From contig NC_042998.1 of the NCBI RefSeq assembly GCF_006345805.1, positions 14,880,001-14,944,000 on the forward strand: a stretch of 64,000 bases of DNA, read 5' to 3'. The position numbers and the translations under genes are program-made. This document shows positions 1 to 64,000 of the stretch, one piece after another. Numbering within the stretch: position 1 is the stretch's first letter; every line of letters starts with the position of its first letter. A model generated the notes under the pieces. It did not search any database and was not told where the DNA came from. It worked only from the letters and a program-made list of their open reading frames with translations. The DNA is from Octopus sinensis. Taxonomy: Eukaryota.

Positions 1-17
1 GCTTTAGGTTGAATTCA

Positions 18-108
18 GATTGGAGCCTGGTGCAGCCATCTGGTTCGCCAGTCCTCAGTCAAATCGTCCAACCCATGCTAGCATGGAAAGTGGGCATTAA
101 ATGATGAT
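18..108 (+). mobile_element. Retroposon 3' end with (GAT)n tail (family D), diverged fragment
   Basis: similar to 1108-1259 and 4340-4496 (ggagcctggtgcagcc...ccaacccatgctagcatgg...gatgat). Confidence 0.7.
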
Positions 109-671
109 TTTACACACACACCCATGCTCAGCCCCATGACTTCGGGCCTCAGGCAAATATTCTCCTCACCATTCTTTAATTTCTGCTATTTATAACTTAC
201 CACAGCTGAGATGTGAAACTGAGTTAAGGCCTTTTTTTACAGTCGGTTTTTCTCTGATGATCCTTATTATTAAAATTCTGGTCTTGTGTCACCTTTTATA
301 GAGCCTTATCTGCACTTCTGCAAGCTTTTCAGTGGTCTGCATTCTCTTCATTGATATTCTCAGCCAGATATTACTGGAATCAGCAGTCATTGCAACTTTG
401 GACAGTACAATGAAAACTGTTTACATGCAGTCATTGTCCTGTCTCACAGATTTTAATGCAATTAGATAAGACCCTAGCTTCCCAGATATCTCTCTTTCTC
501 ATCTGTATCAGCCGATTCTGGTTATTGAAATGAGAATGTTAGCAAGTCCTATTATCCTAAAATACTTGTATGTTTCTGTTTAACATACAGGCTTCTCTTT
601 ACTTTTGACTTATATTTGTACAACTTTGCTCAAATATCCAATGCATTGTTAGACTTCCTCCTTGTGTTTAA

Positions 672-880
672 GCCTTTAGTGTTCAGATTATTCAATCAAA
701 CATAATGCTTGTTGATTTGAATTAATCATGCATTATCTCATATCTTCAAGATCTTGATGATGTAATTACTTAATGTAGAATAACATTGTAGGGTAGGTGT
801 GAGAGCCTGGATCTGGTCAGTTTGAACATAAAACAGATTAACTATTTTGGCCGGATATGGCCGGTTTAAATACTAAAGGG
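672..880. mobile_element. piggyBac-like MITE
   Basis: TTAA on both sides (668-671, 881-884); imperfect TIRs gcctttagtgttca / taaatactaaaggg. Confidence 0.65.
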
Positions 881-1107
881 TTAAAGTGAGGTCATCTGAT
901 GTAAATAAGACACCCAGCTTCCCCTAACTGCTAATATTCCAGAAGCTTGCATATTTTCATAAGTTTTTGCCCTTATATCTTCTATTGGAATTTCAATAAG
1001 TTACATACATTGAATGGCATGATGACTACATTTTATTATTGGTTAGAATGAATGCCATTTCAGTTGATGCAGTTTAATTAAACTTTAGGGTTAATTTAGC
1101 AATAGTA

Positions 1108-1259
1108 CGGAGTGGTTGGCGTTAGGAAGGGCATCCAGCTGTAGAAACACTGCCAGATAAGACTGGAGCCTGGTGCAGCCTTCTGGCTTCCCAGATCCCC
1201 AGTCGAACCGTCCAACCCATGCTAGCATGGAGAACGGACGTTAAATGATGATGATGATG
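1108..1259 (+). mobile_element. Retroposon 3' end with (GAT)n tail (family D)
   Basis: near-identical to 4340-4496; 5'-truncated; microsatellite tail typical of LINE/SINE 3' ends. Confidence 0.8.
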
Positions 1260-1566
1260 TGGAAGGTGTTGAATGCAGCTGAGTAATAAGTAGGGATATG
1301 GTTGCTGTAGCTACAGAAAATTTTGAGGTTAAGACAATATTCTATAATACTATTGTTATTGTTGCATACATAGCCATCTGTACACTGCAGACCGAAAATC
1401 CCATTTTATATATTAATAGATCTAACAAAAGCTTTCCAGAGTGTCTTTAAAGACCTGACGTTTGCTGTTGAATTATATATTAATACTCTCATGCTAATGA
1501 TTTCACAGCTACCTTATGGCCAAATGTCCAAGTAAGATTAAATGTGATGTATTGTTATTAATATAG

Positions 1567-1672
1567 GATGCTGAAACTGCAATAAACACCATGAATGGAC
1601 AGTGGCTGGGCAGTAGGCCAATCAGGACAAATTGGGCCACTCGGAAGCCGCCTGCTCCAAGTCAAAAAGACA
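1567..1672 (+). CDS. TIA1: TIA1/TIAR-family exon, end of RRM2 ([35 protein letters not shown]); upstream exons lie outside the window
   Basis: tatag acceptor, gtaagt donor; the [21 protein letters not shown] motif is diagnostic of TIA1/TIAL1/Rox8; phase 0 to 1. Confidence 0.95.
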
Positions 1673-2079
1673 GTAAGTAAATATACTAAATTTTTGTTTG
1701 TACTTTTTACTGTTACTGTTTCATATATATGCATGCACATACATACATAAACATACCTATATACACTGAATTGGTGTAAAAATAAAAGTGATAATTAAGA
1801 GCTCAGTTATTATCATGTCATTAAAAGTCCAGCAGTGGCAGTTTTTCTCGTTAACACAATATTCATGATAATTTTAATTCTGTCTTAGTTAAAATACATT
1901 TAATAGTGTTTACCTTAATGAAAAATCCCTTTATCACCCTGAATAAACTACGTGTGCAATTCGTGCTTTTCTGCACTCTCCCCCCTTTCTCCATCGATTT
2001 ACACACACACGTACACACACATGCACTTAATCATGTTTGTATCTATCTGATTGAAATGTTTTGTGATCAATATTTTAAG

Positions 2080-2172
2080 ATACAAAGCAGCTATCTTATG
2101 AAGAAGTATACAACCAGTCCAGTCCCACCAACTGTACAGTCTACTGCGGTGGTATCTCTCAGGGTCTTACAG
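2080..2172 (+). CDS. TIA1: TIA1/TIAR exon, linker and RRM3 RNP2 ([31 protein letters not shown])
   Basis: ttttaag acceptor, gtaaat donor, phase 1-1, NCTVYCGG motif. Confidence 0.95.
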
Positions 2173-2284
2173 GTAAATATATTTGATCCTTAACTATTAA
2201 TCTTTGTTCTGTATATTTCTAAATTTTTACCACATAGCTTCATCTTTCAGTTTCTAATTTAAACCCTAAAAATTTGCTTTTCAG

Positions 2285-2369
2285 AGGAGCTGATGAGGAA
2301 GACTTTCAATTCATATGGAGTAATTCATGAAATTCGTGTTTTCAAAGATAAAGGTTATGCATTCATTCG
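2285..2369 (+). CDS. TIA1: TIA1/TIAR exon, RRM3 RNP1 ([29 protein letters not shown])
   Basis: tttcag acceptor, gtaagt donor, phase 1-2, KGYAFIR RNP1. Confidence 0.95.
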
Positions 2370-2765
2370 GTAAGTTGATCACTTTAGTTACAAGTGATTA
2401 AAGGTTCATTTACTACCTTCTTCTCCTTAAAATTTCTGTTGGCTTCAACTTGGTACTTGGCATAACTGTAGTAAGTCATACTATACTCCATGGTCACCTC
2501 ACTAGTGTAGAAAAAGCACCCATTACACTCTGTAAAGTGGTTGTAAAAGTCATCCAGCTGTAGAAGTGTCATCCTTTGAATCATCCAATCTGTTTTGGCA
2601 TGGAAGGCAGACATAAAATTATTATTACTGTCCATCTTTTCTTAACTATTAGCAAATTAAATGTGGCAGTGAGCGACCATGAACTGTCTTGGTCCTTTGC
2701 TTTTTGTATTATCCTGTTGGCATTCCCGGTAAATATTTTGGGTATTTTGGTGAAAGTAGTCTTAA

Positions 2766-2963
2766 CCCTTTTGTTACTGTATTTATTTTGAGATGCCCTG
2801 CGTTTCTTCCAATTACTTTAATAACTTAGTTATCATTCAGCTAGTGTTAGGAACATAAATTGTGACTAAGGTTTGGTGAAAGATTTTAATTCAGATCTTA
2901 TGAAAACAAGACATTTGTACTACAGAGCCAGAGCTGGTTTCAGCTGGGTTGGTAATGAAAGGG
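2766..2963. mobile_element. piggyBac-like MITE
   Basis: TTAA TSD (2762-2765, 2964-2967); TIR CCCTTTTGTTAC / GTAATGAAAGGG (10/12 match). Confidence 0.7.
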
Positions 2964-3903
2964 TTAATTTCATTTGTCATGGTAGGAATTTCTTTGCAAG
3001 AAATTTTGAAATCACACACGTTTTGCAGTTGAGAAAATTGAAATATGTGATATAAGCTTATTAGTTAGAAGTCTAAAATCTCATTTATAGTGTAGCGTAT
3101 AATCCATAGTCAACAAATCAGTTATTATTAGTACAGTTTCAAATTAATACTTAAAGCTATTTAGTGGTGGTAAATGTTTAGACTCTCTTATATTAAAAAG
3201 TTCGAGGTAGTGAGTGCCAAGTTGGATCTTGGATGCAGATCTGAGATTTAGTTGAGCCACTTCAACTTTTATTTGCTGTCATGGTCTGTAGGTTGAAGAG
3301 GTTGGGTGGGAAGCTGCCTCACCCCTCCTTCGCTTACTTTTCCATTGCGTCGTCAAGACGAAATTTTTGGTCATAATATCATAAGTATACATTCATTTAA
3401 TATCTGGATTTTACAGCCTTGTGATATTTTGAGTATCAGTGTTTAGACAGCTTTTGGAATCTTATTGTTGAAACTCTCTCGTTCACTGCAATGAGAGGTT
3501 GCTTGGCATTGCATAAAAATGGGTGGGCAGCTGAGTGTATTGTCACTTGTCCATTTATCACTGAATGGTGGACTAATTTTATTACCTTGGAAAGCATTGA
3601 ATTCATTAAAACAGGTTTAGTATGTATGTGAAAAGTTCATACCTTTTGCATCAGTTACTTTCATGAAAGATGCACAAAGTAATTTTTTAATACTTCTAAG
3701 TGGTACCTTAATATGTTTGTTAATTGGTACCATAACACAACTTCATTATTGTTCTTCATTATCGCAAAGTTAATTTAGAATTAGACATTTTAAAACTTAT
3801 AACATTTGCTACTTAATAGGCTAATTTTGTTAATTGTATTACATAGCTAATGAAATAAATAATTCTTAATAAAATGTTTATATCTTTCTCTCTCCGTTAA
3901 AAG

Positions 3904-4042
3904 ATTTTCTTCAAAGGAATCTGCTGCTCAAGCAATTTGTGGTGTTCATGGCAATGTGATTGCAGATCAACCTGTGAAGTGTTCCTGGGGTAAAGAATCT
4001 AATGATCCTAACCAAAGCAGTCAGCCAACTGTCACTAATGAG
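3904..4042 (+). CDS. TIA1: TIA1/TIAR exon, end of RRM3 (FSSKESAAQAICGVHGNVIADQPVKCSWGKESNDPNQSSQPTVTNE)
   Basis: pyrimidine tract plus aag acceptor, gtgcgt donor, phase 2-0, VKCSWGKE motif. Confidence 0.93.
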
Positions 4043-4152
4043 GTGCGTATTAAAAAAAAAAATCTTTTTTGTGGAAGTACTTCATAGTTTAACAGTTCTA
4101 TGTGACCAGGCCATTTTACTTTTTCAAGAATGTTGTTTTGTGTATTGAAATT

Positions 4153-4496
4153 CAGGTGGTCGCCTCGACTGGCTTCCGTGCAGGTGGCATGTAAAATGCA
4201 CCAATCCGACCGTAGCCGATGCCAGCCTCACCTGGCACCAGTGCAGGTGGCACATAAAAAGCACCAATCCGACCGTGGCCGATGCCAGCCTCGCCTGGCA
4301 CCTGTGCCAGTGGCATTTAAAAAGCACCCACTACACTCACGGAGTGGTTGGCGTTAGGAAGGGCATCTAACAGTAGAAACATTGCCAGATAAGACTGGAG
4401 CCTGGTGCAGCCTTCTGGCTTCCCAGATCCCCAGTCGAACCGTCCAACCCATGCTAGCATGGAGAACGGACGTTAAACGATGATGATGATGATGAT
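4153..4496 (+). mobile_element. Family D retroposon with an internal ~60-bp tandem repeat (~2.5 units, 4179-4330)
   Basis: repeated gtgcaggtggca..aaaagcaccaatccgaccgt..gccgatgccagcctc; (GAT)n tail. Confidence 0.8.
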
Positions 4497-4598
4497 TTAC
4501 CAAGTTTTAAATAAATATTTCTTGCGTTGGCCCAAGGACAGACTATGTTGATGACCTGTTGAATGAATTCCTTAGTTATGTCGGTACTTTTAGCAATT

Positions 4599-4822
4599 AA
4601 GGTGGTGAGCTGGCAGAATCGTTAGCACGCCGGGCGAAATGCTTAGTGGTATTCCGTCTGCCGCTACGTTCTGAGTTCAAATTTCGCCGAGATTGACTTT
4701 GCCTTTCATCCTTTCGTGGTCGATGAATTAAGTACCAGTTACGCACTGGGGTCAATGTAATCGACTTAATCCGTTTGTTTGTCCCCTCTGTGTTTAGCCC
4801 CTTGTGGGTAGTAAAGAAATAG
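4599..4822 (+). mobile_element. SINE family A (tRNA-like head, B-box gttcaaatt)
   Basis: more than 15 related copies in the window sharing ggcggcgagctggcagaa...gttctgagttcaaattccgccgaggtcgac...aagaaata. Confidence 0.85.
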
Positions 4823-5077
4823 GTACTCTTAGCAATCATGGGATGTTGAATAGCAATTAAATGCTGATATGCCTATTGAGAACTCTATTAAATTCTAAAT
4901 AATTATATTTTGTATCTTGGAAAAGTGCTCACATTCAGTATACAAGCAGGAGGTTTCATCTTGTGATCTTGTTGTCTTTAGTATCTGATATGGATTTGTA
5001 ATTTTCTAGCAATTGATGTTTATATATAGGATGTGAAATAAAGAAAAAAAATGCATCGATTTTCTTTCTCTTTTCAG

Positions 5078-5229
5078 CAACAGCAACCTTTCTCCTCCCC
5101 TTCAGCCTATGGTCAGTTTTATGGTAACATGGGTTATTGGGGCTATCCATATCAAAATATGGCCCAGAGCAGCTATGTTCAAGGAGGAATGAATCAATGG
5201 GCAGGTTATAACTACCAAGCATATGCTGG
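5078..5229 (+). CDS. TIA1: TIA1/TIAR exon, prion-like domain (QQQPFSSPSAYGQFYGNMGYWGYPYQNMAQSSYVQGGMNQWAGYNYQAYAG)
   Basis: tctcttttcag acceptor, gtaagt donor, in frame (phase 0-2), Q/G/Y/N-rich. Confidence 0.9.
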
Positions 5230-5935
5230 GTAAGTGAACTTTTTACAGTTTTCCTCTTGTTACTCAATTTAAACATTTCCAATAAGTCTCAAACTACATT
5301 GGTTATCTACAAATGTTGTTTGTGCAAGATGTTTCGTTGCTACAAACTACAAAACTGCCTCTGTGTTATTGCTCAATCTGCTAGAAGTAGCAGCCAAATT
5401 AGCCTGGAGCTACATCCAACATCCAAGCACAGTATACTCTAGGCTACAAAAAGGACCTAGTGGGTAATGCAGGCAATGGGGTGACTATCATCATCATTGT
5501 AATAACTTGTCCATGCTTGCATAGATCAGATGGAATTAGAAAGGTATTTTTCCATTAGTCCAAACTAGTTTCCTTGGAAGATGTGAAATAAAGTGCTCAT
5601 TTTACAACTGTTGGATGTATTAAATTGAGCACTACTACAATCAAGACAAGGAGATGTAAGCACACATGTATAACCCCTGTACGTATGAGCTTCTTTCGGT
5701 TTCATTCCACAAATCTACTCAAAGCTCTGTGCAGCCAGTGCTATAGGAGATACCCGAGGTACCATATGGTTGTGCAGCATATGGCTTAAACCACTGATAG
5801 CATAAATGTTTGCTGGTAACCAATGTATATGATTTCCATCATAGTGGTTACATCTTAAAAGCATAAATCCTTAAAATCCTTGTAGCCTGAAGGCTGCGGC
5901 CATGCTGGGGCACCACCGCTGAAAAACTATGTGCT

Positions 5936-6039
5936 ATGCTTACTGCACCTAGGTTTCCCAAGCAGTCACCCATCTAAGTACTGACTAGGCTCGACGTTGC
6001 TTAACTTCGGTGATCAGACGAGAACCGGTGCTTTTTCAA
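5936..6039 (-). pseudogene. 5S rRNA pseudogene, lacking ~18 nt at the 5' end, in a TIA1 intron
   Basis: reverse complement reads ttgaaaaagcaccggttctcgtctgatcaccgaagttaagcaacgtcgagcctagtcagtacttagatgggtgactgcttgggaaacctaggtgcagtaagcat, colinear with metazoan 5S rRNA including the internal control region. Confidence 0.88.
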
Positions 6040-6284
6040 AACATTCTTGGCAACATCTAGCATGTTTTTATTTTGGCTACAAAAATCTGCTTTGGGTGGA
6101 GTTCTTCCTACCCTCCCACTCTGGTTGGTTCTCTCTCTCTTTCTCTTACACACACAATCTGGTGAATGAACTATGAAAGTGTAAAGAAGACTGCTGGATT
6201 GCAGCTTTCGTGTATTTGAAAACAACTTACACGAACCCATGATTAAGGTAGTGAATTAAACCAATATTTTCTTTTTCTTTACAG

Positions 6285-6397
6285 GATGAATGTCCCCGCA
6301 ATGCAACAATGGGGCCAAATTCCCCTGCAGCCTGGCCAGCAACAGCAGCAATTTAATGGTCAGCAGCAAACTATGCTTGGTTATCCTCTGCAGCAGG
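6285..6397 (+). CDS. TIA1: TIA1/TIAR exon, prion-like domain (MNVPAMQQWGQIPLQPGQQQQQFNGQQQTMLGYPLQQ)
   Basis: ctttttctttacag acceptor, gtaggt donor, phase 2-1, Q-rich. Confidence 0.88.
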
Positions 6398-9300
6398 GTA
6401 GGTATTATCATACATTACCTGCATATTTATCTTCATAACCCCCTTCCATTAAAGACTATTTTTCTTTAAAAGGGTGCATCCTTTTTTGGGGAGAGGTGGC
6501 AGGGTTTCTTTATCGACCAACAGAATTCATTGGTTAATGGTTTCGTTGGTTGTCCTTTTTTTTCTCTAAAGAATGTTCTTTCTTTTAATTATTATTTTTA
6601 TTTTATTTTCTCATTTGGAAGACGGAAAAATTTAATACCCTGAATTTGCTAGGCATTTTGTTCTGTTTTTTTTTTTTTTCTTTATTAATATTTGGAAAAT
6701 ATTGTTTTGTTTTATATTTTATCTTAAATCTGTTACGTTTTTTTTTTTTCCCTCCTCTCCTACTAACTTCCGTTTTACACTTGACTTGGTTTTCTAGCAG
6801 ACAACTTACCCTTCAGCTTTTCTTTCAAAGTTTGTGGATACAAGTCTTTCCCTCTGCATGAATAATGAATTTTCTCCTTCATTCCTCCCTTCATTTTCCT
6901 TCATTCATTTACTACACCCATATATTTTTCCTTCCCCATTTCCCCGTATTTGTTATTTTCAATTAAGCAACACATTAAAATCTAGTTTAGTTTGACTCCT
7001 ACCTACCGCCTTAAATAATATGTGGGGTACAAAAACACTTTAGAGTTCCATATAATCTATAAACTCCTGTAAATTCTAGTTGATTATGTTATGGAAAAAA
7101 GAAAATCTTCTGTCAGTTTTGACAATAAGAATTCCAGTTGTTAGATCAACTGAACTTATCTACTCCTTTGTGTAAGTGGTTGAGAGTTCCACAGACACTT
7201 GTAACTATTAATGTAATCTTCAGGCAAAATCAGTGTGGCCGTGCTGAGCCGCTGAATTGAAATTAAAAGTCCATCTGCTGTGGCTGTCTTTGATGGTTTG
7301 TCAACCGAAGACTAGTTTTACCTCTTGTTCAAGATGCCAAGCATTGACGTCAAACTCAGGGTTTTGTGATTGCAAAGCAAACTTTTATTTAACTAAATAG
7401 CCATTCCTATATCCATATAGGATGCAGACACAGTTGAGGGGCTAGGTTTAATGTACACACAAACACATATACTCACATGCACAGGTGTGTGCGCACAAAT
7501 ACAAAACACTTGTAGCCATCATTACCAAGTTTTATATATGGGGGGCTATTCTTATTTTTTAAAGCTAAAAGTTGTAATCGGGTTTTTATTTTTCTATATA
7601 CCACTACATATTGTCAATGTAACAGCTTTGCATGTTTCAACTATTCTATCTGGGCTTCACCCAAAGTGTAATTGCTTCATTTTTTTTTCTCTCTTCACAT
7701 TACAATTTACTAATTAACTATACATACATACATATATATTATATATAACAAGATTAAATGTTTTTTACCTCTATTTTCTCTTACTATTGCATGTAAATTT
7801 ATATAAATCAGTAAGAATCTCATTTTCTTTCTCAATGAGCAGTTGGATTAGCCTAATATCTAAACATAGTCGGGCAGTTGGTAGTCTACTGGAATTAAAA
7901 ATGGCAACTATATAATGCCACCAAGTCAATTACAGTACTCACGGCTGGCATTTTAGAATGTTATATCTTTCTCAACCCCATTCCATTTTAACTGATAACA
8001 CTAACCTCTTTCTTTTTTTTTTATTTCCATGTTTGTCCCTTTCCTTCCAAAATACACAACAATCAGCATTTTAGCAGATACTCCCATTTGCATTTTATGT
8101 TTCTATTTTGCTGACAAACGCCTTGTTGCACTTCCTATTATTTGTGTTTTGAATTAGTTCTTAAAAAAAAAAAAATTATAAAAAGAAATACACAAGATTG
8201 AAAGACTGAATTCACTGCAATAAGTTCCAATAATGCTTTAGTTCTATTACGGGTAATAATTGTACGAATTAGATTGTAACAATGTCTCCTCCACCCCCTT
8301 TTTTAAACACCTGCTTTTATTGTCTTTTATTTAGTGAACATAGTGGTTATAATGTGATACTGACATCTGTTTCTCTAATGGTCTTGTCTTCAGTTCAGAA
8401 TTGTTTTAAATAGCTTTCCAAAGATGCAGTTCTGTGGCTTTTGACCTTCCCTATGATGAGAGCTGCTTTTTAGTCTCTACCCTGCCTGTTATATAGCAGC
8501 GCTGAGAAATTCCTTTCAGTGCTCTGAGACACTGTTGTTCACTAGGCTACATAATCGGGGACAGCTATGTTTGATATTAGCTTCATCCTTCTGTTCATTG
8601 AACTCAATACCCGACTATTTGTTGCTGACATTAAATTTTTCCATTTGCTAGGGGTGATATCTCATCCCCTTTTCATCCCATGATTGCAAGCATTCTGGCA
8701 TCATGCCCTCAGGCGCTGAGGTAAAATGGCTGACAGCAGGTTGGAAGATTTTTATATACTTTTTTTTCTTCTTTCTCCACTTTATAGCTTTTTCAGCCAT
8801 AGAATCTTCTTCAAGATTTTTGGTTAGATTTATTCTGAATTTGGTTTTACTATCTGGATAGATTTTCTTTACTTTTTTAATAGGTACACCTCAAAATCAA
8901 TATTCATACAGTTTAGCTTTTAAGCATATCTCGGATATGTTGATCACTTTATATTAAATGCAATGTTTTAATTTTAATTTTCTATTTATTTCTCTTCTAA
9001 ATTTTATGGAATGGGGTATATAATATTTTCAATAAAACCTAAATACACAGTATTGGTTAATATATAAATATTGTTAGAAATGGGGTGTATATTGAGAGGA
9101 GAAACTAGTTCCCTTCTTTGGATTTGAAAAATGGATTTTTTTGTCAAATGCTTAAATTCTATAAACCATCATTGTATCCAGTCTCTAAGCTGATCCTACT
9201 CAAGGAACCGGGTTGCTTCTTGTTTTCATTTCTTTATTATTTTAATCTGTTGGGTTGTGATATTTTCATGAGATTAAAGAAAGTAGAGCTTGTTTATGCT

Positions 9301-10667
9301 AGAAAGCACAGAATAATATTCCTCCCAACACTAAAGCATGCCAGTTCATGCTTTTAAGAACAAGTTACATGATTAACTGGCTTATTACTAACGAGTTTAC
9401 TAAATTACACACACACACATTAATATTGAAGCATCGCTGCTATTTTACATCCTCCAAAGCTACTATTAATGTAGAAACTCCAAGGTGTGTCATTGTAGAT
9501 GACTTTGTATTTTATGTAGATAACGCTGCATGTTTTCTTGAGTTATTGTTTCGCATGACAGGACTATATTGTGTGTGCGTGTGTGTATATATATATATAT
9601 AATAAAAAATAATAATCGTAGAGCAAGATTAAAGAATGTTTTAATGCCGGGAATTTAGTTTCGAGATGGAAACCGAAAAGCATTGAGCAAAGTTTTTGCA
9701 TGTTTTATCTTTTCATGTAATGGAATATTGAAAATGAAAGGAAAAGCCAGTTATTCTTGTGATGTCTTTTCAAATTAATGCAGGCTTAAGATTTAATTAT
9801 AATACTCCCCTTTGAATCTTTTCATCGGAGAGCAATAACCGTTTTATGTGCAATTCATAATATTGAGAGAGTTATTCGTTGTGGTTTTGGTACTCTATCA
9901 GCCAGCATCAGCCGTAAAAATTAGATTTCTTTTGCCATGATGTTCTGCTTCCCAGGCCCCAGTTGATCTTTTTTGACCCATCGCTGTCATTTTTGTGGCA
10001 TGGTTTCAACAATGTCTAGTTGAAATGTTGTTCAATTTTCCAGATAGCTACTTGGAAGAGGACAATTAGGTTCTGGTTGGTGGTCACAGTAAGCATATCC
10101 AGATTTGATTTTGTCTTTTTTTAACAACATTAACATTTTCAGAACTTGATTTTCTTAGATGGAGTTTTTTCTTAAAAAAAAATTTTTTTTGATATTCTTT
10201 ATTATTATTTCTTTGCTACAAAGTTCTTTTTTGGATTGCAATTTGTTGATAGATATTTTGTTGAATTTTGATAAAACCTCTCTTACTCACTCTGGAAATT
10301 GATTTGAGTCGGTGTTTTGGCTTGGCATTCTTTTTAATAGTTACTAACACAACCGTAGTTTGTTTTGTTTCACTTTCAAAGATTTATCTCAATATTTCCC
10401 AACATAGAACTATGCTGGTGGGGGTGGGAGAATCTTGCAATTTTTATGTTTTTAGAAAAAAAAAAACTTAATAAAAATACTAAGCTAGGTTTGTTTTTTT
10501 TTTTATAGAAGTTTGTATTCCCTTGTTGCTTTTTGCTCACAAGTTTCTGTAGCGTGTTCTTTAGCTCTTTCACTTGGCAGTACATACCACGTGAAATATA
10601 TTTTTTTTATATTAAAATATGGATGAGAAGCATGGTTGGTTTCTAAAGGTTTTGCTTTTGTTTTTAC

Positions 10668-10699
<32 letters not shown>

Positions 10700-11988
10700 T
10701 ATATGTAAAAAAAAATTTTTTTCTTTGCATATTTCTAATAAACTGGCTGCCTTACTACCTCATAAAATCAGTAAGCATGTTAGGTTTGAATATCTAAATA
10801 AAAGGAGTCAGCAAATTTAATATTTTCAATACAATGCTAATTGTTTTTTGGTAAAAATGCTTCCTATGGCTAGTAGTTGGTTATCTTTTGCCTAATGCTG
10901 GTTTGTTGATTTGAAAGAATGTTATTATAAAAAAATATCATTATTCAATCACTTTTGTCCAAATTTGTATAACACACTTTTTTCTGTTACCCAATTTCCG
11001 AATTTCACTTTTGCAAATAAAAATTTTTTTTCAATTTAATTTTGTATTTAAACAAACTTCTTTAAAACGATAAGTTTGGATGAGCATTTATTAAAATTTT
11101 TTTTTTCTTTTTTTTTTTTTTCACATTTTCAGATATGAAGATGCTGGACTAAAATGAAACCTTCATCAACAGGTTGGCATACATTTCAGTCCTGTTTGCA
11201 ATATTGGGCTTTATACTTCATTCACTTGTTGCATGAAAATTTGCTGCTGTTTTTATCTTGAAAACCTTAGGATTTTCACTGCTACTCAACTCTATGAGTC
11301 AATCTCAGAATCTACAAAAAGGATTTTTTAAAATGTATATATATAATACTGACACACAAACAGGTGTATGTCTTTAAAGGATGTTTAAACAAGAGCACCA
11401 ATTGACTTTGCCTAACAAAATATTGCCCCCCCCCTCTTCCCTTAACTTTTTTTTTTTAATGTTTTAATAGCTCTAATTTTGTTTAACAAGTGACTGACCT
11501 TGTATAATTTAATATTGGGACGGCCATTAGAAATCCAACCAACTTAATGTTACGGTGTTTTATAGGCAAAGGTTTAATTTACTTTCCACTTTTGTAATGA
11601 AAATTGGAGAATAAAATATATATATCACAAATATTTTGCCTTAAATTGTTTGCCTTTTGTCTACAGCCTCAGTAAAGAAGCTTTTGAAACTAAATTTTTT
11701 GAAAAAAGAAAAAAAACTGTAGTTTTTTTTTTCTTTAAGTAATTGAATTTAATTAGTCATAAGTATCTAATTTATGCTTTGTTGTTTTGTTTGTATATAG
11801 ATTAATTTTTCATAGTTTTACTCAGTTTTTAATGATGTAAAATATTGAACTATATATTTTTGTAACTTCTGTTAATTATTTTTTTCTTCATGCATGCAGT
11901 TTACATTTGTCACTAGGAGTGACCTTTAATTCTTTTTTTAATTTTTGTGTTCTTTTCTCAACTCTGGTTTCTTTCTGGTATTTTTCAG

Positions 11989-12011
11989 GCTACCCACAAG
12001 CTCCGTACTAA
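11989..12011 (+). CDS. TIA1: Most likely terminal coding exon of TIA1/TIAR (GYPQAPY*)
   Basis: long pyrimidine tract plus tttttcag; phase-1 join gives G-Y-P-Q-A-P-Y-TAA, matching the composition of the tail; UTR-like sequence follows. Confidence 0.75.
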
Positions 12012-12503
12012 GTGCAGACCTTGTCGGCCCTAACTGCGATTATGTATCCACAACTGCAGCAGGGAACACAAGAAATATTCGGTTCACCTTATAACTGCAG
12101 AAATCCTGTACATAGCACTATTAATGTAGCCATATAGCTAGAAATATATAGATTACAGATAAAAAAAAAAAAAAATCCTAAAAAAAGATTTAAAAAAAAA
12201 CAAAAAAACACAAAAAACTAAAAAAAAAATCAAGAAAACAATACTAAAATAGTCATCAGTTTTCATAATGATGATAATGACTGATAATGGTTAAATATAA
12301 TAATAATAATAATAATAATAATATAACAATAATAATAATAATAATGATGATAATAATATTATTAATAATGATAATAATGGTGGTGGTAGGAATGGTGGCA
12401 AACAGGAAAAAGCTTCTTTCCTTGCAGTAAAATAAAAAAAAAAAGAACAAAAAGAAACAAAGAAAAAAAAAACAACAATTTACTCAAATGGAATATATAT
12501 ATG

Positions 12504-12540
<37 letters not shown>

Positions 12541-12762
12541 ATGTATGTATCTATATATATATATGTATATATATATATAATATTACCATTTTGGTGTGAA
12601 ATGCACAAATGTAATGATTTTTGACTCTGGATGAATGAATGATGAACATAATTTGAAAACTTCCCCTTTCCCTCTACTTTTTTATTTGATTTAGTCTTTA
12701 TTTTAACAGTTCGTGGGGACCCGTGGTTATACTTTGATACAATCTTATCAGAAGTGGAGGAA

Positions 12763-12813
<51 letters not shown>

Positions 12814-15800
12814 ATGTATGTGAATACATGTATACATGCGCACATATATATTACATGTGTATGCATGTAGATTATACACCTTCACACACATACAGTCTGT
12901 GTGTGTGTGTGTGTGTATTTAATGTATATATATGTGTGTGCGTATACAGTTGTGTGTGTGTGTATGTTTATACAAAATAGTGCAACTAAGGATCTGTTTT
13001 TTAGCTGGCTGGGCAGTTGGGTGGTTGGGTGGTTTATACCTAAAGAATAAGCTTAAAAAAATGTATTCTGAATCTTTTTCAACTCTGTACCCGTGTTTAA
13101 TGAATATGGGATATTATTTTAAAATCTTCTCTCCTTTTTCTGTGGTGTGCATGTGCGTGCGTGCGTCTGTCTCTCTCTCTCTCTAAGTTCATGAAGTTTG
13201 GCCATGATACATTTATTAGCATTTTATGTATCTCACCACCCCCCTCCTTTACAGCAGATGAAATATTCGTTCTTTCTCCCACATCCAGTTTTCTGTTTTA
13301 AACTAGTTTCCCCCTTATTTAATAATTCATTTTGAAAAAGTTAAAAATTTTTGCATAAAAAGGATTAAAAAAAAAGCCCAAGTTGTTGATTGCAAAGTCT
13401 ATTTTGATAAGCCCATTTCATAAATTGCGAAGTAGTTCTCTAAAGAGCAGCTGCCTATAAAATATCTGGCTGGTTCCTTTCCATTGTTATTAATTACTAG
13501 TAGACTTCTCAAACCTATCCGACTTCCCGCAAACTTATCTAAGGTCTTTTAGACACCTATAAGGTACTGTTAAATGTTTTATTACTTTCAGTTATATACA
13601 TCTATGTAATGTCCCCTTCTCTTAGCTTTCATTAAATTGCCATCATTGCATTTAAAAAAAAAAATTTTTTTTGTTATAGTGATGTCACTCGCTGTGATCC
13701 AAATGTAAATATTTCCAATTGAGTTGCTTGTACATTTGGTTGTCTTTACTCAATTCTCTGTATTAATTTGATCCCTGTTAGTCGTAATGTAGAAAGTTGA
13801 GTATTTTTTAGTTTTATAAGTTTTCCTTTTTTTTTTTTTCGTTTTAGTTTGGCAATTTGTAAGTGACCAGAAGTGAAAAAGTGTACATAAATATCTCAAA
13901 AGCAGCACTAACAGTTAATTTTCCAGATTCTCTATGTTGTATGTGTGATGATTTGGCCTTACTGGCTCCTTCGTTTTTTGTTTTTTTTTCTTTTATAGTG
14001 TCCCTCCCTCTCTTAGGAAAAAAGTTCCACTCCCTAACCCCTTTCTTAAAAAAAAAAAAAATATCATAGCTAATAATTGTCATGGCCACAACATGGTCTT
14101 GCATTGGAATTCTGCTTCTATTTTCTCCTGTTTCCTTTTTGATGTTACTTGGGTTCTGATTCTGTTAGCAAATATTTAGTAGGTATTGCATGATAGAAAT
14201 GTGTGTGTATGTGTGTGTGTATGCTTTCATACCTGTATTCACTGATCACCTGTCAGCTCAGTCATTCCACACCTTAGATAAAGGGGATTGTTGATTGTTC
14301 TCATATTCCTAATATTTATTGATGACAGTCAAGTCTTTTTCCTTGACAAGAGTTGTATATGCAAAAATATGGTAAAACTGTATCGCTCCTAGTGTCCTAA
14401 AAAGAAAAAAAAAGAAAAAAACTTTCCCCTCCTCTTCTCATGATTTGATTAATGCTAAATATGAAGTTAACTGAATATCACTTTTCCTCTAAGAAAAACA
14501 TTTTCAGAACCCTGGTACATAAATTGAATTTCATCTTCCTTGAGAATGCTCTATGCAATGTTTTGTATATTTAATCGTTGGATTCTAAATAGCATTTGGA
14601 ACGTAGCTAGCTAAGTTAATCTTGGTAACATTTGCCATGTAATATTATTTTGACGGTAACTTATATATTTTATTTATTTTAAAAAGGGAATTTTTTTTTG
14701 ATAGTGTTGAAAAACCTTATAAGAAAGAAAAAAAAAAGTGGGTCAAATATATTTTTTAATAGTTTTCTCTTGTGTGTGGAAGGATATATAATTATTGCAG
14801 CCGTTTGTCCAGTTTTAAAAACTGCAACTTTCGAGGTTTGTGATCTTAGCAAAAGCAAACGTCCGTGATACTGACAGAATAACTAACTAAAAAAGGTTTG
14901 CAGTTAAACTATTGCACTTAGGGGTGATTTTGTAAGGGTGGACCAGCTGACTGCTGTAATTTGAGAGCATCATTTTTTGTTAACTGAATTAAGCAAAGAG
15001 TAAGCTTATCCAGTCTGTAGAAGAATATTAGATGTGACAAAAAAAAAAGTTAAAATGAAATAAAAAAAAGGAATAAAACAAACTTTATATTTGTACTTGG
15101 TGTCCATTATTATTTTAGTTTGGAACATATCCCCTTCACTTAGAGAATTCAGTTGTTTAGAATATTTTCTTAGTTGCTCAGTTTTGGCAGGCAGAGAGAA
15201 GCTCCATTTCAATGTCAGCTTTGGACACGTCTTTGAGATGGTTTTTTCCTGTTAAATTCTGACGTAGTGCTTAGGAGCCCAGTTTTAAGATTGTGCCAAC
15301 AGTATAAGGTGATACTTGCATGCTCATGAACGGCTACTCAGAAGCCCTAACAAAGATGACAGATAACATACCTCACTTATTTCCATCCATTTTATTAAAT
15401 TGTTCTTCAGTGCTTGTAATACAAGTTAAACAATGAAAAAAAACAAAAACAAAAAGAAATTATAAAAAGCCAATAAAAAAAAATAAAATAAATAAAAATG
15501 CAACTATGAAACACTAAATAAATTCAGTAAAATGCAGGGGAGGGGGTAGAAAGAATTGTATCTCCTTTTTAAAGAGTTTTGTGCGATTTTAACATGTATA
15601 CGTAAGCCTTTTAAACCTTAAGTGATATTATGAGTGGTGAGGGAGTAAGAAAGCAAAAATAAACTGCAGCAGATATGAACTGAAAATACGTTTAGCGTGT
15701 CTGCCTTCTACAGCAGCGCACTAAGTATTAATAGATACATTTGAAGAAGAAGAATGACTGTTGTTATATACTTTTATGTTGATGCTTCTCAAAACTTGTA

Positions 15801-15989
15801 AAAAAAACAAACAGCTCAGTGATTAACCGATCTTCACTGAACAGTATTTGTTGTGGGAGCAACCAGATTTTGCTGCTGTATGACTATTTCATATATTGGG
15901 TTCTCTCATTGCTAATTTCGTCTATTTTGTTGAGCTTATTTCTGTCCCACGTCCGCCCCCAAATTCCTTTCCTCTCCCTTCCCTTGCCA

Positions 15990-16020
<31 letters not shown>

Positions 16021-16174
16021 TACTATTATTATTATTATTATTAGAAAGCATATTCATTGTATATATGTATATATCTAACCTTTTGTAATCGCTAGATATG
16101 CAAATACATGTTTATACATACATGCAAATATACACACACACACACACGCACGTACATATACATGTGTATGTATG

Positions 16175-16225
<51 letters not shown>

Positions 16226-16849
16226 ATGATTGGAGATATTTTATTGGCCATTTTTCTGTTGGTTGCTTTGATTCGTTGCTAGGAGAGTGTGGGAGGGTCA
16301 GGGGACTTCCTCCGGTAGTTGGAGGTACAAAATGGTCCTGCTACCAAGTAGTTGTGTTGAGAGTGCAAGTTTCTCGTTGAGTTATTTTGGAACTTGAACT
16401 AATTCCATCCAAAGGGAACAAAACTGTAAACGTATAAATTTCTTTGTATGATCCTTTTGAGTATATGTAATCTGGCACATGGACATTTTAATCAAAGAAG
16501 AAATGGAAAAAAAAAAACCAAAAATGAATGGAAAAAAAAATAATATATATATGTATACTACAAAAAAAAAAGGAAAAAAAAAACAAAAACAAAAAGAAAC
16601 CACCCCTCCCCCCAGAAAATTTTGAATTTATTCAACTTGGATGTAATTTCAAGCAATAGAACTTGCTTCTCTGTCCAGCTTTCAAATTAACTATTGAAAG
16701 AAAATGAACATAAATTTTTCACTCTGCTCAAGACGCCGTTTTCTCGCCCTACCCCCCTTTTCTTTATGATATCTTGGTCATTCCACATTATCGTTGATTT
16801 TTTTTTTGACCGTTTTGTTCCTGTCTGAAGAAAGAATGAACACGCATGC

Positions 16850-16881
<32 letters not shown>

Positions 16882-17249
16882 TATATATCTACGTGTGTGT
16901 ATGTGTTATATGTATAATTGTGTGTGTGTATGAACATTTCTTTTATTGAATGAGCGCTTGGTTACACTCTTGTATTAGGTGTGCGGAGTTGTTTTATGCG
17001 GTATCTAGGGCTACAACCAAAAGCCATGCCTAAGGTCTCGTGCAACCAGCCTTGTTTTACCGACTGAGTTTAGCCAGTGGGTTGAATGGAATGGGTAATT
17101 GCTTGTATTCCTATCTATTGCATGCACGAATACGTATGTTTGTGAGTATATATATATATATGTATGTATATGTGTATATTAAGTATGAATGATTTTTCAT
17201 TGCTATCTCGGAAGAACAGTTAGAAAGTTATAAACCCTTTTTGAGAGAG

Positions 17250-17288
<39 letters not shown>

Positions 17289-17530
17289 CATTTCGTGGGA
17301 TTAAAAGATATTCAGAAAAAAAAAAAAGTCCCCTCCCCTCCAGAAAGACTGGCCACTTTGATGCCTACTGTTGGTTGGCTAAAAAAAAAAACAAAAGAAA
17401 AACAACAAAAAAACCCAAAAAACATACAAACTGAGCACGTGAGGTTTGTTTCCTCACTCATAAAAAGAAAGAAAAAAATATTGTACATACCATTTAAGTT
17501 GCACTGAAATAAAACCATGTTTGAAATTAT
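12012..17530 (+). other. Probable long 3'UTR of the TIA1/TIAR gene
   Basis: U/A-rich, no recognisable SINE; AATAAA at 15472, 15658 and 17508, the last followed by a GU/U-rich tract; repeats resume after ~18 kb. Confidence 0.55.
17508..17513 (+). promoter_or_regulatory. Candidate distal polyadenylation signal
   Basis: AATAAA with upstream TGTA (17482) and downstream ttcgtggtttt. Confidence 0.5.
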
Positions 17531-19669
17531 TTCGTGGTTTTAATAATAACCCCAAACTTTGATTGCTTCTCAGGACAAGTGTAGCTTTGCACTCTTGAAT
17601 TTTTTATACTATCTATCGATCTATCTCTTTCTGCTAGTCATGCTTGTTCTGAATTGATTATTTTTTATTTAATTTATTTTATTTATTGTGGGTTGTTTAA
17701 AAAAAAAAAGAAGAGGAAAACCTAAAGAGAACCCATTGTTCGAAGAGGAAGTACAAATACCGTTTTTCATTGTAGGGGCGTTGATGTCTGTTATGCTCAT
17801 TCTTATGTTACATTTTGGAACATTATCTCAATGCTGCCCAGAGCATAACTACCTGCAAATCCCTTCAATAAATTCACATATTCAACACGGGCTCACATTC
17901 TGAGTTAGTAGTGGGGGTGAATCGGATAAAAGGTATACGGATCTGAACATTTGATTTGTAATTAGTGGTAATACGTGTCGACTTTTTTGCTGAAAGCTGT
18001 GTCGTGGTATTTACTACATTCAAATTGATACTAATGTCTCGTGGTCGTTCGACTGAGAATTTCTAAAATATTACTGTCCTAGTTGTAGAATATTTACGAA
18101 AATATTGGAGATCCAGCAGTGTTAAAACTGCCCGAAGCACACGTACATAATATAGATATGGAAACAGTATTCTAGCTGAACTTCGTTGACAATGTTTAGA
18201 TTAAGACTTGCCATAAATTCTCCAAATTCTTGTTTAATCGATTCAGAGAAATCTCAAGAATGAGTGATAATTTAGCCGAGTTATTATTAATGGCTGTTTA
18301 ATTCCTGTTTTATGAATTCCAGAAGACTAAAAGAAGATAAGAATGGCAGTGACACGGGCATTAAACGGGTTGCTTGAAGTGGACGCTAATCTTATTACTT
18401 GAGACATTTATTTCTGTTAGTGATTGGAATTTTAATACCAACAGAGGCCATTCTTGCCTTTGATTCCTTAGGACTAACAGGAACATTAGAATACAATATG
18501 GAGTAAAACGAATCGCAGTATTTCGTTAGAGTTCAAATCATACCAATCCGAATTCCGCAATTATTTATGAACAAGTTTGGGTTAGGTTTACTAATATGCA
18601 CCGTTTCCCAACCCCATGGTTTTGGTTTCATTCTCACTGAGTGGCAACTCTGACCTCTGTCTACTGCGTTTTTGGATCAACCACATCTTTTGAGTGTATT
18701 TAGGAATCGGAAACTGAAAGTAGCCCGACAATTGTTAGTATATTTGTATTCCTTTGTCTTGACATCACGCCATAGTTGTAAAAAGGGCGTCACCGTCACA
18801 CAAGCGGTGTCCTTGGTTCCTCATCTTTCATGATAATGTCTAGCCGTTGGAAATATCAACTCGCTTAGAAACTATTGACAGTGGCAGAAAAAAGCTCTTC
18901 ACCGCAGATATTGTAACCCATGTCAGCATGGAAAAGTCATTAAAACGGTGATTAAAATATCAAGGCAGTAATGCAATGGAATACTCATTAGTAATTAGTA
19001 ATTCTTCACATGTATGTTCTGACAAATAGACTAAACTAGCAGCTTTCTTTTTGGGGGGGGGGTGATTTCATCAGTTATTCCCTGCACAATTTAGAGAGAT
19101 TATTTCGATTTGAAGTGTTGTAGTGAGTAATAACATAAATTGTTTCTTAGTAGTCTTAAATTTGAAGAGAACATTTCTTTTTACCCAGCAGCCTAAAATA
19201 CCTATCTATGCAGCCCACATTATAATGTAAAGGACTTTTTAAGATTACTAAGTTAGTACACATACCTTGAGAAGGGTCGTTCACACTTGGGTAAATGCTA
19301 TTTTTTGAATTCAATGACTATGCAATGTAAGAGTTAAATGTAGTCTTCAGTTTCACACCCAAAGATAAACAAGTAGGACTGTATTGTGAAGATCATGGTT
19401 TTGAAATGCACATATCCATTGGGTACTTTACTAAAAAGCTATGTACGAAGTAACTGTAAACAGCTACAATGTATAATTGTATATAAAAATAAAAACATTT
19501 TACAGGGATTTTCTGCTATATAAAATATATTACTTTAACCTCAGTCCTTGGACGCATTAGTTGAACTACACTTTGTATGTTGCCGCACATTTGACATGCT
19601 CTTTCTTTGAAACGAGGTAACATTTGACTCTTGGCGCTAAAGAGGAAATCACGGCGGATCCTTTTCACT

Positions 19670-19830
19670 ATAGGCCCGAGACCTGAAATTTGCGGGGAGG
19701 GATGAAGTCGATTTTATCGACCCTGAAAAGAGGAAAGGCCAAGTCGACCTCGGCGGAATTTGAACTCAGAACGTAAAGACAGATGAAAAGTTTTTTGTGT
19801 CTGGTGTGATAATGGTTCTGCCAGCTCGCC
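19670..19830 (-). mobile_element. SINE family A, degenerate
   Basis: gtcgacctcggcggaatttgaactcagaacg core. Confidence 0.7.
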
Positions 19831-20792
19831 GTCTTCGGCCAATTGTAATACGCACCTGTTGCTTTCATTATTTGCTGCTTGTGGAGCAATAATCCGAGCT
19901 TATATTTTCTAAGATAAGCCTGTTATTTTAATGAAAAGATTAAATCGAGAGCAGTTTCAACGGAAGCTTACTTTTTACTGAACAATGTTGTAAAAAGTTT
20001 TAAGCTCCTGCCAATGACAGTTTACCACCACGAAAACTCGCTATGTCTGATGCTTTGCAACGACTTTTCATTTTCCTTACCAGCTGCATAAATTTGCTTA
20101 AACCACATCTTGAAACATTGCTAGAAGAATCTCCACATGACAGTTTACTCTGCTACAAATAGCAGGGTATATTAAGCTAAAACAGTTTGAAACGACGTGT
20201 TGATACAGATTTGAAAGTCCTTAATCAGAACTAAACATTTAAATTAGGAAAGCAACGAGCTTTTAAAAAGTTCCTTTTGCAAATATGGTTACGAGGGAAA
20301 GAAAAAAATCTAAGTACTTCGTTCTACAGCTTGAGATCTAGAAAGTTCTAACGAACTTCAGGACAGTCCTCTCGGGAAGGCGGTTTCGGCCCCGATCATC
20401 TGATATTCTGAGCTGGTAGCGTGCAGCATAAGAGATTTGGCTATTTGTTGTCGTTCGAGCTATATGAAGGGAAGCGATTTGACAGAGAAATACACCACAC
20501 ATTCCATAGTTGACATTTCTGTGAATTGTTAAATAGCACACACTTGCACCGATGACAAAAGTTACTTCATGTGGACAAGAGTCGACGAGACAGTTGCGTG
20601 GTGAACTGATTGATATTTCGCAGCAAAGAATCTCTAGCCAAAACGTGAGACAGCAGGAAGAACGAAGACACCACTCCACGGGTGCCAATCTGCTAGAAAT
20701 AAAATCCAAATTTTCTTCAAAGCACGCCAGCGTCCCAGAAAGAGACATATTGGATACTGAGAGTGTGGATGGTGAATGTTTACTGATTGGAT

Positions 20793-21165
20793 TGGAAGCA
20801 CTCCGTCGGTTACGACGACGAGGGTTCCGGTTGATCCGATTCAACGGAACAGCCTGCTCGTGAAATTAACGTGTAAGTGGCTGAGCACTCCACAGACACG
20901 TGTACCCTTAACGTAGTTCTCGGGGATATTCAGCGTGACACAGAGAGTGACAAGGCCGGCCCTTTGAAATACAGGTACAACAGAAACAGGAAGTAAGAGT
21001 GAGAGAAAGTTGTGGTGAAAGAGTACAGCAGGGATCACCACCATCCCCTGCCGGAGCCTCGTGGAGCTTTTAGGTGTTTTCGCTCAATAAACACTCACAA
21101 CGCCCGGTCTGGGAATCGAAACCGCGAGTCCGCTGCCCTAACCACTGGGCCATTGCGCCTCCACA
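20793..21165 (-). mobile_element. tRNA-derived SINE family C, full length
   Basis: minus strand begins ggaggcgcaatggcccagtggttaggg (A box)...gtttcgattcc (B box); homologous to 40794-41176 and 55189-55380. Confidence 0.88.
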
Positions 21166-21665
21166 CTGCTTGAGAAAGCCTTTGATAATAACAGGTCTGA
21201 TCTGGGCTGTTTCAGTTTTTTTTTTATAAAAGCGACGATAGCCTTCCGAATATATTGAGAAATGGCGATCTACCATCAATGATGATAAACAACTTGGTTA
21301 TGAAGAATATTTGTTAGATTTTGAATTGCTGCGAAGAGGTTTATATCTTAGTTATTTGAAACATCCTTTCCCGCAAAATGTTATCAATAACCCTCTCAGA
21401 TCTGGCCCCTATGTCTAACTTTACCCTCCACAGGAGCTCTTGAGCAAAAGAGGTAAATGATTGCCTATACAGTTTAAGAGTAACGATTGCAAGCAAGCTA
21501 ATGGCTAGAATCGGCCGCATCTTTTTTCCTACGTGTGCTGTTTATTAACAGTTTTAGCGGGACGACGTTTAACTTATTCCCGCCGTAAAGAGAACACGGC
21601 GTGGTAAGGTTAATCATGGATACGGCATGCAAAATGTCTTGCAGTATCCGTTCTCATTCATTATT

Positions 21666-22037
21666 CTCTAGAAAAACGACGACGCCGTGGTGATCTCATT
21701 CTTGCTCACAACATCATAAGCGGAAAGTGTAACCTCTCGAAAGAGCTGTTTTTCACTCCTGCTCCAGAGCGTCGGCTGCGGGGTCACTCCGAAAAGCTCT
21801 ATCTGCGACGATTTCATCTCGATCGAAGGAGAGGGGCTTTCTCCGTCCGGGTTACGGATCCGTGGAATAAGCTGCCGGACGAGATGGTGAAGATGTCGAC
21901 GACCGCTCGGTTCAAAGTCTCTCTTGACCACAAGTGGCCTGAACTCTTTACATGAACACCACCCTGTACATAACTCCATGTCCCCCCACATGGCCTTGCT
22001 TTTTGCTTTTTGAGCCAAAAATTAACTAACTAACTAA
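21666..22037 (+). mobile_element. CR1/L2-like LINE 3' fragment with (TAAC)n tail
   Basis: translates LEKRRRRGDLI...RGHSEKL...FSVRVTDPWNKLP, a typical CR1-group ORF2 C-terminus; second copy at 42672-43088. Confidence 0.85.
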
Positions 22038-22744
22038 TTACGTTCTCAGTTTCAATTCCAAGAAGGTCAAAATTACCATCTAGCCATCCGACGTTGATGA
22101 AATAAATAATCAGTTCAGGATGGTGAATTGATAGAATTAGTTGAACATTGAACAAAAATCCTTCGTGGTATTTGTTCTGTCTTTTACCTCCACCCGAGTG
22201 TTCACGGGCATCTGACGAAATTGAATGTTTTCCAGCCGAAAGATGGTAACGAGAATCGACCAGGAAAATACGATAGCGAACGGAATCAAAAGAAAAAACA
22301 TATTTCTGCAAATTCGGGATTGAAACTTGTGTTCATCTCTCATTCACTCGCATACATTATAACTTCGTATGTGATCGCTCGACCTGCTTCAAATAACCGA
22401 ATCCACCACAAACCCTATCCTACTGTCCTATAAACAGACTAAACACAAGGAATAATTAGTGTTAAGTGAAACTGTGAATAGACAGAGAAGGCATGGTTAG
22501 AACGTCTTTTATCGTTCAGTGTCTGCAGCAAATCTCGTAAGACCATGGACCTGCTCTTGGAAAGTTCCTTGGAAAGATATTTTTCTACGGAAGACCTAGT
22601 TACCTATGCATCTAATATCCAAGGGTACTGTAAAAAAAACCCCAGCAGTTTGGCACCATGCAGTCGCTGTTAGAACGCAAAGAGCCAGAATATATACTAC
22701 AAGGCATCGCATCCGTCGCTAATCTACATCAATGGATTAATAAT

Positions 22745-22915
22745 TTATTCTTTACTGCCCACAAGGGTCTAAACACAGAGAGGACAGACAAACGGATTAA
22801 GTCGATTACATCGACCCAGTGCGTAACTGGTACTTATTTAATCGACCCTGAAAGGATGAAAGGTAAAGTCGACCTCGGCGGAATTTGAACTCAGAACGTA
22901 GCGACAGACGATATA
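22745..22915 (-). mobile_element. SINE family A
   Basis: homology to 4599-4822. Confidence 0.8.
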
Positions 22916-24145
22916 CCACGAGCTTCGGTTCGTTTCATTATCATCGTTGGAACATGGGATAATACGAAACGTTGATCGTCACAGAATCTTAATGCAAGGA
23001 ACCTGGATAAATAACCCACAGAATTCTAGCCGATGTTCAGATTAATTTTCATAAACTGCTGCCTTGCTTTCGACCCTAGATCTCCTTGATGACGTTTAAA
23101 CCAGAACAAAACAATCCTCCTCTATATTCGTGGTCTTCTCAATATAAGCAAACACTGGTTCAACCTTCTCTCGTGGAATTTTCATTTTGTTTCTTCATGG
23201 AGCTTTCTACATTGTCTGAATTGATCAAATATACATATTTGGCTGAGCCAGCGAGAAAAGCCTGTTCATTATCTTATGCAAAAAAAAACAAAAAATACAA
23301 AGTGGGCCAGTCACAAATTGGATGTTTTTTTAATCACAGTCTCATTCCTTCAGAGCTGACCTAGAGTTAAACAACAGCTTTGATAGAGACAGTGTGACAT
23401 TGGCTAAAAACAGGCAATGACGAATTCGTCTATTTTTAAGCAATCATACTGACAACAGATGATTGTTATATGCAATCACGTTTTGTTAATTTGCAGTTGT
23501 AGCATGTACACTGTGTATAGCAGTAAATAACACAGTACAACCATAATAATTATTTCTAGCAGGACCCGTGGAAATTCCACGCTTAACAAAATGTTCTTAT
23601 TTCTATGTTGGCGTATAAATTTTTTGTTTCAGATCTTCATAACAATGTCTCATTATGTTAAAAGGTTTTGCTTGTGTTTTCTATTTTGCTCCGTAGTTAA
23701 CTTTGATTATATCGTAGCACTCAAGCACGAACCGAATCTCGCGCTATCGCCCACGTACACATGGACGTAGGCGCGATCGATGCCGTCAGTCGCCGGGAGT
23801 GTGTGGCAATATGCACCGGGTAAATACAGCGACGTGGTCCGACCCGTAAGTTAAAAAGTCGGCCCACGCTGGATAGACAAGCAGAATAATATTATGGATA
23901 GGGACACTGGTATTATAACCCGATTTCATTCGGGTCTACTCGGGCCACATTTTGAAGATGAGGAATTTTGCCCTAGAGGCCACGCTATTCAATTGAGCAA
24001 ACTCAAAGTGGCCATGCAAACTCCTCAGCACTTTTAACAAAGGTGTGCAAATGTTCACGTCAATCCGACCACATTTACTAACACTTTTACCTGCACAAAT
24101 GCTTGTGAGACAACGTCCGCCCTTTTCACAAATATATGGTAGATA

Positions 24146-24347
24146 AAGGAGCAAGCTGGCAGAATCATTAGGGCGCTGAGCAGTATTTCACCCGTCTTTA
24201 CCTTCTGAGTTCAAATTCCGCCGAAGTCGACTTTGCTTTTCATCCTGTCGTGGTCGATAAAATACGTACCTGTTGAGCACTGAAGTCGATATCATCGACT
24301 TATAACCTCCCCCGAAATTGCTGGCCGTGTACCAAAATTTGAAATCA
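24146..24347 (+). mobile_element. SINE family A, variant 3' end
   Basis: homology to the family A head and core. Confidence 0.75.
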
Positions 24348-24544
24348 ATAGTTTAGATAGTGTTTTAATGCAAGCTATCTGTTTGTAAATGTACATGGAC
24401 TATAGATGTAAAGGAGCCTCCACACGATGGTTCGACTGCCAGAAAATACAACAGCCTAATCTGAATGAAATTACATTCTGCCCACTTGAATGAAGGACAC
24501 GTGGGATAATGTTAACGGGGTTACACATTCTATTTATCTTTTAT

Positions 24545-24900
24545 TTGGGCTTTCAGTCACTGGACTGCGGCCGTGCTGGGTTTCCACCTTGAAAGGTTTG
24601 GTCGAACAAATCGACTTTAATGCTTATTTTAAAGTCTAAAACTTATTCTATCGGTTTATTTTGTCAACCCCCTAAGTTACGGAAAAGTGAACAAACCAAC
24701 ATGGTTGTCATGCGGTGTGAATATTGGGGCAGACACAAAGATGTATACACACACACAAACACGGCAGGCTTCTACACAATTTCCATCTACCAAATTCACT
24801 CGCAAAGCAGTGATTGGCCCGGGCCAATAATAAGAGAAACTTGCCTAAGGTGCTACGCATTTGTACTGAACCCAGAACGAACTGGCTGCAAAGAAACCTA
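24545..24900 (-). mobile_element. SINE family B, degenerate
   Basis: homology to 39330-39792. Confidence 0.7.
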
Positions 24901-25019
24901 TTTAAATAAATGAACGAATAAATAAATAAAAAAAAAAACACAGCAAAGAAATTTCGGTCATTCACTGATTGAATACCACAGCTCAAATAAGAACACAATA
25001 TGCCTAAAATATTGTCCCT

Positions 25020-25530
25020 TGTGGCTTAGTGGTTAGGGTGTCAGCATCATGATCGTAAGATTGTGCTTTCGATTCCTGGACCGGGCGACGCGTTGTGTTC
25101 TTGAGCAAAACACTTCATTTCACGTTGCTCCAGTCCACTCAGCTGGTAAAAATGAGTAACGCTGCAATGGACTGGCGTCCCGTCCAGGTGGGGAACACAT
25201 ACGCCATTGAAACCAGGAAACTTGGCACATGAGCCTGTCTTGGCTTTAAAAGGGCGCATTCATTTATTTTATAATTTCCAAGAGATTACATTAACTCGTA
25301 TGGCCTAGTGGTGAGCGCAGCAGACTCACGGTCGAGGGATCGCGGGTTCGAATGTCAGACAGGGCGATGTGTGTGTTTATGAGCGAAATACATAAGCTCC
25401 ACGCGGCTCCGGCAGAAGGTAATGGCGAACTTCTGCCTGACTCTTTCGCCACAACTTTCTCTCACTCTTTCCTCCTGCATCTTGGAAACCGGCCCATATG
25501 AGTCAGGCATGGCTTGAGAAGGAACAAACA
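25020..25530 (+). mobile_element. Two adjacent tRNA-headed SINEs (25020-25260 and 25300-25530)
   Basis: A boxes tggcttagtgg / tggcctagtgg and B boxes ttcgattcc / gttcgaat; similar to 54210-54470 and family C. Confidence 0.7.
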
Positions 25531-25763
25531 ATATTAACTCGTATACGATGTTGAAGGAGATTCATCTTAACAGTTTAATGGCGTGTGGTTTGATATAAGC
25601 AAACGTAAAAAATAGAGACGATTGTAAAGGTGAGTTGGTGTTTCGCTTAGGCCAGTCGCCTTGTCTCTAGTCTTTGTTTAACTCACAAGACATCCCTAAT
25701 TGACGCAACCAGCTAAAGTCTGATTATATTCTAAAAACTTATCAACACTATTTTACGGGTATA

Positions 25764-26112
25764 AGGCGACGAGCTGGCGCCGAGATCGACTTTGCCTTTC
25801 ATCTTTTCGGGGTCGATAAATTAAGTATCAGTTACGCACTGGGGTCGATGTAATCGACTTAATCCCTTTGTTTGTCCCCACTATGTTTAACCTCATGTGG
25901 GCAATAAAGAAATAAGAAACGTTAGCACGCCGGGCAAAATGCTTACCAGTATTTCGTTGTTTTTACGTTCTGAGTTCAAATTCCGCCGAGGTTGATTTTG
26001 CCTTTCATCTTTTCGGGGTCGATAAATTAAGTACCAGTTGCATACTGGGGTCGATCTAATCGACTGACCCCTTCCCAAAAAATTTCGGGCCTTGTGTCTA
26101 GACTAGAAAAGA
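25764..26112 (+). mobile_element. SINE family A dimer
   Basis: two consecutive cores joined at aagaaataagaaacgttagcacg. Confidence 0.8.
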
Positions 26113-26289
26113 ATATTTTACTTGTGTGTGTGTGTGTATACACTTGTAATTATGTAAACTATATGCTTAGGTATGTATGAATAAAAAGAAAAGAAATCTA
26201 TTACGAGAGTATCTTAGAAAATCAAAAATGATCAACTAGATTATGGCTGAGGATCAGCAGTTTACTTAAAGTAGCCACCTACAGTTTAC

Positions 26290-26760
26290 AGTATGGCCTC
26301 AAGACAGCTCGGAAACCTGGCGCATGCGTTTCTCGCTGTATCCTTGAAAAGATCTTCGAACACATCCTTGGTCTTGGTTACCAGCTCGGCCTTGATGTTG
26401 CAGGCAGAGCGGTTGGTGTCTTTCTCAACCGCGCCCTACACATAGTAACCCATAGGGTTTGCAATGGGGAGGAAAGGAACGGGCAATTAGAAGGCCAGAA
26501 ATTGAGGTTGGTGAAGTTGTAGAAATTCTCCGATAACAGCTTCTGGCTCTTTCCGCAAGTATGGCAAGGAGCCGAATCATACTTCCACACAGCATTCCTG
26601 TAGCAATCCTCTCCAGCCGGGATTTGACCATCGTTTCCAGCAGCTTCAAAGACGTGTTTTCATTGAATCTTCATCCCTGTTCAAAGATGTGGGGCGGCAT
26701 GATATCACCCACACTGGGGACACACACATAAAGACCATCACAGTTTTGGAAGGATTTGTT
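26290..26760 (-). mobile_element. Tc1/mariner transposase remnant (C-terminal part, frameshifted)
   Basis: minus-strand peptides YDSAPCHT..SQKLL..FWPSNCP..NPMGYYV, matching QDxAPxH / WPxNSPDLNPxD of ITm transposases. Confidence 0.75.
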
Positions 26761-27122
26761 TTTCATAAGGTGCGCGCCACGTCTCGCAGCTTCCACATTG
26801 TTCACATAGCATTGAGCGGCACTCGAGTCGTCAAAATTCTGATGCACGGCCAGTAAAACATCATGTCACAGGTAGCTGTTTTCAAATATTCTGATGCTTC
26901 CAGTCCTTATATGTCAGTTAAAATTTTTCTCAACTACAACTTCAATTGTTAAGCGTTTCAACACCGTTGACTATTCATCAAAATATCAAGTTGTACCTGA
27001 AAAGCGAATTAAAAAAATCATCAAATTCGTACTGAACACCCTGTGTGTATGTGTGTGTGTGTGCGTGTGTGATTGCGCGTTTCAATATATATATATATAT
27101 ATTATATGTATATATATATGTA

Positions 27123-27153
<31 letters not shown>

Positions 27154-27220
27154 TGTATATATTATAATATATGTATATATATATATATATGTATATTATA
27201 ATATATATATATATATATGT

Positions 27221-27501
27221 ATTAATGCCACAACTATGAGAGAGAATCCACTATGTGGACGCTCTTACGTAGATATAGATCCGCAAATGATTTAGTGTGC
27301 TAAATTTTTTCTTGAGAACAATTCTTAGTGGTCGAGTCCTTTGCGGATCTATATCTAGCGTAAGAGCGTCCACATAGTGGATTCTCTCTCATATTTGTGT
27401 ATTAATAATATTTACTGAATCTCAGTCTTTTATGCGGTAGGCCACTGGTGTTTAAATTGATGTATTAAATTAATATCCAATTTTTTCACCCTCATTTTGA
27501 C

Positions 27502-27508
<7 letters not shown>
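27221..27508. repeat. Fold-back module in a (TA)n tract; inverted arms ~27221-27288 / 27339-27405
   Basis: direct reverse-complement match of ~65 bp. Confidence 0.85.
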
Positions 27509-27551
<43 letters not shown>

Positions 27552-27659
27552 ATAGTTTTTTCACAATACGCACGCTACTCAAATAAAGGTCGACAGTTGT
27601 GCCCATGACTTAGTGTTTGCTTCTTTCATGAGTATGAGTAAGTATCTCATTTATTTCTT

Positions 27660-27720
27660 TTACCACATGTAGAAGAGAGGGCTCTTAGTAGCTGACTCTG
27701 AAATCGGTCCGATATGGTAA
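27660..27720 (+). ncRNA. Hammerhead-like fold with variant core inside fold-back module 27551-27970
   Basis: TTACCA CATGTAGA AGAG..CTCT GAAA TCGGTCCGA TA TGGTAA; three stems intact, core deviates from CUGANGA. Confidence 0.5.
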
Positions 27721-27968
27721 TAATGGAATTTTTTAGAAATTTCTGTCGACCTTTATTCGAGTAGCGTGCGTATTGTGAAAAAACTATATGGTTAATGGAC
27801 AATATGTCCAATTTTTCGGCATATTTGGCATTAGAAATTTTTTTTCCCTTGCCCTCATTTATGAATTATATAAATTTAACCGTTAAAGGTATTTTTTAAT
27901 ATGCTGGCCATTGATAAAATTGTTTTCGAGAAAATATTTTTTTTCGAAAAGAATTTTATCCTCACATT

Positions 27969-28001
<33 letters not shown>

Positions 28002-28007
<6 letters not shown>

Positions 28008-29021
28008 AAAAAGGGACAGGCAAACAGGTTGCTTGACCGCATACCGAAAAAATAGAAATAGCAGTCAAGAATGCTTATTTCTATCAAAGTTGGACTCCGG
28101 GCATGACAAACCCTGTAATTCACATATGCAAAACAGCTTTCCATTGAAAAAGATTTATCATAGATTTATCAAATGCTACGTACCTCAAACCTTCTGACCA
28201 TGCGACATCAAAATATTTGAAGAAAAGCTAAACCTACATAGACGTTTGAATTTTGCCATGCGCATTACAAAAATAGTAATATAATAATAAATAATTTCTA
28301 TAAAGGCTTTTACCGAATTCTACCAGTAAATAATTGGGGTTTTTTTAAAAGCCTTTATAGAAATTATTTACTCTTATTATTATATTACTATTTGGATTTT
28401 TCACTCCCTTATGACAACCTAATTGTTCCCCATCTTATGGAACTATTTTTGTAATGCGCATGGCAAAACTTTGGAGGGAAGATTTACGAATTCAAACGTC
28501 TATGTTGGTTTAGCTTTTGCTCACTTTCTTCAAATATTTTGATGTCGCATGGTCAGAAGGTTTGAGGTACGTAGCATTTGATAAATCTATGATAAATCTT
28601 TTTCAATGGAAAGCTGTGCTGAAGAAGGATGTGAAATATATATACAATGTATATGAAATATATATCAAAAATATATATGGAATATATATTCAATATGTTT
28701 ATAATCCAGAAACATGATGTTCACAGATAACCGCCAGACTTCGTATTCGTTATCTATTCCTTCTGTTTTGCATATGTGAATTACAGGGTTTGTCATGCCC
28801 GGAGTCCAACTTTGATAGAAATAAGCATTCTTGACTGCTATTTCTATTTTTTCGGTATGCGGTCAAGCAACCTGTTTGCCTGTCCCTTTTTCTTATATAC
28901 AATATATATACTGAACTTTACAGAAGTTCCTGCCGGTAATCGGCTATATTTACATATCGAATTCTACCAGTAAATAATTGGGGTTTTTTTTAATAGCCTT
29001 ATAGAAATTATTTACTCTTAT

Positions 29022-29028
<7 letters not shown>
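28002..29028. mobile_element. Non-autonomous Penelope/retrozyme-like element: ~644-bp + strand unit with ~70-bp terminal direct repeat, preceded by an inverted, internally deleted copy
   Basis: 28002-28312 is the reverse complement of 28346-28898 minus several segments; 28314-28384 recurs at 28958-29028; (TA)n on both sides. Confidence 0.75.
28614..28726 (+). ncRNA. Type I hammerhead ribozyme
   Basis: CTGTG CTGAAGA A-GGAT..ATCC-A GAAA CATGATG TT CACAG; 5-bp stem I, canonical core, GUU site. Confidence 0.7.
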
Positions 29029-29105
<77 letters not shown>

Positions 29106-29373
29106 TGATAGAAATGGCAAGACAACAAAGGAATAAAAGAGACCTCGATATTGTTTAAATAGAGGAATTTATCTGTAAATATAATATGCGGCAATTATTC
29201 GGTAGCCATGATAAAACTCAGACTTTCGGATGTCGGAGCAGAAACCCACGCTGGCATCTCTTTAGTTATAAGGCCATCGAAAAAGATGCATTTTATATAT
29301 ATATGTACATATATATACATATTATACTACGTATTATATATTTATATTTTATATATATATGTATATCTATGTC

Positions 29374-29446
<73 letters not shown>

Positions 29447-29554
29447 AAGTTATTAATATATTATAAATAATATATATATATAAATGAATATATATATGTG
29501 TGTATAAATATATATTCGTTAGTTCAACATCATATATATTATATATATTTATAT

Positions 29555-29597
<43 letters not shown>

Positions 29598-29624
29598 ACA
29601 CCCTACATACATACATTTATATAT

Positions 29625-29675
<51 letters not shown>

Positions 29676-30112
29676 TGTATTTATAAAGAGAGAGAGAGAG
29701 GGTTTGGGGACAAATAGTGCTTTCTGTGAGATTTAGCTGTTATTCTTGCTCGCCGAAGGACCATGCAGAAACTCCTTAATTGAATCAAATACACTTGAAT
29801 TGAGGCTCTGAGTAAAATGAACTTTCTACTGCAATGAAGAAGGAGAAGAAGAAGGAGGAGGAGGAGGAGAAGAAGAAGAAGAAATGTCGAACAAGAGGTG
29901 CGAATTGACTGAATAAATTGTTGTTAGTGGAAAGCTAACCTAGAAGTTATGCATTTAAATTAATCTTAAAAAGAAGACTTCAGAATAAGAAACATTTTAC
30001 AATACATAACGCATACACAGATCATTACACACACACACACATATATTGTATGTATGTATGTAGATTGATATAGATATACATATATATATATATTTATATA
30101 TATATATATATT

Positions 30113-30299
30113 CTTTTATTCTTTTTACTTGTTTCATTCATTGAAATGTAAGGGTTTAGTCGAACAAACCGACCCCTGTACATTTTTTTTGAAGCGTGGC
30201 ACTCGTTCTATCGTTTCCTTTTGCCGAACTGCTAAGTTACAGAGACGAGAACAAGCCGACACCAGTTGTCAGGCGATAGTAGGGGACAAGCACAAAGAC

Positions 30300-30342
<43 letters not shown>

Positions 30343-30500
30343 CACACACACACACACAACAAACACACACACACTCAAGCGACGTGCTTTTTTCAGGTTC
30401 CGTCAACCCAATCTGCTCAAAAGTCTTTGGTTGGTCCGAGGCTATCGTAGACTGAACCCGGATCCACTTGGTTGAGAAGCAAACATCTGACCACGCCATC
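30113..30500 (-). mobile_element. SINE family B with internal (CA)n, degenerate
   Basis: homology to 39330-39792. Confidence 0.7.
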
Positions 30501-30619
30501 GTTCTTGCACCTAAACATGATATATTACATATTCTTTTACACCGTTGTGTGTTCTAACCCAAAGACTGTGGCCGTGCTGGGCGCCGCCATTTTCATCACC
30601 TTTTCATTGACCATTCTCA

Positions 30620-31705
30620 GGTATTTGGCTTTTGATGAATGTGAGAACTTGATATTGCTGCCCTCATTTGTGATTTTTGCAGTGATATAAGTTCATCTGG
30701 TATCTTGGTGAGCAGGTGGTCAAGGTGCCCCTTAAAACCTCTTCCCTAACTCCATGTAGCAACCTCAGGCTTTTTGGCAAGATATTAATCGACTGTGGGT
30801 CCGTGAAACCCAAGCCATTGCAGTACTTGGTACTCTCTACGAAAGGATTGGGGTCCTTGGCACTGTGCAGTGGATTCTTATAATTATCGATGCCAGAGCT
30901 TGGTACCAATCCATTCAGGATCTTCCTTATGTATATCCCTGAATAGAGTCGTAATTCTTGCAACTTCTCCCAGTAGCTCAACTGTCTCACTGAATCAATC
31001 TTCTTAGTGTAGCACCATTGGGTTCCTTCGAGTCCTGCCATTAATTTAACACTCTGGTGTGACCATACTTGAGAAAAGTAGTCTAGACGGCCGAGGGAAA
31101 ACGTCTTTCATGGACCTGTATATTTTTTCTGGTCCCTTGTTCTGAAAGTTCTCAGAACCCATCTGGCCATTTGCTTGCACATTGCCAAGATCTTGCCACC
31201 ACGAAACGAAGCATCGTTGCCCATATCAGTTCCCAAGTCATGCACTGAGTTTGACTGAAGGATTCTCATTCCTTCTGGTCCGAAATGTCTTTTTTACAAT
31301 GTGTTAACACAATTTGGCTGATAGCGAAGATCTTAGACTTTTCTGCATGAAACTGCATGTTATTTTCGTCAGCATATTTATAAAGGGCATATCAATCAAC
31401 TTCAAGGGTTCTTGATTGCTTCTGCTACTTTTGCATTATCCGCATAGCTAGCAAGAGTGGCTACCTGTACAACTGATAGCATGTCTGAGGGAGCCACCAC
31501 AAACAGTAGTGGCCCCGATACAGTTCCCTCAGGCGCTCCATACACTATGAATATCTCCTTCGACAGGGCCCCAATGGCTACATACATCTTTTAAGAAGTC
31601 ATGTAAACCACTGTCACAGTTTTCCAACGATGTCGAATCTACATGTTTTGAGACATATCATCCGGTGATTAGCCTTATCGAAGGCCTTTGCAAAATCTAG
31701 ATATC
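30620..31705 (-). mobile_element. Degenerate LINE reverse transcriptase fragment (CR1/Jockey group)
   Basis: minus-strand YLDFAKAFDK, GAPEGTVSGPLLF, YADN (from YADD), LSYWEKLQELRLYS; stops and frameshifts. Confidence 0.85.
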
Positions 31706-32078
31706 TTTTATTCTTTTATCTTTTACTTGTTTCAGTCATAGGCTGCGGCCATGCTAGGGCACCACTCTAGCCGGGTGTATCGACCTCAGTACTTATTTTT
31801 TCTAAAACCTGGAACTTAATTTATCGGACTCTTTTGACGAACCGATAAGTTACGAGATCGTAAACACACTACCACCAGTTGTCAAGCAGTGGTAAGGCGA
31901 CACCCCCGACACACCCACGACAGGCTTCTTTCAGCAGCTTCCGCCACCCAAATCCACTCAGAAGGCTTTGGTCGGCTCGAAGCTATAGTAGAAGACACTT
32001 GGTAAAGGTGTCACGCACAGTGAGACTGAACTCCGAACAATGTAGTTGTTAAGCAAGCTTCTTACCACACGAACATAC
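31706..32078 (-). mobile_element. SINE family B
   Basis: homology to 39330-39792. Confidence 0.75.
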
Positions 32079-32279
32079 CTAAGAAAATTCATAAGTTGCT
32101 TCAACACCCAGTCAAAATGCTGCAGAAGGTATATATATATATATACATATATGAAGAGCGTAGGCTCGAAACGTAAAAGACTGTTTCTATTTCTAGCGCC
32201 ATACTAATACATTTGTTTGTTTGTACTCCATAATATATATACATATATATAATATCTACATATATATAATACATATATA

Positions 32280-32314
<35 letters not shown>

Positions 32315-32349
32315 TATATATACATATATATAATACATATATAATATAT

Positions 32350-32385
<36 letters not shown>

Positions 32386-32553
32386 AGTAGTTGAATTAAT
32401 TATCTTAGTATGGATAATTCGGTTAACCGATACCTGGGTAGCAAATTCACGTCAGAAAAACACGGTTGAAGCTACATGCCAAGGGCAGAGATCACGTGCT
32501 TTCGTGTGGAAATTTGTGTGTTCTTTTATTTGCGCGCGCGCACGTGTGTGTTA

Positions 32554-32592
<39 letters not shown>

Positions 32593-32929
32593 CGTGTGTT
32601 AATGTTTGTGCGCATTCGAGCATATGTGTAATACCAGTCTCGGCGTATAGTCGATCGTATTCTCGTAATAACCTAAAATTGTGGCTATCAAGGAAATAAA
32701 TTACGAGAGCTGAAAATGCCGAAGATTAGCAGAATCGTTATTACGTCGGACAACATGACTTCCCTGTCACTACAATCTCATCTCAAATCCTGCCGAGCTG
32801 AATTTTCCTTTTAGTTTTCACCCTTTAGGACCGATGAAGTAAAGTACTGTGCGAGATTTAATCGACTAAGCCCTTCCTTACAATTTATGGCGTTGCGCTT
32901 ATGTTAGAAACATTATTATTATTAATCGT

Positions 32930-33130
32930 TCGCACACCGGCGCGAAATGCTTAGCATTATGACAGTCTTTACGTTCTGAGTTCAAATTCCGTCGAGGTCG
33001 ACTTTGCCTTTCATCATTTCGGAGGTCGAAAAAAAAAAAAGCACCAGGTGAACGCCGATAGGCATTTGAACTCAGAACGTAAAGACGGACGAAATGCCGC
33101 TAAGCAATTTGTCCGGCGTGCTAACAATTC
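32930..33130. mobile_element. Two truncated family A SINE heads in inverted orientation
   Basis: ctttacgttctgagttcaaat (32967) and atttgaactcagaacgtaaag (33064). Confidence 0.7.
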
Positions 33131-33189
33131 TATCACCGCTTTAATCTTCTTTTTACGCATACACACACACACACATAGATACATATTTC

Positions 33190-33241
<52 letters not shown>

Positions 33242-33366
33242 GCTATATATGTATATATATATATATATATTATATATATATATATATATATGTATAACAA
33301 AAGAGGAGGTAGAAAAGCATAAATTTCATATACAATTCAAAATATTATTGTACTTTACAATTAATA

Positions 33367-33548
33367 CAGTTCTATATTTAAGAGATGAGGAATTATGTAC
33401 ATTATTTACATTATTTACATTTGACGGATATTTGTCCTAATCTTGTTTGTTATAAACACAACATTTCGGCTGATATACCCTCCTGCCTTCATCAGGTGTC
33501 TTGGGGGAAATTTCGAACCTGGTTTCTCATTCGAAAAGTATTTTTTGA

Positions 33549-33588
<40 letters not shown>

Positions 33589-33774
33589 GTTATTATTATA
33601 AGTATTCAGGTCACTGCCGGAAATCGAACTCGGAATTTTGGGGTTAGTAGCCCGCGCTCTTAACCACTTACGCCATATGCCCGTGGGGAGGGTATATCAG
33701 CCGAAACGTTGTGTTAACAACAATCAAGACGGGGGACAAATATCCGTCAAATGTAAATAATGCAAATAATGTAC
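33367..33774 (-). mobile_element. tRNA-headed, hammerhead-containing SINE-like element with a short inverted arm
   Basis: tRNA-like head 33609-33682 (-), (TAA)n linker, HHR 33456-33499 (-); 33687-33774 is an inverted copy of ~33397-33483. Confidence 0.7.
33456..33499 (-). ncRNA. Minimal type I hammerhead ribozyme (Penelope type)
   Basis: ACAC CTGATGA A GGC..GCC GAAA TG TT GTGT; the inverted arm keeps the palindromic GAAACGTT version. Confidence 0.75.
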
Positions 33775-34461
33775 TCTACAGCTGTTTCAACAAAGTATAA
33801 ACATCACATGACACCCTAATTACCAGGCTTAATTAACTAACGTAGAATTAATGATTCCGTATATGCATGCAGTTTCCTTCCATTCGGATTTACTGCATTC
33901 TAATAATTTATGGAATTTAACGATGTTTTATTTAGTGAGCTTTTCACTACCGAGAGTAGATTTTTTCCGTTATTTATGCCTCAGTTCACTATATAGATAT
34001 ATTGATTCGCTTCTTCAGTACACACCCTCTTCGATATATGTTTGGATTCATAATCCCCCGACTTCTTTCCTTCCCTTCAATTAACTTACACACTTTTCTT
34101 TTCAGCATCACGCATTTCATCTGCCTAAATAACAAAATATAATTTATACAATCTTTGCATTGTACCATTTACATCCATGTATTTGTTTCAAAAATTTTTT
34201 TTCTCAGTTTCTCATCATGTTCTCTTCTTCTTGTTTTTGTTTTTGTTTTTGTTTTTCTTTTCTTTTCTTTTTTTTTTTTGGTGGTGCCTTTCTCTCTCTC
34301 TCTCTCTCTGGGACAGACCATATTTAATAATACGTTTCTGCTCCTGTCACGTATTCTTTGAAATTGTGTTTGGTCTTTTGGCTGTAATTTATGCGTGTGG
34401 TAGTCAAAATATCAAGTTTCTGTTCGTTGTTCGGCATTATCATCATCTCTCTCTCTCTCTC

Positions 34462-34493
<32 letters not shown>

Positions 34494-37400
34494 TACCATA
34501 CTGAATTACTATCTAATCGATTCATCTTACATCAAGGCTAAAAAAAAAAGACAAAGCAAAACAAAAACAAACCCTTTAATATATTCATTTCTAGTCAGTA
34601 TTTCACATCCAGACAGCAAATGATAGATAGATATTTCTGTTTTCCTTGCGTAGATTCCACGAGTGTGAGGTCATTTCTTTGTATCTCAGTTTCATTCATG
34701 TTTTTGTCCTTTACGTTTGTCCCTGTTTATTATTATTATTATTATTACTGACGGAGTAAGTTTCCCTGGCATCGAAGGAATACAGTAAACTTCTCAGATA
34801 ACAGCGATCCCAGGGATTTGAGATGCCGTTATTATAAAATTTCCTTTGTGTAGGAAATTTTTATTATGTAAAAAAAGAAAGCAAGAAAGTACAATACATA
34901 AGACATATAAACTGTGTATGTTAAATGCAAACTGCATAGTAAGTAATTTGGAAAAAATAATAAAGAAAATATTTTAAAAAATGAACGCTACAGCCATTTC
35001 TGGGTTTATCGATTAAGTTTTTTGCCAACAACGTCCAATTTCTTATTCCATAAAGCAACTTAAATCTGTCAACAAACCAGCAAAGAAACAAGTGAGGTTT
35101 CCGAATCTATTTCTCTTTACAATCTTTAGCTTTGGCTAAAATCATATCCCTCCAATATAGCTATACCCTCTGATCCATGGCTGTTTGATCTCAGCTGTTA
35201 AATACTTCATTCACTCAGTTGGATTGTATCTTTTATACTGCTTAAGCTTTTTCCTAAGTATTTCTTCTCATCCCGTTTACAGTTTCTTTCTTAGATTCCG
35301 TCACTTTTTCTTCTCACGTACAACTCATTCTTTCTCACTTCATTGTGATTCATCCATCATTAAATTCCCTTTCTTCTCTGATTCTGGGAACTGTATGCTT
35401 CACTTCTATTTTAACAGAACACTGTTATTTTATAGTCTTTCTCTTCTACGCCGGACTCATTCCAAGTATTTTCATTGCCATATAACATGCACTCCAGCTT
35501 TTGTTTCCTTATGCGCCTCTTTCATATTATTAACACTTCCGCTTTCAATTTTTCTTGCCACAAATTACAAACTTTTTCTCACTCCCTTATCTAACCTACA
35601 GGAAATTGTCTCTCAGGATTCTCTTAATAATTCCATCCAATAACTCTGCTTCTGCTTTGCTAAATTGAACCACATTAATCACATAACAATTCACTACAAT
35701 TACAATGAAGGCTATGTTTTTTTTTTCTACGATAATGTTTCACTTTCGCCATAATTTCCATTTGGATTTCGATTTCCTCAAAACTGTTGTGACACGTTTA
35801 ACTTTGTATGCTTTTCACTTTGCTTAATGCTAAGAAAAGTTCAGAGTTCACTTTTCCTGGATCAAGTGGATTTATTTATTTTTTTTCTTACTATACTCTA
35901 ATACTGCTGCTTGTATGAACGTTCTCTATATGTAGTTAACACCTGCATGTCTTTTGAGACATGTTCTTGAACTACTTTTAGCCGGTGTAATATTAATTAT
36001 TTCCATCAGAGAGTGGTGTCATTATCATACTTACAGATCGTTAATAAACAAACATTAAATACTTTTCTTTCTTGTATTGACTTATTTCTTGAAAAACGCG
36101 TACTAATCGGGAGAAAACCCCTCCTTGGATCCATCAGAGAACCCAACATATCTTGCACTTCTATTAATCACACGTACCCTCTTTTTGCTATATTCCCCGG
36201 GCTCATTTACTTGAGCCATGCTTGACACTTTTACTCAGCAGCTTTTTCAACGCCTTTACCTTCCTCACTAAGTAAGGCTTAAAAAAGTCGATAAGGACTT
36301 GACTTTTGAGGAAACTACTTGCCCTCGGGCCTTTCAATCGTGTCCATCGTACTACCTCTTTGCCACAGACATCTGGCAAAGAAACGGCCAAAGTAGAGCG
36401 GCAGGATGATTGATATCATGATGAATCCAGTCCAACCAGCAACAACATCTGATCAACGTCTTCTCAAGTTAGCAATAATTGGATACTGAACAATAACACG
36501 AGGAACAGCTTCGTCGCTCTGCTTGCATCACGAAATGAGCGGCTGTAGGTAATTCCCTGGTTATACTGTTTATCTGGAACAAGTAATGTTTCTTTCGGTA
36601 AGCTGCCAGACTAGAGATTTCTAGAAATTATCCATAGACCCCGATTAGACCAGCTAACTGATACGTTTCAGCGATTAGAGTTTTCTCAAGAACTTCATTT
36701 CATTTCTCTCCCACAAGTCCTCTTTAGAAAGCTAACGTTGCAGTTCCGTCAGCCACATTGCCCGATTGGTACAAAGAATTTCCTTTCTCTTTGTGTGCTT
36801 ATATTGTTGTTTATCATGCTTGCTTCCTCACACGAAATTCAGTAAAACGCAGAAAAAAATCCAATTTCAGTCTTCAGTGAATTCGGCAGATAAACCGTAT
36901 CGTAGTATTCGTTCCAACTTTCTATTTGCCAGCCTGGTAGATAGATAAATAGACATACATATAGACAGGAAAGCAGACAGAGTTTAGATCTCACCGTGGT
37001 CAATTTTGCTCTTCATGCACTGGTTCCATAAATAAAGTACCAGTCAACTACTGCAATTTATTAGCTGGTCTGGTTCAGAGAACATTGAGTACCAGATAAC
37101 TTCTAGAAATAACTAGTCTACAAGGCTATCGAAAGAGGCATACACTGCATAGTAAAGAAAAACCTTGCAAAGAAAAATGTAATATTAAATTTGCTTCTTT
37201 AGAAATCAAATTTATCAGTTTCCCAACACATATTAAAAAGTAAAAATTTCTTTATTCGATTTTACCAGCTGAAAGCCGATAAATTTTAAATTTTATATTA
37301 CACTTTTGTACAGCTGCTTCTTAGAAGCTGTACACTGCGAATAAGAGATATGAATTAACTCTCCCTCCTTTCCAAAATGACGGTGTTATTTACTTCGATT

Positions 37401-37739
37401 TTGTACTTGGTTTGCAAGATTCTTGATGTGAATTCGTGTGTTGAAATAAATCTTGTTTTTTAGGAGGCGGTCATTCACCAATGCATGTGTTTATTATTAC
37501 TGACGTAATGACTCTTTCAAGACACAACAAGCTGTGTCAATTACCGTTCAACCACAAGTATTTTGTTGAATGTTCCAAAGTCTACATCTGTATGCTGAAT
37601 ATAGATACGAAACCATAGTTTTCGTATCAAGCTTATTTTCTAGTGACCTGTTCGCGTCTTCTTATGCATATTAATCACCGGTCAAAAAGTATTAAAAAAA
37701 CTATAATATATACGTAAAGATTTTAGCATTCTTTCAAAT

Positions 37740-38779
37740 ATTGGCACTAGGCCAGTGGTTTTTAGGAAGGTTTTCTTGCTGATTTTACATCGACCTCAGT
37801 GTTCAACACGTACTTATTTTATCGATTTCGAAAGGACAAAGGACAAAGTCCACCAAAGCAGCATTTATACTCAGAGCGTAAAGAAGCCATAAAAAATGCC
37901 ACGAGGCATTTTCTCCGGTGCCGTAACACTTCCGCCAGCTCGAAGCCTTTGTGAAGATTTTAATATTGGTTGGCCAGATATTTCGAGGGAGGCAATAGGC
38001 CCCGGTGCCCAACTGGTATTTATTACATCGATTCTGACAGGGATGAGATGTAAAGTCGACCTCGGCAGAATTTAGACTCAGAATGTGAGACGGACAAGAT
38101 AACGGCTAAGCCTTTTGACTGGCGTGCTAACGATCCTGTCAACTTGTGTAAAGATTCTAATGTTGGTTTCAAATTTTAGTAAAAGGCCAGCAATTTCGGA
38201 GGCGGCATTAAGGCGATTACATCGACTCCGGTGCTCAGCTGGTACTTATTTCATCGACCCCGACAGAAACGATAGGTAAAGTCGACCTCGGCAGAATTTA
38301 AACTCAGAAAATGAAAACGGACGATATGTTGCTAACCATTCTGACTGGCATGCTAACCATTTCTATTTCTTATTTTTTTATTGCCCACATAGAGGGTACA
38401 AACAAGGACAGAAAAACGGATTAAGTCGATTACATCGCCCCCAGTGCGTAACTGGTACTTGATTTATCGACTTCGAAAGGATGAAAGGCAAAGTCGACCT
38501 TGGCGGAATTTGAACTCAGAACGTAACGGCAGACGAAATACCTATTTCTATTTCTTTACTACCCACAAGGGGCTAAACACAGAGCGGACAAACAAGGACG
38601 GACAAACGGATTAACTCGATTACATCGACCCCAGTGCGTAACTGGTTGTTATTTAATCGACCCCGAAAGGATGAAAGGCAAACTCGACCTCGGCGGAATT
38701 TGAACTCAGAACGTAGCGACAGACGAAATACCGCTGAGCATTTCGCCCGGCGTGCTAACGCTTCTGCCAGCTCGCCGCC
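37740..38779 (-). mobile_element. Cluster of ~5 family A SINE units of different ages
   Basis: repeated gtcgacctcggc(a/g)gaattt..actcagaa cores. Confidence 0.8.
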
Positions 38780-39329
38780 ATATGTAAAGATATACTGATA
38801 TATTTTTAAAGACATTAATATCCCATTGCTATGGTGAAAACCGTTCTCATAATGCTGTGACGTTCAGAGCTGCTAAGAGCTGGTCCAACTGAGTGTGTAT
38901 CGAGAAGTATAAGGTCGGTTTATGTATAAAATTTTCAGGTAGTATGTGCTGTTGCTTGGTAATTTTAGTAGTCTGTTGTAGTCAGATAAAGACCGTTCCA
39001 CAATATTTTGCTGAACAAGCAGCACGAATGATTGGCTTATAGCGATCCAATGTATGCACCACACATTAGCTCACTCCCTTCATCAAATCGAGGTTGCTTC
39101 AACAGTTGCACGATCTATATATACCACGCGTCAGGTGTCGAAGTGATTGCAGTACAACATGAGATAAAAGGTTTTACTCAAGAACACAACGTACCACTCG
39201 ATCCAAGAATAGAAACCGCGATCATGAGTGCAACACTCTAACCACATGACCATCACGATAATTCTTATACTACATTTCGCGAACAGTCTGAATAATTTTA
39301 ATTATTTCTGCTGTGTATGTGGTGATACA

Positions 39330-39504
39330 GGCGCAGGAGTGGCTGTGTGGTAAGTAGCTTGTTTACCAACCACATGGTTCCGGGTTCAGTCCCACTGTGT
39401 GGCACCTTGGGCAAGTGTCTTTTACTATAGCCTCTGGCCGACCAAAACCTTGTGAGTGGATTTTGTAGACGGAAACTGAAAGAAGTCCGACGTATATATA
39501 TATA

Positions 39505-39557
<53 letters not shown>

Positions 39558-39792
39558 ATATATATATGTATGTGCGTGTTTGTGTGTCTGTTTTTTTGTC
39601 CCCCTATCATTGCTTGACAGCCGATGCTGGTGTGTTTATGTCACCGTTACTTAGCGGTTCGGCAAAAGAGACCCGATAGAATAAGTACTGGACATACAAA
39701 AGAATAAGTCCTGGGGTCGATTTGCTCGACTAAAGGCGGTGCTCCAGCATGGTAGCAGTCAAATGACTGAAACAAGTAAAAGAGTAAAGAGT
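39330..39792 (+). mobile_element. SINE family B, full length, with internal (TA)n; an inverted 3' fragment follows at 39888-39980
   Basis: ggcgcaggagtggctgtgtggtaag (A box)...gggttcagtccc (B box)...gactgaaacaagtaaaagag tail. Confidence 0.88.
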
Positions 39793-40738
39793 ATACAACT
39801 GTAAAATCTGCTGTGAACTTTCGGTCAGATATAAAGAAGACGATCAAAGCAATTGTTGGGCTCTCTTACATTCATTGCATGATATCTCTCTCTTTACCCT
39901 CTTTTACTTGTTTCAGTCATTTGACTGCGGTCATGCTGGAGCACCGCCTTTAGTCGAGCAAATCGACCCCAGGACTTATTCAGGACGAGACGAGTCTTCT
40001 AGGCTGTAGTTTCCGGCTCGGAATTTCTAGAACCACCGTTGACACTGGCTTACGCTTATTGTCTGATACCCATATATTGCACTAATATTCCTTGCACTTT
40101 CTGTTGCAATGTTGCCTTTATTGAATTCATAAAGCAAAATATACAGAATATGCTCCTTTGTCACTTCCATTATAGCTTTGAAAAAAATAACTGCTAAAAT
40201 CGAACTGCACTCTTCAAAACTTGCACTACGAAGAAGGACAAGATAAAATTACTACCTGCTTTAATAGCAAGTTGATGTAGGTAGTTTATCCCATGCCTCT
40301 CCAACTTTTAGTTCATATAACTGAAATAGACCGCATTACTTATGGGATAACGCTATATATATATATATATATATATATGTAAAAAAATACAAACTGGGAC
40401 AAGAACGCAAAGCATTTAGAAGACGATACAAAAAACACGGACGGGACATTCGAAGCCTTCAATCTTCAGTCAAGAACCGGATCATCCTCACAATTTCGGC
40501 TGATTAATATTGAGATTGTTCCGATCTGACCAGCCCCAAAGGAAAATCTAAGCCAAGCGCATTAGATTCCTTGGAAGAAAGCCTCGAATGTGTATACAAA
40601 ACAAGGACGGAAAAACGGATGATGTTACACGAATAAGAATACAAAAATACGTAAAAACAATAATGATAATAATAAAACAAAACAGGACGTCACAGACAGG
40701 CGTCTTTCGACAGGACGAGTAAACTTTGAGCTAGCGTG

Positions 40739-40792
<54 letters not shown>

Positions 40793-40793
40793 T

Positions 40794-41176
40794 AGCACTC
40801 CGTCGGTTACGACGACGAGGGTTCCGGTTGATCCGATCAACGGAACAGCCTGCTCGTGAAACTAACGAGCAAGTGACTGGGCAAACCACAGACACGTGTA
40901 TCCTTAACGTAGTTCTCAGAGAGATTCAGCGTGACACAGAGTGTGACAAAAGTGGCCCCTTTGAAATACAGGCACAACAGAAACAGGAAGAAAGAATGAG
41001 AGAAAGTTGTGGTGAAAGTGTACAGCAGGGTTCGCCCCCCCCCCCCTGCTGGAGCCGCGTGGAGCTTTAGGTGTTTTCGCTCAATAAACACTCACAACAG
41101 CCGGTCCTGGGGGATCGAAACCGCGATCCTACGACCGCGAGTCCGCTTCCCTAACCACAGGGCTATTACGCCTCCA
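40794..41176 (-). mobile_element. SINE family C
   Basis: homology to 20793-21165. Confidence 0.85.
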
Positions 41177-41188
41177 CACACATACACA

Positions 41189-41224
<36 letters not shown>

Positions 41225-41671
41225 ACATATATATACATACATACACACATTCATGTATGTGTGAATAAGTCTGTGCATGATATATATAATCATTGTAACT
41301 AGGACAAACAGATAGATTTTATTTATGGCGATGTAATAAATCTATCAATAAACCTACACGCACATTAAATACACGTATATACACATGCGATTTATAATCC
41401 TATACACGCTTACTCAAGTCCACACATAATCCTGTACAGCCAGACACAAACTCCAATACACACCGCTTTTTCGTGTAAGTATAGAAATACAATATTGTCA
41501 GTTACGCTCGATGTGTTTTACACCTGGTTGTCTCGACAAAAACTACCAGACAAACAGCAACAGAGAACAAACGTTGAAGACCAAAGTGGAAGCTTAATCT
41601 ATCATATTCTAATGTAATATATTGCTCACAGTCAGTGTATTAGGAAATTATGTACGACTCGACAGCACACA

Positions 41672-42238
<567 letters not shown>

Positions 42239-42671
42239 GCCTCAGCAAATATTCTGCTCAATACCAATGCCCTGATGCAGTATCAGACAGTGGCTCTCAT
42301 GGCTTCTGATCTAAACTGATCGGAAGTGTTATCATGTACATTGTTTTGTCTTGGTGTAGAAGATGGGCTATAACAAATATTCTGCTCAATACCACAGATT
42401 TGCTTGTCAGTTGTTTGACCTTAACCAATTGAGCATGTGGTTAAGGTGGCTGACAATATGTGCATCTCTGATCACGAGCAGAAATAGTGGGGGAGCATCA
42501 TAGCCGTGTGTAGAGAGGATTTCTTTTAGGTTTCTAATTCACCTCTCGAAACATTAGTATTTCGTTCAACACCCTTAAACAGCTCTTACTCAGGGACCTT
42601 TTGAGTGGGATGGGCTACTCGACCTGAAGAAAATTCTAACTGGGCCCCACCTGCAAGGTCATGCGCTGCTT

Positions 42672-43088
42672 ACGTTGAAGAAAGGCTGAGGATGCTCGAC
42701 CTTTGTTCTCTTGAAAAACGCCGCCGCCGTGGTGATCTCATTCTCGCCCACAACATCATAAGCGGGAAGTGTAACCTCTCGAAAGAGCTTTCTTCACTCC
42801 TGCTCCGGAGCGTCGGCTGCGGGGTCATTCCGAAAAGCTCTACCTGCGACGATTTCAATCTCAATCGAAGGAGAGGAGCTTTCTCCGTCCGGGTTGCGGA
42901 TCCGTGGAACAAGCTGCCAGACGAGATGGTGAAGATGCCGACGACCGCTTTGTTCCAAAGCCTCCCTGGACCTCAAGTGGCCTGAACTCTTTACATGAAC
43001 ACCACCCTGTACTTAACTCCATGTCCCCCTACATGGCCTTGCTATTTGCTTTTGAGCCAAATTAACTAACTAACTAACTAACTAACAT
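42672..43088 (+). mobile_element. CR1/L2-like LINE 3' fragment with (TAAC)n tail, inserted in another repeat
   Basis: EERLRMLDLCSLEKRRRRGDLI..FSVRVADPWNKLP; homologous to 21666-22037. Confidence 0.85.
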
Positions 43089-43218
43089 ATGAAATCACCA
43101 TGTCGCGCATATAAGTTGTGATGCATGCGCCTGGTGTCTCTTATCAGACGGTTAGTCACGATAGGTGTACTGGGTTTCGTATATTTTGCCCCAGTGTTAC
43201 TTTGATGGCATGCACTGC

Positions 43219-43278
<60 letters not shown>

Positions 43279-44062
43279 TTTTGTTTTTGTTATGCAGAGC
43301 AAGATCAGAGCTTGCCTACCAGAAATTACCATGCAAACGTCCTTAAAGATGGATCTGATCCCTCGGGAAAAATTTGTGGAATATTCGCAGAAATAATTGA
43401 TCACATTGTTTCTGGCTGCCCAGTCTTCGCTGAAAAGGAGCACCTCATAAGAGATGACAGACTAGGGCAGCACATCCACTGGAATGTTTGTAAATATTAC
43501 AAAATTAAATCCCATAATAAGTGGTACAGGCACCACCCAGAGGATGTAGTAAATGGCGAGGGCGTCAGCATTCCTTTGGAACTTTCCAGTACAAACAGAC
43601 AGAAAAATTGACTCCAAATGACCAGACATTGTGATCAAGGACAACAACAGAGGAACGTGTCTTTTGATGGATATATCTGTCCCACAAGATCAAAATGCCT
43701 CAAGAAAAGAATACGAAAAGCTTTCTCACGATAAAGATCTGCAAATTGAAATCATAAAATGTGGAAGATTAGTACTACAATAATACCAGTAGTGATTGGT
43801 GCGTTGAGAATGATAAAAAAGGGTGCGGAAAAGTATATTAAGCAATTCCCGGGTAACCCTAATCTCCGTGAGCTACGAAAGATAACTTCGATGGGTACAA
43901 CCCATATACTATGGAAAGTACTCTCCATTTAAATTGGAATAAATATGGCGATAATTTTAGCATGCATAGCAAAACAAAAGTGCTCTTACTACTTTTGGCC
44001 TCTGGAGGATGAGCGGTACTAAGGCAGCTGAAATAAAGTTATAATGAAAGGAAACCATAAAT
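43279..44062 (+). mobile_element. R4/Dong-clade non-LTR retrotransposon 3' fragment (zinc knuckle plus restriction-like endonuclease), degenerate
   Basis: QDQSLPTRNY..KICG..EIIDHIVSGC..IHWNVC..KWY.H.P, then PDIVIKD..LMDISVP..PVVIGAL; (TAA)n on both sides. Confidence 0.8.
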
Positions 44063-44087
44063 GATGATGATGATAATAATAATAATG

Positions 44088-44143
<56 letters not shown>

Positions 44144-44242
44144 CACCAACACGAACTTCCAACTTGTTGTCTCTTGAGGTCTCTGGGTGAGACTTGGAGC
44201 CAGCTTGTGCAAATGTAAAGCAGAAGTCATACATAGAATAAC

Positions 44243-44279
<37 letters not shown>

Positions 44280-44294
44280 TATAATAATAATAAT

Positions 44295-44650
44295 CATGGT
44301 TTCATTTATTTGCCATCAGGGTTGGATGACAATACAAAGACAGCCCCAAATTGTGGGGGATTTACATATAATGAAATGATAAATAAAAAAGAGAGGGTTA
44401 GTATACACGGTATGCAATGAAAAGGAAGGGACATATACATAGTATGATAATAATAATAATAATAATAATAATAATATAATAATAATAATAATAATAATCA
44501 TGGTTTCATTTATTTGCCATCAGGTTTGGATGACAATACAAAGACAGCCCCAAATTGTGGGGGATTTACATATAATGAAATGATAAATAAAAAAGAGAGG
44601 GTTAGTATACACGGTATGCAATGAAAAGGAAGGGACATATACATAGTATG

Positions 44651-44695
<45 letters not shown>
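44295..44695 (+). repeat. Tandem duplication of a ~155-bp module, each copy followed by (TAA)n
   Basis: 44295-44450 is almost identical to 44499-44652. Confidence 0.9.
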
Positions 44696-44696
<1 letters not shown>

Positions 44697-44915
44697 TAAA
44701 AACCACAATAAACAAAGATAATAATAAGAAATTTAGAGGGAGAGCAAGGGAGAGAAGCGTGAAGAATAATTAGATTATATTTTATTGGCTTGTAAGATGG
44801 CTGTTACATATAGCATAGCTGGAGAAATTGGATTTAAATACATAAATACATGTGTAAGTATGTATGTATGTCTCTATGTAAGTATGCATCTATATATACA
44901 TACATATATACTATG

Positions 44916-44973
<58 letters not shown>

Positions 44974-45032
44974 GTAAATAATATATAATATATTATAATC
45001 AGTATATATATGTATATATATATATATGTATA

Positions 45033-45078
<46 letters not shown>

Positions 45079-45079
45079 A

Positions 45080-45121
<42 letters not shown>

Positions 45122-47575
45122 TATATATATATATATATAAGGACGAATCTTCCGAGTTTGAATTCCCAATTATTTTAGTATGGGTGTGTGTGAGTGTATC
45201 TGTGTATGTGTGTGAGTGTGTGTGTGAGCGTGCATGCATGCCTGCGTGCGCGTATGTGTGACTGCGTGTATGTAGTCGTGTGTGTGTGTGTGTGTGTGCT
45301 TGTAGTGCGTGTTACTGTGTGTGTAGGTTATCTGTATTCACAAGCATCTCTGACGATAACACGATAACCGAGACGAGTCACTATGTTTTTGATTATATAT
45401 TCTTTTAAATATATATATATTTTTTCTGTTATTTCTTTATTCACCAGATAAGCTTATAGACGCCACACTAACATGCATTTTAGTGTATTGATTTTGATTT
45501 TCAGGCACAAGGCCAATTTCTTTGTAGTTGGGAAAAAAAAAATTATATATTCGATTGAATCGACTCTAGTATAGCAATAGTGTTAGCAGTTGTTTTATCG
45601 ATCCCCGAGTAATAACGATGGTTTTAGATTGATTTGTTTTTTATAACTTCTACACAAGGTCATACATTTATAAGACAGATGTGCAGTCGATCCGATCGAC
45701 CCCTACTAACAAATATAGTACTTAAAATATAGAATCCATGGAGATTAATGGTCGTCTGCTTCCTGTATTTTCCTCCAGACGTAGTGTGTCTAGGTCTACA
45801 TTATCCAAGGTGTCTTTCATCTTATAAGGTAGTAGAGTGCTAATCAAGGAAAATTTATTTGCAAATTCTACACAGGTGAGTGAAGTATAGACTTCCCTGG
45901 TTGGGTGCGTAGAGTCAACATTGCCATTGAAAACAAATTTGGCGCTAAATTGTTCCGCTTCTATTCGAAATTAGGTTGTCGTTATGCTGTGACCTAGATC
46001 AAACGAGAAAAAGCCCTTCTTACTAACACACCGTAACTATTTAAGAATGAAATATTCCATGTATAACATGGATCATTATGCATGACCATGTAATGCATAA
46101 ATTAAATGCTATAATGAATTCTAATTTTGGTACAAGGCTTGCAATTTTTAGGAGAGGGGAAAATTGATTACATCGAACCTAATTCTTGACAGATATTTTA
46201 TTTTATCGATCCTGAGAGCGGTAATGGCAAAGCCAACCTCGACAGCATTTGAACTCACAATGTAAAACCTGAATAAATGTCGCTAAACATTTTGTACAGC
46301 TTACTAACAATTTTACCAGGTCGTTGCCCTACATGTTATTATGAAAGGCACTTAGCAAATAGAGCCCCCACTTTGAAGGTTTTCAATAATGGCTCTCGTC
46401 TCATGGACCGTCTCACCTCGACAGTTTCCTCCAACGACTCACTCATTTCGCTTTCTCAAGCAGGACATAATGAAAACAACACAGGCCCTCTTTAAATTAT
46501 TTTCATCTGATGTAACAGATGCACAGCTACAAGCCATTACAAGCTTCAGTAGCTTTCACGAGTTTATATCCCATCCACGTAAATTAACAGTACCACAAGG
46601 AGTAATTATTACACTAGCCTCAAAATATTCACTTCACTAGCAGCCACTACGAACAACACATCCCCCTCAACATAGTATAACACTATGAATGCTTCTCTGC
46701 TAACACTTAGGCAGCAGTAGTTATGTAACCTTTTGTCAAGAATTAACAGTACTATAGTGATAATCCATCGCAGTTTCAGCCGTTATCACAAGCTATCACA
46801 TTCTGCAAATCACGACACAAAAGATTCAAGCAAAACCCTACAAACTTATAACCACAAACCATCATCGTAACCTCAACCATCTCAATTTAAATATTCTCCA
46901 GTCAGAATATGAATACTGTTATGTGTCGTTTCGTTCTAATGGGTGATAGACAACTCAAATGAAGGCATTGTTATCGTTTTACGTGTTTATTTGCTTTACA
47001 TGTTACACGAACTGTCCGACATTCAGCGTAGTGATACTTATATACTTTAGACACTGTTCGTACTGTTTACTAATAAAATAGTGCCAAAAGTGGGGATGTA
47101 TTCTACACACGTATGCCTACGTATACACATAGATATGAATGTGTAACAAATACCTCAGCGACAATATCATTCAAAACCTTCTCAGTTTGTCTAAATATTA
47201 GGCATGTTTAAGCTGATAGAATTCAAATTTACAGATTTCTATTTTCAGTAGTTTCTCGTAAAAAGTATATAAATTTTCTCTTTTGTCCTCCTCCCAGTGA
47301 TACTATCTACTCTAATCTGTGTGACATTCAAAGAACTTATAACACTATGAACTCTAAGTATAATACACTTAATACGTAAATTTACCAACTGACTTTACAA
47401 ACATATTTACGTTTGTGAGCCTTCATTTTATGAGCGTTGTCCTTTTTGGAATCTGTATCTATGAACACAAGTCATTTTTTTGTTGTATATAATTGCTTTA
47501 TTTTGATGTTGTATTTGAATTATTGCAGCCAGTAAGAACTATAAACTACTGGAGGGTCGAGGAAAATAAAAAAAA

Positions 47576-47685
<110 letters not shown>

Positions 47686-47917
47686 CCTGTTTCTCTGTCT
47701 TATATTACAGTCTCTGTACAATACACTGTCCCTTTATTTCCTACAGTTGGTTGTTCATCCCCAAGTCAGCACTGACTATACAAACCTTTAATCAAAACAT
47801 TCCAGCCAGGCTGGAATTAATGTCTATTCATGAAGAAAATAAGAGATTCACTTCTGAATTTATAGGGAATGTTTTGATTCACCGCGGATTCGCAGCTTGC
47901 TCTGATATATATATATA

Positions 47918-48118
47918 TAGGGAGAGTTTACGAAAAAAGCAAAAGACGAAGACAGGTGGTGTACAAAACAAACAGATGTATTAGTATAATGCTCAGGAAT
48001 AGAAAACATCTTTTACGTTTCGAGCCTACGCTCTTCTACAGAAAGGGACTCAGAAAAAAACAAAGAGAGAAAAAATGTTTGTAGTGGCTAACGATCTATC
48101 ATAGCGACTGCCAGACCA
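47918..48118 (-). mobile_element. Short (TA)n-associated repeat with a minimal HHR-like motif (48010-48045); other copies at 32153-32230, 51505-51640, 62255-62447
   Basis: shared gaagagcgtaggctcgaaacgtaaaagac...ccctatata. Confidence 0.75.
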
Positions 48119-48129
48119 TATATATATAT

Positions 48130-48798
48130 CATATCAAAAGGGAAATGGAATTTAATTAAATTTAAAATATTCAATCAAAATTTACATTTCCAGTGGTCTA
48201 ACGTGCAAAAAATTAGTCAAGAAGACTATATATTAATTATACGATAGTGTATGTTTATACACATAAGGAATCCACACTTAGAGTGAAAATTCTGCACATT
48301 AGAGAACCACAACAACAACAGATAAGATTTGACAGGAACAAAATTTGGAAATGAAAAACATTTACTATTTAATACCCCGGACCAAAATTGGTTTCTGATC
48401 TTCTTTCAGCAAGTCAGGGGAACTCACAAGGTCTGATCTTCTTCGGCGAGGGCCAACCTGGGGTTAAAACATATAAGACAAAAATTTGATTGCGCAGAAA
48501 AATTTGAAAAATTACTTCGTATAAACAGTAGACAGACAGCAGTTCTTGTCTTCTGTCTTATATGTTTTAACCCCAGGTTGGCCCTCGCCGAAGAAGATCA
48601 GACCTTGTGAGTTCCCCTGACTTGCTAAAAGAAGATCAGAAACCAATTTTGGTCCGGGGTATTAAATGGTAAATGTTTTTCATTTCCAAATTTTGTTCCT
48701 GTCGAATCTTATCCGTTATTGTTGTGGTTCTCTAATGTGCAGAACTTTCACTCTAAGTGTGGATTCCTTATGTGTATAAATATACACTATCGTATAAT
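48130..48798. mobile_element. Fold-back element with ~245-bp inverted arms (48237-48480 / 48554-48798) in (TA)n
   Basis: reverse-complement match with a few substitutions; each arm carries an HHR fold. Confidence 0.8.
48583..48659 (+). ncRNA. Type I hammerhead ribozyme (mirror copy at 48375-48451 on -)
   Basis: CCTCG CCGAAGA A-GATC..GATC-A GAAA CCAATTTTGG TC CGGGG; GUC cleavage triplet, U4C core variant. Confidence 0.65.
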
Positions 48799-49252
48799 AT
48801 ATATATATATTATATATATTTCATGATAACATGGACTTGCATATGGAGAGTCTTACTCTAGTCTGATGAGTAAGGCGACACGAAAGTCTCTCCCAGAGCG
48901 TTGGCTTGGGCATCAGTATGTGGAAGATCAGCAGCTGCCTAAAGAAAAGATTTCCCATCTCCTTTCTATCAATGTTCTCCAGCGAGAGAAATGGAAGTTG
49001 AAACAGCGTTGGACTGCCTTAAGGACTGTTGCCCTTGATTTGTTGTCAATTAAATCATTGCGGTACTTGATTGGTATTCGTCATTTTAAAAATCAAGTCT
49101 GGAACGATGAGAGGCAGATTGGTTTCATCGAGATTTGAATGCAAAACGCAAAGAGCGAGAATAAATACCGAAAAGAATTGCTGACCGACGATTTAACAAA
49201 CTCACAAACGATCATTCTGATACACTTTCGTTAAGCTCAGCATTTTTTTCTT

Positions 49253-49468
49253 TTCTTTTACTCGTTTCAGTCATTTGATTGTGACCATGCTGGAGCGCCG
49301 CATTTAGTCGAGCAAATCGACTCCAGGACTTATTCTTTGTAAGCCTAGTACTTATTCTATCGGTCTCTTTTGCCGAACACCGCTAAGTTACGGGGACGTA
49401 AACACACCAGCATCGCTTGTGAAGTGATGTTGGGGATGGGACAAACATAGACGTACAAACATACACAC

Positions 49469-49520
<52 letters not shown>

Positions 49521-49704
49521 CACACACACACACACATATATATATATATGTATACATATATACGACTTCCAAACCCACTCACAAGGCTTTGGTCGGCCCG
49601 AGGCTATAGTAGAAGACACTTGCCCAAGGTGCCACGCAGTGGGACTGAACCCAGAACCATGTGGTTCGTAAGCAAGCTACTTACCACACAGCCACTCCTA
49701 CGCC
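49253..49704 (-). mobile_element. SINE family B with internal (CA)n
   Basis: homology to 58739-59137. Confidence 0.85.
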
Positions 49705-51161
49705 TAATCATATTTGCCATTTCATTTTCAGATACTTAGCTTTGCACTTACGTAAGAGATCAATTTATGTTACATATGTGAATATCAACTCGCAGTCTGT
49801 GATTTTCGCACTTGGTTTTAAGTTCACTGAATTTGTACTCTTCAATGTTTTGCCATGAATTACTTGACTAAGTTTCTAAGAGCTAGTTTCTTAATAGATT
49901 CTCAATAAATACAATAAGATGTAGACAGAGACTGTAAATCGATATACTTCGAAAGAATAAATGTTTCTCATATTTTTCTCGTTTGAATTATAGGATAAGT
50001 GACTCGAAGTAAATCACATGCTATGCATTGGCCGCATTATAATTAAGTTCTAGTTGGTGTAAATAATACTTTCAAAGACTGAACATTTCACTTAGTTGCT
50101 GAAATCATTGAAAGAATGTTGCAAAGAATTTTTTTTTTCTCGTTTGTTTTATCACAACAGAAAATATATTCCAAGATATTGTCTCATGGTAAGTGGTCAG
50201 CGTCTAGAAATATATAAATACATTTTATTGCAGCCATTTAAACTTGACCCCAGGTCAGCTCACATCGAGCATGATTACAGGAGTTTCAGCCGTGTCCATC
50301 CTGTTTTGTGTTAAACATATTTTATCAATAACTTCCTTCTGTGTTTTTTAAAACTGTATGTTAAAACCTCTTTTGAGGAAGCTTTAGCTGCTATTTTCTT
50401 TTAGAAGGTTTAGCAACTGCACAAGGATTTCAAAATTGGGTCATAGACATTTATGATACGTCGATGCCAATCTAGTCTAAGTGGAATTCCATTTAAGTAA
50501 TCAATCAATCGACTAATTTATAATGCACTACATAGCGCTTTGGTTAATTAAAAACATTGTTTACATGAGCTACCTGGATTAATTCATTCATAGACACTAC
50601 ACAACACTTTTCTATATCTTAAAGTGTCAGATGTACTTTTTAGTAAACAGACATTTTTCGCCTAACAGCGGAAAGTAAGCAAAGCGGTTTATGTCACAGT
50701 TTCATATCCCTGTGGGTAGAAACAATAGGATCTATTTGGCGAGTTTCTAGCTTTATTTGAGTTTCATCAAAGAGGGAATACCTGCGTATAGCTTACAGGA
50801 AATTATAAAATGTATATTTGAATGTGAGGTAAAAGTCGGAAGTGTCTAACACAATACAGCACCTAGCCAAGTTTACGGGATATAAAAAAAACCCCAAAAA
50901 ACTCACACTCAAAGAAATGCGAAGATGGAAATACATTGATGTAAGGAAACAGCAACTCTAGAAAATTTCCAATAAAATTTCTTTACTAAAGCCAACTACA
51001 ACACAGTTGACTGGACATAATGAATATGAACCCCACATCTTCACAGTTTTTGTCTATAGGCCCGTCCTATTGTAGCTAAAGAGAAGAGAGAGGAAAACTA
51101 TCTCGAATGATATTTCTTCTTTGGTGGGGAACAACACTTTTGATTTGTATTATGTTGTGTT

Positions 51162-51261
51162 NNNNNNNNNNNNNNNNNNNNNNNNNNNNNNNNNNNNNNN
51201 NNNNNNNNNNNNNNNNNNNNNNNNNNNNNNNNNNNNNNNNNNNNNNNNNNNNNNNNNNNNN
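51162..51261. other. Assembly gap (100 N)
   Basis: run of N. Confidence 1.
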
Positions 51262-51636
51262 GAATCGATATATGGTACACGAACGAAAAGCACAATCTCT
51301 TACATCATTATATTCGAGAGTCAGAGTTCAGAGCTACTTGGGGCTATATAGATATTTCCAAAATCATACCACATCTTGTTTGGTCAAAGTTACAGAAAGA
51401 GTTCAAGGAAGCACTGCAAGACAAGAAACATATTCACGACCAAGTTTGGTCGATTGGTGGAATCGTTAGACCGTTGACACACATACACACATGTATGTAT
51501 ATATATGCGTCCCTTTCGGTAGAAGAGCGTAGGCTCGAAACGTAAAAGACTTTTTCTATTCCTGAGCGTTATACTAATACATCTGTTTGTTTTGTACACC
51601 ACCTGTCTTGGTCTTTTTGTTTTTTTCGTTAACTCT

Positions 51637-51681
<45 letters not shown>

Positions 51682-51706
51682 TTTATATATAAAAGTGATA
51701 TATATG

Positions 51707-52101
51707 TCTTTATATATAAAAGTGAAGTTGTGTGCCTGTCTCCTACGATTTAGATTCCTAACTACTCCCACATTTTGCGGTGCAGTGTAACCAAAAGCGG
51801 GTATCTTATAGTCGTGATTTATATCGAGTCCTTCTGGGTATTAGCGCGCGTCTACCATGAGTCTACGATTTAAAAAAAAATGACCATAATTTTTTTCCCA
51901 TTTTTTAATGCATTTTTAGCTATTATATAAGGGAAGTAACTCTCTAAAAATGTATTATTAAATCTCAGAATATAAAAAGCTACAGTAACACCCTTCTTTG
52001 TGGTTAGCCATATTGAGATGGCTATTATACTTTACATCTTTAAAAATGCTTATATAGTTATTTCCCTTACAAACCCGAACAACGCCGGGCGATAATGCTA
52101 G
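51707..52101 (+). mobile_element. Non-autonomous Helitron-like element
   Basis: 5' TCtttatatataaaag; 3' GC hairpin CCCG-aacaacgc-CGGG (52074-52089) followed 8 nt later by CTAG then T; no TIR or TSD. Confidence 0.7.
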
Positions 52102-52103
52102 TA

Positions 52104-52148
<45 letters not shown>

Positions 52149-52154
52149 ATACCC

Positions 52155-52344
52155 GTTTACTCATTTACTTGTTTCAGTTATTTGACTGTGGCTATGTTGG
52201 AGCACCACCTTTAGTCGAGCAAATCGACCCCAGGACTTATTCTATCGGTCTGTTTTGCCGAACCGCTAAGCGATGTCGGAGGGACAAACACAGACATACA
52301 AACATATCATACATACATACATACATACATTCATACATACATAT

Positions 52345-52387
<43 letters not shown>

Positions 52388-52562
52388 ACGCACATATATA
52401 CAACGGGCTTCTTTCAGTTTCCATCTACCAAATCCACTCACAAGGCTTTGGACGGCCCGAGGCTATAGCTGAAGACACTTGCCCGAGGTGCCATGCTGGG
52501 GGACTGAATCCAGAACCATGTGGTTGGTAAGCAAGCTACTTACCACACAGCCACTCCTACGC
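52155..52562 (-). mobile_element. SINE family B
   Basis: homology to 58739-59137. Confidence 0.85.
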
Positions 52563-52624
52563 ATATTATATATACTCGTATACATATATATATATGTATA
52601 TATATACATATATATATATGTAAA

Positions 52625-52688
<64 letters not shown>

Positions 52689-53037
52689 GTATATATATGT
52701 ATAAATATGTATTATATATACATATGTATATATATATGTATGTATATATATATATATATTATATATATATATACATATACATCTATATATATACACACAC
52801 ACACACACCACACATATATATATAATATATATACATGTGACCTCGTGAGCACCGCCAGCAATTTTTTTCCTCTGTCTTCCCTTCTCGGGATCTTTCCTTC
52901 TCCTATGTTTCCGACAAAGAGCTCCACTCGAAACGTTAAACCCCCCTTCTTCCCTTCTTTCCTGAGCGTCCAATAATACTTTATTTGTTCCACGTCCTCG
53001 CGTTGCTGTGTTTTTTTTTGTGTTTTCTTATTTGGAT

Positions 53038-53094
<57 letters not shown>

Positions 53095-53100
53095 ATAAAT

Positions 53101-54168
53101 ATAAAGGTAGCAAAAAAAAAACAAGAAAAATTCAAGAAAAATTTTCTGCAACCAGCGGTCAAGTCAGAAAATAGAAATAGTCACAGACTATATAATATAT
53201 TCAACAATAGTATTAAGGAATGACCCTGACAGGTCGTTCAACTCACTTGAAAAGAGCAGCTAAACTCAAACCGCAAAAATTGTAGTAATTCTGAAACTAA
53301 AGGAGAAATAAAAACATTTATCCCCTTCAACTTTGTACCCTGCAAGGTTTCAACATTTTTACGTAATCGAATTTAATTAAATTAAATTAAATCCGTTTAC
53401 GATTGGCTTGTCTCATCAGCAAAGTCGCCAAAGAAAAGGAGAACATATACACACGAGGCAGCACCATCGAAGCCTCGAGTTTATATATCCTAAATTTTCG
53501 AAATCCACCGTAACCGCGCCAACTACTCTGCAGCAAATATAAACTGCTGATACAATTTCAGAATTAGTCAAAAAATCATTAATTAATCAATATAAGGGTA
53601 GCAAAAAAAAATTCAAGTTTAGCTGCTCTTTTCAAGTGAGTTGAACGACCTGTCAGGGTCATTCCTTAATACTATTGTTGAATATATTATATAGTCTGTG
53701 ACTATTTCTATTTTCTCACTTGACCGCTGGTTGCAGAAAATTTTTCTTGAATTTTTCTTGAATTTTTTTGCTACCCTTATATTGATTAATTAATGATTTT
53801 TTGACTAATTCTGAAATTGTATCAGCAGTTTATATTTGCTGCAGAGTAGTTGGCGCGGTTACGGTGGATTTCGAAAATTTAGGATATATAAACTCGAGGC
53901 TTCGATGGTGCTGCCTCGTGTGTATATGTTCTCCTTTTCTTTGGCGACTTTGCTGATGAGACAAGCCAATCGTAAACGGATTTAATTTAATTTAATTAAA
54001 TTCGATTACGTAAAAATGTTGAAACCTTGCAGGGTACAAAGTTGAAGGGGATAAATGTTTTTATTTCTCCTTTAGTTTCAGAATTACTACTATTTTGCGG
54101 TTTGAGTTTAGCTGCTCTTTTCAAGTGAGTTGAACGAACCTGTCAGGGTCATTCCTTAATACTATTAT
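53101..54168. mobile_element. Retrozyme/Penelope-like element: two head-to-head, differently permuted copies of a ~490-bp unit
   Basis: 53101-53617 (-) and 53616-54168 (+) contain the same sequence, each with terminal redundancy (periods 491 and 489); flanked by (TA)n. Confidence 0.8.
53945..54044 (+). ncRNA. Type I hammerhead ribozyme, canonical (mirror copy at 53328-53427 on -)
   Basis: CGACTTTG CTGATGA GACA..TGTT GAAA CCTTGCAGGG TA CAAAGTTG; 8-bp stem I, perfect core, GUA site after 54036. Confidence 0.85.
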
Positions 54169-54209
<41 letters not shown>

Positions 54210-54212
<3 letters not shown>

Positions 54213-54470
54213 TTAGTGCATCGGACTTACAGTCGATTCCCAGCCCGGGCTGCGTGTTGCGTTCTTGAGCAAGGCACTTCATTTCACGTCGCTCCAATTC
54301 ACTCAGCTATAGAAACGAGTAGCGACGTCCCTCGTTCCCAGCTGTATCAGCCTTTCCCTTTCCCTTGGATAACACCAGTGGCAGGGAGAGGGGAAGCTGG
54401 TATGCATGGGCAACTGTTGGTCTTCCTTAAACAACTTTGCCCGGACCAGTGCCTCGTAGAGTAACTCTCT
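54210..54470 (+). mobile_element. tRNA-headed SINE, degenerate
   Basis: ggttagtgcatcggac..tcgattccc..ttcttgagcaaggcacttcatttcacg, as at 25020. Confidence 0.65.
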
Positions 54471-55188
54471 GACCATTCTGCCAGCTCGCCGCCTTGAAGG
54501 TTAAATAGTAATGGCAGTAATTTATAGTTGAGTGGATGAGGCCGTCAAGAAACTAAATGTTTGTATGACTGATTCTCAATCGTCTTGACTTAGATAAGTT
54601 AAGACCACATCACATGGAATGTTAAAAATAGTTTTAAAACTGAAAAGTTAAAAATAACATATATATAAGAAGCTAATATTTCATTAGTCATTTTCTTTTA
54701 TAACAAGTTTATGAATAAAAACGTTTTTAAGACGATTAAAATATAAGTATTGATTATCCAAAGTTTTAAATATAAACTTTTTACCAGTTCAAATAAGCTT
54801 GAGACATATTCGAATCCGTAAGAAATATATTGACTGCGTTTTGTCATGGAAAAAATTTTCTCGCTGTAGACAAAAAGGTGTAAAGACAAAATCAGTCTGG
54901 AGTACCCTCTATCCAGATTGATGACTGCATGCATTTTAGAGTAGTTATCTCGTCTTCAGCATCTAACAGTGGAAAGCGAGGCGCGAGGAACTAACTACGG
55001 GAGAGCAGATTTCTTTTATATTCCAGTCAAAGCGTTGTGACCGGTTGCGCTGATCGGTGGCCCATTCGTAGTAACATGGACTAGAAGCACTTCACTCTTG
55101 CAGTGCAATGCTTGACGATCACCAGTCTATATCGCGGCTCACTTAAATACCCACGATAGAATACTAATATTCACTCTATATCGCTATA

Positions 55189-55497
55189 TGTGGAGGCGCA
55201 ATGGCCCAGTCGTTAGGGCAGCGGAGTCGCGGTCGTAGAATCGTGGTTTCGATTCCCAGACCGGGCGTTGTGAGTGTTTATTGAGCGAAAACACCTAAAA
55301 GCTCCACGAGGCACCGGCAGGGTGTGATGATCCCTGCTGTACTCTTTCACCACTCTTTCTCTCACTCTTTCTTCTGTTGGCCTGCTCGCTTAGCCAGCGG
55401 GGTGGCGTCATTCGAAGGCTAAAACAATGCGAAGCGCATTGTGACCAGCGATGTGTAGCAACACCTGCTGGTCTGGTCGGTCATGTAATCACGTGAT
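55189..55497 (+). mobile_element. SINE with family C head and a different 3' module
   Basis: first ~185 bp match the 5' part of 20793-21165 (-), then diverge. Confidence 0.8.
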
Positions 55498-55799
55498 ATC
55501 GCTATATACATAATAATCGTATCTCTCTATACGTAAACCATCAAAAGTTCTGTATTTTTGTCCTTACGCCAACTGAAAACGTAGTCGGATGATCAAGGAC
55601 ATTGCAGTTTGAATAGCATAGAGCCACTAAGATGTAAACAAAAAGAAACCTTACAGAAATACATATCACCAGTGTAAAATTATCGAACGTTTCTTTGGTT
55701 TGCAATGCTTGGGGGGAAAGCCAGAGATAAACCAATATTTCTATCCAGGAAAGAAACTGATTCACAATGCATTGACACTGTCAAACGAAGAATTAGAAC

Positions 55800-56409
55800 C
55801 AGCAGTCGCCTTATAGTACTTAGACTGCCTTTTTAGAAGTGTCAGAAGATGTACACAAATGTCAGCTGCAAAGATCATGCTTAAAATGTAAGCTCTCTTA
55901 CCAGCATCACTTCAGCAAAGATACCATACAATATAAACACGAGAACAATAATGAATGCAACTACAGAAGCTTTATAAATGTGATAAAACAGAAATGGAAT
56001 AGCGCAAATATAACTAACGTATCAAGAAATTTTACGCCACGACCGACATTGAAATCAATGAAAATATTAGAAAATAAACACGAGAAAATAGCAAAAACAG
56101 CAATATGCGAATGCTGCTGAAATAGAGAGAAAAATGTAAAGGGAAAGAAAGCGACAAGTAAAACAACAGCGCTTCACACAAATGGCATAAAATTACGGAT
56201 GAGCATAAACATGATTAAATAACTAAAAGAAAGAAGAGGGAAAAAAAATGCAAAAACATTATCCAACAGCTAAAGGCGGAAAAGCAGAGACTAAAGAGGT
56301 TTGATAAAAGAATAGAATAATTGCAGCAAAATAAAATGATTTATGAATATAAACAAAGAGACTGTATCGTACAGAAGTCGGAAAATACCCTAGCCAAAAC
56401 AAAAAAAAA

Positions 56410-56499
<90 letters not shown>

Positions 56500-56700
56500 A
56501 AAAAAAGAGAAATACTGCAATTCTGGAGAAATATCTGAGAGGAGATTTAATTGGATATAAAAATAGACGAAGCACAGGAGAAAAAGAAAAATATAAAGCA
56601 AAGAAGAAAAATATAAAAATATATAAAAGGAATAACAAAAATGTGCCTGAATAGTACAAGAGACATGAATGAATGCCACAATGGTGGAGTCGAAGGTCCC
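55800..56700 (+). mobile_element. Highly degenerate non-LTR retrotransposon coding remnant (possibly R4-like), interrupted by A/(AG)n runs
   Basis: QQLKAEKQRLKRFDKR..QQNK..FWRNI resembles the region upstream of RT in RLE elements; many stops. Confidence 0.35.
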
Positions 56701-57059
56701 GGGGAGAAGAAAAAGATGAAGGAAATTTACTGTTAATTAGAATAGATATTATAGAGAACATCTGGTTAGATTTCGTTCATAGGATAATCGCACTTAATGG
56801 AATCACGCTCGTCCGACTGAAATATCACGAGCCGAAGAAAGAGCTCCTATGGAGTGTCTCGACCGATCAGAAATAGTAACCAAATTCCATGAAATCAGCC
56901 ACTGTTGTCTGTAGAAAAAGTCACATTGGGTATTGTAATCTGGGTACCTTGCACGCACACACGCACAGACTAACACACACACAAACACAAACGAGATTTT
57001 GTGTGTCATGTGATGCTCAAGTTTGGAATGTCTTTGATCATGTAATATGTCCGATTGGT

Positions 57060-57890
57060 AAGGCGGCGAGCTGGCAGAAACGTTAGAACGCCGGGCGAAA
57101 TGCTTAGCAGTAATTCGTCTGCCGCTACGTTCTGAGTTCAAATTCCACCGAGGTCGACTTTGCCTTTCATCTTTTGGGGTTGATTAAATAAGTACCAGTT
57201 ACGCACTAGAGTCGATATAATCAACTTAATCCATTTGTCTGTCCTTGTTTGACCCCTCTGTGTGTAGCCCCTCGTGGGCAGTAAAGAAATAGGTATTTCG
57301 TTTGTCTTTAAGTTCTGAGTTCAAATTCCGCCGAGGACGACTTTGCCTTTCATCTTTTGGGGTTGATTAAATAAGTACCAGTTACGCACTAGAGTCGATA
57401 TAATCAACTTAATCCATTTGTCTGTCCTTGTTTGACCCCTCTGTGTGTAGCCCCTCGTGGGCAGTAAAGAAATAGGTATTTCGTTTGTCTTTAAGTTCTG
57501 AGTTCAAATTCCGCCGAGGTCGACTTTGCCATTCATCTTTTGGGGTTGATTAAATAAGTACCAGTTACGCACTGGAGTCGATATAATCGAATTAATCCAT
57601 TTGTCTGTCCTTGTTTGACCCCTCTGTGTGTAGCCCCTCGTGGGCAGTAAAGAAATAGGTATTTCGTCTGCCGTTACGTTCTGAGTTCAAATTCCGCCGA
57701 GGTCGACTTTGCCTTTCATCCTTTCGGGGGTCGATTAAATAAGTACCAGTTACGCACTGGAGTCGATATAATCGACTTAATCCATTTGTCTGTCCTTGTT
57801 TGACCCCTCTGTGTGTAGCCCCTCGTGGGCAGTAAAGAAATAGGTATTTCGTCTGCCGTTACGTTCTGAGTTCAATTTCCGCCGAGGTCA
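57060..57890 (+). repeat. Tandem array of family A SINE bodies, period 183-185 bp, ~4.2 units after one head
   Basis: gttctgagttcaa at 57129, 57312, 57495, 57678, 57863. Confidence 0.92.
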
Positions 57891-58429
57891 ACGCCCTCAC
57901 CGTGGTGATATGTAGCGTTAGCAAAAGCAAGTTATTGTTCTCGTTGTTACTTTAACACTTAAACCAACGTTCCCAACATTATGATTTTTGTGTCTTTAAA
58001 ATGTAACTGTAAATATTTCTTGAAATCTTATATATTCTATAGTCATAATGTCTGTTCTTTTAAAGTCTGTTTATGTATTTGAAAACATTTGAGGGTCGCA
58101 TAAGTGCTTTTCGCCATTGAGGTTACTACTACCTTGGTGACTAGCACCTCTTTCCGCTGCCACACAGGTGAAGATCTTGAAACACGAATAAACAACACAA
58201 ATGGCTTCTGAACAAAAATAGATATGCAGTTAAAAATAATGTCTAGGATTAACCTTCCTTCTAGGCACTGAAATAGGCTAGACCTTTAGATAATCTAGAA
58301 GCTTTTATGAGAAAGAACGGTAACAAAGAAATCTTTCCCCGTTACCTAATCCAGGAAGAAATCATTTCTAAATCGGGAGCCTTGATAAACATGTGCGCTT
58401 ACAAAAATAAATATTCAAGTATATCGAAG

Positions 58430-58472
<43 letters not shown>

Positions 58473-58738
58473 CCATTTTCTCGATATTTTCTGCAATTCC
58501 AAACATTGCTTTACTTATCCAACTGTGCGGTACCTTGTGATATGCATTTTCGGCAATCTAATCATGTTACATGCAGTCCCGTCAATTTGACTTTACAATT
58601 TCTAATTATCTCTTCATCAAATAATAAGTGGTCTTTTGTTGACGTACTTTGTTTCCAGCATCCTTTCTTCTGCTATTCTGGAAGTAGATTGTTACTTTCT
58701 AGATGAGTATATAGCTTTTCCACCAAGAAACCGGTCAT

Positions 58739-59137
58739 AGGCGCAGGAGTGGCTGTGTGGTAAGTAGCTGGCTAACCAACCACATGGTTCCGGGTTCAGT
58801 CCCACTGCGTGGCATCTTGGGCAAGTGTCTTCTATTATAGTCTCAGGCCGACCAATGCCTTGTGAGTGGATTTGGTAGACGGAAACTGAAAGAAGCCTGT
58901 CGTATATATGTATATATATGTAAGTGTGTGTGTGTTTGTGTGTTTGTCCCCCTAGCATTGCTTGACAACCGATGCTGGTGTATTTACGTCCCCGTCACTC
59001 AGCGGTTCGGCAAAAGAGACTGATAGAATAAGTACTAGGCTTCCAAAGAATAAGTACTGGGGTCGATTTGCTCGACTAAAGGCGGTGCTCCAGCATGGCC
59101 GCAGTCAAATGACTGAAACAACTAGAAGAGTAAGAGT
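58739..59137 (+). mobile_element. SINE family B, full length
   Basis: A/B boxes and tail as at 39330. Confidence 0.88.
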
Positions 59138-59691
59138 ATATGTTTCCTCATAAGTTGTTACCAAGTTATAGATCGAAAATTTACGCCGAGTTACTTTTTA
59201 AGGGTCCCTTGAGACATAACAGCGCTCGTCCACTTGTTATCCAGGTTGGGACGTAACCATGCTGCAGGCATTCATTTAGTTACGCAGTGACTCTTTCATG
59301 CAACTGTGTAAAGTAATTCAGCCAGTCGCCTTGTACTCCATTCGAACCAGGTCCTTTCCAGTTTTTACGAAACGAATGAAGAAAATATGGGATGAAAAAA
59401 AAAAAAAAGATTTTTTTCCCAAGCATCCGCCTAGCGACTGATAGACCAAACAACAGCAATTCCTATGAACGACTGGATTACAGGATTAGAGGTTGAAGAA
59501 ATACAGAGAAGAATAAAAAAAAAATGAGAAGGAAGAATGAGAAATAGCAGTAGCAGTAAGTGGTAAGGAAGGGGTAAGAGATGAAGAATATGATAAAGAA
59601 GGAAATCACGATGTGCCTGAGATTACAGATGAAGAAAATAGCGAAAATGATGTATCTAACTACGATAAAAACACAACAATTACAATGAGAC

Positions 59692-60069
59692 ATTAAGTCG
59701 ATTATATCCACCCCAGTGCGCAACTGGTACTTAAGTGGGTTGGCGACAGCTATTGGTTTAAGCCATGGGCAACCAAAGAGCTGCTGCAAATCTGAACAGG
59801 ATATATATATTTCTTTATTGCCCACAAGGGGCTAAACATAGAGGGGACAAACAAGGACAGACAAACGGATTAAGTCGATTATATCCACGCCAGTGCGTAA
59901 CTGGTACTTAATTTATCGACCCCGAAAGGATGACAGGCAAAGTCGACCTCGGCGGAATTTGAACCCAGAACGTTCACACGGACAAAATACCGCCAAGAAC
60001 GTAACGGCAGACGAAATACGGCTACGCATTTCGCCCGGCGTGCTAACGTTTCTGCCAGCTCGCCGCCTT
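59692..60069 (-). mobile_element. SINE family A (one full unit plus a fragment)
   Basis: homology to family A. Confidence 0.85.
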
Positions 60070-60451
60070 TCAGTTTCTATTTTCGATATGTCTCCTTGCT
60101 GTTGTAATGTGCACGTCATTACCATTGAGAACACACCAACAGATGAAACACAACAATAATTATTGTAATTTAGGCGCAAGTCCTGCACTTTGGGGGAAGA
60201 GTAGGGGCTTATCGATACTATCGGTTCCCATACTTGACTGGTACTTTATTTTAGCGACCCCAAGAAGATGAAAAGCAAAGAGACCTCGGTGTGATTTGAA
60301 CCCAGAATGTAAATAACCGGAACAAATATATAGCATAGCGTTGTGTTCCTTGGCATTCTAACGGTTCTGCCAATCCACTGTCCTGGACGCCACAACGGTA
60401 ATGACGTGAACATTACAGTAGCAAGGAGACATCATCGAAAATAGAAACTCA

Positions 60452-60918
60452 AAGGCGGCGAGCTGGCAGAAACATTAACACGCCGGGCGAAATGCGTAGC
60501 CGTATTTCGTTTGTCGCTACGTTCTGAGTTCAAATTCCGCCGAGGTCGACTTTACCTTTAATCCTTTCGGGGTCGATAAATTAAGTACCAGTTACGCACT
60601 GGGGTCGATATAATCGATTTAATCCGTTTGTCTGTCCTTGTTTGTCCCCTCTGTTTGTAGCCCCTTGTGGGCAGTAAAGAAATAAGAAACGTTAAGCACG
60701 CCGGGCGAAATGCGTAGCCGTATTTCGTATGCCGTTACGTTCTTGACGGTATTTTGTCCGTGTGAACGTTCTGGGTTCAAATTCCGCCGAGGTCAACTTT
60801 GCCTTTCATCCTTACGGGGTCGATAAATTAAGTACCAGTTACGCACTGGGGTACTTGTAATTGACTTAATCGCTTTGTCTGTCCTTGTATGTCCCCTCTA
60901 CGTATATCCCCTTGTGGG
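60452..60918 (+). mobile_element. SINE family A dimer
   Basis: homology to family A; junction aagaaataagaaacgttaagcacg. Confidence 0.85.
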
Positions 60919-61837
60919 TGTGGGATGACGTCAGCAGCTGGGGAACTGACTGGAACTTGGAGCTGACCGGAAGAGGAAGGAGCAAGAGTGACGCGCGCGC
61001 AGGCAGGGGAGCAGTGGGCCTTTTCGATCGGGGTAACCGATAGGGCTGGACGTGCGAGCGCTTCGAAAAGGTAAGGGAAAAGCAGCTGCTATTTTTAGCG
61101 TTCGGGTCGGGCCACGTGGAAGGGTGCGTTACCAACGGGGAGGTCTGCGTCGACGAAGAAAAGGTAGGTGTGTCTTTACTTCAAATCTCCCGCATACACC
61201 ACCACAATGAAGAAATGAATATTCTCCAATACCACACGCTAAAGTCTTAGAAAAGGACAGGATGGTCGTGATTGGAATGTCTTTGATCAAATATCTTGCA
61301 CGGTTATTACCAACCTGTGAGCTAAAAGAAAAACATCATGATCACTACCACTGTCGTCAATAAGAACAGCGACAAAACAACAGCAACAACAACAACAGCA
61401 ACAACAACAACAATAACAACATGGCGGCGACGTAAAGAAAAAGCGATTTACTCTAGACACAATAATTATAAAACGAAGATTAACAAACAAAAAATATAAT
61501 TGTTTTTATCAGCAATAACAACACTAAAACAAACCAAATACACAAACAATTATGCTTTAGAAGAAAACCAAACACACACAATTAAAAAAAAAAAGAATAA
61601 ATAAATAAATGAAAATAAATAAATAGAAACAAAGAAATTGCTTGTAGCAAGAACAACAACATCTACAACAGAAGCAGTAGCAGCAATAACAACGAAAACA
61701 ACAATTATAAAATGAATGCGAAACAGCAATAATAATTCTCAAAACAAGAATTGTTTCTTCATCGTAGGAAATAACACAAGAGTCGAAAGAAAAGGATTTG
61801 ATGCAGTACAATAACAGCGACTGTTGTAAGAACATCA

Positions 61838-62222
61838 GGCGTGGCTGTGTGGTAAGAAGCTTGCTTCTCAGCCACATGGTTCAGGGTTCAATTTTACTGT
61901 GTGAAACATTGAGCAAGTGCTTTATTTTTTACTACTTTTTCGGACCGACCAAAGCCTTGTGAGTGGATATTTGGTAGACGGAAACCGAAAGAAGCTTGAC
62001 GTATTATTTATGTGTTTGTATCTTTGTGTCTGTGTTTGTCCCCCTACCACCATTTGACAACCGGTGTTGGTGTGTTTACGTGACAATATCTTAGCGGTAT
62101 GGCAAAATAGACTGAAAGAATAAATACCAGGTTTTAAAGAAATAAGTTCTGGGGTCGATTCATTCGACTAGTTATTCTTCAAAACGATATCCCAGCATGA
62201 CCGTAGTCAAATGACTGAAACA
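61838..62222 (+). mobile_element. SINE family B
   Basis: homology to 58739-59137. Confidence 0.8.
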
Positions 62223-62700
62223 AACATTCTCGTGTTTGACCCTTGTGTTCGGCACTAGTCGCCATGATAGTTAGCCACTACACACATTTTTTTTCTCTCC
62301 TTGTTTTTTCTGTGTCTCTTTCTGTAGAAGAGCGTAGGCTCGAAACGTAAAAGACTTTTTCTATTCGTGAGCGTTATACTACTAATACATCTGTTTGTTT
62401 TGTACACCACCTGTCTTCGTCTTTTGTTTTTTCGTAAAGTCACCCTATATATATATATATATTGCTGAGACACCCTTCGGTCATGACTGACCGTGGGATT
62501 GCACCTAGAAAGTTACTCTTCCAGGCACAAGTCCAGGCATATATAATATGAGAGGTTTTGGTATCCAGAAGATCCAAAGTGCAGGTAAGACTATGTAAGT
62601 GCTACGGAAGGACCGGTGTTAGACTCCTGGTTCGAGAATAACTTCTTATAACCCCTTATATTGAACGCTACTATTTCCTTCTAATTAACTCTCTCATATC

Positions 62701-62748
62701 GTCTCTGATGATGGGATGTCTTTTATATCTCTGAAACAGCTGTAAAGC
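62701..62748 (+). ncRNA. Minimal hammerhead motif with decayed stem I, in module ~62545-62820 ending in (TA)n
   Basis: CTGATGA T-GGGATGT ctttt ATATCTC-T GAAA CAGCTG TA; palindromic stem III. Confidence 0.6.
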
Positions 62749-62817
62749 TACCTTTATCTTTATAAAATGCCCTAGAAATTTCACACTGCTTTAGCATTGT
62801 TGTCTCATTTTATTTAA

Positions 62818-62879
<62 letters not shown>

Positions 62880-62970
62880 TGTATGTATGTATGTATGTAT
62901 GTATGTATATATATATTTCGTTTGGGATTTGGTTTGCAAGATTCTTTATGTGAGTTTGTGTGTTGAAGCA

Positions 62971-63192
62971 TATTCTGTTGTGTTTGGGGAGAGTCATTTT
63001 CTTTTTGTGCCTAATAATTTAACACACTCGCCGGTAAAATTTCCACTTATTTCTTAATTTTATTTTTATTTTTATATCAAAATATAAAAATGAAAATAAA
63101 AATAAGAAATAAGTGGGAACTTTACCGGTGGTGTGTGTGTAAAATTATTAGGCACAAAAAGAAAATGACTCTCCCCAGACACAACAGCATAT
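62971..63192. repeat. Fold-back with ~105-bp inverted arms, fused to a fragment (63196-63312) of the 28-29 kb element
   Basis: 62971-63075 vs 63083-63192 reverse complement; 63196-63312 matches 28912-29028. Confidence 0.85.
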
Positions 63193-63306
63193 ATATTGAA
63201 CTTTACAGAAGTTCCTGCCGGTAATCGGCTATATTTACATACCGAATTCTACCAGTAAATAATTGGGGTTTTTTTAAAAGCCTTTATAGAAATTATTTAC
63301 TCTTAT

Positions 63307-63392
<86 letters not shown>

Positions 63393-64000
63393 GTTTTGCA
63401 AGATTGGGGAACACAATGGAGTAAGTGGAGCAAGAACACATGGAAACGAAAAGTGTCAGCGAAGAGGTCACAGATGTGTGACGAAAGATTTCTGGACAAT
63501 GGACAGGTGTTAAAATAACAAAATAGCAGTAATTAACGAGTGAAAAAAAATATATACATATAGTGCGTGTGTTTATTTGGCAAAAAAATTTTTAATAAAA
63601 TGACCATACCGAAATACAATATATATATGTGTGTGTTTGTTTGTGTGTGGAAGACATAAGTCAACTACATAGACCCTAGTGTGTAAATGATACTCATTTT
63701 ATTAACCCTGAATATAAAGACGGACAAAATGCTGCCAACCATTTTGTCCGGCGTGTTGGTGAATCATCCAGCTCGCCGCTTTAATAAAAATGATGATAAC
63801 GAATATCTGATTTAGGTGATGAAAGGACATCAGTTTTGAGGGAAGGGTGGAGTAGTATATACCATCGACTAAGGGGCTTGACTAGTAATTTATTTTATCG
63901 AACCCAAAATGGTCAAAAGTAAAGTTGACCTCGGATGGTTTTGAATTCAGAACCAGAACAAATACCGGTTTCGAATTTTGGCATATGACCATCAGTTTCG

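Follow-up and report, generated by a model that had tools for sequence, protein, structure and literature searches.

The inverted arm of a young insertion in the genome of Octopus sinensis lacks five pieces of a 644-nt non-coding unit that the forward arm of the same insertion retains, and we consider that these pieces were probably lost (a chance of about 0.6) through realignment jumps during reverse transcription of the second arm. In the wider family such jumps are arm-specific and occur in bursts, and the value of the analysis rests more on these family statistics than on the focal copy, which is an extreme yet non-functional dead copy. The unit belongs to a young family of non-autonomous Penelope-like (retrozyme-type) elements with (TA)n as their target, a class that the original prediction did not name, and the head-to-head tandem-plus-inverted layout is itself an already known Penelope-like architecture. 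Coordinates are positions in the window, the 64,000-nt stretch of DNA that was analysed, and a unit position is the window position minus 28313.

The focal insertion and its five deletions

The locus at 28001..29029 is one young insertion into a (TA)n microsatellite, with (TA)n on both flanks, and not a member of a deleted subfamily. Its features are as follows.

27971..28005, no strand: left (TA)n target microsatellite, from the flank sequence
28001..28312, minus: inverted second arm, unit ~33-586, with five deletions, from arm alignment and consensus
28133..28136, minus: junction left by the 149-nt deletion, at the microhomology CTGT and single-copy in the assembly
28311..28312, no strand: head-to-head inversion junction, a 2-nt TA overlap common to both arms, read directly from the sequence
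28311..29029, plus: forward first arm of 1.1 units (unit 642 to 72 of the next), by alignment
28314..28957, plus: 644-nt non-coding monomer, 32% GC, from its period and an ORF scan
28368..28373, plus: 6-nt gap of the inverted arm, microhomology TTA
28387..28441, plus: 55-nt gap of the inverted arm, microhomology ACTATTT
28467..28488, plus: 22-nt gap of the inverted arm, microhomology AA here and AATT in the family consensus
28516..28524, plus: 9-nt gap of the inverted arm, microhomology TTT
28614..28726, plus: predicted type I hammerhead ribozyme, by motif and fold, with its predicted cut at 28721/28722 (unit 408|409)
28614..28762, plus: 149-nt gap of the inverted arm, the whole hammerhead and the next hairpin, microhomology CTGT
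28894..28910, plus: TA-rich motif, unit ~581-597, at which the majority of second arms in the family meet (TA)n
28958..29029, plus: repeated first 72 nt of the unit, stopping at the fixed first-arm end of the family (unit ~60-82)
29025..29079, no strand: right (TA)n target microsatellite, from the flank sequence

The original prediction had described the left arm as a reverse complement with missing pieces, and in pairwise alignment the reverse complement of 28001-28312 indeed matches the forward unit in six blocks separated by five gaps, the coordinates first given for the gaps being right-shifted registers of ours. Its description of the layout was equally sound, as the arms are nearly identical between the gaps, with one mismatch (28506) at which the left arm carries the family base, and the period of 644 with a repeated start is seen in the direct repeat of 28311-28385 at 28955-29029, where the first ~75 nt are repeated. 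At an offset of 37 nt, the second arm is entirely contained in the first and equals the family consensus at 319/319 aligned nt, while the forward arm carries 7 substitutions against that consensus and no deletion of 5 nt or more in its 718 nt. The unit holds no ATG-initiated ORF of at least 50 aa, and an ORF for reverse transcriptase (RT) and GIY-YIG endonuclease is likewise absent from it.

Microhomologies of 3-7 nt border the five gaps when the 22-nt gap is taken against the family consensus, where it has four letters (AATT) rather than the two seen here because the C at 28469, shared with 1 other of 50 aligned monomers, is a substitution of the forward arm. When deletions of the same sizes are placed at random in the unit, the chance that all five reach at least 3 nt is about 1e-5, and the summed microhomology of 21 nt compares with 4.7 expected (P=8e-4, or P=2.5e-3 if AA is used for the 22-nt gap), so the excess of microhomology claimed for the deletion ends is real. 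Five deletions in one arm are also far above the usual second-arm rate (Poisson 1.6e-6, or 1e-4 over 78 loci).

The junction patterns of the 149-, 55-, 22- and 9-nt gaps each match a single place in 2.72 Gb, the locus itself; for the 55-nt junction this uniqueness is by exact match, its 44 one-mismatch matches being the intact form. These four single-copy junctions uphold the proposal of one insertion event and largely rule out a deleted subfamily as the source of the inverted arm. Spliceosomal introns are also ruled out, as had been argued beforehand, since neither GT-AG nor GC-AG borders are seen at the four larger gaps, whichever register or strand is read. Nor can the gaps be insertions into the forward unit with target duplications, because full-length monomers are the norm in the family.

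Arm bias, arm ends and RNA structure in the family

In the 2.72-Gb assembly the 644-nt unit forms a young, dispersed repeat with at least 998 search candidates, and its full-length copies are 95-99% identical (40 of the 998 candidates scored). Our counts are based on a convenience sample rather than the complete family: a DNA search and four pattern lists yielded 144 merged stretches, which were parsed into 151 insertion clusters, and the consensus was built from 50 full-length monomers. First arms are those that end at unit ~60-82, and second arms end mostly at ~586-597 or at another upstream TA motif. Two arms are joined head to head, in divergent orientation, in 109 of the 151 clusters, and the 110 two-armed clusters comprise 93 with one ~72 end and one ~586-type end, 16 with one unclassified arm, one with two second arms and none with two first arms. 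A (TA)n tract follows 115/117 first arms and 98/105 second arms, some loci having been collected with a TA-containing pattern, and dimers and trimers of the unit occur. Both arms derive from one source lineage, as they agree at 104 of 109 subfamily-marker comparisons; rare variants are mostly private to an arm (14 shared, against 51 and 53 private). The second arm is contained in the first in 53 of 83 insertions and neither arm lies inside the other in 26, and the 5' ends of the two arms fall within 20 nt of each other in 21 of the 83, against 9.1 by chance. The window holds a further copy of the family at 63189-63315, a 5'-truncated single arm with the usual first-arm end before (TA)n.

Deletions were counted in 78 two-armed clusters in which both arms are at least 96.5% identical, with L124 admitted by hand on account of a short arm, a complex duplication (L152) omitted and L014 and L008 not recounted because they and L046 represent a single locus; short-tandem-repeat contractions, events in the AT-rich loop, events in both arms and events adjoining insertions were dropped. 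The count is 19 deletions in second arms and 2 in first arms, and 14 against 2 without the focal locus, or 0.58 against 0.054 per kb, an approximately tenfold difference (p=1e-4) that bears out the expectation of deletions concentrated in the inverted arm, as a bias across genomic copies. By locus, and again without the focal one, 12 carry deletions in the second arm only and 2 in the first arm only (p=0.006). Half of the 14 non-focal second-arm deletions (7/14) are close to the (TA)n end, at no more than 25 nt, and each by itself is weak, resting on a few non-TA letters; when near-terminal deletions are removed, 7 remain against 2 (p=0.023). The bias persists when the class exclusions are lifted (20 second-arm against 8 first-arm deletions in 75 insertions, p=7e-4) and in a set ascertained by the tail motif (8 against 1 in 39 insertions, p=0.007). 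The 14 non-focal second-arm deletions have a mean microhomology of 2.1 nt, compared with 0.8 expected (p=1e-4), and the deletion-bearing insertions are no older than the others (p=0.45). A second case of a burst is L046, with three deletions in its second arm and none in its first.

Several loci in the sample have peculiarities of their own. A 12-16-nt skip at unit ~562-575, about 10-20 nt inside the end of the second arm, recurs in L084, L108, L124, L130, L137 and L046, in the terminal unit only. L147 and L155, on different chromosomes, have the same ~26-nt deletion (unit 110-135) in both arms and are a deleted sub-lineage that still transposed. L046 (with L182), L014 and L008 share a flank and the same three second-arm deletions, with the middle flipped around the 95/488 junction, and they may be redundant contigs or the products of flip-flop inversion between arms.

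The hammerhead proposed at 28614-28726 is retained here as a prediction that rests on motif and fold, because Rfam gives no hammerhead match for this segment. Stem I is formed by 28614-28618 and 28722-28726, the CUGAAGA and GAAA motifs are present together with a GUU triplet and a short stem III, and the 4-bp base of stem II carries an AT-rich extension of ~80 nt; in minimum-energy folding the segment adopts this structure. The type I hammerhead is present across the 50 monomers, copies that are too young for such conservation to indicate selection.

A step in the distribution of arm ends coincides with the predicted cut. Among 222 arms at least 95% identical, 35 have their 5' ends within 40 nt on its 3' side and 4 within 40 nt on its 5' side, and the strongest 5'-end step of the 540 positions scanned is at unit 409 (p=1.7e-7 before correction). 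Within 30 nt the step is present in each type of arm (14 against 2 for first arms and 12 against 2 for second arms), and the rate of first-arm termination drops from 4.0 to 0.6 per kb across the cut, which 66 of 117 first arms read through. Either cleaved templates or an enzyme that stalls at the folded ribozyme may have produced this step; both fit, and sequence cannot tell them apart because the 3' strand of stem I starts at the same base (unit 409). The landing sites of deletions do not cluster significantly at the predicted cut (3/13, p=0.34). In the part of PMC11167929 available to us, ribozyme cleavage was dispensable in vitro and RNA-seq gave no ends at the cut for the element studied there.

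The idea that structured RNA was skipped survives for one gap at most. From the first base of stem I, the 149-nt gap extends beyond the hairpin next to the ribozyme; alone among the five gaps it loops out a domain, and the structural distance between its ends is low (quantile 0.06), so that skipping of structured RNA is plausible there. For the other four gaps the quantiles are 0.32-0.75, and the mean over 15 family deletions is 0.51, although two 37-nt deletions elsewhere in the family are also low (0.08 and 0.09). Deleted segments are no more stable than random ones, and these two negative tests, of segment stability and of structural distance, give no support to hairpin skipping as a general explanation. 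Four of 13 3'-side breakpoints lie within unit 442-450, at the 3' base of the ribozyme/hairpin block (post hoc p=0.04).

Synthesis of the second arm and rival explanations

A course of events that would account for these observations can be proposed. The non-coding hammerhead element would probably be mobilised in trans by a Penelope-like reverse transcriptase/endonuclease, which would nick both target strands; one 3' end would prime cDNA at unit ~72, and the other would anneal through TA to unit ~586 of the same or a second RNA. If the second primer-template were held less firmly, its nascent end could dissociate and re-anneal further along, sometimes repeatedly, as would have happened five times at the focal locus and three times at L046. 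The two cDNA ends would then join through a short overlap (TA), followed by fill-in. At the hammerhead cut a minority of templates would terminate or stop the enzyme, most being uncleaved multimers or circles. Such a scheme has a partial precedent in the anole Penelope-like element (PLE), whose protein, according to the portion of PMC11167929 at hand, cuts and extends both target strands in vitro, with two internal starts defining the tail, and is predicted to be a dimer.

The low-processivity enzyme invoked in the original prediction is too general an explanation, because no comparable gap interrupts the forward arm, copied in the same insertion, and a single arm with five jumps is an outlier; first arms of the family have only 0.05 deletions per kb. 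The description of the locus as a direct record of the mechanism was likewise overstated, for at this locus sequence alone cannot separate jumps on an RNA template from fold-back synthesis on DNA. In the latter account, the 3' end of the first cDNA folds back at TA and the cDNA is copied, with jumps at microhomologies, by the DNA-dependent activity of the RT or by a host polymerase, e.g. Pol theta; copying stops once the target pairs with the TA-rich motif at unit ~586. This would still be one event at the time of insertion, and not RNA skipping. We regard it as unlikely for the focal locus, if a good deal more credible than the rivals discussed below. It is possible because the focal second arm lies inside the first, as in the majority of insertions (53/83), and because the 5' ends of the two arms are correlated, and it is consistent with jumps that are not tied to RNA structure; self-priming has also been put forward for head-to-head PLE repeats in the section of PMC3846280 that we could consult. 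Against it stand the 26/83 insertions in which neither arm is inside the other. Of 13 second arms with deletions, 6 (L046 with its three deletions is one) are not contained in their first arm and so were not copied from it. The privacy of most rare variants points the same way, though later mutation explains much of it, and the breakpoints at the 3' base of the ribozyme/hairpin block are placed as they would be for 3'-to-5' synthesis along RNA. We therefore favour reverse transcription primed from the second strand, on the grounds of the non-contained arms (26/83 and 6/13), the single source lineage of the two arms and the two-strand extension observed in vitro.

Long palindromes are unstable, and an intact, near-perfect palindrome of ~550 bp with a 37-nt spacer might have been inserted and later have lost pieces by hairpin-driven slippage or microhomology-mediated repair, much as microhomology deletions in rotifer PLE copies are ascribed to DNA repair in the available text of PMC3846280. 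This we hold to be improbable, as the arms of a palindrome are equivalent, yet deletions prefer the second; jumps that are arm-specific and bursty argue against later repair, which should strike both arms, and equally against a generally poor RT. Deletions are, moreover, unrelated to age, and at the focal locus five of them lie in an arm with zero substitutions. We attach very little weight to the possibility that the second arm was copied faithfully from an RNA already deleted, or stems from a separate insertion of a deleted subfamily: inherited deletions do exist in the family, in both arms of L147 and L155, but the four junctions searched each occur once only, the forward arm is itself intact, and both ends and the arm junction fit the single-event layout of the family. 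An assembly or long-read artefact of the hairpin is just as hard to credit. Inverted family copies have been mis-duplicated in the assembly (L046, L014 and L008, with their shared flank), and only one of the five junctions was seen outside it; but that one, the 149-nt junction, is spanned without mismatch by a 52-nt contig of run X2 at a depth of 32, and an artefact would show no second-arm preference. The contig extends 25 and 23 letters beyond the microhomology, below our bridging rule of 31 letters, and run X2 may be the assembly's own sample, hence not independent of the individual. The four smaller junctions were not seen among the X2 pieces listed, nor any junction among the X1, X4 and X5 pieces listed, which weighs nothing as evidence. 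Runs presumed to be RNA contain about a third of the words looked for, a figure on which we base no claim of expression.

Returning to jumps in second-strand-primed reverse transcription, a broader and more tentative reading, which we would not yet call probable, is that Penelope-type insertion is an asymmetric two-primer reaction, in which a firm first cDNA starts at a fixed site and a loose, jump-prone second cDNA is made on a second RNA, from a template pool partly cut by the hammerhead. If this is true, the 644-nt family would be a genome-scale in vivo record of how the inverted arm arises and of hammerhead cleavage in the PLE cycle, where the formation of tandem and inverted ends and the role of the hammerhead are posed as open questions in the accessible part of PMC8557442. 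Its footprints are countable (the ~tenfold arm difference in microhomology jumps and the step in arm ends at the cut), sharp predictions follow from them for the in vitro assay that already exists, and the analysis is repeatable in any genome with young PLE-type copies. What may be new is the arm bias of private deletions together with the 5'-end step at the predicted cut, neither of which was found in the papers and passages searched. The consulted portion of a paper on octopus repeats (PMC13282606) contains no mention of hammerhead or ribozyme.

Known elements and neighbouring repeats

A partial tandem, an inverted 5'-truncated copy, a tail at one end and a bias towards microsatellites are described for PLEs in the available sections of PMC8557442 and PMC3846280. 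With the EN+ Penelope-like elements (Penelope/Poseidon, Neptune and Naiad) the 644-nt family shares, as far as those sections go, the head-to-head inverted and tandem layout with a tail at one end, as well as (TA)n targeting, a type I hammerhead in the repeat and microhomology at internal junctions. It differs from them in having no ORF and a tail of about 130 nt (unit 586 to 72) rather than 30-40 nt, and in the arm bias of its deletions, which the same accessible text does not describe for EN+ elements. TA-like homology to the target is present at both of its ends; the anole element, by contrast, starts in vitro at sites without target homology, on the evidence of the PMC11167929 excerpt.

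Non-LTR retrozymes, which are non-coding tandem units with a type I hammerhead, have been proposed to be non-autonomous PLE derivatives (PMC7229834; bioRxiv 10.64898/2026.07.22.740005; PMC4209133, each in the part available). They share with the family a non-coding tandem unit that is low in GC and carries a single type I hammerhead (available text of PMC7229834; bioRxiv 10.64898/2026.07.22.740005); the length of 644 nt falls inside the range of 51-972 nt reported there, the 32% GC of the unit lies below the 45% that serves as their limit, and both co-occur with autonomous PLEs. Retrozymes are termed 'active', in the preprint (bioRxiv 10.64898/2026.07.22.740005), when they have at least two consecutive complete hammerheads; the focal locus has one, and L026, L136 and L014, among others, have two or more. 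Unlike these retrozymes as there described, the family consists of dispersed short two-armed insertions with inversions and has the ~80-nt AT-rich extension of stem II, and the word 'inverted' occurs 0 times in the PMC7229834 text and once, in a reference, in that of bioRxiv 10.64898/2026.07.22.740005. L1 twin priming is similar: there, microhomology lets the second target strand prime at an internal site, and the outcome is a 5' inversion whose internal junction shows microhomology or end joining (PMC11702581, in the text obtained). In that description the L1 arms abut on one RNA, with 1-10-bp deletions or duplications, while arms of the 644-nt family overlap by hundreds of nt and, again unlike L1 twin priming, have a fixed hot spot as their second start.

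ORFs of ~780 aa with RT and GIY-YIG endonuclease occur elsewhere in the same genome (150 of 5029 GIY-YIG candidates scored). No autonomous partner sharing clear sequence with the unit was found by word-7 blastn among 43 loci (L184-L226), where 40-53-nt matches of 79-85% in L207 and L226 stand beside otherwise AT-rich noise. Young autonomous Penelope-like families with ~780-aa RT and GIY-YIG frames are represented by L215-L219, L223-L226 and L184; L215 and L219 have an extra upstream open frame of 479 aa, and the L215 copy ends in (TA)n and has no canonical hammerhead by a strict scan.

The ORF scan of the flanks of the focal locus gave mostly microsatellite noise. Between two (TA)n tracts at 27550-27970 lies another repeat with a 47-nt inverted arm (27550-27596 against 27743-27789), a neighbour that suggests clustered PLE-type insertions, and in the right flank a decayed hammerhead-like stretch recognised by eye (~29195-29270, minus strand) resembles the motif of L172. 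A second, unrelated hammerhead family of the same layout is present at 53093-54183, ending in (TA)n, with a 174-nt inverted arm (53093-53266 against 53616-53788), an 80-nt direct repeat and type I motifs near 53419 (minus) and 53952 (plus). A solitary, somewhat diverged match to 5S rRNA is located at 5940-6055 on the minus strand.
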